Part shown: one piece after another, positions 1-64,000 of the stretch
How positions within the stretch are numbered: the first letter of the stretch is position 1
Layout of the letters: each line of letters begins with the position of its first letter
Assembly: GCA_951406725.2 (NCBI GenBank)
Contig: OX597826.1
Location: 45,508,001-45,572,000 of the forward strand
DNA length: 64,000 bases
From: Octopus vulgaris
Taxonomy: Eukaryota
Direction of reading: 5' to 3'
Translations under genes and position numbers: made by a program
Notes under the pieces: generated by a model
Seen by the model: the letters and a program-made list of their open reading frames with translations, nothing else
The model's database searches: none
What the model was told of the DNA's origin: nothing

Positions 1-175
1 TTCAGCGTGACACAGAATGTGACAAGAAGACCCTTTGAAATACAGCCACTACTCATTTTTTGCCAGCTGAGTGAGCTGGAGCAACGTGAAATAAAGTGGC
101 TTGCTCAAGCACACAACGCGTCACCGGAAATTGATCACACGACCTTATGATCGTGAGCCGAACACCCTAACCCCT
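1..175 (-). mobile_element. tRNA-derived SINE, family D, runs off the window start
   Basis: Reverse complement has a tRNA-like head followed by gtgtgcttgagcaagccactttatttcacgttgctccag; homologous to copies at 41020-41272 and 61313-61570. Confidence 0.75.
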
Positions 176-224
176 ATATATGTATGTGAATGCACGTCTA
201 TGCGTACGTGTGACTGTATGTGGG

Positions 225-420
225 TTCGCGGTTTCCCCCACCCTCGCTTTAAAACTGGTGTTAGTTTGTTTACGTCCACGTAACATAATGTCTCGGCAAA
301 AAAAAGCCGGTAGACTAAACAGAAAACTTTAAAAGTATGTACAGGGGTTCGACATTAATGGACTAAACCTTTCAATACGGTGTCCCAACCTGGCTGCAGG
401 TCAATGATTGAAAGAATGAA
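225..420 (+). mobile_element. SINE family B, degraded 3' half
   Basis: ggtgttagtttgtttacgtccacgtaac...ggggttcgac...tggctgcaggtcaatgattgaaa matches the 3' half of the full copies at 19803 and 46283. Confidence 0.65.
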
Positions 421-649
421 AAAAAATGATAGAAGATAAGAAAGCCTAGCTATGAGAAGAATACAAGAATGCAAGCATTTCCTTCTATGCTTTTTCCCAA
501 CGCATCATTTCACGTTTGTTTATAGCTCTTCAGAGTAATCGTATCCAATTGATGGCATTGTGTATTACCTCCCGTACAGTATCCATCACAGTCCTAGCAA
601 TATATTGGATACTGTAATTCACGCTGTAATGTGTATTAAATATATATTG

Positions 650-1200
650 CTGACCTAAGGACCAGCTGTGTAAAACACAAATGCACAAATTGTGCTACAG
701 GAACCAGAATAAGAGAACGGATATTATCTACCGGCGTGAATCATCTAATCACCTAACGCAGTCTGGAAAGAAATACAGCCAACAGATGAAAAGGCTATTT
801 ATTGGATATGTCTGAAGCGGTTCGTGGACCCTGGGTAGGCACGTAATGTATAGGAGTGAGGTAGGTACCTGTTTGCCTATATTGTTCAATTGGAGCAGTA
901 TTTGAAATCTGCTGATGTTCCCGAGATTGAGGACTTAAAATCGAATGTCGACGGCTAAATACCAGTCAGTTGATCCAGTAGATAACATGTCAGTTCAGTT
1001 CGCTGTAAAATGAGAAGAAGGCCCCAGAACGGTTTGTTTTCTTTTTTTTACTGCCGTCTAGTATACAGATCGTTTGCTTGGCATCACTTGCAAAAGCAAC
1101 CTGCTGACAAGTCTCCAGCATAGAGGCTGCTTATGGACTTACTGTTATATGTAGTAGCTGAACACTCTATGATATCGATTGTGGAATGAAATTTGGTAGT
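650..1200 (-). pseudogene. possible Tc1-type DDE transposase relic
   Basis: Frameshifted minus-strand peptides FSRRHSI..GTSADF..PIEQ resemble the Tc1 motif WPxxSPDLNPIE; heavily decayed. Confidence 0.25.
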
Positions 1201-1655
1201 TTTCTCTGAGGATTACTAAACAAATAGTTAAACGGTCAGTTAAGAGACTTTCCTCCTTATTTCACACAGTAAAAGCACTAAAGAAATATTCTTGCAACAT
1301 ATTTTTGTCATCGCTAATGATTTTCTAGTGCTTACAATTTATTTAAGTACTCCTAACTCACGTTGTGTTCTGCATAAAGTATATATTATTCATATCATGA
1401 CTAATTATTTTCAGAATGCTGAAAAGCATATGTTTATTAAATAAGTTATTTTATCAAGTTTCTTAATTACCGTGAATTTATTCTTTCCTGTTCTACACAT
1501 TAATTCTTAAATGGATATCTTTCCGTTTGTCTTTTTTTTTGCGTGTGAGTGTGAGACTCATTAATCATTACTCCGCCAAGTATAGGTAAGCTATGTTCCC
1601 TAGGGTAAACAAAACTAGGAGCCAGTATGTGACTAGAGTTCTCCTGTACTTTCCA

Positions 1656-1738
<83 letters not shown>

Positions 1739-1772
1739 TGATGATGATGATGGTGGTGATGATGATGATGAT
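1656..1772. repeat. (AAT)n-(GAT)n compound microsatellite
   Basis: Direct reading. Confidence 0.95.
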
Positions 1773-2313
1773 TTCAAATGTTGCCACAAGGGCAGCAATT
1801 TTGGGAGAGGGGATGAGTCGATTAAATCGACCCCAATGTTTAACTGGTAGTTATTTTATCGACCTCGTAAGGATGATGAAAGGTAAGGCGGCGAGCTGGC
1901 AGAAACGTTGGCACGCCGGGCGAAATGCTTAGCGGTATTTCGTCTGCCGTTACGTTCTGAGTTCAAATTCCGCCGAGGTCGACTTTGCCTTTCATCCTTT
2001 CGGGTTCGATAAATTAAGTACCAGTTACACACCAGGGTCGATATAATCGACTTAATCCGTTTGTCTATCCTTGTTTTTCCTCTGTGTTTAGCCCCTTGTG
2101 GGTAGTAAAGAAACAGGCATTTCATCTGCCTTTATGTTCGACTTTGCCTTTCATCCTTTCGGGGTCTATAAATTAAGTACCAGTTGTGTACTGGAGTCGA
2201 TCTAATCAGCAGATCCCATCCCCTAAAATTTCTGGCCTTGCGCCTAGAATAGAAAAAAAAAGAGAATGATGAAAGGTAAAGCTAAAGCCGACCTCGGCAG
2301 AATTTGAGTTCAA
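1772..2313. mobile_element. SINE family A (+, 1885-2262) nested in an older minus-strand family A copy
   Basis: Head ggcggcgagctggcagaaacg and central gcctttcatcctttcggggtcgataaattaagtaccagtt (Nin/Deu-like domain); 14-bp TSD atgatgaaaggtaa at 1873-1886 and 2266-2279. Confidence 0.85.
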
Positions 2314-2432
2314 AGTGAATCATTCAAACCCCCAAAGAATTATTCACGAAAAAATGGTTATGCTGCTCACCCACTATTCCTGTTCGTGATCAGGGACATG
2401 TTGAAGTGTTTACGGTCAAGCAACCGACAAAA

Positions 2433-2496
<64 letters not shown>

Positions 2497-2517
2497 CCAC
2501 CACCATCATCATCATCA

Positions 2518-2587
<70 letters not shown>

Positions 2588-3370
2588 CAAAGCAGTGAGG
2601 TGGCAGAATCGTTAGCACGTCGGGCGAAATGCTAATTGGTATTTCGCCCGTTGCTACGTTCTGAGCTCAAATTCTGCCGATGTCGGCTTTGCCTTTCATC
2701 CTTTCGGGGTCGATTAAATAAGTACCAGTTACGCACTGGGGTCGATATAATCGACTTAATCCGTTTGTCTGTCCATTTTTGCTCTCTCTGTGCTTAGCCC
2801 CTTTTGGGTAGTAAAGATGAGATGAATACCTATTTCTTTACTACCCACCAAGGGGCTAAGCACAGAGAGAACAAACAAGGACAGACAAACGGATTAAGCC
2901 GATCCTATCGAACCCAGTGCGTAACTGGTACTTATTTAATCGACCCCGAAAGGATGAAAGGCAAAGTCGACATCGGCGGAATTTGAACTCAGAACGTAGC
3001 AGCGGGCGAAATACCAATTAGCATTTCGCCCGGCGTACTAACGATTCTGCCACCTCACTGCTTTGATAATAATAATAATGATGATAATAGGTATGATAAA
3101 AAAGAGATGTCAGAAACACCTAGACAATATCCTTGGAGAACCAATGTCTCAAGGAAATCCAAAAGATTGTGCTAACAAGTACTGCCCACATCCTTAGAAA
3201 AACCCTATCAATGTAAATGTTTGTGTTTGTATTACATGGAGATATTTCTCTACTACCCCTCCCCAAGCTTTCAGCTATATTTCAACAACTCTTAACCTTC
3301 ACTTGCCCTAGGGCGCTAGGTGTGTCTCGGCAAGTGATTGCATCAAACATGCAGATTAAAAGTAAATGAC

Positions 3371-3444
<74 letters not shown>

Positions 3445-3594
3445 TGGTGGTGATGATGATGATGATGATGATTTTTTTTGTCGGTTGCTTGACCGTAAAC
3501 ACTTCAACATGCCCCTGATCACGAACAGGAATAGTGGGTGAGCAGCATAACCATTTTTTCGTGAATAATTCTTTGGGGGTTTGAATGATTCACT
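2314..3594. repeat. large inverted duplication (fold-back palindrome) centred near 2820-2830
   Basis: Left arm 2314-2817 (unique segment, (ATC)/(ATT) tract, SINE A) is the near reverse complement of 2835-3594 once the insertion at 3088-3370 is removed. Confidence 0.92.
3088..3370 (+). mobile_element. 5'-truncated R4/Dong-clade non-LTR retrotransposon, family 1
   Basis: Encodes GMIKKRCQKHLDNI.GEP/LKEIQKIVLTSTAHILRKTLSM* (stop 3214-3216), the C-terminal motif of RLE-bearing R4/Dong elements; AAT repeats on both sides. Confidence 0.7.
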
Positions 3595-3872
3595 CTGGAA
3601 ACATGTTATTTCGTTTACCATCGCCAAACAAACCTTATTCAGAGATCTTTCGAGTGGGATGGACTACTCGACCTAAAGAAAATTCTAACTCGGCCCGTAC
3701 CTGCAAAATCATGCACTGCTTATCTTGATGTGAGGTCAACATGTCGCACACACATGGTTGTAACGCATGAGCCTGGTGTGCAGTTATCAGACGGGTAGTC
3801 ATGATGGGTATATTGGGTTTCGTATATCTGTATCCAGCGTAATTTTTCTTTCGCGTGCTGCTCTCTCACTGA
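3471..3872 (+). mobile_element. unclassified interspersed repeat, possibly a non-LTR 3' UTR
   Basis: Non-coding ~400-bp block between (GAT)n and (CAT)/(AAT)n tracts; its first ~120 bp are duplicated in inverted form at 2314-2436. Confidence 0.35.
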
Positions 3873-3905
3873 ATGATGACAACAGCAACCATCATCATCA
3901 TCATC

Positions 3906-3983
<78 letters not shown>

Positions 3984-3986
<3 letters not shown>

Positions 3987-4184
3987 CAAAAACACCAGGA
4001 CTTACAAACACATATAACATACAGAAAATTGCACTACTAGGCACTGCCCACATCCTACGCAGAACACTTTCCATACAATAACCATCAGAGCATCACAACA
4101 AATCACAGCACATACCCAAGGCACACAGAGCTGCGCTCGGTAGTGAAGTGAAAGCACGCTATAAAAATAAAAATAAAACTACTG
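3984..4184 (+). mobile_element. 5'-truncated R4/Dong-clade non-LTR retrotransposon, family 2
   Basis: Encodes KTPGLTNTYNIQKIALLGTAHILRRTLSIQ* (stop 4079-4081) plus a 3' UTR, embedded in (TAA)n. Confidence 0.75.
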
Positions 4185-4580
4185 AATAATAATAATAATA
4201 ATGATAATAATTACAGTCAAGCGATATTTTATATATTGTGTATATCTTTTCCTAACTGCAGAACTATTTCGATTTAACTTTTTTAATACTCGATGCATTA
4301 AATAGGTTAACACTAACTTAACTTATCTATTGTGTCCGCGTAGTTGATGACCCTGAGTTATTTAATTTCTGCAGTAAACTTGTTTACTTAGCTGATATAA
4401 AACGTTCTCAAACGCGTCTCTTGCATTCATGAGCTATGCTTTCGGTAAAGTTCAGCAAAGTGGAAATTTTATCAATAGACATTTTGTTAAACGCTTAGTT
4501 TTATATTTTTTTAACCGAAAAACAAGTTGATTTGTGCAAACACTATAATATCACACTGTTATTGTATTGTTTTGCTTTAC

Positions 4581-5114
4581 AGACCAATGGTAGATACAAA
4601 GAAACTAGAAAAAAAACATCATTTCAGAGAAAAAAAAACATCATTTCAAACAAGAATTTTTGTTAGATATTGACTCATGACTTGTAAAACAAGACCATTG
4701 GAAAAAAAAATTAGTATTTTATTGCGTGATAACTTCCCATTGAAAATTTAATTTATATTTTTCCTAGCTTCCATTCTCCTTGATTGACTTGAACCTGTAT
4801 CTTTTTCCTTTGAAGTTTAATACCAAATTAATGATTCTGTTAGTCTGGCAAAGAGAGGACATTTTTGATTTTAACGATTCTTCCCAGTAAAAGGAAATGA
4901 TAGGTGGAATGGTTCAATAGATCAGAAAAGAGATGACCAAAGATTAAAATGGTTGGTTAATCAAAATAATAGAACAAAGACCATAACTTTCTGTTTCTGA
5001 AAGCTGAAGCTGAAATATTAAGTGTGGGCTGTTTGTGTCTCTCAAAGAGAATGAGAATTAGTACCTTGTGTGGTTTCATAATAGGTCTGCTATTCTCAAC
5101 GGAGAGAAACTCAG
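4581..5114 (-). CDS. candidate micro-exons 5065-5114, 4795-4844, 4581-4604 of an unknown gene
   Basis: GT-AG bounded and phase-compatible: EFLSVENSRPIMKPHK|TNRIINLVLNFKGKRY|SFFVSTIGL. Donors are weak and no homology was recognised. Confidence 0.2.
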
Positions 5115-5757
5115 CTGCCAAAATTTAAATAAATCCGTAAATTTCAAATAAAATGCCGTCAGTTATCGCGACTATAGGCTGGCTGTCCTCCGAACATAAT
5201 CTGTTCATGGTGATTAAAACTTTAATCAACACCATTGCTTCATACAAATATCACACGAAGAGTAACAATATAATGAACATGCACGTGACGAAAGTAATTT
5301 ATTTACTAAATCACATAGCTTCAGAACTAAATACTTTGCGTAAATGTTCTCATATAATTGTACGTGAAACTGAAACGGAGTGGGCCGTAGACACCAATAA
5401 AATATCAAGAAGGATATGATAAACAATAGTAGATCCATTCATTATCATTTGCTTATAGCATTTTCAATTCTTCAATCTATCCTCAAAGTTGCTGAGTAGG
5501 TTCAAACTCGATATTTCATTGATAATTTCAAGAGATTAAAACACGTGTTCACCTAGTTCAAATTCTACTCAAGCCAACGTTAATTTATCTCGCTTTAAAC
5601 AGCAGTGTCGTCCTGTCCAGAAAAGAGATAAGATTTGATGTTCAGAAAACTACAATCTCTCACATTGTCTTGCACGCTATATACAAACACATACACAACA
5701 CAAGACACACACGCAAGCACACATATACACACACGCGCGCGCACAAACACATACACT

Positions 5758-5805
<48 letters not shown>

Positions 5806-5807
5806 CA

Positions 5808-5843
<36 letters not shown>

Positions 5844-5938
5844 TGTATGTATGTATGTATGTATGTATACATACATACATATATATATATTCCTTATAAA
5901 TTTTGAATTTCTCCGTCTAGAACTTTCATATATATATT

Positions 5939-6014
5939 GTCTCTGGTGACGGAATATCCAGTGTACGGACATGCTAGCCTATCACTTGGAATATTTCAGA
6001 AATAGCTGTAAGAC
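5939..6014 (+). ncRNA. degenerate type-I hammerhead ribozyme in a Penelope-like pLTR relic (5890-6250)
   Basis: GTCT-CTGGTGA-long stem II-GAAA-TAGCTG-TA-AGAC; stem I is GTCT/AGAC; core has an A6G change. Confidence 0.55.
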
Positions 6015-6249
6015 TTCAAATTTACCCAAATTAAATTATTCTAAATGACTTGAGATACTCGTCCTGCTTTGGTTTTTGTTGCCCTTCCCCCCCCCCAATA
6101 GAAAATACACCTGTTAACACGGAATCTTAATACGGATCCCTAGCTCCAGCCTCAGCTGTGAACTTCGGACCTAACGGATGATCAATTATAACACTTACCC
6201 AACGTACCTATTCGTTTAGATCACCAGACCACCAGTGAACTAAACCGAC

Positions 6250-6461
6250 ACACAAACATATACACACACATACATATATAGCTATATACATACATACATA
6301 CCGCGGGCTTCTTTCAGTTTACGTTTACCAAATCCACTTACAAGGCTTTAGTCGGCCCGAAGCTATTGTAGAAGACACTTAGACACATGCCCAAGGTGCC
6401 ACGCAGTGGGACTGAACCCGGAACCATATGGTTCGTAAGCAAGTTACTTACCACACAGCCG

Positions 6462-6462
<1 letters not shown>
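6250..6462 (-). mobile_element. SINE family B, 5' half
   Basis: Reverse complement ggctgtgtggtaagtaacttgc...ggttcagtcccactgcgtggcaccttgggca (tRNA head plus CORE-like motif). Confidence 0.85.
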
Positions 6463-6501
<39 letters not shown>

Positions 6502-6595
6502 AAAATAAAGTCAAAATAATCGGCCGAACTGTCCGTCTCTCTCTAACCTCGTGTTGATATTTACCGTGCAGTTCGACAAATTATATTTTTGACGT

Positions 6596-6670
6596 ACTCT
6601 ACTGAAGATTCAAAGATATTTATGTAAGTAAATTACATAATATATTAACGATGAAACAATTGTATAGGGT
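6596..6670 (+). ncRNA. type-I hammerhead ribozyme with intact core, in a (TA)n-embedded element 6497-6825
   Basis: ACTCTA-CTGAAGA-stem II (inner TTATGTAA/TTACATAA)-GAAA-CAATTG-TA-TAGGGT; 6-bp stem I, palindromic stem III, predicted cut after GUA at 6664. Confidence 0.7.
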
Positions 6671-6824
6671 TAATCTATTTTCGTTATTTTTCATTTGTCC
6701 TGCTCGCTTACGTTCTTGGTGTGTTGAATTATTTCTTGAGAACAATTCTTAGTGGTGGATTCCCTTTGCGGATCTATATCTAGCGCAAGAGCGTCCACAT
6801 AGTGGACTCTCTCTTATAGTTGTG

Positions 6825-6872
6825 TATATATATATATATATATATATATAAAGAGAGAGAGAGAGAGAGAAA

Positions 6873-6958
<86 letters not shown>
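6825..6958. repeat. (TA)n-(GA)n-(GATA)n microsatellite
   Basis: Direct reading. Confidence 0.95.
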
Positions 6959-7309
6959 GTGTGTTCGCGTTCGTGTGCGTATATAGTGTACAATGAAACA
7001 TTGAAATGTATTTCGGTATACGTTAATCATTTCACGCATTGTATTTTTCATAGTTATGTCACATGACCACTACATAATATATTCCTGCACGTAATTAGTT
7101 TAATTATACATATGTGATATTATAATATTTCAACTCAGATATTGTATTGCAATTACTGAATAATATTAGATATTAGTATAATTAAATTCTTTATACTCAT
7201 TAATTCAATACACGTCCATGTACCTTAATGAATTTGCCAAATTAACCTAACTGGCTGCAAGAAAATAATGAACTGAACTGAACATCCATTTTCTCTTTCC
7301 TTACCTGTC

Positions 7310-7490
<181 letters not shown>

Positions 7491-8185
7491 AATATTTCTG
7501 TCTCTTTGACTGTCTGTCTATCAATTTCTGTATCCATTTATCTGTTCATCACATTTATTATTCCATCACATCTCTCTCTTTTTCTCTACCTCTCCCACAC
7601 TTTTTTTCTTATTGTATTTATCTATTCCATAAGTGATAAAAATCATATTCAACAGCAACTATATAAAGACATAATGAATCGACATATTTCAGGCTGTTTT
7701 TTGCCACAAGTAATAAAGCCAAATGACAAAACACTAAAGAACAAACGTGATCAGTATAAAACGGCAGGAATACAAAGATCGATAACTGTCTAATATAAGA
7801 TTAAAAGTTAGCTCTTACCATTACGACTTTTTTTTATGATATGACGTGATCAATTTTCATACGGAAACTGCATAAACAACTGAATTGACAAAATATGTAT
7901 TACTGGAAGTTATTATTTGATCGACCCCTGTTGCTTGACGAGGTAAAAAAAAAAGTGGAGACAGGAGTCAGATTATGGATGTGAATAGAAACTGATGGAT
8001 TAAAGATTCCAGTCAACATTCTACCACTTGCTGAGGTCTGAGTACTGAATGAATTATGTATAAGAACCCACTACGTACATTCATACATACATACATACAT
8101 ACATACATACATACATACATACATACATACATACATACATACATACATAGGTACGTACATACACACACATATATATACATATATA

Positions 8186-8375
8186 TAGGGGGAGAATTCA
8201 CAAAAAAAAACGAAAGACAAAGGGAGGTGGTGTAGACAACAAACAGATGTATTAGTATAACGCTTGGGAAGTGAAAAGTCTTTAACGTTTCGAGCCTACG
8301 CTCTTCCACAGAAGGGAACACAGAAAGAAACAAGGAGAGAAAATAAAGAAAATGTAGTGGCTAGCGATCTATCAG
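8186..8375 (-). mobile_element. short (TA)n-embedded Penelope-like element with an HHR-like motif
   Basis: Reverse complement CTGTGGA-AGAGC-GTAG-GCTC-GAAA-CG-TT-AAAG at 8281-8314; second copy at 40282-40455, relative at 62672-62875. Confidence 0.6.
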
Positions 8376-8459
8376 TATATATATACCCAAATGTATATAT
8401 GTGTGTGTGTTTGTGTTTGTGTGTGTGTGTGTGTATGTGTATGTATGTATGTTTTTGTA

Positions 8460-8500
<41 letters not shown>

Positions 8501-8708
8501 ATGAATGTATGTGTGTGTTTGTGTGTATTTGATAACTCTATAGCTCTATATGACAAAGTTTCGTGGACGTGTGAGAGAGCCCGCTTCATCTCTTGATATC
8601 TAATGAGATAGGTTCTTATATATCCACGGAGTTAAAGCTGTTATGAATATATGTAAATACTTATCAAATGTGCTGAGTGATCTCTTCTTTTCATTTGTTC
8701 ATTCACTC

Positions 8709-8777
<69 letters not shown>

Positions 8778-8994
8778 TTATGAGAGGTAATAGTGTCAAG
8801 AAGAACCAAAGGTGTCAGGTAGTGCTGAGTTAGTGCTATGGATAAACTATAGTTAAGTTCCAGGTTCGGTGATTATGCGAATGAGGAGTCCAACGTAGGT
8901 CATATATCAGCATGTGTATATATATAGAAAAATTAACAGAATGAGATGAAAATTCAAGGCTGTGAAAGATTTCAGAACATTTATAAAGAGAAGT

Positions 8995-9040
8995 TCTTAC
9001 AGCTGTTTCCGGGATATTTTATATATCCTTTCATCGGAGA
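8995..9040 (-). ncRNA. hammerhead-like motif in a Penelope-like pLTR relic (~8928-9180)
   Basis: Reverse complement TCT-CCGATGA-AAGGATAT ATAAA ATATCCCG-GAAA-CAGCTG-TA-AGA. Confidence 0.55.
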
Positions 9041-9246
9041 CGGTGTGATAAAGTATTTAAGCAATAGTTATTCTAGAGAAGATATGAAATAGAGAGTGAA
9101 GTGGAGGAGTGAAAACAGACGTGAGATACGCAGGGATATTGTATCTGCAGATCCATTATTTAAGCAGAATGGTATACATATAAGTTACCTGTACCTTGTG
9201 TGTAAGTTCCAGTAGTATTTAAAACAGTATTTAAAATTAGTCACGA

Positions 9247-9900
9247 CGTTGTTTATATAAACTATAAAGATGAACGGACCCAAGACAGTCCCCCGAGGAA
9301 CACCACAGGTGACTTTTCTGAGCTTCAGTGGATTCCACGGATCACAATATGTGTTCTGTTCATCAGGAAATACTTAATCCAGTGTAGACTGGAGAATATT
9401 GTGGTCGACCCTGTCTAACGCTTTGCTGAAGTCAAGGAATATAACATCAGAGTTCGAACCTGATCCCAAGATTTTAAGGACATCATCGATGTGATGCAAG
9501 AGCTGTGATAGGCGGTCCTTGTCACAGCGAAATCCCTGCTGGCTGGAACTTAGAAAGTTGTGGCTCTTCAGGAAGCCACCCTTTCAAGCACTTTGATGAT
9601 ATGCTAAGTGAGAGAGATTTGGCGGTAGTTAACTGCAAGAGATCTGTTTCTCTTTGTAAAGACTATGGAGGCGGATTTGGATAAGATCAGTTTCACTTTA
9701 TAGCCTAAGTCTAAAGAATTTCTCCAGAGGTTGGTTAGAGGGATTACAAGTTGGTGTCTATATATTTTCAGGACATTAGCGGAGAATCTATCGGGGCCTG
9801 CAGCAGAGTAGCACTTGAATTAATTTCTTGCTGTTATGACGTATGAGGCAGTAAAAGTTGTGTTTTAGATAATATGATGAAGATTGAGTTCGTTCAGATC
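9247..9900 (-). pseudogene. CR1/L2-group LINE reverse transcriptase fragment
   Basis: Minus strand encodes SAAGPDRF, NYRQISL, QQGFR, DVIFLDFSKALDRVDHNI and GVPRGTVLGPFIFIVYIN, with stops and frameshifts. Confidence 0.9.
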
Positions 9901-10450
9901 ACTTGCGTCAATATAACTGGGATCACTAAAGACAGAGCGGTACTGTTTCTGCAGTACTTCTGCCATTTCTTTACCGTCATGCTGGAGAAAGATGTTATCA
10001 TCTGTGAATAAAACACTTTCGGATTCTGGGGTTTTTTTCTTCTTTTTGAGTGTGTGATTACTGTTTTTTCTCTGTAGCTCTTTGATTGTTGATGTAGATT
10101 TTCATGCTGATTTGTAGATAAAGTTTTTCCAACCCAAGCCTTCTTATTGCTATTGAACATGGATGCACTTGACAGTAGAATTTCAACTTGTCGAGTATAT
10201 ATATTGAAAAGTGAAAAAAAAATCTCGAATGCATAATATCTGTGAAAAAAACTTCGAAGGTAAGATAAAATACCCTAATAGACTGGAAAAAGTGGCCATT
10301 TCGATTCTCTATACTGGTTTTTCTAGCCATTTCCTTTTCAGTGGATAAAGGTATTATACCGGTCCTCTGAGGTGGTTTTATAGCTCTTCTCTAGCGTTCG
10401 TGATCTCCTTCATTTGTAAAATAGCAAATAATATATATATATATATATAT

Positions 10451-10839
10451 CTGTCTCTTTTCAAAGCTCGTCTTTCCAGCGTTCACCACTTCACATCGTC
10501 TTGGCTTAACAGCCCTCACCGTTTGTTGTTATTGTTTTGTTCTCGCTGTCCTGTTTTTGTTACCACTTTCACCTTCCGCAAAAAATCCCAAATTTTATTT
10601 AATTTGCTTTGCGGGAAGGACTGTTTTAACGAAGTCACGTCTTGTCCTTACCTTTCAAACGCGGAGTAGATAAAACAGGGACAACTGATGAAGGGAATGT
10701 TCTTTATGTTGCATGTCTTGTTTCTCTGGGTTTTTATTTTTCGTTGTTCGAAAAAGAGTTCGTTTTCTATGTTTTTGTTTTTTATGTTCTCGTTTCTCAT
10801 TTTGTCTACGTTTTTTGATGTCCTGTACCCATATATGCA
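10451..10839 (+). mobile_element. (TA)n-embedded Penelope-like element with CTGATGA at 10685-10691
   Basis: Diverged inverted relative at 11110-11290 shares the end tgcatatatgggtaca and the segment gagtagat...aactgatgaa. Confidence 0.5.
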
Positions 10840-11109
10840 TTATCATATATATATATATATATATGTAGATATGTACATATATGTATGTATATAGACATAT
10901 ATTTATATATTATTTATATTATATATATATATATATATATATTTGAGTAGTTGAATGAATTATCGTATTATGGATAATTCGGTTAACCGATACCTGGGTA
11001 GCAAATTCACATTGCAATTAGGGATATGCAGCCTTCGAAACATATGTCGAAAATAAAGGAATTTTGTTAATTCGTCGTTCAACTCCATTCTTTCATATAT
11101 ATATATATA

Positions 11110-11290
11110 TGCATATATGGGTACAAGACGTCACAAAACGTAAACACCATGAAATACGAAGGCAAACTTGGGTATTCGAACAACGAGAGAAGCAAATGGA
11201 AAACAAGACAAGTAACATAAAGACCTTTCATCAGTTATTGGCTGTTCATCTACTCAACATTTGGAGCAATTAACGATAATATGAGGCTTA
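11110..11290 (-). mobile_element. second, inverted copy of the 10451-10839 family
   Basis: Reverse-complement similarity to 10640-10839. Confidence 0.55.
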
Positions 11291-11374
11291 TACATGCATT
11301 CATTGCATACATATGTATTTGAGTAAGTATTAGTTTGGAAGGAATGCCGTTGTCGCTTTCTTACATGAACTGTT

Positions 11375-12333
11375 TAATCACGATAGTATTTCTGCTCATT
11401 ATTGATAACGTAATCCCCATCTATATGGCAAACTATTGATCCTTCCGATGTAAAAATTCTTCAGGTTTTGAAACAGAGAAACATCCACTTCAGTTTTCCC
11501 TCTAACTATTATTTCAATGATCTGAAGATGATAGTCAGATGGAGCAATGTCAGGAGAGTAAGGAGACTGAAGCTGATCTTCTAAATTTAATGCTTGAACG
11601 ACTTATACAATATATGGACTGTCATTATCGTATAAAAGCAACGATTGACCTTTTACGATTAACAAGTGATTGACGCTTTTACTACAAAGTTTTGTGACGA
11701 CAGTACTTCTGTATTAACTTCATCGAATCGGTTTAACAATTCATGATTGACGATATCCTTCATATCTCACCAAACTGAACATAAAGTTTTATGGGTGTAG
11801 TCCTGGTTTGGGGTTGGCTTTCCCTTTTATATTGGATGGTAGCCATTGTCGTTTTCGTTGAATATGGTTATAGATAGAGAACCCACTTTTCATTTCTGAT
11901 AATGATTCTAACCAGGAAATGTTCTGTGGCAAGTCTGCTCAACAATGACTAAAAGAAGACAACTCTTTGATTAAGCGAAGACGCAGTCACATGTCGAAGG
12001 ACACACTGACAAAGTCTACACACTTTTCCTGGTTCATAAAAGTGTTTTATGATCAATCTATGACTCGAATTGAGTTGTTTTGCTAATTCACATGTAGTTT
12101 GTTTTGGATTTTCGTCATTTATGGTTTTCGGAAGCTCAATATTGGTAGAATACGGCCGAGGGAAAACTACGAGTGTAAAAATTTTCCCAACGAAACTGGC
12201 AAAAAACAGGGGTGACAAGTCCAGACACTTAAAGCTCCAGTTCCGAAAACTGAATGAATATTTCTTGCAGCTTACTTTACCAAAGAGCCTATTTTGAATT
12301 CATACAGTCTGCAATATCTGATCGAAACTCATT
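11375..12333 (-). pseudogene. mariner transposase pseudogene, near full length
   Basis: Colinear minus-strand motifs LYEFK..AARNIHSVFG, GKVCRL.QCVLRHV, FLVRIIIRNEKWVLY, LLLYDNDSPY, PYSPDIAPSDYHL, SKPEEF; many stops and frameshifts. Confidence 0.88.
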
Positions 12334-12635
12334 TTAAAAGAGTAAAATCGATAAGAATTTAACCCCTACCTTATAAAGTAATCGGCAAAGAAAGATAGGA
12401 ACGTTAGAATATAAAAGTCGATGGTTATTTTACAGTAGGTATTGACAAAACATCTTCAAGTTGATATATGCGCAAACGAATATACATGTATGTATGTATG
12501 TATGTATGTATGTATGTATGTATGCATGTATGTATGTATGTATGTATGTATGTATGTATGTATGTATGTATCTATCTATCTATCTATCTGTCTATCTATC
12601 TATCTGTCTATCTATATATATATATCTATATCTAT

Positions 12636-12685
<50 letters not shown>

Positions 12686-12829
12686 GTCTGTCTGTCTGTC
12701 TATACATTTATATATATGCGTGTTTCCTGCATATTCATATGTATATATAATACCCCGGCCGCCGTTCCTAATTTAGTATGATACAGTATGACATAGTGAC
12801 ACATAAGTAATTTTTATATAGAGTAGAGC

Positions 12830-13300
12830 TTAAACACCACTACTATCCCACTTTCTACGACAGGGTACCTTGAATACATCGCTCCAAAAGACGAAGTGAA
12901 GGATGCTGCTTCCGGAGACATTAACAGGTTTTCAAAATGAAGTTCATGGTTGAGGCTCTCGGCAAAGGTATCAACGCCAATGCTAAGAAGGAAGAGGGAA
13001 TGAAATGAAGTGCGAAATGCTATTGTAATTTGTTTTTGTACGGTTCTTGAAATTGATATGAGAGTTAATATGGTGAAGCAGCTCAAATTTCCATCGTATA
13101 TCAGACTTCCTTGCAACCGACTTCCATCTTGATTTCTGAGACAGCTAGTTTTAGTAGAGTTGACTATGACTGAAGATTGAATAGGTGCAAGAAAACAAAA
13201 AAATCAAAGTAAAAGGTGATGTAGAACTGTTGTTTTAAAATGGATGGAGGGCCAGGTAGTTGTCAGTGAATGTCAAAAGTCAAGGTTTCAAGGTCGTTAT
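12830..13300 (-). pseudogene. decayed CR1/L2-group LINE C-terminal fragment
   Basis: Peptides LLTFTDN and IYDG...RTVQKQI resemble the post-RT region of CR1/L2-like ORF2. Confidence 0.3.
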
Positions 13301-13424
13301 CTCACCTTTCGAACCTGGAAAAGACGGCATCGAGAAAAGCAGAAAGGTTGCAAAAAAAAAGCATCTAGATGGCTGTGGTTAAGAAGAGGTAACCGATGCA
13401 GTCAGTGGAATAATGAATGTTTGA

Positions 13425-13465
<41 letters not shown>

Positions 13466-13634
13466 TAATCATATGCATATATGCACTCACACACACACAT
13501 ACACATACAGATATATATATATATGCAGATACAGATATGTACGTAGATTCATACAAATATACATACCTACAAACACACACACACACGCACGTACACACCA
13601 TACTCACACACATACATATATTTTATTAATAAAA

Positions 13635-13779
13635 CTGCAAAGACATTACAAAAACCGTTACTCAGAGTTTCTCGTTCCCGTTCATCGAACAGTTTTGGAT
13701 TAGAATCATTGTAAACCAAAACTGTCCGAAGAACGGGAACGTGAACCTCTGAGTAACAGTTTTTGTGATGTCTTCGCAG
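13635..13779. ncRNA. hairpin element built from two inverted minimal hammerhead ribozymes
   Basis: ~64-bp arms. Right arm (+, 13718-13763): AAAACTGT-CCGAAGA-ACGGGAACGT-GAAC-CTCTGAG-TA-ACAGTTTT. Left arm (-, 13651-13696): AAAACTGT-TCGATGA-ACGGGAACGA-GAAA-CTCTGAG-TA-ACGGTTTT. Confidence 0.7.
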
Positions 13780-13803
13780 ACTTATTACTCCGTATTCGAA
13801 TAC

Positions 13804-14010
<207 letters not shown>

Positions 14011-14151
14011 GGAGAGATAGATAGAGCGTCATATATACAGATACATACATAAATATACATAAATATATATATTTATTTGTCTGCATATGTTTTTAAAAGT
14101 TTTAGGTGTACATATATATATATATGTGTGTGAGTGTATGAATGTATGTAT

Positions 14152-14201
<50 letters not shown>

Positions 14202-14810
14202 GTATGTATTCATGTATGTGTGTATGTGTTTCTCTGTGTGTGTGTGTGTACGTAGGTAGGTAGGGATGTAGACAGCCAGGCAGGTAAAAATGTCATGAAA
14301 TAGTTAAGAAGTTCTTCAAAACCACGTCGTGACGAGTTCGTTGCAACTGCATGGCATCTGAAGCGGATGTCATATTCCGTAGCTTCGAATTAACCATTAA
14401 CTTTTAGTGAATCAGTATTGACGGAAACTGTATCGAAGACTGTGGAGCCAATTGCAATTGTAATTAAAGACGTACTAATTAAAGATCCACACTTGTGTTG
14501 TGCTGATGATTTCGCTTCAAAGTTATATGAAGTGTATACGATGCGTCTGTGGAATACTAAGGCACTTACACAGTAATTCAGGAATAAATAATCCAGATGA
14601 TCGAACAATTCAATCCTCTTCGTAAAACGACGGAGATCCCTCACCATATACATCTATACTCATACATGTATATTTGTCTTCGCGCATGCGCGCGCGTGTG
14701 CGTGAGTATGTGCATGTATGTGTGTGTGTATGTATGTATGTATAACTCTTTAGCTTCGTGTTAATTGATATTCTCATACACGCACGGACGCATGTGTGAA
14801 CACATACAGA

Positions 14811-14872
<62 letters not shown>

Positions 14873-14915
14873 TAGTATATATATATATATATATGCGTGT
14901 GTGTGTGTATGTATG

Positions 14916-14976
<61 letters not shown>

Positions 14977-15462
14977 CATGCATATATATATGTGTGTGTG
15001 TGTGTGTGTACACAGATGCATACATACACACACATACTGATATATGGTTTCCTAAGTTAACCATGTCAACAGCAGTTACCATTCTGATTACTGCCTTCAA
15101 GACAATCTTTCCAGACAGTTAGAAGAATGGGTTACCCAGACCACATTTAGCAACAATATATCATGTCTAACTGCGAACGTAAGCTATTCCATCTGACACA
15201 TAACTGTCTGGCAAATGCTACTATATGTAAAGGTCTACGTTAAATTCTGTGTCTCAGAATAAAAGAAAAGAGATGTAGGAGAGTTATGTATCACAGAGTA
15301 AATGGAAAATCGGCATAGATCATACCATTCAGTAGCGGTGGTAGTAGTGATAAATATATGTATGTATTTATATATGTCAGTATGTATATAAATATATAAG
15401 TATACGCATGCCACACATACATATATATATAGAAATACAAAATGACATGCAAAGATATCACG

Positions 15463-15520
<58 letters not shown>

Positions 15521-15575
15521 TACATATACCTATGTGTGAGCATACAGATTATGTATATAGGCATTTATATACATT

Positions 15576-15626
<51 letters not shown>

Positions 15627-15706
15627 TCACACAAATATATGATGTATGGTTACATAGATATATAGACAGCTAGAGAGAAAATAGATATACAGACAGATGG
15701 GAAATG

Positions 15707-15786
<80 letters not shown>

Positions 15787-15804
15787 CATATATATATGCA
15801 TGTG

Positions 15805-15835
<31 letters not shown>

Positions 15836-16758
15836 ATATATATACTATATATTTATGTATGTATGTATGTATGCATGTATGTATTACACGAACGTGTGTG
15901 TATGCGTGGGCGGATGTCTGTGCGTGCATGTATATACACACACACACATATACATGTATATTTATATCTATATCTATTTATATGTATATGCATGTGCTTG
16001 TGCGCGCACGTGTGCGTGTATGTCTATGATTATGTATATATTTATGTATGTTAAGAAACCGAAATAGTTTACAATTGACTTATATCTCAATCAATTATCT
16101 GTTGCCAACACAACTGTCATGTAAAAAAAAGTTTCTATACGGTTTGACATTTCACTTCACTTGAAATCAGCGCCTGGAAAACTAAATCTTTCTGAATATT
16201 GATCTTTTCCGTTATGGTGCCATAAGGATTCGTTGAAAACCATAAATATTCAAGAATCACCTGCAGGTCCCCCCGCCCCGCCGCCTTACGAATGCCTGGT
16301 GGCAAACACTAATGCTTGCGGAGGATGTTTGCTGACACTCTCAGAAATCTGAGATGTTATATGAAAAACCATTTTCTATAATGCTGTGGATTGCATTGCT
16401 GCTCATAACTTTTGAATGAGATTTAGAGAAAATCAAATGCTTTTGCGCTGAAGGTGCCAAAAGTTTGGAAGAGAAGCTGAAGATGACAAGCCAATCATAG
16501 TGACATTGGCAGAGAATTAGCAATAGCTCATGGAAGATCTTGAAGTGACCTTCATCATGATACAATTTAATGATAGTATTAAGAAGGAACATTCCCTCGT
16601 GTTCTCCAGTTCGATCGATATTCTAAATGTTGCAGCTTTCCATGTGAATAAGTACATAAGCAATAATATTTATTGAAAATATATCGAGATAATAGAAATG
16701 TATTTAGCATAAATTTAAATAAATTTAGTACATGAAAATATAGATAACTACATATGTA

Positions 16759-16789
<31 letters not shown>

Positions 16790-16947
16790 TGTTATATATT
16801 GTTATATTTCGGAATGGTCATATTGCCAGTTTAAACGTACTATATATATATATATACGGTTTCATGTTCTCAATCAGTTGTATACATAAACACTTATACA
16901 CACGCATATATACATGGTTATATGTAAGTGTTTGTAGATGAGATACT

Positions 16948-17025
<78 letters not shown>

Positions 17026-17217
17026 CACACATATATATGTTTGTGCGTGTGTATGTGTGTGTGTATGTGCGTCTATGTATGTGCGAGTGTGTGTGTATGT
17101 GTCTGCATGTACTTGAACATATAAACATATAAAATAGCTTGTTTAGGCAAATTATTCTTTTATTTCACCACCAACCCCACACACACACATATATATATCT
17201 ATAAATATCTATACCTG

Positions 17218-17276
<59 letters not shown>

Positions 17277-17314
17277 GTATATATATATAGGCATATATGT
17301 ATGTATGTACGTAC

Positions 17315-17345
<31 letters not shown>

Positions 17346-17361
17346 TGTATGTATGTATATA

Positions 17362-17575
17362 CAGTGAGTAGCTTGTTCGTTAGTTCGAACGTACCTCAAG
17401 CATATTCAGAGTGATAATAACATAACAACATTACACACATACGCACACACACAAATATATATTTCAGAGGAGGAGCGCTAAGCAGTGATAAGTAAAACTG
17501 TAATACTCTTATCATATTATTATTAGTTAGTACGTACTTGAGGCACGTTCGAACTGGGGAACAAGCTACTCACTG
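17362..17575. mobile_element. MITE-like element with ~40-bp terminal inverted repeats (CAGTG ends, Tc1/mariner-like)
   Basis: cagtgagtagcttgttcgttagttcgaacgtacctcaag ... cttgaggcacgttcgaactggggaacaagctactcactg; left flank is TA, right flank is not. Confidence 0.65.
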
Positions 17576-17599
17576 CGTTTTGTCACGGAGAATATATCC

Positions 17600-17908
17600 C
17601 GTTTGTTGAAAAATGACAAAAGCCTTGTAAAAGGATTTTGTAGACGGAAACTGAAAGAAACCCGCCGTCTATATATGTGCGTGTGTGTGAATATTTGTGT
17701 GTATGTTTGTTTGTCCCTACACCATTGCTTGACAACCGATGTTGGCGTTTTTAATGTACCTCGAAACTTAGCGGTTCGGCAAAAGAAACAGATAGAATAA
17801 GTACTAGGCTTACAAAGAATAAGTTCTGTGGTCGATTTGATCGACTAAAGGCGGTACTCCAGCATGGCCGCAGTCATATGACTGAGACAAGTAAAAGAAT
17901 AAAAGAAT
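17600..17908 (+). mobile_element. SINE family B, 5'-truncated
   Basis: gtagacggaaactgaaagaaacccg...gcatggccgcagtcatatgactgagacaagtaaaagaataaaag. Confidence 0.85.
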
Positions 17909-17997
17909 ATATACGTAAGTGTATATGTACGCATATATATATATATATATATATATGCGTTTGTCTATGTGTGTGTGTGTGTGCATGTGTATGCTTG

Positions 17998-18235
17998 GAA
18001 GCACGTGGCTTAGTGGATATGGCGTTGCATCCTGTTCCTATAAATGTGGTTTCGATTCTTTGTTCTTTGACAAAGTGATTTGTTGTGTTCTTGAACAAAA
18101 CGCATCATTTCACGATATGTAAGTCCACTCAATGGGCAAAATTGAGTTATCAAGCGATAGGCCAGCGTCCTGTCATAGAGGGAAGTATATACCTCACGGA
18201 ATGCTGGAAACCATCCTAATGAGACGATCTCCAAG
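17998..18235 (+). mobile_element. SINE family D with Meta-like domain, degraded
   Basis: Head gcacgtggcttagtgg; agcgataggccagcgtcctgtc...ggaaacc. Confidence 0.55.
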
Positions 18236-18339
18236 ATTTTGTGGCGGGAAGAACCTTTGATTTTGCTTTTTGTTTTGTTTTTATATACGTATGAATATAT
18301 ACGTGTATATATACGTGTATATATACGTATGAATATATA

Positions 18340-18416
<77 letters not shown>

Positions 18417-19153
18417 CTGTATGTATGTATGTATGTATGTATGTATGTATGTATGTATGTATGTATGTATGTATGTGTGTGTATGTGTGTGTGAGTGTAT
18501 TATGTGATTGCGTGTGTGATGAACTCTTGTCGATTTCGACTTTGGCGTGTTCGGTGTTGTTCTATGAACTGGTCAACCTATTAGAAAATTTAGTGTGTGA
18601 AGTGGCTGAGTATTCCACAGACATAAGTAGAAATAATGCCTGAATTTGAATTACAGTTCTAGTCCATCTAACAGGCTTCTATACATCCGCACAGTTTCCG
18701 CCTACCCATATTCACCTGCAACTCATGAATCGATCTTAAACTATGATAAAGACCTTAGCTCAAAATACTGTCTTCTGGAATTGAACCAACGACTTCGTGG
18801 TTTCGAATCGAACTCATTAACTACTCCGCCGATGTCTATATCTTCCACTGTATAAAGTTAGTTCGTTGCTTCCATAGTACTGCCCCGGCTCTCCTTATTC
18901 CCGATCTGCCGCCAACTAAGTAAAGTAGAGAGTAATCAGTACCCTGCACTAGATGACTGATATAATATCAGTGTAAATATATGAAATATTTAACATATAT
19001 AAGAAAAGAATATCATGGTTTTTCTCTTCAGAGATTGGTATTTATGTTATTCGACCGTATTAATTACACACTATTTCTGCAGTCATTTACACGAAAACCA
19101 ACTAACAGAGCCTCTAGCACCTCTCACTTTCTCTTTCTCTCTCTCTCTCTCTC

Positions 19154-19201
<48 letters not shown>

Positions 19202-19604
19202 ATCGTTCGACTATCTAGATATAAAAATCAGATCATACTGCACTGTCTTAAATAGAGAAGGCACATAGAATAATATGGGTCTAGATGAGCATTGGTTGAA
19301 AAAAAAACAACAAAAACAGAAAACCCGAATGCCATTTTTTGGAATGCCATTGGTCATATGCCTGTTAAATTTAAGGGACATCTGGGGTTAAAAACAACAG
19401 CAATAATTATTTGCGTATTTACATATTTAGAGTCGTTGTGGTTTATTTGTAATGAAAATGTTCAATTTGTAGCCAATTTGCTAGAACATAAAGTTACTCT
19501 GGGGAAATTAATGTTTATAGTTTTATATATATTTTTCTCTTAGGAGAATTCTTTAAAATTTGAAGCAGTGAATGCTTTAATCAAAGATCTCAAAGGCAAT
19601 GTCA

Positions 19605-19660
<56 letters not shown>

Positions 19661-19722
19661 GTACACACACACATTCACAAACACACATATACTCATATTG
19701 ATACATACATTATATCTATCTA

Positions 19723-19757
<35 letters not shown>

Positions 19758-19802
19758 ATAGATGTATATACATCTATATATTACTTACATATATATATAT
19801 AT

Positions 19803-20212
19803 ACTCTTTTACTCTTTTACTTGTTTCAGTCATTTGACTGCGGCCATGCTGGAGCACCGCCTTTCGTCGAGCAAATCGACCCCAGGACTTATTCTTTGGA
19901 AGCCTAGTACTTATTCTATCGGGCTCTTTTGCCGAACCGCTAAGTTACGGGGACGTAAACATACCAGCATCGGTTGTCAAGCGATGCTGGGGGGGATAAA
20001 CTCAGACAGAGAGACGTATACACACATACCTACATATATACATATATACGACGGGCTTCTTTCAGTTTCCGTCTGCCAAATCCACTCACAAGGCTTTGGT
20101 CGGCCCAAGGCTATAGTAGAAGACACTTGTCCAAGGTGCCTCGCAGTAGGACTGAACCCGGAACCATGTGGTTGGTAAGCAAGCTACTTACCGCACAGCC
20201 ACTCCTGTGCCT
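19803..20212 (-). mobile_element. SINE family B, full length (tRNA head, CORE-like motif, internal TA/TG tract, gagtaaaa tail)
   Basis: Near-consensus copy; matches 46283-46627, 61810-62093 and 41333-41841. Confidence 0.92.
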
Positions 20213-20489
20213 ACCTATATACATATAAATATATTCATATGCGTACATATAAATATATGCACACACACACATATATATATGTTGATAATGTGTATATGTT
20301 TTTGTATGTGTGCGTGCGTGTGTGTGTGTGTGGGTATCTGTCTGTCTGTCTGCATGTGTGTTTTAGTCTTTGTATGCTAGAAGCAACTTGAAATGCAATT
20401 ATAACATGATGTATTTTAGCAACACACTTTGAAAATATTAAATACAGTCGAAATGTAGTCTGCGTAAAGTTAACGCAGCACATGTATAG

Positions 20490-20905
20490 CTAACACATAA
20501 AATCAAGCATCTACGACATCTATATTCTTCCAGCAGTCTTATGTGGGCTAGAATGTGTCAACTGGACTTTTGTTGGTTGCACTACAGAAGCTGGAAAGCC
20601 TCTTAGCATCATGTAATGCGACTTATCACCAACACCACAATCTCAGACCATGTCAGAATCGAAGAACTAAGACAAATAAACCAAATTACCATCAATCATC
20701 TCTGTCATCAAAAATAAAGTACTCCAGCTGCTTGGCCACATTAAGCGAATGGCTTGTAGCGTCAGCAAGATCTGTTCGGAAGGTATGATTGATGGAAAGA
20801 GAAATAGAGTTCGACAACCTGAGAGATAGAGAAATAACGTCACAGCATGGACAAGTCTTGGCATAGCTTCCTCTGAATGCTCTTACCAAAGATCGAATGC
20901 TATTC
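20490..20905 (+). pseudogene. RTE-clade LINE C-terminal fragment
   Basis: Encodes IYDIYILPAVLCGLEC, DHVRIEELRQ, LQLLGHIKR, EGMIDGKRNRVRQPER and LTKDR. Confidence 0.8.
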
Positions 20906-21130
20906 GTTTATTCATTTATTCTTTTATTCTCTTACATGTTTCAGTCATTTGACTGCGGCCATGTTGGAGCACCGCCTTGAAGGGTTATAGTCGAGAAATC
21001 GACCCCCAAAACTTATTCTATCGGTCTCTTTTGCTGAACCGCACCGCTAATTTACTGGGACGTAAGCATACCAGCATCGATTGTCAAGCAATGGTGGTGA
21101 TGGACAAACAGAGGCACAAAGACACACACA
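20905..21130 (-). mobile_element. SINE family B, 3' half
   Basis: tttcagtcatttgactgcggccatgttggagcaccgcc. Confidence 0.85.
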
Positions 21131-21167
21131 CACAAAGACAAACACACACACACACACACACACACAT

Positions 21168-21198
<31 letters not shown>

Positions 21199-21529
21199 GT
21201 TCTTCCAAGGACTAATATTGAACTCTAAAAGCATAAAGACTCTACAATGTATTGGTATACTTATTTATTAATTTTTGTATATAAGTATTATTATTTTTTT
21301 GAAAAAACATTGTAAATTTCTTTTTTCCCATTCCTTAATTAAAAAAAAAATTTTTCTCCTTCCAAAGCTTGAAAATTTGCCTTGTTATAAAAGCCGGTTT
21401 GATTTATTCTTTATTCTTTTTTTATTTTTCATACAACCATTTTTATTCAAATTTACTTTCAATTTAGCATTCTGCCTTACTATAATTTGTCCTCTCCTTC
21501 ATATATCAATATATATATATATATATATA

Positions 21530-21690
21530 TATAACGGGCTTCTTTCAGTTTTCGTCTACCAAATTCACTCACAAGGCTTTGGTTGGAACGAGGCTTTAGT
21601 AGAAGACACTTACCCAAGTTGCCACACAGTGGGATTGAACCCGGAACCATGTGGTTGGGAAGCAAGTTTCTTACCACACAGCCACGCATG
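21530..21690 (-). mobile_element. SINE family B, 5' half
   Basis: acgggcttctttcagtt...gaacccggaaccatgtggttgggaagcaagtttcttaccacacagcc. Confidence 0.85.
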
Positions 21691-23801
21691 CAGCCCGATG
21701 TAAATATTTCATATCGGGACGCTTTCTGCCGTTGGTGGAGACAGCGGGAAATTATGATATACGAGACACGTAAATATATAGAAATAAATGTAAATATGCA
21801 TGTATGTATATATGTATGTATGCATTAACATTTGCAAATATGTATATATAATACATCTGTTTACAGCAGCAGATCTTTGTTACTTAGTGTTTGGTCAAAG
21901 ACACATGGTAAGTCTTTTCCGAGGAGCGATCAGCAGGCCGTGAAATAGTCCGTCAGGGCCGTCAGCAGACACCTTGCTTTTTTTTTTTTTTCGTATATTA
22001 ATAATATCAAAGTAACGTGTTTACATTTTTATTTAAATCACAGTCTGGCTTTGTAATGTGTGTAAATAAATATATCTGCATATATGTAAGTATGTATGTG
22101 AATATTTATCTATCTAGCTGTGTGTGTGTGTATGTGGGCGCGTGCGCGTATGAATGTCTGCATATCCATTCCCTGATAAACTATATAAGACGTATTTATT
22201 TTCATCAGACTTGAAACGATAGAGTCAAATCGAATCCAGTGGGATTTGAACTCTAATGTATGAGATTTCAAATTGATATACGTTAATGTTTGCCGACAGT
22301 AAACATGGCTGTTCTAACTCTAGAAATAGCATCACAAGAAACTAATGCAATATTGCCTAAAGCAACAGAAGTTGTTAAGAAACATTTCCATCATTACTTC
22401 TTCCTCAAGCGACTGAAACCAAATAATTTCATATGAATTACTGCTTGTATGTTTAATATCTAAATGAATTTCACATAGTTTTCCTTACATATTTCATTCA
22501 TTGAACGATGATGATTCATTTCAATACATTTTTTTAGATACTGTAGCACAATAAAAAAGAAAATAAAACCCAGGTAGATTTACAGGATCGGGAAAGCGTT
22601 GTACAAAATAACCATCGACATTTCGCGTTATAAGTTTAATATTCCGAGTTCGATTCTGATTTGTGTAAATTTTGCTTTTCACCTTTCGTGGTCGATAAAC
22701 TAGTACCATTTCAATCAAGAACCAATGCCAATTCAATTTTTCGCCATGTTCTTATGTTAGAAATCAATATTGTACACTAAATGGATTATGGTATGGACTA
22801 GAAAGCTAGAGCTATGAAACAGCTTCCATACCAATCTGCAAATCTGACTATCCTTGTTTCTGTATGGAAACAAGCGTAGCCATGTTGTGGATCGGTTCAA
22901 TTTTTCTGAGCGCAAGATATAATAACTTATCATGTTTATTTCAGCTCTCCAAGTTCAAATTCCATTACTGGCACCACTTATTTTCATGTCCCTTATGTGC
23001 TAAAATAGAACACCAGTCCAGAGCGAGTGATCGTTTGGTAGAATTTTTAGGGCGTCAACGTACGAGATTTACTTGCATCTGTTCCAACTCTTCGAGTTGT
23101 AAATTCCTGTGATGAACTTGATCAATCGCTCGGTTTAGCACCATCTCTCGGAAACTAGGATACCTTTTGCAGAGTTTACTCTCTCCCAGGTTTTCCGGTC
23201 AGGGTTCCTGGAAGCCCTTACAGTATAAATGGCCATGAAAGCCGTCCCTCCTTCTGTGATGAAGCTCTAAAACACCCAGCTCTCTGTACTAGAAATATTT
23301 ACTCATAGTATAAGAAAGCACCATTTTTTTCTTCAGCAAAATGTTTGACAATTCTGTAAAGAATCCTCATTGATCTCTTTCATTGACACTCAGACGTGCG
23401 TTGTAATCGATTCCTGTACATCGCCAATATTTTATCGACCCAGCACTTATAAAAGAAAAATACACTGTGCTAAATAGGGATCAATATTGATCATTTATTG
23501 CAGATTCGCACAGTTTAAGGGTGATGAATGAGCAAAATCGTTAGTGATTCGGGTAGAATCCATCGTGGTATATGCTCTGCTTCTGAGTGGTTTCAGTTTC
23601 AAATCCAATCGAAGCTTTACTTATCTTTTTTGTGGGTCGATAAATAATGTATCAATTAAGTATTGAAGCCAAATTCCTCTCGCACCCGCTTTTTTCCTTC
23701 TCTCCTTTCCTCTCTTATCTCTCTCTCGCTCTCTTTTATCTCTCTCTCCCTTATCTCCCTCCCTCACTCTTCCTCTTTCTGTCTCTCTCTCTCTCTCTCT
23801 C

Positions 23802-23837
<36 letters not shown>

Positions 23838-23843
<6 letters not shown>

Positions 23844-24147
23844 CGTGATTACCGTGATCGACCAGGCTATCAGATGTTGCTACACATCGCTGGTCACAAT
23901 GCTCTTCGCATTGTTTTAGCCTTCAGATGACGCCACCCCGCTGGCTAAGCGAGCAGGCCAACAGAAGAAAGAGTGATAGAAAGTTGTGGCGAAAGAGTAC
24001 AGCAGGGATCGCCACCACCCTCTGCTGAAGCCGCGTGGAGCTTTAGGTGTTTTCGCTCAATAAACATTCACAACACCTGGTCTGGGAATCGAAGCCGCGA
24101 CACTACGACCGCGAGTCCGCTGCTCTAATCACTGGGCCATTGCGCCT
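23838..24147 (-). mobile_element. SINE family C (tRNA-Arg-like head), full length
   Basis: Reverse complement aggcgcaatggcccagtgattagagcagcggactcgcggtcgtag; head and body shared with 62094-62308. Confidence 0.85.
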
Positions 24148-24180
24148 ACACACACATACACACAGACACAGACACACACA

Positions 24181-24270
<90 letters not shown>

Positions 24271-24819
24271 AATTCAAAGCCAAGCTGGAGCTAGCAAATC
24301 ATTCTCGTGGAAAAAGTTTTATGTTATCAGAACTGTTCAGAGATAATCCAATGTACAGCAGAACAAGAAAAGGAAATAAAATAAAGAATAAAAAAGAGGA
24401 AAAAAATACATCGATCGAAAAGGAAGTTACAAAGTAACAATTACCACCCGTTGCCTGATAAACGTTCAATCAATGTTCTATCTTTTCCAAGAAAGTTTAA
24501 ATACTACAACTATAATCTATAATTTTCAGTAATGCTCTTTTTAAATGTCCATAAGTTATGTTGAATGGGATTTAAGGAAGGTTAGTGTTAACAAGTTTTT
24601 GTATTCTTTGATCGTGGATATATGATTTTAACGAAGCAGGCCTAAAGCAATATATTCACAGACGTAACTTCCTACTACCAACAACCGAGACTCCGACGCC
24701 GTTTTCTTGTCTGAACGAAACACGTTACTTCTTATAAGAGTTCGATGAGTCCACCCTTAAATCAACGCAGGGGTGTTAATGTCTGTCACTACAACACAAG
24801 TGTACGTTATCATTGACCC

Positions 24820-25080
24820 AACGGTTAGATTGTTGGGCTCGGGATCATCGGGTCGTGGGTTCGGTTCTTGGACCAGGTAGCGTGTGTTGTCCTTAAGCAA
24901 AGCACTTCATTTCACATTGCTGCAGCGTAATCTGCTAAAAGCAAACACCAGTGGTACTTGGAATTTATTGCTGCAACGGATTGGCGACTCGTTCAAGGTT
25001 TGGTAGGGGTATCTTGTCCTTTCAGTCTAAATGTCTTGTAGGCTCGGATAAGATTCGGCCTTCTGAGCCTGAAAGCTTGA
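24820..25080 (+). mobile_element. SINE family D with Meta-like domain, degraded
   Basis: ggtcgtgggttcggttc...gtccttaagcaaagcacttcatttcacattgctgcag...gcaacggattggcgac. Confidence 0.6.
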
Positions 25081-25278
25081 AACATAAACCAATCCCCTGA
25101 TGTGGTCCACTATGCAACCATTCAACGCAGTTAATTTCAGAGTATAAGAGAAAAAGTTCTTCTCTTTGGTTATATTTAGCACACTGAAAACCAGTCTACT
25201 CAAGACTTATTAGGAACTTCATATGTAAGGTATAGAAAGCTAGATTTAATTTTTACTTGCCACCGATGTAAGCTTAGT

Positions 25279-25462
25279 GAAGGCACGTGACATGGTGTTT
25301 AGGGTATTAAACCCATGATCCAGTACACTCGGCTGTAATTGAGTAACCCTGCAACGGAGTGAAATCCCATTCAGGAAGAATGTTCTGATTTCGGTCACTT
25401 ATGCGCCAAGGAAACTCGGTAAACAGCTGAATAAGCACGAGCCCTATGACTCGGGGGAGTAA
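25279..25462 (+). mobile_element. SINE family D with Meta-like domain, internally deleted
   Basis: ggcacgtgacatggtgtttagggt...gagtaaccctgcaacggagtgaaatcccattcagg...ggaaactcgg. Confidence 0.55.
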
Positions 25463-25481
25463 TATCCAGAGGTTGATACTG

Positions 25482-25609
25482 ACAATGATAATAATGATAA
25501 TGATGATGACAATGATGATGATAGTGGTAGGGGTGATGATGATAATGATGATGATGGTGGTAGTGATCATGATCATGATCATGACGACGACGACGACGAC
25601 GACGACGAC

Positions 25610-25640
<31 letters not shown>

Positions 25641-25816
25641 GTGGTGGTGATGGTGGCAGTGGTGGTAGTGGTGGTGGTGGTGGTGATGATGATTATGATG
25701 ATGATGATGATGATGATGATGGTAGTGGTGGTGATGGTGGTGGCGATAGTGATGTTGGTGATGATGAGGAGGATGGGGAGGCTTATTCAGGATGATGATG
25801 ATAATGATAATGACGG

Positions 25817-25867
<51 letters not shown>

Positions 25868-25915
25868 CGGTGATGATGATGACGACGACGACGATTACGA
25901 CGACGACGATGATGA
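25482..25915. repeat. compound trinucleotide tract (GAT/GGT/GAC)n
   Basis: Direct reading. Confidence 0.95.
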
Positions 25916-26595
25916 AGTAGGCCTCACCCGTGATATGCTAATGTTTCTCAAGCTGAAAATAAGCGATACACAACACAAGACTTAAAATAGTTAACGCCAG
26001 CAAAAATGAAAATTATACTTTTTGTACGCTACCGAAATTCTCATAATATTTCCCCGTTAGTGTATTTCGCAGAAGGCAAAGAACGTTTACGAGTCTTTTT
26101 ATTCATTACGAACAATTCATGTTAAAGCAACGATATTTTCTTTCATTCTATGAATATTGGCCGTCTATTAGCTAATATTCGAAAAGAATTTTATCTTATT
26201 GCGTGCATAATTCTAATCAACTCGAAAACAAGATTATACATCTCTAGTTGGCATCAAAACTTGGTTAATTTTTGTTGCTGTGTTTTTATTTCATTTTATT
26301 TATTTATTTATTTTTTTTGTTTTACCTTAAACACCTGTAGAAAAATAAGAAACTGCTATTTCCCAAAATGTTATGTTACTAGATGCATTTAGTTATTTAG
26401 ATACTTTCATTTTCTCAAAGCGAGTCTGCTGAATTAAAGAGTGTCTACATCTTCACAGTTCCATTTACCTCTCAAAGGCATATATATTATCTACCTTTCA
26501 AAGAAACTATGCTATTAACAGTCGTTCTTTATCACAAAACCTAGTCAACGATGTGACATAGCATATATCTATGTTTGTGGGCGTATGTGTGTGTA

Positions 26596-26626
<31 letters not shown>

Positions 26627-26739
26627 TTGTATGTGTGTGCTCGTGTGTATCTTTATTGATATCCTTAAAGTAGTGTTTGTACTTAGTAAGTTCTTTGCAG
26701 GTGTTTAGTAATGTATGAAGCCATGTTAGAGTTGATTAA

Positions 26740-27089
26740 CTATTCAGTGAAACCTGCAACATAATTATTTTCGTTGGCTTCTTAATGAATATTCAGATAT
26801 TTATTTGAGTTTACAATGGAATTTGTTTTTATTTTTCTTCACTGCGAAAGTTCAGCAACTTACTGTCACAGCCTTGTTTGTGCTTGGAAATACAAGGACT
26901 ACTTAATCCTTCTGCTACCGATAATTCTATTTGCTGTTCGAAGAATGTTTAATTTTTAACAACAGAGAAAATATTAAATATCTTTCATTCAACATTTTTT
27001 TCCCCCTTCTATCACAGTATAAAGAAGGAGAGACTCACAGTCGAGGACCTCGCTGCATCATAATGCTTCTTAATGTTCCATAAAGCATT
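26740..27089 (-). CDS. candidate micro-exons 27039-27089, 26864-26933 and terminal 26740-26753 of an unknown gene
   Basis: Canonical donors gtgagt and gtaagt; acceptors ttctttttattcag, ttcgaacag and gttgcag; phases join to NALWNIKKHYDAARSST|QIELSVAEGLSSPCISKHKQGCD|SFTE*. Confidence 0.35.
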
Positions 27090-28157
27090 CTGAATAAAAA
27101 GAATTTGAACTCATTCTAATTCAAATTGAATAAGATATTTTAGTTCAAAAGTTCATTACTGACTGTCATAGGTGATATGGCACAACTGAAATTCTTCTTT
27201 GTCTAATACGTTCTATAAAAATATTTTCTACATTCAACCATATACATATTTTATGAGAATATTTGGATTTTATACCAAGTATGCGGATGATTTCTTGGAA
27301 ACGTTTTACTCTATACAAAAGATAATATTAGCCTATTCTTAAAACTTCCTTTATTATCCAGTCTGTAATTGTAGCCATCTTGAAAGACTATTGAAACCTT
27401 AAAGATCTGCCTACTTTCTACTCAATATATTTATCGCATTCTATATTGCAGGCAAAGTATTTTAAGATTTTTCTATTACGTCTAATGGTTGCGCTATTTT
27501 AACATGACAAACATTTTGGCTATTAAAAATGCACACACCATTTTTATTACTGTAGTATTTCCAAGTTAAGCTAACAATTGACAATAATTTGACCGCATTC
27601 AATAGACCTGAAAATGGCTCCTTTCCCAAATTTGATAACACTGTGAATATATTGTAAAGCAAATATACACAAAATATAAAAACTATTGCATGGAACAGAG
27701 TATATAACGAAATGCCTCGCAGATGAAAACCAATGAAGTTAATCAACTGAAGATAAGCCAATAGTAGTTCCACTGCGGTTCTGTTAAATTGAAAAACGGT
27801 ACTGGAAATAGTTGATGCACGCCATTCATGATAGATTGAATCGGATAGATAATACAGAATATATTATAAAATAGTTAAATATCTGGGGCTTCTTTGAAAT
27901 CTCATGATTTCTGTGTAAATATCTTTACGCAGTTTCTTTAGGTGCACAGTTAGAATAGTGACATCTCCAAGATTTAACTTAGATGACCCTTCTTGTTAAT
28001 TTCTGCGATTTAAAGCAACGTTCGATACCACCGACTGGGGCGGTAGAATCTTTTATCTGGGTGCCAATGACGAAAGGGGTTGATGGGGAGATAGATGCAT
28101 CTGTACAACTTTTGCCTTCTATTTAAACATTAACTTTTAAAACTTATTGTTAATGCA

Positions 28158-28158
28158 A

Positions 28159-28225
<67 letters not shown>

Positions 28226-28334
28226 GTTGTTGTTGTTGTTGTTGTTGTTATTGTTATTGTTATTATTATCATTATTAATATTGTTATTATCATTATTATT
28301 ATTGTTGTTGTTGTTGTTGTTGTTATTGTTATTG

Positions 28335-28365
<31 letters not shown>

Positions 28366-28418
28366 CATTATTATTATTATCATTATTATTATTGCTGTTG
28401 TTGTTATTGTTATTGTTA

Positions 28419-28472
<54 letters not shown>
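28158..28472. repeat. (ATT/GTT/ATC)n compound microsatellite
   Basis: Direct reading. Confidence 0.95.
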
Positions 28473-28475
<3 letters not shown>

Positions 28476-28732
28476 GATTGCTACCCAAAATGATAACAAC
28501 AGCAATTGCAATAACAACGGCAACATTGGCAATGTCAATAGTAAGCGTGTTATTTATATATATTAAAGAATTATTATTTAAAAGCCTGTATCAAAATTTG
28601 CGGGTATTTCCATACGTGCAATAAAGATGGCTCCTGCACATATAACATTACGTAATGTTCTAACAAAGACGTGGAATATATTTGCGATGATCTTAAACAT
28701 AATCTGTGTCCCTCGTTATTTGACAATGTTCA

Positions 28733-29410
28733 TTTCTATTCTAGGCACAAGGCCCAAAATTTTGGGGAAGGGGGCCAGTCGATTAGATCAACCCCAGTAC
28801 GCAACTGCTGCTTAATTTATCGACCCCGAAAGGATGAAAGGCAAAGTCGACCTCGATGGAATTTGAACTCACAACGTAGTAAGGCAGCCGCCGAAATACC
28901 TATTTCTTTACTACCCACAAGGGGCTAAATACAGAGAGGACAAACAAGGACAGACAAAAGGATTAAGTCGATTATATCGACCCCAGTTCGTAACTGGTAC
29001 TTAATTTATCGACCCCGAAAGGATGAAAGGCAAAGTCGACCTCGACGCAATTTCAACTCAGAATGTAAAAACAGACGAAACACCGCTAAGCATTTCGCCC
29101 GGCATACTAACGTTTCTTATTTCTTTACTGCCCACAAGGGACTACCCACAGAGGGGACATACAAGAACAGACAAATGGATTAAGTCGATTATATCGACCC
29201 CAGTGCATAACTGATACTTATTTAATCGACCCCGAAAGAATGAAAGGCAAAGTCGACCTCGGACGAATTTGAACTCTGAGAGTAATATTTTCTACTCTAG
29301 GCACAGGGCCCGAAAATTTGGAGGAGAGTACCAGTCGATTAGATCGACCCCAGTACGCAACTGGTACTTATTTTATTGACCCCGAAAGGATGAAAGGCAA
29401 ATTCGACCTC
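28733..29410 (-). mobile_element. array of four SINE family A modules
   Basis: Four repeats of gaccccgaaagRatgaaaggcaaaRtYgacctc, at about 28820, 29010, 29230 and 29380. Confidence 0.9.
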
Positions 29411-29662
29411 TTCTTTCTCTTCTTTCTATTCGTTTTCCTCTTCTTATTTCTCTTCTCCTTCCTCTTTTTCTTTCCCTTCTTCCTTTCCTCTTATTTCCTC
29501 TCCTCCTCCTTTTCTTCTTCTTCTTCTTCTTCTCTTCTTCTTCTTCTTCTTCTTCTTCTTCTTCTTCTTCTTCTTCGTCTTCCTCTCCCTCTTCTTCTTC
29601 TTCTTCTTCTTCTTCTTCTTCTTCTTCTTCTTCTACTACTACTACTACTACTACTACTACTG

Positions 29663-29696
<34 letters not shown>

Positions 29697-29723
29697 AATG
29701 ACTACTACTACTACTACTAATGA

Positions 29724-29756
<33 letters not shown>

Positions 29757-29790
29757 ATCTTCTTTTTCTTCATCTTCTGCTGCTGCTGCT
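29410..29790. repeat. pyrimidine-rich (CTT)n-(ACT)n tract
   Basis: Direct reading. Confidence 0.95.
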
Positions 29791-29990
29791 ATCAAACTTC
29801 AGAACCAAATATGTCTTTGCACCCATAAGCACAATTTTTCAGATCTGCTACTACCTCCCTTAAGAACATACACAAAGGAAAAGAAATTATTTCGAAAATA
29901 ATTCTTTCTTATTGAACATATTAATTTATATATAGAGGGCATTATTATACATACATGCCTCACGCTTAAGGGACATCAGTCATTTCTACC

Positions 29991-30123
29991 AAAATTTTTA
30001 CTAAACATACCCAATGCAATTCTTCAAAGCAAGACATTTAAAAAATGAATTTTAAAAAATGAATTCATTTTTTAAATGTCTTGCTTTGAAGAATTGCATT
30101 CGTGTATGATTAGTAAAATTTTT
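29991..30123. repeat. ~60-bp-arm inverted repeat (hairpin)
   Basis: aatgcaattcttcaaagcaagacatttaaaaaatgaat ... attcattttttaaatgtcttgctttgaagaattgcatt. Confidence 0.9.
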
Positions 30124-30187
30124 ACACACACAACACACACACACACACACACACATGCACACACACATATGTATGTATATATGTATG

Positions 30188-30244
<57 letters not shown>

Positions 30245-30245
<1 letters not shown>

Positions 30246-30815
30246 CGCGTGCTTCCTAACCACATGGTTTTGAGTTCAGTCCCACAGCGTAGCATCTTCG
30301 GCAAGTACCTTCTACTATAGCCTCGGGCCCATCGAAGACATATATACATACATATATACATACATATATACATACATTTTTGTGTGTGTGTATGTATGTA
30401 TGTATGTATGTATGTATGTATGCATGTATGTATTTATGTGTGTGTGTCTTTGTGTCTGTGTTTGTCTCCTCCACCATCGCTTGACAACCGATTTGGTGTG
30501 TTTACGCCCCCGTATTTTAGCGGTTCCGTAAAAGAAACCGATAGAATAAGTTCTGGGGTTGATTTTTTCGACTGAAAAAAAAAATCTTTAAGGTGGTGCT
30601 CCAGCATGGCCGCAGTCAAATGACTGATATGAATAAAAGAATAGAAGAATATATGACATTCTTCCACGCAGTTTCCGACTGTCAAATCCATTCATAAAAC
30701 CTTGGTTGGCCAAGGGCTATAGGAAAGACACTTGTCCATTGTACAACGCAATGGAACAGAATCTAAAACCACGAGGCTGCAACGGGAAATTCTTAACCAC
30801 ACCGCTGTACCTTGC
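30245..30815. mobile_element. SINE family B (+, 30245-30650) abutting a degraded minus-strand 5' half (30655-30815)
   Basis: Family B motifs in both orientations. Confidence 0.75.
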
Positions 30816-31170
30816 ACAGAACTATTCTGCAGATGTCAGGGATCCAATTTTATCGCATATTTGCAGTGTTGTCAAATTCGTAAGCGAGTCTGTAATATTC
30901 TGTTATCAAATGCGACATCTGTTGCATTATCTGCTCACTCCCAATTATTAAAACTAATCAATCTGTTGGCTATGATTGATATAAAATTCCAATTTTATTA
31001 ATGATACAAATCTCATTCTGTATTATTAGCTTATTTTGTTCGAACGTCTCTTAGAGTAATATGCAACGAAAACTTATTCCTTTAGAAAGCATTTGAAAAT
31101 TCCAAAATTAACAGCATCCATTGGCACGTTTCTTATCAAGCGTAGAAAGGTATGAGACAGAAATATATCC

Positions 31171-31588
<418 letters not shown>

Positions 31589-32339
31589 CTGGAAAATATT
31601 TTTGTTTATCTTTCATCTGTTCTACTTTTCTCTCTCCTTCATCTCATCCTTCGCTCTTCCTCCCGCACTTTCTCTACATCTACCTATCCATATCTTTTCT
31701 AATTTGGGTGGCGGGGCGGATATCCAGTTCTGTCGGATCCTCGCTATGAAAATAGAGATTCTTTTTCTCTGGATAGACTGGGATAGTTCTCAACTACTTA
31801 CACTTGACAGGCATAAAGTCTGGTATTTTTAGAAATGGAATGCGAGATTACATGTTCAGTCTCTTCTCATTATTATTAGTGATGCAAATGAAGTAAAATT
31901 GCTTTAGTTAGAAATCGAAACCGAGATGCGAAATTATTTAACAAGGTGTTAATAGATAAAAGCTCGCTTAGTAATAGAAACTTTTGGTTAATGTCTATGT
32001 TGCAAGATATAAGTATAGCAGTATACGTAATACAACTGATTAAAGTCTTGGGCGATATGTTTTCGGGCAACATATCTATTTATACTTGGAGATGTAAGCT
32101 GTTAGAGCACTCTAATGATGACGGAATGGAAACCTTCCAGTCTAAAGGCAAGCTTAGTATCGACTCAGACTTTTATGAATTTCATTATGTGTGTGTGTAT
32201 GTGTGTGTGCGTGCGTGTGTGTGTATGTGTGTGTGTGTGTCTGTGCGTGTGTAGAAACGGTGATGATAGGCTTGGGAATCCGTTAAGCAATTTTGATTTT
32301 CATTTGTATCCATTCCGCTATTTTTAAGCCAATAACGTT

Positions 32340-33550
32340 CTGAAGAAAGGCATGGTGATTACAACTTCCATTTTATTTTGTCCGATGTCAATAAGGCTTA
32401 CGACTCTTCGATTGACACAACCATTCACTCGTCCATCCATTTTCTCCGCTCACAATTTTTGTGAGGACTGGGTGTAGTCCTGGGACACCTCCTCCATATC
32501 GTCTCATAACAACAATTACACTTTTCCACTGGATACCCAAGCGAGGCTAACTGAAATTATCGATATTATCTAGATATGTAAGGCGGCGAGCTGGCAGAAA
32601 CGTTAGGACGTCGGGCGAAAGGCTTAGCGGTATTTCGTCTGCCGCTACGTTCTGAGTTCAAATTCCGCCGAGGTCAACTGTGCCTTTCATCCTTTCGGGG
32701 TCGATTAACTAAGTACCAGTTACGCACTGGGGTCGATATAATCGACTTAATCCGTTTGTCTGTCCTTGTTTGTCCTCTCTGTGTTTAGCCCCTTGTGAGT
32801 AGTAAAGAAATAAGTATTTCGTATACCGTTACGTTCACAGTTCAAATTCCGCCGAAGTTGACTTTGCCTTTCATCCTTCCGGAACCGATAGATTAAGTAT
32901 CAGTTACGCACAGGGGTCGATCTAATCGACTGGTCCCCTCTCCCAATATTTCTGGCTTGTGTCTAGAGTAGAAAAGGATGTTATCTAGCCATGTAATGGG
33001 GCCAGCTGGCAGAATCATTAGCATGCCGGGCAAAATGCTTAAAGGCATTTCATCTGTCTCTACGTTCAGAGTTCAAATTCTACCGAAGTCGACTTTGCCT
33101 TTCATCGTTTCGGTGTAGATAGAAGAGGTACCAGTTGAACACTGAAGAAGATGTAATCGACTTACTCTCCCAAACCTGCTGGCTTTGTGCTAAAATTTGA
33201 AACCGATATTATCTAACCCTCTTGTTCGTGATCTACCCCTAGGTCTCCTGCCGGTTGCTTCGGCTTGAAGAATCCGTCTTGCGATTCTTTCATACGACTT
33301 TCAAATTACAGGTCTGCAGTAGCAGAGCTTTGGCTTTTCAATGCAAAGTAGCAGCTGGAAAGTAGCTCCATCTGGAAAGTTTCCCTGAGCTCCGAACTAC
33401 ACACTCCGTCGATTAATATTCCTCCAGATACTCAAACGTGTTTTCTTCAATTCGATTTTGGTCCCTATCCCAATCTATGGTCATAAATGTTGGATAATGA
33501 CCGAAAGAGTACGATCGCGAATACAAGTGACCAAAATTGATAGAAACAGC
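32340..33550 (-). pseudogene. RTE-clade LINE 3' fragment split by SINE insertions
   Basis: ERIARRILQAEATGRRPRGRSRTRGLDNI at about 33205-33295 continues as LDNIDNFS*PRLGI below 32572. Confidence 0.65.
32580..33205 (+). mobile_element. two tandem SINE family A copies (32580-32978 dimeric; 32996-33205 monomeric)
   Basis: Outer TSD cgatattatcta at 32561-32572 and 33204-33215; inner imperfect TSD ttatctagNNatgtaa. Confidence 0.9.
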
Positions 33551-35204
33551 CAGTTATAGAACGGACAACAGAAGAAAATCTTAGGATAATTTCCGTTTAT
33601 TTCTTTGTTAAAATCACATTATTTCTGTCACATTATTTTGAAAAGTTTATGAAAATCTCTGTAATATCTTGCCTGAAATTATAGGGAAGTTGATTTTAGA
33701 ATAAATCAATATTGTTATATCATATTTTACAGCCTTTATTTAACTGAAACAAAATATATCTCTGAATATGTTCCACCCATCATCACCACCAACCCCGTCG
33801 CTTCCTTAATCTATCTTTTGTGTCTACATGTCCATGCAAGCAGCCATTTATAGTTTCATACACCCGCTTCTCTTTTTTAATCACTTAGTTTAGAATCATT
33901 AATCCAAGCTAGTCTATTATTTGGCGTTATTTTCCCATTAGTTTAATCTTGACGAATAGGAAAACTTCGATTCTTCTCTCGATTTTAAATAGAACAGGCT
34001 ATCAATAAGTGACGGAAAAGATTCAATTAAATTCCGATTTATAAACCGCACCTTCCCACTCTGTTGTTGAATTCAAGCTGTGATTAATGCAAAACAAGTC
34101 AGAATTGCATCAAAGCTACAGTTGATCTCTTTCAGCACACCTTCTATAGTTAATTGGCAGAAACATTGAAGGGACGAGGTAAAGACTGGGAGAATACAAG
34201 CATTAAGTAAAGGTGAATAATAACAACCAGACCAAATTGAAAAAGACACAATTCATGGAATCAATTTCGTGTTTTCTTAAGGAATGTGTGACAAAGCATT
34301 GAAAAACAAATTTCAACCTCATTCTATACAACCATCTTAGATTCTATGTGGTGCATGTATTTATTGTATTAAATTTCTAAATAGATGATAAACTATTTGT
34401 TTGCTATTGTTATGAAATGAAACTGTAAGCAAGTTACTTACTGTAATTCTGAGATTACGTGAATGTAATTCGTACCGGTTACACTTATACAATGTTAAGA
34501 TATTCTGTACGGGTTTTTCATTTTCCTAACTTTAGTATTGTACAGAAAAATATTCAGCTTGAAACTATGACGGCCAAATGTGTCTGTAATTGGATTGAGA
34601 TTCTACTAAACAGAAAATAAAATTGCCGGATTGTCAGAGGGAAAAAGGTTTACTTGCTCTCTAAAGCTTTTAAACCATTATATAAAATGAACAAGAAAAT
34701 GCCTGTACCTTTTTTATGGATGTGAACATTTTTATGTGCATCTAAAAGAAAACACATGCATCATAGATAAATGTGTAAGCACAAGAAAACATACACAAGA
34801 AAGCATCCATCGTAATATGCATGTTTATATAATAAGGGTATTGGTTGTTTAAAAAACAACTGCGCAGAGTGGTGTATGGCCAGAAGCAAACTAAGAGAAA
34901 AGTGAATGCATTTCTATTCCCAGTTTCAACATTTTCTTTCATTTGCTTCTGTTATACATGATGAGAAAGCATGAACATTATAACTTAATGTTATCCAATC
35001 TTTGAAAAATCTTACTTCACAAATGTTTGAAACGCATTAAGGATTATGTGACTGTATGCAGAAGATATATTGAAGGTATTAGGTGAAAGTATTTAAGTGA
35101 AAGTATTGTTTCTGATATTTTTGTTTTACTTAATTACAGAAGGAACGACAGAACCCATAACACTTTTTAGGGAACTCCAAAAATGCTAGGAAGAATGGTG
35201 GTAA

Positions 35205-35240
<36 letters not shown>

Positions 35241-36867
35241 CAGCAGCTGCTGCTGCACCAAATTTTGCCTTGAATACTTAAAATTGATCGGTTTTCCTAC
35301 CTCATAATGGTGGGTCGGTCAATTATGTGTGCTTCAATTTAGAATAAGGGATCCGTATAAATTTAAAGCTTTCTTGAGAATACATTCAGTATTGTAGCTG
35401 CATGAAGCTAGTCACGCAAAAATTTATACTACTCACATTTCATGTAGACTTAGAAAAAAATGCATATTGAAAAACACCAGTCAATATGTACTTACTTGAT
35501 GACCATCTTAAAAGTATTTCCTGTTGTGTCTATCATAGAACGTGTGTGTGCGAGCGTGCGTGTGTGTGTAATGTATGTGTGTGTGTGTGTGTGTATGTGT
35601 GTGTGTGTATGTGTGTGTGTGCATCAAAGCGATATGAAGTACGACACGTCACGATAGGCGAGATTGCGGAATGCAAGCCGACTTATAGAAGATACAGAAA
35701 AGAAGTATCATATTCAATGCTTTATAGAACATACACGCGTTGCACCGAATTACCGACATAATTACATAAAGGCTGTAGTAACATTACATAATCTTGCACC
35801 GCACCTCATCCGTGTTCCATAATAAATACGACAGATGTTCAAGGTTCATATTTATATTTAGGTTTCTGTCAACTGTATTCGATTTGTAAAATAGTAGTCG
35901 AGATTACGTTGGAAGATATTTCCCCCTAAGCATGTGTCCTCTGCCAGTTGGATCGAATCGAGACCAATTGGTTAAAAAGAAAACATCTTAACCACATACC
36001 ACTGAAGTCTTATCGTCGCTTTCTTAGAAAACTTTAGCGATCAATTGCTATCCTAGATTGTTATCAGTTACAACATAAATAATATTCTCTGATGAAATGA
36101 AGATTAAATAAAAATTGCCTTTTACCAGTTATGTATGTGTAAATACATACATACATACATATATATTAATTGTCATGTGAGTGTGTGTGTACGTGAATAT
36201 ATATATAAATATATGGAAACGTATTTGTGTCTTGGTTATTTGAACATGACGTGTGCGTATGTATGTGTGTACGTATGTAGTTCTGTGAATGTGTGTAGAG
36301 AAATATTTATGTATTCCTAAAGGCATAAACACACGACTCCATGATGTCTTTAGCTTTGCTGTTTTTCTATTTTCTTAGAAATACATATATTCTTTAAAAT
36401 ATATGTATTTTGTGGATGTGGATTTATATATGCCTGTCTGTTTATCTGTCTGTTTCTCTCTTTCTCTCCTATATATATATATATATATATATACGCGTAT
36501 ATATGTCTGTGTGTGTATAGATAGATATGTAGATAGATAATATAACATACATATATGTATTATGTAATATATTAGGGAGAGAGGGAGAAAGAGATAGTAG
36601 GTATAAGAAATACTAATTTTGTTTTATTAAGTGATATTTTTGAAATATTATGTAATAGGATAATTATTTCTCTGTTATACGAGCAAATTTATTTCAATAT
36701 AAAGTGCATAACGTTCATGCCTTTCCCAGAGAGGTTAGCCGCAGACTCGATCGGAAATGTAAACTGGACGCATCACCTGAAGATCCCAAATGAAGCATCT
36801 GTCTTGTTTTGTGGTACTCACAACTCTCATACGTGTACGTGAGCGCGTGCGAGCGTGTGTGTGTATT

Positions 36868-37060
36868 AAAGGGTAAGTAAAACAAAACTAAAGCTGAACG
36901 AGTAACTCAAGTCATTTAGAATATCTAAATGGAGTAAGCCTACCATGGATCCCTAGCTCCAGCCCCAGTCCCAACTGTGAACTTGGAACCTAACGGATGA
37001 CCGATTATAGCACTGACAAAGGGTACATATTGGTGTAGATCATTAACGAACTAAAACCCT
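36868..37060. mobile_element. relative of the Penelope-like relic at 5890-6250
   Basis: 36947-37060 matches 6134-6249 in direct orientation; 36868-36925 matches 6034-6088 inverted. Confidence 0.65.
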
Positions 37061-37069
37061 CATATTCTT

Positions 37070-37263
37070 TGGGTTCAGTCCCACTACGTGGCACCTTGGG
37101 CAAGTGTCTTCTACTAAAACCTCGGGCGGACCAAAGCCAAAGGATTTGGTAGACGGAAATTAAAACACATATATATATATATATATATATATACACAAAC
37201 ACACACACATACACACATACATACATACATATATATATGTATATATGTATATGTATATGTATG

Positions 37264-37311
<48 letters not shown>

Positions 37312-37578
37312 TATATGTACATATATATATATATGTATATATGTATGTATGTGTGTTTGTGTGTGTGTATTTGCTTGTATGTTTGTGCTTGTCTCACCAA
37401 CATCGCTTGACAAACGACGCTGGTGTGTTTACGTCCCCGTAACATAGCGGTTCGGCTAAAGAGAACTGATAGAATAAGTACTAGGCTTACAAAAAATAAG
37501 TCCTGGGGTCGATTTGCTCGACTAAACGCGGTGCTGTAGCATGGCCTCAGTCAAATGACTAAAACAAGTAAAAGAATA
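37070..37578 (+). mobile_element. SINE family B with expanded internal microsatellite
   Basis: gggttcagtcccactacgtggcaccttgggcaagtgtc...gcatggcctcagtcaaatgactaaaacaagtaaaag. Confidence 0.88.
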
Positions 37579-38386
37579 TATGTGTATATATATATATATA
37601 TATATACTCACATATACACACACACGCACAAACACATTACCAGTACCAATATGCACAGAACGTACACGCACACACATACACACACACCACCACCAGGACA
37701 ATGATAACAACACATACATACTCAGATAGACACACAAACACAAACACACTCACGTACACACATATAGAGACGTGCACAGAAAGACACACACACTCACACC
37801 TTTCTGATCTCTAAGACCAGTCCCCAAAACCACTGAACCATGATAGACTAGGCCAAAAACAAAAAAAAAATTCCTAATTCCACATTGCTCTTCCTTCGCC
37901 CCAAACCAACCTCCTACACTGTCCCTTAAATTAGCAAACATTCCTTAGCTAAACATAAAACAAAATGCCAGAAAGACAGGCCAGTTGTTCCTTACGATTT
38001 TTTGTAAATTCTTAAATATATCTCCTTCTGTGTATATATATACTACCAAACAAACACGATTGTTATTGAACTCACAATGTTTTTGGGAGTCACGTTCTGA
38101 TTACTTTCTTAAATACTTTCTTGTAAACTGTTTTCAAAATTTTATTATTATTATTATCAAAGGATGTATATATGTATTTTAATACTTTTGTGATAACCAG
38201 TACTGAACACAACTAAGTTCATACAAAGCTTTACATTTTCCTTTTGACTATCTTTTTCTAAAACAGTGAAACCGGTCAAGTGAATAAACATCTTTAAAAT
38301 TGCATTTTCAAACCTTCTTTCATATATATATATATATATATGCATTTACATATGTGTGTATATATATATATATATGCATTTACATA

Positions 38387-38455
<69 letters not shown>

Positions 38456-39029
38456 GCATATGTACTTTGTAGATCGCGGCACGTAACAAATTTCGGGCCC
38501 CACTTTCTACTTCTACACACAGTGTGTTATGATGCGGGACATCAAACAACGGGATGTGATAATGTGCGGAATAGGCGCTACGTAAGAGCATTGATGAAAT
38601 TCAGCAAGCATATATCACATTTGACATGTACCATAAGTTTTCTGCATTTTATTAACACAATATGTGTGTGTGTGCGAGCGGGCGTGTCATTGAATGTATG
38701 TAGGAATGTGTGTATCTGTACGTATATATGTGTGTGTATATATATATGCTGAAAGATATTTTCTATTTCCCTTCATCTCTTAACATTGCATAACAAAGAA
38801 GTCGGTTGTAATAAAGTAAATAAGTTATCCTGGTGGTACATTCGCCCCTAAAATAGTGTAATAGCATGTGTTACCTTTCTAAAATGTGAGAAGTTATGTC
38901 GACTAAAATCAAAGTGGTAATTAGATCCTACTTGCAAAAACCTATGTACTCAGAACTTTCCCTCCTCTTCTTAGCATACTCTGCTCTGCTACGCCAAATA
39001 TATTCTTAATAATAGTATTTCTTAATAGC

Positions 39030-39230
39030 AGTCGATGTGAGCTGGCAGAACTGTCAGCGTGTCTCCACCCACACAAAAAATTGCGAAGTGGGTATTTTTA
39101 TTTTTTTTATTTTTCGGCTCTTAAAATTCTGTTTTTCATCCCTTCGGGGTAGATGAAATAAAGCCACTGTCAAGTATTCAGATCGATTCAAGCGATTTGT
39201 CCTATCAACCTCAAAATTGCTGGCCTCGAA
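39030..39230 (+). mobile_element. SINE family A, degraded
   Basis: gagctggcagaactgtcagc...tttcatcccttcggggtagat. Confidence 0.55.
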
Positions 39231-39342
39231 CAATGCAATGGTTCGGTGACATTTCCAAGAGACATGTTGTCATCTCGGTCACTTAGAAAACATGAAAACA
39301 GGATACACGGCGTTATGATTCTTAGAGTAAAGAACAAATAGT

Positions 39343-39822
39343 TGGCGTGGTTATGTGGTAAGAAGTTTGCTCTCCAGCCACATGGTTTCTGGTTCAGTCT
39401 CACTGCGTGGCACCTTGGGCGAGTGTCTTCTACTAGAGCTCCGTGTCGACCAAAGCCTTGTGGGTGGATTTGGTAAACGGAAACAGAAAGAAGCCCATCG
39501 TGTATATATATAAATATATGTGTGTGTGTGTGTGTATGTATATATGTGTGTGTGTGTATGTATGTATGTATGTATGTATGTACGTATGTATGTATGTATG
39601 TATGTATGTATGTATGTATGTATGTATGAGTTTACTTGTGTGTGTGTTTGTCCCTAGCTATCGCTTGACAACCGATACCGGTGTGTTTATGTGCCTGTAA
39701 AATAGCGGTTCGGTAAAAGTGATCGATAGAGTAAGTATTAGGCTTACAAAGAATAAGTCCTGGGCGCGATTTCTTCGACTACAGCTCTTTAAGGTCGTGC
39801 TCCAGCAATCGCCGCAGTCAAA
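39343..39822 (+). mobile_element. SINE family B, full length
   Basis: Family B head, CORE-like motif, internal (TATG)n and 3' half. Confidence 0.88.
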
Positions 39823-40248
39823 TATAAATGTCACTGACGTTACATACTTAATGCATGTGTTTTGTTTAACCGCTTATAGGCCGCAGTATTTCATCAAGGG
39901 AAAGTCCTTTTAAGACGTAGAGTGTTTAAAAAGAAAAAAAACAACAGAAAAACTCTGTATATCTCAAAACCAGGCGAAACGAATCTTCCAGGTGATGAAC
40001 GACAACGACAGATATCAATACTTCGCTTTTATTTCAGCTCATCGGTGTCTTATAATCAAGCCAGCTTCGAAACGAATTCAAATCTCTGGTCTGATATATA
40101 TTCAAATGGCGTAAAATTTATCTGCTGATGTGCAGCGGCAACGCACATCTTGCATATTAATTTCACGATTGTATGCGTTTTGTTTAAACTGTTTAAGGCT
40201 TCGGCATTTCGTCCAAGGAAGCTCCCTTTAAGACATAGAGTGTTAAAA

Positions 40249-40281
<33 letters not shown>

Positions 40282-40283
<2 letters not shown>

Positions 40284-40453
40284 TGCTAGATCGGTAACCA
40301 CTACACACATTTTTTTCTCTCCTTGTTTCTTTCTGTGTTCCTTTCTGTGGAAGAGCGTAAGAAAGACTTTTTCAATTCCCGAGTGCGTTATACTAATACA
40401 TCTGTTTGTTTTCTACACCACCTGTCTTCGTCTTGTGTTTTCGTGAATTTCCC

Positions 40454-40455
<2 letters not shown>
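40282..40455 (+). mobile_element. second copy of the 8186-8375 element, with GAAA/stem III deleted
   Basis: ctttctgtggaagagcgtaag-aaagact lacks ctcgaaacgtt; (TA)n on both sides. Confidence 0.7.
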
Positions 40456-40522
<67 letters not shown>

Positions 40523-40728
40523 AACGTTGATTCTGACTTGACAAGGCTACCAATTGATTCATGTGAAGATATTCTATAGACTTGTTCAAAAGTACGACAT
40601 AGCATAGAAACATTGCCACATCTTCATTTCTCATCCAAAAGAATATTTGTCCACCAATCCGGTGTTGAGCACTCGTTCTTACTGATCTCTATCTGTCTGT
40701 CTCTCTCTCCCTTCTCTCTCCCTCTCTA

Positions 40729-40761
<33 letters not shown>

Positions 40762-40842
40762 TATATATATATACATATACATATATATATATACACACAC
40801 ACACACACAGAGTGAGAGGAATTTTTTGCAAGTTTCAGGTAC

Positions 40843-40915
40843 CTCCCCGGCGGGAAATCGAACCCCCCTACTCCCGCGTGACAGACGAGGATACTTACCA
40901 TTGTACTACTGAGGA
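40843..40915 (-). tRNA. tRNA-Asp(GTC), probably a pseudogene
   Basis: Reverse complement TCCTCAGTAGTACAATGGTAAGTATCCTCGTCTGTCACGCGGGAGTAGGGGGGTTCGATTTCCCGCCGGGGAG matches eukaryotic tRNA-Asp; acceptor A-C and T-stem G-G mismatches, extra G:U pairs, no adjacent oligo-T terminator. Confidence 0.8.
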
Positions 40916-41019
40916 AAATGGAGGTGAAGTGCAATGTTGAAACCTGGACGCTGCTTTATGTTCCAAAAATATCTAGTTTAATCAGGTCATACAACCAAGT
41001 TCGAACAGTATCTGTCCGT

Positions 41020-41272
41020 TTAGTGGCCCTGGCTCCCTGTCGGCTACTACGACGAGTGTTTCAGCTGATCCAATCAACGGAACAACCTGCTCGTGAAATT
41101 AATGTGCAAGTGGCTGAGTACTCCACAGACACGCATATTCTTAACCTTGTTCTCAGGGACATTCAGCCTGACAAGGCCGGCTCATTGAAATACAGGTACA
41201 ACTCACGTTTGGGGGGATTCGAATTCCTACGATCGGGAAACAACTACCCTTGCCACTAGGCGACGCGCCTTC
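41020..41272 (-). mobile_element. SINE family D, internally deleted, with type-1 tail
   Basis: Head rc aggcgcgtcgcctagtggcaagggt; tail rc gttgtacctgtatttcaatgagccggccttgtc...agccacttgcacattaatttcacgagcagg. Confidence 0.75.
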
Positions 41273-41332
41273 TCCTATCTAATTGGAGTTAATTAAATGG
41301 CTTGAATAAATTACTTAATTAAATAAATTGAA

Positions 41333-41841
<509 letters not shown>

Positions 41842-41977
41842 AATTCATGAAAGCGAATCAAGTATAATGTGCCCATCCCAACACTTGAAATATAAACATA
41901 AAGATTAACCCCAGACTTGCTTCATTAGTAAATTTCCTTAGCAGAACATTCTGTTTTTTATAAAACATTCTATTATT

Positions 41978-42190
41978 AAGGCGGCGAGCTTGGCAGAAAC
42001 GTTAGCTCGCCGGGCGAAATACTGGTATTTCATCTGTCTTTACGTTCTGAGTTAAATTCCATCGAAGTCGACTTTATATTTCATCCTTTCGGGGTTGATA
42101 AATTAAATATCAGTTGCGTACTGGGTCCAATCTAATCGATTGCCCCCCTCCCCCGAAATTTCGAGCCTTATGCCTAGAGTAGAAAAGAAT
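41978..42190 (+). mobile_element. SINE family A monomer
   Basis: aaggcggcgagcttggcagaaacg...tttcatcctttcggggttgataaattaa...cctagagtagaaaagaat. Confidence 0.88.
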
Positions 42191-42284
42191 ATATTCTGTT
42201 ATAACCGTGCGGGTTATGTTAAGGTCGTATGATTCTAATATTGGAATTGGATTTTTTTGGAATTGGAATTTGTTTAATGCTCAT

Positions 42285-42665
42285 ATTTTATTTGTTTCAG
42301 TCATAGGCCTGTGACCATATTGGGGCACCACCACTGTGCTCCAGTACTTATTTTAAACTCTGGTGCTGGTTCAGTCGGTTTATTGTACAGAACCGTTAAG
42401 TTACGAAGACGTAAACAAACCAACACCGATTGCAAAATGGTAGGGCACAAATACAAACACAAAGACACGCACGCACGCAAGCACTTACACTCAGGACAGG
42501 CTTCTTCACAGTTTCCACCTACGAAATTCACGCACAAGCATTGATCTAAAATCAACGGTAAAATTACCAGACTAAAATTAAGTACTAGGTTCCACTTGTT
42601 CGGCTGAACCCTTCAAGGTGGTCACTCAGCATAGCCACAATCCAACAACTGCTACAAGTAAATGA
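42285..42665. mobile_element. degraded SINE family B pieces in both orientations
   Basis: gtttcagtcataggcctgtgaccat (-) and ccttcaaggtggtcactcagcatagccaca (+). Confidence 0.6.
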
Positions 42666-42780
42666 TATTGCCAAACTGTTTCCTTCCTTAGATATATGTA
42701 CATGTGTATGCCGATTTAAAGCGAGTTAGGCCTCTATGTGATCATCCATGTTACTAAAAATTGCAGCTAAGTCTCACCCT

Positions 42781-43337
42781 ACTATTAGACGCTTAGCTGC
42801 CACTCGTAAGCGAATATGACCGGGCAGTTTGTACAACTGTGCCTATGTAGTCGAAAACAGACACAGATAACCTCTTGACCCTCTCACTCTCGATCCAGCA
42901 GAACATTCGAATATATCATTCGGATGAAGAGAAAGCGGCACTTATACTATACGAGCAAAACACCCCCTGTCCAATGGACGGTGCTGAACTGTCAAACATT
43001 TAAACCAAATTTTCTCAAAACAACTTGTCCAACCGTCCCATAGGCCTCCCCTTTGAGAAACACTGATTTAACCTAAATTTGAGACACCAGCAAAAGAAGA
43101 AATAAAGATATAGTTTTTTCTATTCCAAGAAAAACGATTTTACAAATGCACGTTCCCACGGCTTTATCGATCGCATTCTCACCTGGAATCGATTTTTGTA
43201 ATTTTTTCAAGACTTATACACACCCTGATACAGTCGGTATCTACATATCAAATTTGAGCGCAATCGGATGGAGGATGCCCGAGATCCTAGAAGACACACA
43301 AACACACCCAGACAGAACGAATTTTATATAATAGACT
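42781..43337 (+). mobile_element. non-autonomous Helitron/Helentron-like element
   Basis: 3' block aaatttgagcgcaatcggatggaggatgcccgagatcc...cacacaaacacacccagacag...ttttatataatagact resembles Lep1/HINE-type termini. Confidence 0.4.
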
Positions 43338-44059
43338 AGGTGCTCATTTACAATCTATTTGACTGGAAAACGTGAAATGTAACTTGTTCGGGAACACAAC
43401 GCGCAAATGAATACAGAAACTGAAACTATGACCACATCATTACGAGTCCAACGCCGTAAGCACTAGGCTATGCACTTTAGATTCAGATTCACAAAACCAA
43501 AAATGAAAGATAACATCATGTATGTGATTCTTTTGATCATAGGTTTTCTCAGTCAGGTCTGACCTTGGGATAAACAATAAATTGTACAAACGTACCTCAT
43601 CAAAAGCTATTATTTATATTTTCCTCTAACGACTAGAAATAGTTGCCTTATTATTGTAGGAACAGAAATATCAGTAACTGCATGTATTTGATGTTTTTGC
43701 CAATAATCAAATGACATCGTTGGATATGTGGATTTCGATGGGTTCTTCGTCGTTTCGACACAAAACACTCAGTTGTTTGATCAGTTGGTCTAACCGCTGG
43801 TTAAATTGTCCTGTAAATGGAAGATATTCCACAGACACATCTGCTCTTAAAGCGACGGAATATGTAACAAGGTTAGACAGTAGAATTATTGGTATAAGCC
43901 ATCCCTCAGGCTTCCACACAGTTTCCGTTTATCTAATCTCATTCACAAACACTGAATCAACCCGAAGTTATAGTAAAAGACTCTTTTCCCAAGATACCAT
44001 TCAGTGGGATAGAACCGAGGATTTTCTAACAGCGGACGGACTATTTTTCACCACTTGGT

Positions 44060-44372
44060 CATCGACTGCGCCCAGACTGAGGCGTGTCGCGAGCCCAAGG
44101 ATTGAAATGGCCGGAACTATAGAAAAAGAAAGGTTTTCCTATGGTGTTTCCTAAGATTGAAACGGTTTCCCTTTTTCTCCAAATGGGGCGCTTGTTTGTC
44201 TCAGGGTTAACTTCCCAGATATTACTGGGTTTATTTGCTGCTGAGCGAACTTGCAGCAATATGAAATGAAATGTTTTTTTATCCAAGAGCACAACTACTT
44301 ATGGTGCAGAAATCGAAACTACTATCTTTCGGTCATGAGTGCAACACTCTGTCCACTAAGCCATGCGCCTTC
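44060..44372 (-). mobile_element. SINE family D with Meta-like domain
   Basis: rc aggcgcatggcttagtggacagagtgttgcactcatg...gttaaccctgagacaaacaagcgcccc. Confidence 0.6.
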
Positions 44373-44922
44373 ACTTGTATCTATAAATGGATTAGAATTA
44401 TTTAGTATGTTTGAAGAGACCTGGCAGTTTTTATCGAACAATTTATAAATAACTTAATGTCGTTTAGAAATAGGAATAATTAGGTTACGTTGCTTCTTTG
44501 CTTCGAGATTTCGGACGAGCGTCTAGCAGATAAACAACATCAGATAAGCATGATATAGAGTTGATATGGGACTAAAATTACAGAAACGTTTCCTTGGCTA
44601 ATCGTTATATTTTGAAAACTAATGACGAAAGGAAATTGAATTATTGAAACTACGGTAATAAGAAAATTATTGATGCATTATCAGACAATACACTTGAGGA
44701 ATAGAACAGTTGCTTAATATAGCAACCTACGTGTCTTTTTAAATATTTGTATAATTTTATTCAGTGACTTTCTCTAGGTCAAATTTAAACCTAATCACGA
44801 CGCGGACAAATGCATTCTACTTCAGGTCTTTTTAAGTTCAGAATAGTTGTAGCAAGTGCTTCAGCGAAAAATAGAATAAAATACAGAATATAATATAAAA
44901 GTTAAATCATTCTTTCACTAAC

Positions 44923-45441
44923 TGCGTAAGTATTTGCTCATATAACATCACGGCAAGTGGCTTAAAACATTTGTTTAATCCCTGTAGTGCTGACATTTCT
45001 GTAAGTATATGAATTTCATATATTTTTGCTGAGTAACTTGATATTTCCTGCGGAGTGGTATCCTAAGTAAAATGCGAGCAGCCCTGATGTAATTTCTGAA
45101 AAATACTAGAATGCAATATTCCTAATAATAAATATAAAAAAAAGGGGGGAATATTATGATCATGCCACACTACTGTAACAAGAGCTGACTCATAAATAAT
45201 AAGTCAATTGAATGGCTAAAGAACTACTGTTTAAAAGACTTCATGTCTGCGCATTGGGATGCAGCATTCAATAACATAGATAAACTGGAGACATGTGAGC
45301 AGTCGTTCTATTATAGATACAATAATTAGTTATAATAGTATCCACAGCTCCACCATGGTTCCACCAATGGATGAATGAATTACAGTAAACAAATGTTTAC
45401 TTGTAAAATTTCTCGTAAGTCAAGTTGTCGTTTCTTCTCGA
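44923..45441 (-). CDS. candidate micro-exons 45401-45441, 45240-45307, 45038-45095, 44923-44960
   Basis: GT-AG introns of 93, 144 and 77 nt; phases join to EKKRQLDLREILQ|NDCSHVSSLSMLLNAASQCADM|KNYIRAARILLRIPLRRKYQ|PLAVMLYEQILT. Donors are weak. Confidence 0.2.
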
Positions 45442-46282
45442 CTAAATTAGAAATAAATGTAAACAGTTGAAGTCAAGGATTATTCTTGTAGTTATTCATT
45501 AAGCATGATTGAGCAGTCTTATGATCAAAGGTATTTCATCCATTTATTGAGACATGGTGTATTAAAGAAGATAGCATTTTGTGTTTTCTTTTTCTTCATA
45601 CAAGACAATAAGGTGTGGCTGATGAATCGTAGTGGTTGCATGCGTCAGCATGGTCTCATCCTGTAACTTGATCTACGCAGAGAAATATAAATAGTTATAT
45701 AAATAATATACATAATTCGTTATGGGAAAACAGACTCTTTAAAGATATATGCGCAAGTTTGTAGGTATGTGTATGAGGGCGCGTGACTAAATGTTTGGAG
45801 GATTGTAGCCACGATCGCCCGGTCGTAGTTTCGAATTTCGAATTGAGTGGTGTGTTGTGGTCTTCAGAAAAACACTTAGGCTCACGTTGGTTGTTCTACT
45901 CATTTCGACATCAGCTATATGGCACACCCGCGCCATTATAGGCAATATCGATTTCATGCCGAGAGTGATCGCTGTGCAGGTTGTTTAGCAAGAAATTTCA
46001 GAACTCTCATTTGTCCTCAACGACAGATGAGTTCCATGTGTGTGTGGGGGGGATGTATTGGTGCATCCACACACACAAATATTCAAGCGTATGCACACAC
46101 ACACACGCATATATATGTATGTATATATATATAACGTGATGCATATATGCCATTTGAATATGGCTAACCCAAAAGGGTGGATGCTACTGTAGTTTATAGC
46201 CCCATAACTCGCTCTGAGATTTATCATTATACATACATACATACATACATACATACATACATACATACATACATACATACTT

Positions 46283-46627
46283 AGGCGCAGGAGTGGCCGT
46301 AAGATAAGTAGCTTGATTACCAACAACATGGTTCCGGATTCAGTCCCACTGCGTGGCACCTTGGGCAAGTGTCTTCCACTATAACCTCGAGCCGAATAAA
46401 GCCTTGTGAGTGGATTTGGTAGACGAAAACTAAAAGAAGCCCGTCGTATATATGTATGTGTGTATATATATATTTGTGTGTGTGTTTGTGTGTCTGTGTT
46501 TGTCCCCCAACATTGCCTGACAACCGATGCTGGTGTGCTTGCGTCCCCGTAACCTAGCGGTTCGGCAAAAGAGACCGATAGATTAAGTACTAGGCTTACA
46601 AAGAATAAGTTCTGGGGTCGATTTGCT
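46283..46627 (+). mobile_element. SINE family B, 3'-truncated
   Basis: Near-consensus copy that stops at ggggtcgatttgct. Confidence 0.9.
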
Positions 46628-46946
46628 GTTGACACCGGCTTACGCTTATTGACCGATCCCCATATACTGCATTAATATTCCTCGCACTTTCCATTGCGTT
46701 GTTGCCTTTATTGAACTCATAAAACAAAATATGCCGAATATGCTCCTTTGTCACTTCCATTAAATCTTTGAAAAGAATAACTGTTAAATCGAACTGCACT
46801 CTTCAAAACTTGCACTAAGAATAAGGACAAAGTAAAATTACTAGCTGCTTTTATAGCAAATTGATGCAGATAGTTTCTCCCGATCCTTACCAGCTTTTAG
46901 CTCATGCAATTGAAAAAATGCCGCGTTATTTACAGGATGACCCTAT
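46628..46946 (-). mobile_element. mariner 5' end: TIR plus transposase N-terminal HTH
   Basis: MEVTKEHIRHILFYEFNKGNNAMESARNINAVYGDRSISVSRCQ (ATG at 46760); terminus rc ta-tagggtcatcctgtaaataacgcggc at a TA tract. Confidence 0.85.
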
Positions 46947-46960
46947 ATATATCTATATGT

Positions 46961-47023
<63 letters not shown>

Positions 47024-47218
47024 CGTGTGTGTGTTTGTGTGTGTGTCTGTATACACACATTTTTGATTGGAAAATTTGGAGTCAACAATTTATTTTTTAA
47101 TTACTACAATTGTTTCCGCGCAACACAGTTCTCTACTACTGAATAGTACAGGGTAAATCTGAAGGTGGACGAGCTTTATGCTGTACTCTACTACGTAACA
47201 GAATATGCCACAACTATA

Positions 47219-47252
<34 letters not shown>

Positions 47253-47265
47253 CATATATACATAC

Positions 47266-47309
<44 letters not shown>

Positions 47310-47692
47310 TTGTATATACGCATATATATGCGCATATATATATACACATATATATGCATATATATATACATATATATTAAAGATATATATAGAGAGTGAG
47401 AGAATGAAAGAGAGCGAGAGAAAGAGAAAGAGTCACGAACGTGTTTATTGTATCAAAAATTGCCAGGCTACGCTGAGTTTTACCACGATCTAGTCTGCTC
47501 ACGATTATCTTGCATAGCCCAGCCTCATGTGAGACTCAAAGCAGAGTGTCAATTTCTTTATGTAATAAACATATCTATCCACTCTACATAACGTATGTTA
47601 TAACTTTGGTTAAGAGGATATGCCTCTTTATATATATGTGTGTGTTTGTGTGTGTGTGTATGTACGTATGTATATATATATATATGTATATA

Positions 47693-47764
<72 letters not shown>

Positions 47765-48149
47765 TGATATATATATATGCATGATATATATATATATGCA
47801 TGACGTATATATATATGCTTGATATATATGGACGCCTTTCTTCAGTAGGTTTTCTTCTGGTATATGAGTTATTGTGCTTTTCATATCTGGAATGCTAGTC
47901 TGTTTAAAATTCTTCCGTAGCAGTATTGACAAATTAAGTGTTTATCAAATTGTGTGCAGAAGCTTTTAACTATATTAGTTTTTACAGTTAATGAGAACGT
48001 AGTGTGAAGCCAGATCTTAATAAGAGGTCTATGAAAGAAATTAGCAATATTTGCGCTCATAGTATTAATTAAAATTCTCAAACTTTACATGTGATGGCAT
48101 GATTTAGCGTTTACACATTTTAAACTCACATTAGACTTGTAGTGGGGTT

Positions 48150-48688
48150 CATAAATATTATGCATAAACTACGGGCATTTAAGGACAAAAGTTTGTATCT
48201 TGATTTCAGATGACGATGATATACAGGGGATGGTTGATTGTTCTTGTTTAGTTTCCCATGATTTTCGTATTGCTAGTTATTGTGGGTGCAGTATACTCAG
48301 ACCAACTGATATCCTTTATCCACGACTCACCAGACTTAACAAATTTCCATACTTGCCCATCGTCGCGTAGGCTAAAGCTTTCCTGTGGCACAGCATTGCG
48401 ATTTAGGGAAGCTACAGATCTTAGCGTTGGGCGTACATCAGGTGGTAGGCCAGGACGTGTCCGAAAGGTAATTCTGTTTTCGTGCCGAGCCCTATCAGTG
48501 GCTAGATGGTATGCCTGCACCTCAGTAGAGTTCGAAAACAACAGCCTAATCAATCTGGGTTTGGATCCTGGTCGGCCAAGGTGGAAAGCACTTTTTGGAG
48601 GAACATAGCTTAGGTCCTTGGATGTGTTGCCAGTAAATGCCTGTAGATCTACCACGTCGATCGAAATGAAGGATAATATAAAGGACAT
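48150..48688 (-). mobile_element. LINE fragment: ORF1 C-terminal half (open, 146 aa) plus start of the APE endonuclease
   Basis: HLGRPGSKPRLIRLLF...GN* resembles CR1/L2/Jockey-group ORF1p; just downstream KLLSLNARSL matches APE motif I. Confidence 0.65.
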
Positions 48689-49759
48689 TCGCTACATTTG
48701 GGTTGATTATTAATGATTATTTTTACGTTCAGCAAATTCAAGGTGCTGATAAGGTCCCTTTTAAATTTAGCATATGCCCATGTCTACACAAAACTATGTT
48801 GGAACTATTGAATCAACTTTTCGAAACGTCGTATATGTGTGGACCGATGCAATCACATATCTCTGCGCTTATATCCGACCCCATACTTAACATCGAATAA
48901 GCATATGACGACTGTTATTTTATCCATACTGTGACCTAATCGGAAAGTAAAGTCTTGGCACATATGATGATCGCTAAGTCAATGTAATCTATAACGCTGT
49001 ATCTTTATTAAATAGTGAACGGATATGGACGGTAGAAATTAGAAATATCGAATTATGATTATAGAACTCCGTTCATCACGAATGTTGTTAAACCTCTCGA
49101 TTACTATGTTGATATTGGTTCAATGCTATTGACTAATTTCTCTCTTAAATTTGTCATTAATTTTATGTAAAGTGTATTTCAGATGATGTCAATTATGTAC
49201 AACAGAAAAAAAAACAATAATATTGGAAACCTCGAAAATTTGATGTCATTGTTCAAGGAATACTGTGGAAGCACAGTCTGGCTCTTTACAAAATTGATAA
49301 GCTTGAAAAGGAAAACCAGCAATCGGCATTGATAATCTGTCTACAGTAAGTAGAAGCTTCATCTAGTGGTTGATCAAAAACGTCTGAGTGCAATGGAATA
49401 TTTATGTTCTGTGTTTAAATACCACTAAGATCAACTTTGCTCTTCACTCACCGACAAAGTAATGTACCAGCCAAATACTAGGATCGATTAAATCAGCTAT
49501 ACACAATTACAAACAAGCGAAGCATACACACGCTCACACATATGCATACAAACATATGCGAACATACACGCTTTAGCCCTTGTATCAATGTTAGAAACCA
49601 ATATGAAGACTCCACTAGAATGGACGAAAGCGCTAATATATATATGATATATGATGTATAAAAACATGTAACATACAAATAAATATCTGTAGATATAAAA
49701 CCATTCGAATTTCTGAGTTCCTCATTTCTTCTAATATAAAATACCATCATCTCCAAACC

Positions 49760-49983
<224 letters not shown>

Positions 49984-50869
49984 TGTATATGCATGTGTAT
50001 ATGTATATATGAGCGCATGCGTAAGTCATGAAACGTTAGACCATTTTTTTAAATAGAAGTGTGGACTGCACTCAGAACGTACTAATTCTCTTTATGTTCT
50101 TTGAAAAGCTTATTCTATATCAAGAGAAAATCTAACTATGAAAAAAAAAAAATTGCAGAATCTTGTAATAACTCGAGTCGGAGAACCTGAAATATAATAC
50201 CTTGATTAATTAGTTGTTATCTGTGTAATAGGTGCAGGACAATTGAATACGGAGTGTAACGGAGTTCAAAAGAAAATCTGGAGCAATAGTTTACCATGTA
50301 CTAACACACTTCAGCACTAGTTCAGTTAATTGGCCCCAGATGTACTGCAATGATGTAGATGCTGTAGATACGCAAACAAATGCTTGTGCAGATAAATATA
50401 TCAAAAAAAGAATGTGATCGTGTTTCTCCACGCCATCTTTTCTGACCCTCCCCCCATTCATTCTTGTACGCTCTATCTTTGTTTTCTATATTCTCCATCT
50501 CCATCTCCATTTATCTATCTGTTGTTATATATCAAACTTCCTTTGCTCCTCTTCTGTGCACACGCACATACATACACACACATATGCACAAACACACGCA
50601 CATACACACACAGAGGATCTTCGCCCCCTTTCTCTCTCTCGCCCTCTCTCTTCCCGCGCTTTAGATATTTGTTACGTTACGTCTTCATCTCACAACATTG
50701 CTGACTTTGATGGATTCATTGCCCTCTTTCTCTTGCATTTCATACAATATTTTCTACTCACTACGCGTACTACTCTACCTTTAGATTCTCCCTCTCTTCC
50801 ATTCAAAATATTTCTACTAGCACATACAGATGTAATAGTTAAGATATAGTTCGCATATCTCAGACAGTG

Positions 50870-51245
50870 CTGATATTATACACCCTAAAGACGGTGTTTA
50901 AAATTCAGGAGAAATCCGTCCAACTCAATGGTAAAGACTCGATCATTAAGATACTTGGTCCAATTGCTTGCATCTACTTGTACTGAGGCTTCTCTACATT
51001 TCTTCTAACACTAAAAGAACTACCACTGCTCCTCTGATTTAGATATTTGGATACGTCCTCTCTCGGGACCAACGGAATCATACACACACACACACACACA
51101 CACACTTCACCTCGACATTTTTTCTGTTCTTCCGTGTTAACAAGAGAGCCCTCACTTCAATTATTTTCTTGCTAATGAGAGAAGCTCCCTCTTCCTTTCC
51201 GAGCTTAGGAAAATGTTCCCTTACCCAGTTCTTTCTGATCTAACG
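50870..51245 (+). pseudogene. decayed CR1/L2-group LINE 3' region
   Basis: KIQEKSVQL and ASLHFF*H*KNYHCSSDL resemble RIQRKAIRL...SLxLFYRYYxGxCSxEL; a related end FWNSIPNHV...LQMMRTNINSI lies at about 51910-52015. Confidence 0.4.
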
Positions 51246-51429
51246 AAGGAGACCCCCACTCCTGTCGGAGCTAAAGAGGAAGTTTCTTAGACAGTCCTAT
51301 CGAGAAGTACATCTACCATTCTGTCCTTTCGGAACTAATGAAGGAACCTCAACATAGTCATTCAACTTGGTATGAACAATAGCCAAATACACAGCAAAAT
51401 CATACTCATCAAACATTAAAATGTCGTAC

Positions 51430-51790
51430 TTATTTATTTCTTTTATTACCCACAAGGGGCTAAATATAGAGGGGACAAACAAGGACAAACAAAAGGATGA
51501 AAGGCACAGTCGACCTCGACGGAATTTGAACTCAGAACGTAGCGGCAGACGAAATAACTATTTCTTTACTACCCACAAGGGGCTAAACACAGAGGGGACA
51601 AACAAGGACAGAAAAACGGATTAAGTTGATTATATCGACTCCAGTGCGTAGCTGGTACTTATTTAATCGACCCCGAAAGGATGAAAGGCAAAGTCGACCT
51701 CGGCGGAATTTGAACTCAGAACGCAAAGACAGATGAAATGCCGCTAAGCATTTCGCCCGGCGTGCTAACGTTTCTGCTAACTCTCCGCCT
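51430..51790 (-). mobile_element. SINE family A with duplicated, partly deleted module
   Basis: Two copies of tatttcttt(t)aYtacccacaaggggctaaa. Confidence 0.88.
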
Positions 51791-52084
51791 TGTTAAAATG
51801 TCATACCTGTACATAAAAATATAGACATAATTATCTCATGGAACGCTTTTAGTCACTCCTAAGCCTATTCGATCACGGGTAATCCCGAGACTAAACAACA
51901 ATAACCCGACCCTTCCTCCCCGTAACTACAATCTTCTGGAATTCCATCCCAAACCATGTAGCATTTTCATTCAGACTACAGATGATGAGAACAAACATCA
52001 ACTCCATCAAACTTATCAATCTGCGAAGACTACAACAGTTGTGAGTTATTTCCTCTTGTCAATTAACAAACGTACAGAAATAAT

Positions 52085-52299
52085 TATTTCAAATTTTTCC
52101 CACAAGGGCAGCTTGGGGGAGGTGGGGATTTGTCGATTACATCGACCTCAGTATTCTACTGGTACTTGTTTTATCAACCCCGAAAGAATGAAAGGCAAAC
52201 TCGACCACGGCGGAATTTGAACTCAGAACGTAGTGACCGGCGAAATGCCGCTAAGCATTTCGTCCAGCGTGCTACAGGTTCTGCCAGCTCGCCGCCTTA
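52085..52299 (-). mobile_element. SINE family A monomer
   Basis: Ends with tctgccagctcgccgcctt. Confidence 0.88.
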
Positions 52300-53662
52300 A
52301 CGTACGGAAATAACATGACGAGAATTTTAATATTCATATAAAGTGTCAAGTTCGAATCGAGTTCTAGTCTTCGAATTCAACGAATTGTCTGTAGTTTCAT
52401 TATTGCCGTATACTACAGACAATTCTGGTACTGAATTCTTCGAAATGTGTAATCTTTTCGACTCTATTACTAACAGTTCCGTTGATGTCTCCTTACAATA
52501 TTATTTCTTGCGTCTTTAACCTTTTGTCTGTTCTGTTCATGTACATGTGACATGTAGGATAATAAAATGTGTCAGGGAGGCCTGAACACATTTCTCTGAC
52601 GTCCACGTATCACACGTGATACACATTTTCAATTTTTTTCAAACACTAGAGTTATTTGGGACATACAAAAAAAGTTTTATATTATTGAGAACGTATGAAA
52701 AAATAGATTACAAAAAGTCTCAAAAACAATCATGAACATTTATGACAAACCTATGAAAATACTTTGAATAGATTAATTAATGGTTAATGAATAGGCTAAT
52801 GAACGGCAAAACGTTCTACAATTGAGATAGAAAGAAATTTTATATTTTGAGTAAGGCGCGTATTGAGACCAGTTCAAAGGTTTGGCTTCACAGAAATTTC
52901 TTTCTTGTTCTCTAGTAATTTTAAAACTATTCCTTTAGACGAATATGAAATTGTTTCAATTGATCGGAATTTAGGATTGATATTGATCTCAGCTTTTATA
53001 CTTAGCTTCCCTTTTTGTGATCCGAATAGTGTTTGTTTCGTTGCCAGATAATAAAGCCAAAATGCTGAGGGGGACTTTTAAATAATGGACGACTGTCTTG
53101 AAACGGAATTGAAGTCTGTTTTCAAAGTTTCCAACTTACTGACATTTTTAAACTTCTGTAGCTTATAGTAAAAGAATGCAAAAAAATAAAAAATGAAGAC
53201 CAGGAAAAATAAGACAAAAACATTAAGAAAATTATAAAAGAGAAAAACAAAAACGAAGATAATGGATAATATATAGACAGGAAAGAGACATAAACATCGC
53301 TTGAAGAATGAAAGAAACCAATAAAATGGTAAAATAAAATAGAAAGTGGAATAACAACAACAACAATAACAACAACGACGACGTTTTTTTTAAATCTAGC
53401 CTTAGAGCAATATAAACTGACAAACGAAAAAAATTAGTGATTCTACATAATGTTAGTGGAAAGATAAAACTGTCTTTAATATTTTAGTAACAAACCAGTT
53501 CCCTAGGTTGGGCACGCCTGGGATTATATCGTGTAAATATATCGTGAGTGTTATGTGTTAGTCTGTGTAAATATGCGTGATTATAGCGATACAGTATGTG
53601 TGTATGTGTGTGTGAGTTTGTGTCTGCGTATGTGTTTGTGTATGTAAATGCATATATGTGTA

Positions 53663-53702
<40 letters not shown>

Positions 53703-53789
53703 CATACAAATTTACACAAATATATACATACATGTATTTACATGTATATGATTGTATGTACCTCTCTCACTCACTGTTTATACAAACAC

Positions 53790-53847
<58 letters not shown>

Positions 53848-54157
53848 TGCATGTGTGTGTATGTGTGTGTGTGCATGTATTACTAGATAAACATACATAT
53901 GCATTTATATTGCGCAAGGAACGAGAACCTCAAAGAATGAGTAAGCTTGGACACATATTATTACTCAAAGTAAGGTATTAAAGTTCCCGTACATATGTGT
54001 GTATATGTATGTGCATGTATATATGTATGTACATGTCCGTATACATATACATATACATATATTTGTATATATACACATATGCACTCACATACATATACAT
54101 ATATATATATATAGATATATATGTATATATATTTGCATATATACACATATATATGCG

Positions 54158-54345
54158 TCATCATCATCATTGTTCGACCGTGGTCGAGACAATGGAATTT
54201 ACCATGCTACGCCAGACTTCACGGTCCATCATGGCATTACGGAGGTCCTGTTGCTGGATGCCTGTATCCCTGGAGATTACATCAGGGTAGGAGAGTGTGC
54301 GCCCTCTGGTATTGCGAGTAGATGGCTTCCAGAGAAGAGTAGAAA
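54158..54345 (-). mobile_element. 5'-truncated RTE-clade LINE 3' end with (TGA)n tail
   Basis: Open frame [58 protein letters not shown] followed by tgatgatga. Confidence 0.8.
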
Positions 54346-54673
54346 TATATATATCTTTACTCACTCTTGGACTAACTTATTAGTGGTTAAGTGGTTAAGC
54401 GTTCCGTAGTTACGTTTACTTTCAACGTAATTCTCAAGCAGAGTTGGAGCACTATAGTACCGAGGGAATTACTGGTACAAGCCATCCAACAGGCTTTTGT
54501 ACATTTGCCGTCTTTAGATTTTCGTTCGTGAATTATTGGTGTTACCAAGGCTAAAGAAAATGAAACATGCCCAAGATGGGATCGAACGCAGACACCGACG
54601 TTGTGAAAGGAATTTTAGAACCAATCAGACGTGTTGCATATACAACTGCATGCGTACATATATACACATATAC

Positions 54674-54714
<41 letters not shown>

Positions 54715-54760
54715 TGCGTGTAATTGTGTTTGTACGCATGCAGATTTATGTATATGTATG

Positions 54761-54813
<53 letters not shown>

Positions 54814-54825
54814 TATACATATATA

Positions 54826-54889
<64 letters not shown>

Positions 54890-54993
54890 ATATAAAATGG
54901 GACAAGAACGCAAAACATTCAAATAGACGATACAAAAAACGGACGGGTCATTCGAAGCCTCTAATCTTACATAAACTCGTACACACATATACC

Positions 54994-55038
<45 letters not shown>

Positions 55039-55419
55039 ATGTATATGTATATATGCGCATGTGTGTGTGTATGTCTGTATGTTCGTATGGGTAGGCGCAC
55101 ATTCGCATCTTAGCTTACATACGTGTGTGACATATTTGTACGAATAAGTTTAAGCGGCGGTACATATGGTTGCGTTTATGTATAATTAAACATATGTAAA
55201 TAGCTATTAGACAAGATTCTCTGGCTATAAACATAAGACATAGGAATGAAGAAGAGGGGAAGAAAGAGAGAGCGAGGAAGCGAAGGGGAGAGAGAGGGTG
55301 AGAGAGAAAGTTAGGTATATGGGGAATAATAGGAAAATGGAAGTTAAGGTGAGCGAAAAAGAGATAGGCCTACACGTATAGGTAAATTGAAAGGCAATGT
55401 AAACGGATCTTGGGGTGGA

Positions 55420-55925
<506 letters not shown>

Positions 55926-56490
55926 GCAAAAGAAGAAAAATAGGAAGAGAAAACAGAGCAAGAGGAACAAAATAACATGAAGAAGAGGAGGAAGAAGACG
56001 AACAACCACAACAACAAAAGAGAAGTAGATAGAAAGAAAGAAAAAAAAACGAGAAAAAGAAAGAAAGAGAACAGATTTAGGATACGGAGAATCAAAATGG
56101 AGAAAGAGGTAGAAAAGAGGTAAAAAATTAAGAAGGAAAAATAACGGAGGAACATAAAGAAAAGAAAGAAGAAAGGGAAGATGATGACGAGGAGGACGAG
56201 AAGAACAGAGCACCACCAACAACAACAACAATAACAGCAACAGAAATGGAAGGAATTGGAGAGTAAAGAAATGGTAAGTGAAGTAGTAGGAAGAGGGGAA
56301 GAAATGGTTCCAAATGAAATTGTTTCTGTTACGAGAAATATTCTTGAGGATCGCTAATCTGAAGAAAATATTTCGAAGTACTTTTCAAAGAAAGTCAAAG
56401 AAGAGCACTTGAAATTATCTCTAAGTGGAACATTCAGAAGGAAATAGAGACTGGTGATAAGAATTGTATATGTAAATATGTGTATGTATG

Positions 56491-56521
<31 letters not shown>

Positions 56522-56593
56522 GATATGTATGTATGTATGTATGTATATATATATATATATAATATATATATATATGTATTTATTTATTTATTC

Positions 56594-56644
<51 letters not shown>

Positions 56645-56810
56645 CATATATGTATATATACATATATATATTTATAAGTATATTTATAAATATATATACG
56701 CATATATACATATATAATTATACGTATATATACACATATATACATAAATATATATATATATATACATATATATATGTATGTATATTTACACAAGTAGGTG
56801 AGTGTGCATG

Positions 56811-56848
<38 letters not shown>

Positions 56849-56888
56849 TATCGTATATATTTATATATATATTTTTTTTCGAGTTTCA

Positions 56889-56930
<42 letters not shown>

Positions 56931-56956
56931 TTTTTTCGAGTTTCAGCTCAGAGCTG

Positions 56957-57040
<84 letters not shown>

Positions 57041-58405
57041 CGCATATATATATGTGTCTTTATATACATATATGCTTGAATATAAAAATATATATGTATA
57101 CATATACAAGTACATACACGTGTGTGCGTGTATATGTGTGTATGTGTGTGTATTTATTCAGACATGGTTTTGAGTATGCACTTGCACGCACGCACGCACA
57201 CACGTACATTTATATACACATATATGTGCTGGTGTGTATGTGGGTGTGTATGTGGATGCGTATGTGTGCGTTTGTGTACACATGTATATAATGAATATTT
57301 TAGGAGATATGTGTGTATGTATGCATGAACGTATGCAAGTATACCTCCATTTTTGCGTGAGTATATAGTCATAGAACAGGGGGGGAGAGAAATATATTAA
57401 AATATGTATTTAGATAAAGATAGATATATGTGTGTGTGTATATATATATGTATATATGTATGTGTGTGTGCGTATATGTGTGTATGTGTGTGTATGTATT
57501 CTGAATAGATACGCCTGTTTTGAGTGCTCTAAGCTTTACTAAATAATCTTGATCTTAAGCGATATTTTACTATATTTTATTACTTTATAAATTTCTTCTT
57601 TTATTTTATTCCAGATGGCAAAAGAATAAATCAAGTTTTTGGCAGCAAGTTATATTATTTTAATGTATAAAACAATTGCTTACAAACAGACGACTCGCTT
57701 ACACAAAACAAAATAACAAATTCGTCTGCTGCTAAATATTTTCTACTGTCTGTTAATAACGTTGAGTATGTTGTTTTATGTGTGTTTTCGTGTGAGTTAC
57801 TGATGTATTTTTTTCCTCCTTTTGTAAGCTGTATATCATATATACATACATACAGACGTTCATACATACATGCATATATCTGTGAGTGTGCGTATGTAAT
57901 ATTTTTTAGCGCCACCATTTTGGGAGAGCAGAGAGGTAGAAGGAAGTTTCTATAAATCACTTACTACTGCAGATGTTTTCTTTTAAAGTGTTTATAATGC
58001 TTAAATATCATATCTTCTCTACATTTGCACACACATACAAATTCATACACATACGCAAGCACATAAATACACATGCAGGCATACATACGTTTATGTGCAC
58101 ACTTAAACACGTACATAACACAATTGCAAGTACATATGTATGCGTGTATGTATATATGTGTATGTTCATACATGTGTGTATTTTTACAAAGAAAAGATTG
58201 ACACTTCGAAGTTTTGGTTATGTAGCCATCGTAGTAAAGGGTACTTAGCTGTAACTTCGAAGTAACTATCAACCGATTCCCTTAACATATTAAAAAAAAT
58301 ACTGAAGGGTATCGAATGATCGTCTTTATTTTAGTGTTTGACTGTCTCACTCTCCGAAAAACAGTGCCTGTATAATACATATATGTATATGTATCTGTAT
58401 GTATA

Positions 58406-58921
58406 TAGTAAATACGAAGCGAAGCTATACAATAGCGTCGTATTTGTATCGATTGTTATTTTCCAGTAATTATTGGTGTCTTGTTGTACCACTTATCTAT
58501 TTTTATATGTATAAGTCTACCCTTATGGAGCTTTATTTAACTGGAAAGTAATACATTTGTATTGCATTATTATTTTCATTGAAAACTCCTTCACTGTTCT
58601 CGTTCTGTTAACGGCTAGGCGTTCAGGCGAGTATACAGGCATTGATGTGGGAACATTTGAAATATTGTCTAGGTAAATGCAGCTGATGGAGACTGATCAT
58701 ATTTACGTTGTCAAACGTATTAAAGAGTTAGAAACCGGTCCTGCATTATCCGATACTAGGTTGTCCAGTTATCGCATGTTCTTCCTAGAGGTAAGACAAA
58801 TTTTTCATGTTTGTTGCACACACACGTCTTTGCTAGTAAATACGCAGTGAATCTATACAATAGCCTCGTATTTGTGTCGATTGCTGTTTTCCTGTAAATA
58901 TTGATGCCTTGTTGTAACACT

Positions 58922-58930
<9 letters not shown>
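58406..58930 (+). mobile_element. retrozyme/pLTR-like element: 428-bp unit plus ~97-bp terminal direct repeat
   Basis: 58406-58503 is repeated with some divergence at 58834-58930; flanks are TA-rich microsatellite; HHR inside. Confidence 0.7.
58676..58747 (+). ncRNA. type-I hammerhead ribozyme (A9G in this copy)
   Basis: AATGCAG-CTGATGG-A-GACT...TACGTT GTCA AACGTA...AGTT-A-GAAA-CCGG-TC-CTGCATT; perfect 7-bp stem I, palindromic stem III, GUC site at 58738-58740. Confidence 0.7.
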
Positions 58931-58971
<41 letters not shown>

Positions 58972-59019
58972 CATAGATACATGTACATAGATACATACAT
59001 ATACATGCATACATACATA

Positions 59020-59410
59020 TGCGCAGGCATAGCTGTGTAGTAAGAAACTCGCTTCCCAAGTACATGGATCCGGGTTCAGTCCCATTACATGACATCTTGA
59101 GCAAATGTCTTTTACTGTAACCTCGGGCCGACCAAAGCCTTGTGAGTGGAACTCGTTGACGGAAACTGAAAGAATTCCATCGTATGTATATACATATCTG
59201 TATACCATTGTATCTGTGTTTGTCCCCACTATAGATAAACGACCTGTGTTGCTATGATAACATAGCCGTATCCTAGCGGTTCAACAAAAGAGACCAGTGG
59301 AATAAGCAGCAGGCTCAAAAAACAGTACTGGGATCGATTCATTCGACTTAAAATTCTACATGGCGGTGCCCCAACATGGCCGCAGTCAGATGATTGAAAC
59401 AAGTAAAAAA
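59020..59410 (+). mobile_element. SINE family B, full length, diverged
   Basis: gcgcaggcatagctgtgtagtaag...catggccgcagtcagatgattgaaacaagtaaaa. Confidence 0.88.
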
Positions 59411-59459
59411 ATATATGTAAAAAGAGACAAGGAAATCCTCAGACAGACATACAGACATA

Positions 59460-59564
59460 AAGACAAATAGACAGACAAATAGACAGACAGATAGACAGAT
59501 AAACAGATAGATAGATAGATGGACAGATAGACAGATAGACAGATAGACAGATGGACAGATGGAC

Positions 59565-59645
<81 letters not shown>

Positions 59646-59673
59646 TCAGATAGATAGACAGATAGACATAGAC

Positions 59674-59741
<68 letters not shown>
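59460..59741. repeat. (GACA/GATA)n microsatellite
   Basis: Direct reading. Confidence 0.95.
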
Positions 59742-59742
<1 letters not shown>

Positions 59743-61312
59743 TGTTTCTTTATTAGCCACACAGGGCTGCACACAGACAGAACAAATTACAAGATAGAGC
59801 TTTTCTTTTGGGGGTAAAAAAAAGGGGGTTAGATAGATAGATAGATTAACAAATTTGTGTAAATTGGGAAATATTTTTGAAGTTATACCTCACACTCACT
59901 TTCTTCAATTGGTTGAAAATAAACCGTCTGGCGAAACTAAAAAAAATTATTCAATTCAAAATTTATAATATATTTGATTTTATTCTCACTATTGATACGT
60001 CATTTGCATCAATAAATGATTCGTTATTATTTTTCAAATTATTTTAAAATAATAGCCTTAACTAAAAATTTATACACCAGCGCGCGCATATACATATAAG
60101 TGTGTAAAATTACATATCTGTGTGTGAGTGTTTCTGAGTGAATGGGTGTGTTAATTTTCCTGCCTACGAAGGGAAATGAATAGTAATTGATGTTTAAATT
60201 AAACACAAACCAAATTTTCACCCAATTCGCCTGACCCATCACAGGTATATAGTGTTGCATCGACAGGTTTATGAGTATCACCTCCAATTCCAGTGAAAGG
60301 CCATCTCTGTAAACTTCCTGGATTTTCTCCATTTCTTTCTCTCACAAACCTGCCCGTACCTGCTCTTACCTTAACTTCAACTCAAATCTTCTCATTTGCA
60401 TAGAAGCCATCTCCTTTTGGTAAATCACTCTCTTCCACTTCGTAATCGAAGCTCACACTTTAATGCTCAGTTGCACTACATGGTCCATGACTTCATATAA
60501 AATGAATACCCCAACGACCCGCTAACAATACCCATTGTTGCACCTGTACATTTGACCATACATCATCCTCTAGCCGATTATTCATAGCACCATCAACTGC
60601 CTTCTATTTCCTCCAAATTGCACTCCATCTTTAAGCGTACCATCGTACGGAACTTGCGTCTACTCTGATCTGACATCACTACGTTCCACCTAATGCCGAA
60701 ATATCCTCTTTCTTCGTTTAGACGTAACTACAGTTTACGTGCTCTTCTATTCCATAGCGCCTTATTCTCTCACCACAACCAAGTCATATCCCTTCCTTGC
60801 CCCAAACGGCAACAGCGTCCTTTCATCCAATTTATTACCATTATATATGGTTCGACCTTCGCATTCAATATTGCCGACCAGTTCACCAGAACATTATTCA
60901 CTGCATAAAATGCCAAGTCCGTGAGTAGTAAATAGATTTAGACAACACTTATTAACGGACCGATGTAACAATACCGGATCACTCCCAACTATATCCCATT
61001 ATTTCATTGTTCTGAACATACCTATCAGCATCTTACACTTTGTTTTATACAACCAATGGATCTCCTGTCTCTAGTTTCCCGGTTGAACATATTATACTTA
61101 AATACTATGAACTATCACGTTGCCTTTCTCAAACAATTCTGCCTTCCTCCTTCACAACCCAACATTCGTAACTACTTTTCAGCAAACTACGAATCTCTTC
61201 TCTTCTATCCACATACACATACACCAACCATCCACCACACACGGTTACTATTACGTCTTTTTCATATCACTTTTAAGAAAAAGCTCATCACTCTAACGCT
61301 ATTCTCCTCTAG

Positions 61313-61570
61313 TGGAGGTGCGTGGTTTAGTGGTTAGGGCGTTGCACTCATGATCGTAAGATTGCGGTTTCGATTTCTAGACTAGGCAACATGTTGTTTT
61401 CATGAGCAAATCACTTCATTTCGCGTTGCACTAGTCCACTAGTCCACTCAGGTGGCAAAATTGAGTAATCTATCGACGGACAGACGTCCCGTCCAAGCGG
61501 GGAATTTACATGTCATGAAAACGGGAAACCAGCCCTTATGAGTCGACATAACTCTAGAAAGCTAACCTTA
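61313..61570 (+). mobile_element. SINE family D with Meta-like domain
   Basis: ggaggtgcgtggtttagtggttagggcgttgcactcatgatcgtaag...gacggacagacgtcccgtccaagcgggg...gggaaaccagcccttatgag. Confidence 0.75.
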
Positions 61571-61697
61571 CTTTTAACTTTGTTCTCCTCTACTACCTAA
61601 AACGCAAGCGCTTAACTACGGTCACATGATATACTTAAAACACTCCCATACACATAATACATACAAACGCACGCACGTATATCTATCTATCTATCTA

Positions 61698-61735
<38 letters not shown>

Positions 61736-61809
61736 CCAAGGATCGAGGTGTAGAAGAGAGTTAGATTCAAGCTATCAATAGCAAATATTAAAAACAATAT
61801 ATGCATATA

Positions 61810-62093
61810 AGCGCAGGAGTGGCTGTGTGGTAAGTAGCTTGCTTACCAACCACATGGTTCCGGGTTCAGTCCCCCTGCGTGGCACCTTGGGCAAGTATCT
61901 TCCACTATAACCTCGGGCTGACCGAAGCCTTGTGAGTGGATTTGGTAGACGGAAACTAAAAGAAGCCCGTCGTATATATGTATATATATATATATGTATG
62001 TGTGTGTATATGTTTATGTTTGTGTGTCTGTTTTTGTCCCACCAACATCGCTTGACAACAGATGCTGGTGTGTTTACGTCCCCGTAACTTAGC
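61810..62093 (+). mobile_element. SINE family B, 3'-truncated
   Basis: Near-consensus copy ending at gtaacttagc. Confidence 0.9.
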
Positions 62094-62308
62094 TCTTTGA
62101 AATACAGGTACAACAGAAACAGGAAGTAAGAGTGAGAGAAAGTTGTGGTGAAAGAGTACAGTAGGGATCACCACCATCCCCTGCCGGAGCCTCGTGGAGC
62201 TTTAGGTGTTTTTGCTCAATAAACACTCACAACGCCCGGTCTGGGAATCGAAACCGCGATCCTACGACCGCGAGTCCGCTGCCCTAACCACTGGGCCATT
62301 GCGCCTCC
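62094..62308 (-). mobile_element. SINE family C head and body with a family-D-type tail start
   Basis: rc ggaggcgcaatggcccagtggttagggcagcggactcgcgg...ctgttgtacctgtatttcaaaga. Confidence 0.85.
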
Positions 62309-62605
62309 TCATTTATTTATATATAATTAGAAGAAAAATAGGATTAAAAAATCCTGGCAGATATCAATACAGCACTCACTATTAAAACAATTTAGTTAAC
62401 AATATTCAACAATTAGACACGGATAAATGTAAGTAGAATACAGATCCCAGGTAGATCTTGATATATGAGTGGCAAATCCAAATACCCTTTGACAGAATAT
62501 CGAGAAATTTAGAGTATTTGACAACAAAAAATACGTATAGAGAAAATGATATCTTTATTATAAATCTCACATTATAAAGCCGACACTTGTTTCTATTGTA
62601 TTGAC

Positions 62606-62673
<68 letters not shown>

Positions 62674-62741
62674 CCGGGTGTGTACCGTTAGCGATTTTTT
62701 TTTCCTCTGTCTTCCTTTCTCTGGATCTTTCCTTCTCCTAT

Positions 62742-62776
62742 GTTTCCGACGAAGAGCTCCGCTCGAAACGTTAAAC
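62742..62776 (+). ncRNA. minimal hammerhead motif in a microsatellite-embedded element 62672-62875
   Basis: GTTT-CCGACGA-A-GAGC TCC GCTC-GAAA-CG-TT-AAAC; stem I GTTT/AAAC, stem II GAGC/GCTC, ACGT palindrome in place of stem III. Confidence 0.65.
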
Positions 62777-63714
62777 CTTCCTTCTTCCCTTCCTGAGTGT
62801 CCAATAATACTATATTTGTTCCACGTCCTCGCGTTGTTGTGTTTTCTCTTTGTGTTTTCATGTTTGGATTAACTTTATATATATATATATATATATATTA
62901 ATCCGCTTTAGAAAGGTGGGGGTGGAGTAAGTGAGAGGTGGAGTGAGAGAGAGAGAAAGATAGAGAGAGGGCGAGTGAAGAAAGAAGAGAGGAAGAAGTA
63001 GAGAAAGGTGGTTAATATTAATACGCTTTGGCCAAATGGTCACGTGGTCAGCTGAAGCGAAAGACGAAGAACGAAAGAAAAAGACGACGAGAGAAAAGGA
63101 AAGATAGAGAGAGAGGAGTGTTAACGATATGCGGTGGGTGGGGAAGGAATACTTATTACGTGATTAAAAAGTTAACTGATAGGAAAGATAGATAGAGAGA
63201 AATGGAGAGAGAGAGAGAGGGGTAGGTAGCAGTGGTGGTGTGTGGATAGTGAAAAGTAGTTTCATTTATTGAACCAATTCTTTTTATATAGGGAGCCTCG
63301 TTTAATGCATGCTCGCTTAAGGAATTGATATTTGTTTATAAGGGACAATTTAGCCGAAACCCTGGATTCACAAGAAACACGATTGCAAGCTACTCGAGAA
63401 AGGTTGTACAGATATAGATCACGGGTCAGAGAGGAACAGCGAGAAAATATAATAAAAAGACGGAGACGCGAGGAAATTAATGTAGACGAATGTGAAGAAT
63501 ACTTAAAGAATGCTAAACTATGAATGCTATGAAAATGCAATTCATCCTTTTTTTCTTAAATAGATCCTCTTAATTTTTTCCATCCCGTGGAATTTCCATG
63601 GTCCCACTAGTATACATACATACACACACATACACACATATACATACATATATAAAAGAAAATAGAAAGATAATTTATAAATTAGTATGTATTAATTAAG
63701 AAATTGACAAACAT

Positions 63715-63800
63715 CCTTTACAGCTGTTTCAATTGAAGACCTTAAGAAAATTAATTAATAAAAATTTAAAATTGTTTGAAAGTCGAATCTCGTCTGGCGT
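63715..63800 (-). ncRNA. degenerate hammerhead-like relic in a Penelope-like pLTR
   Basis: rc CAGACGA-GATT...AATT-GAAA-CAGCTG-TA; stem I is not preserved. Confidence 0.35.
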
Positions 63801-64000
63801 AGTTTAAGATATACAAAATAAGCGTTAAATTCCTGCATGTTGGCTAAACGGCTGCAAACCGTTAACTGATGAATTTATATATAGAGAACATAGTATAAAA
63901 CATGGTATAGACCCAAGAAAGGTGAGTAAGGTTGTGTATATTAGAGTTGTAAAGTAATAATAGATCAATATATTCATCTAGAGTGTTTAGTATTAAAAAA

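What the first reader, a model, noticed from the sequence alone, without database searches (positions are those of the whole stretch)
13635..13779. A hairpin made of two inverted minimal hammerheads
Seen: each arm of this 145-bp inverted repeat is a 46-nt HHR (8-bp stem I AAAACTGT/ACRGTTTT, stem II ACG-GGAA-CGT with a GNRA loop, CTC-T-GAG stem III, GUA site). The arms carry different lesions, so their consensus is a complete ribozyme. Inference: a PLE inverted-pLTR product. A transcript from either strand would contain one ribozyme plus its antisense, so it could be self-inhibiting or a dsRNA substrate for ADAR or Dicer, which matters in heavily RNA-editing cephalopods.
Basis: partly seen in the sequence, partly recalled or inferred. 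Interest (0 to 1): 0.72.

Follow-up and report, generated by a model that had tools for sequence, protein, structure and literature searches.

The report
Back-to-back Penelope retrotransposon start stubs
This hairpin is a decayed, back-to-back pair of the short hammerhead-bearing end of a Penelope-type jumping gene, an insert shape that is very common in this genome; it likely formed when both cut DNA strands were copied off the start of the element's RNA, and both ribozyme copies are predicted to be inactive.

Summary
The hairpin is real (fold z -17; arms 86% alike) and each arm is a damaged minimal type I hammerhead. It is a decayed ~190-bp insertion (13621-13811) of a Hydra-clade Penelope-like element (PLE). 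The same repeat ends a decayed RT-endonuclease copy, and an 86%-alike one flanks a young subfamily with intact ORFs. It is ordinary here: 28 of 61 young insertions are such two-armed minis. It is not a MITE: junctions vary, and in 27 of 28 minis one arm carries the 71-nt tail and the other lacks it. Arm 5' ends pile up against an initiator-like CCATT just before the ribozyme, not at its cut site; this locus's arms end exactly there. Best model: both nicked strands primed cDNA at two internal sites, ran off the RNA start and were joined. The scan noted this model before in other genomes. Transcription, editing or dicing of this locus is not shown.

The parts
13621..13706 (-). Left arm: pLTR stub from the putative RNA start (A of CCATT-like motif, 13706) to 3' end A (13621, no tail), abutting TA/CA repeats
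13651..13696 (-). Minimal type I hammerhead, left arm; C3->U, C at position 4, A at 11.1, one G-U change in stem I
   Evidence: sequence; column counts
13707..13707 (.). Single C:G pair at the inversion centre: either templated base -1 of the right arm or an untemplated (cap-like) G on the left arm; not decidable
13708..13779 (+). Right arm: pLTR stub beginning at the A of the CCATT-like motif
13718..13763 (+). Minimal type I hammerhead, right arm; C at position 4, A15.1->C; predicted cut site after 13755
   Evidence: sequence; column counts
13780..13811 (+). Remnant of 3' end A plus the PLE tail, shortened by deletions; shows that this arm was of the tailed (end B) type
   Evidence: read by eye against family tails
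13812..14005 (.). (TA)n tract, the family's target type; no target-site duplication can be told
   Evidence: flanks of loci

Best explanation
The hairpin is a decayed two-armed mini-insertion of a Hydra-clade Penelope-like retroelement, likely made when the element's protein nicked both strands of a (TA)n target, primed cDNA from each strand at two internal sites near the 5' end of an uncleaved element RNA, ran off the RNA start just ahead of the hammerhead, and the two cDNA ends were joined head to head. SHOWN: family membership, link to an RT + GIY-YIG-type ORF, two fixed 3' ends (A at p77/78, B at p149; hammerhead C3 = p11), one of each per insertion, a sharp limit of 5' ends at the CCATT motif, no pile-up at the ribozyme cut site, lesions in both arms here. 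INFERRED: that the limit is the transcription start, that both arms come from one ribonucleoprotein, that joining is by end joining on short overlaps, and that these two ribozymes do not cleave. The locus most likely has no function; if transcribed it would be generic double-stranded RNA.
For: Family: 517 exact 32-nt core matches, reversed control 0; 1203 tail matches; 3710 core matches for the young subfamily. Coding link: L061 ends in this subfamily's hammerhead unit and matches the young 727-codon frame at 50-64% over residues 16-727; young pLTR+tail is 86% alike to the older unit and flanks intact ORFs. Shape: 28 of 61 young insertions are two-armed minis; 27 of 28 have one end A and one end B (binomial 1e-7); at least 15 of 30 loci of the window's subfamily are two-armed (after dropping 4 microsatellite false partners from the 19 printed). 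5' limit: 46 of 91 young arms end at p-8..p45, 3 at p-18..-56, 42 beyond p-160; genome-wide exact matches fall from 3710 (p11-42) to 1899 (p-6..25). In the window's subfamily 34 of 37 arms end at or after base -2 of the CCATT A, although its stem I starts about 10 nt further in; this locus's arms end at -1 and 0. Arms of one insertion share subfamily letters: distance 0.10 against 0.18 +/- 0.013 shuffled, 0 of 2000 (31 pairs). Literature: purified PAc cuts and extends both strands, starts RT at two internal sites that bound the tail, and uses uncleaved RNA (PMC11167929, parts 1-2 of 4 read); the D. virilis Penelope transcript starts inside the pLTR (PMC2377424, passages).
Against: No RNA 5' ends were seen; only contigs could be laid, and they cannot show starts. 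In the young subfamily the extended stem I is predicted to begin at the same base (p-6), so structure is confounded with the start there. A few arms pass the limit slightly (about p-14 in L121 and L129; p-18 or -11 in L228). No cap-like extra G stands out at solo 5' ends. CCATT is short in AT-rich DNA, and a similar motif precedes only 2-3 of the Hydra hammerheads in Craig's table (by eye). The drop from 3710 to 1899 also includes sequence variants. Shared subfamily letters could reflect subfamilies active at different times. Young samples are the first matches on one contig (91 of 3075 matches); one search kept only arms with an intact downstream motif.
Confidence: 0.65

Rival explanations
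1. Same PLE origin, but copying stops because of the hammerhead's structure: once the cDNA has copied both strands of stem I it folds on itself and lets go, or RT stalls there, so the 5' limit is not the RNA start.
For: Young extended stem I is predicted to start at p-6, on the limit. Some junctions use stem I complementarity (L009, L027, L070, L176).
Against: In the window's subfamily the limit lies about 10 nt upstream of stem I and tracks the CCATT A; the B subfamily does likewise, 15 of 15 arms at or after it.
Confidence: 0.17
2. Same PLE origin, by self-priming or fold-back of one strand (an antisense template, as proposed by Arkhipova et al. 2013), giving a palindrome at the junction.
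For: Several young minis are perfect palindromes on a 4-nt palindrome at p-3 (L147, L156, L163, L206). Arms share subfamily letters. Proposed in PMC3846280, Discussion read.
Against: Most junctions are staggered, with 0-3 nt overlap or a few filler bases. Fold-back alone does not explain one end A plus one end B in 27 of 28.
Confidence: 0.1
3. The minis are a self-spreading non-autonomous family (SINE-, retrozyme- or MITE-like) copied as whole hairpins.
For: They are very numerous and of similar size.
Against: Junctions differ from copy to copy; ends are unequal; no tandem arrays were seen; arms match the pLTR of coding elements.
Confidence: 0.04
4. This locus was kept as a functional RNA switch or small-RNA / A-to-I editing substrate.
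For: Very stable hairpin on either strand. One 153-nt contig of a run guessed to be RNA matches unique DNA about 430 bases upstream. PLEs are small-RNA targets in rotifers (PMC3846280 passages).
Against: Both cores carry lesions and the tail is deleted, as for neutral decay. No contig listed joins the hairpin to its flanks. No Pfam hit in 100 of 157 longer non-repetitive reading frames of the window, a weak test for a host gene.
Confidence: 0.04

Closest known systems
Insertion unit of endonuclease-bearing PLEs: pLTR, adjacent inverted 5'-truncated copy, optional tail at one end (Craig et al. 2021, PMC8557442; Arkhipova et al. 2013, PMC3846280)
   Same: Head-to-head inverted copies, tail on one end, hammerhead in the pLTR, (TA)n targets.
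   Different: Both arms are cut down to about 85-155 bp with no ORF; the tail is about 71 nt, not 30-40; 5' ends stop at one motif.
Hydra clade PLEs, e.g. Hydra-2_aMil and Hydra-1_Obim (Craig et al. 2021, section 11 and supplementary files S1, S2)
   Same: RWK, DKT, CxCX5C, CxxC, CxH, no CCHH. Hydra-2_aMil has the same inner stem I, the same stem III with a 1-nt loop, a GNRA loop II and GUA (by eye).
   Different: A different family from Hydra-1_Obim: its hammerhead differs, and none of four family motifs is in the supplement text held. Repeat period 3361 bp against 'generally <3 kb'. Older subfamilies have C4; all Hydra rows listed have U4.
PAc, Poseidon of Anolis carolinensis (Frangieh et al. 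2024, PMC11167929)
   Same: Two internal RT start sites bounding the tail, both strands extended, uncleaved RNA as template: fits ends A and B and the lack of 5' ends at the cut site.
   Different: Another clade; the paper's main text does not treat inverted or run-off products (term search).
Minimal type I hammerheads of PLEs (Cervera and de la Pena 2014, PMC4209133, parts 1-2 of 4 read)
   Same: Short palindromic helix III that needs a dimer; opposite-strand pairs 100-700 bp apart were already noted in Schistosoma.
   Different: Here the two motifs are 21 bp apart and sense/antisense, so they cannot form the tandem dimer; U4C core.
Twin priming of L1 and retroviral minus-strand strong-stop DNA (both recalled, no call)
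   Same: Both target strands prime on the RNA; a short cDNA runs off the RNA 5' end.
   Different: L1 twin priming copies non-overlapping parts of the RNA; here both arms copy the same part. No tRNA primer or true LTR.

Membership tests
EN+ Penelope-like element | Repeat is the terminal repeat of an RT + C-terminal GIY-YIG-type ORF | tested here: met
   L061; tblastn to the young ORF 50-64%; YRDD, G-VY and YTG motifs. Pfam scan of the ORF gave no hit; homologues carry PF26215 or PF28514, one PF01541.
EN+ Penelope-like element | Partial tandems forming pLTRs | tested here: met
   Same unit before and after intact ORFs in L120-L131.
EN+ Penelope-like element | Inverted 5'-truncated copy with a tail on one end only | tested here: met
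   27 of 28 young minis; tail remnant on the right arm only at this locus.
EN+ Penelope-like element | Target-site duplication | tested here: inconclusive
   Flanks are TA/CA repeats.
Hydra clade | RWK, DKT, CxCX5C linker, CxxC and CxH, no CCHH | tested here: met
   Motif scan of the young ORF against section 11 of PMC8557442; the decayed copy L061 was linked by similarity, not scanned motif by motif.
Hydra clade | Insertion into (TA)n | tested here: met
Hydra clade | Generally under 3 kb | tested here: not met
   Period 3361 bp; a tendency in the paper, not a strict criterion.
Hydra clade | Placement in an RT tree with reference Hydra elements | not tested
   Only compared by eye with the Hydra-1_Obim protein shown.
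Type I hammerhead ribozyme | Canonical core CUGANGA / GAAA / UH | tested here: not met
   This locus: C4 in both arms, plus C3U (left) and A15.1C (right). Older subfamilies: 6 of 54 arms canonical, 14 of 54 intact but for C4. Met in the young subfamily.
Type I hammerhead ribozyme | Three helices around the core | tested here: met
   Stem I 8 bp, stem II 2-3 bp with GNRA loop, palindromic stem III; between subfamilies the changes fall in N7, loop II and loop III, but also in positions 4 and 11.1; no two-sided compensatory change in stems II or III within this genome.
Type I hammerhead ribozyme | Match to an Rfam hammerhead model | tested here: not met
   None at E<=10.
Type I hammerhead ribozyme | Self-cleavage | not testable with these tools
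   No 5'-end pile-up at the cut site among genomic copies: 1 of 37, none of 91 at p40-41.
MITE | Fixed size, matching terminal inverted repeats and a TSD | tested here: not met
   Variable centres, unequal ends, many one-armed copies.
microRNA precursor | Rfam gathering score | tested here: not met
   All matches far below threshold, driven by the hairpin.

The most novel reading that the evidence does not exclude
The segment from the CCATT start to ends A and B acts like the R region of a retrovirus: every PLE insertion begins with two cDNAs primed at A and B near the 5' end of one uncleaved RNA; each runs off the start and either jumps to the 3' pLTR (giving long arms and tandems) or fails and is joined to its twin (giving these minis). 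The minis would be genomic fossils of a paired strong-stop step, would map the promoter to the base, and would explain the tail, the inversion and pLTR regeneration with one mechanism.
Probability: 0.4. Interest if true: 0.6.

Novelty: new member of a known kind. Interest (0 to 1): 0.33.

Why it matters
The locus itself is a dead copy of a known structure. The value lies in the population: how PLEs form inverted and tandem ends is named as an open question in PMC8557442, and this genome holds a young family with many intact ORFs and, by extrapolation from 28 of 61, many hundreds of sharp mini-insertions. They give exact predictions (RNA start at the CCATT A; priming at p77 and p149, one per strand) that one 5' RACE and one in vitro assay can test. 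They also seed the genome with short near-perfect inverted repeats, a plausible but untested source of double-stranded RNA.

Tried and rejected
Rfam on the whole window and on the locus: only microsatellite- or hairpin-driven miRNA matches. Neptune assignment, my first guess from the linker cysteines: dropped for Hydra. Identity with published Hydra-1_Obim: rejected (the supplement is read as text and one long run shown was cut). 5' ends at the ribozyme cut site as a sign of cleavage in vivo: not found. Cap-derived G: no clear signal. A base-by-base walk to find 5' ends was misled by subfamily variants at p-12/-13 and was replaced by alignment to six natural references; the p-17..14 count of 685 is confounded by the same variants and not used. 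One search was noisy from microsatellite in the references; one search replaced it for 5' ends. Sequencing runs: 17 of 21 rows hold the stretch or part of it, 16 of them at share 0.04; contigs laid on the locus cover the arm through other family copies and do not show this locus transcribed or edited; contigs of three runs guessed to be RNA cover the young ORF start, but cannot show starts or strand. Host gene search: 100 of 157 frames scanned, no Pfam hit; the upstream flank is single-copy. Searches for a published run-off model and for octopus PLE hammerheads found none; the library lacks most subscription papers, so absence from print is not established. A bioRxiv paper on retrozymes (10.64898/2026.07.22.740005, part 1 of 5 read) concerns tandem arrays, which were not seen here.

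Full report
Observation. Window 13620-13795 folds into one hairpin of -93 kcal/mol, z -17.4 against 200 shuffles; the arms are 86% alike over 153 columns. Each arm holds a 46-nt minimal type I hammerhead layout: 13718-13763 on + and 13651-13696 on -. The two motifs point away from each other, their 5' ends at the centre. Rfam finds no hammerhead here, and neither arm has an intact core: both have C at position 4, the right arm has A15.1->C, the left has C3->U and A at 11.1. The insert runs from 13621 to about 13811, between TA/CA repeats.

Family. A DNA search of the genome gave 693 candidates, 40 scored, 52 matches. Exact patterns gave 517 matches for a 32-nt core and 1203 for the tail, with reversed controls at 0. 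Copies stop at one of two 3' ends, both followed by (TA)n: end A at p77/78 and end B at p149 (numbering: hammerhead C3 = p11), a tail of about 71 nt. L061 carries this subfamily's unit downstream of a decayed ORF and a tail fragment upstream of it. A protein search with that ORF piece found a young subfamily with many 727-codon open frames (first Met at 17), whose pLTR and tail are 86% alike to the older unit and flank the ORF in partial tandems and inversions. L061 matches that protein at 50-64% over residues 16-727. The protein has RWK, DKT, YRDD, a CxCX5C linker, an endonuclease core without the CCHH cysteines, CxxC and CxH: the features given for the Hydra clade (PMC8557442 section 11). 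Pfam gave no hit. The published Hydra-1_Obim is a relative by eye but another family; Hydra-2_aMil has the most similar hammerhead. An earlier scan note gave the Hydra lead. The host is called octopus in earlier notes; I did not test that.

The ribozyme. The young subfamily has the canonical core CUGAUGA (3710 exact matches), with an A-A mismatch closing stem II. In 54 older arms chosen by sequence outside the core, position 4 is C in 41, T in 12 and G in 1. T is as frequent there as at the other CpG cytosines (7, 13 and 14 of 54), and G5->A occurs 11 times, so C4 was the source state and T is likely CpG decay. U4C is reported to lower activity considerably in vitro yet to allow viroid infectivity (PMC3088659, passage). 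Minimal PLE hammerheads cleave weakly and as dimers (PMC4209133, parts 1-2), and C3 changes abolish the PAc ribozyme (PMC11167929). I therefore predict that neither arm here cleaves, alone or in the hairpin (-93/-101 against -8/-9 kcal/mol).

How common the shape is. I parsed 91 of the first 100 listed matches (of 3075) to a young-subfamily pattern lying 3' of the ribozyme; 4 in a complex locus and the last 5 were left out. They make 61 insertions. 28 are two-armed minis like this locus, and 27 of the 28 have one end A and one end B (binomial 1e-7); the other has a full and a partial tail. Centres vary, mostly with 0-6 nt overlap or a few filler bases; a 4-nt palindrome at p-3 is a hotspot. 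At least 15 of 30 loci of the window's own subfamily are two-armed. This rules out a MITE and matches the known PLE unit with an inverted copy and a one-sided tail (PMC8557442 passages; PMC3846280 passages and Discussion).

Where the arms stop. Of 91 young arms, 46 end at p-8..p45, 3 at p-18..-56, and 42 beyond p-160; none ends at the cut site p40/41. Genome-wide exact matches halve between p11-42 (3710) and p-6..25 (1899), in part through variants. The limit sits on a CCATTCT motif that fits the recalled initiator pattern YYANWYY and begins the block shared by old and young subfamilies. In the window's subfamily 34 of 37 arms end at or after base -2 of that A, though stem I starts about 10 nt further in; in subfamily B, 15 of 15 end at or after it. 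This locus's arms end at -1 and 0: two untrimmed copies joined directly. The two arms of an insertion share subfamily letters (0.10 against 0.18 +/- 0.013, 0 of 2000 shuffles, 31 pairs).

Mechanism. PAc cuts and extends both target strands, starts RT at two internal sites that bound the tail, and prefers uncleaved RNA (PMC11167929, parts 1-2). Penelope's transcript starts inside the pLTR (PMC2377424, passages). The simplest reading: one strand of the cut (TA)n was primed at A and the other at B, near the RNA's 5' end; both cDNAs ran off the start and were joined. Family, ends, pairing and limit are shown; the start site, the single complex and the joining route are inferred. I give the PLE origin about 0.93 and the full model 0.65. 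The main rival is a structural stop, since the young extended stem I is predicted to begin at the same base; self-priming on an antisense template is the published alternative. Against my reading: a few arms reach p-14 to p-18, no cap G stands out, and no RNA ends were seen. I wrote the run-off idea in my notes before finding that four earlier scan notes from other genomes say the same; they are unchecked and are not independent support. Searches did not find it in print.

Function of this locus. The upstream flank is single-copy; 100 of 157 frames gave no Pfam hit. Laid contigs cover the arm through other copies; none listed joins it to unique flanks, and one short contig of a run guessed to be RNA lies about 430 bases upstream. 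Editing, dicing or regulation is neither shown nor excluded.

Verdict. Real, explained, and ordinary as a locus: a dead mini-insertion of an apparently undescribed Hydra-clade family. Modest interest comes from the population pattern, which makes the PLE copying cycle directly testable.

Noticed in passing
L120-L131; G000-wide: A young Hydra-clade subfamily with many near-identical 727-codon open frames and over 3000 pLTR ends; probably recently or still active.
   Followed up: partly
L002:1511-1517 and other older copies: Older subfamilies spread widely with a U4C core; CpG decay turns it into the canonical U4 in about a fifth of copies.
   Followed up: yes
L126:2125-2154: The young hammerhead has a canonical core but only two Watson-Crick pairs in stem II, closed by an A-A mismatch; the window's left arm has the same A.
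   Followed up: no
window 13621-13634; L002:1565-1578: End A of the window's subfamily is a 14-bp palindrome holding AATAAA on both strands; it is not palindromic in the young subfamily.
   Followed up: no
L213, L235: Some long inverted pairs also stop at nearly the same place on both arms (p-1233/-1243, p-416/-421), as if two RTs moved and stopped together.
   Followed up: no
L131: All three pLTR copies of this one insertion share a one-base difference absent from the other young loci shown in that call, pointing to one source for both arms.
   Followed up: partly
window 48248-48688 (-): A 146-codon frame that resembles, from recall, a LINE ORF1 remnant; no Pfam hit.
   Followed up: no
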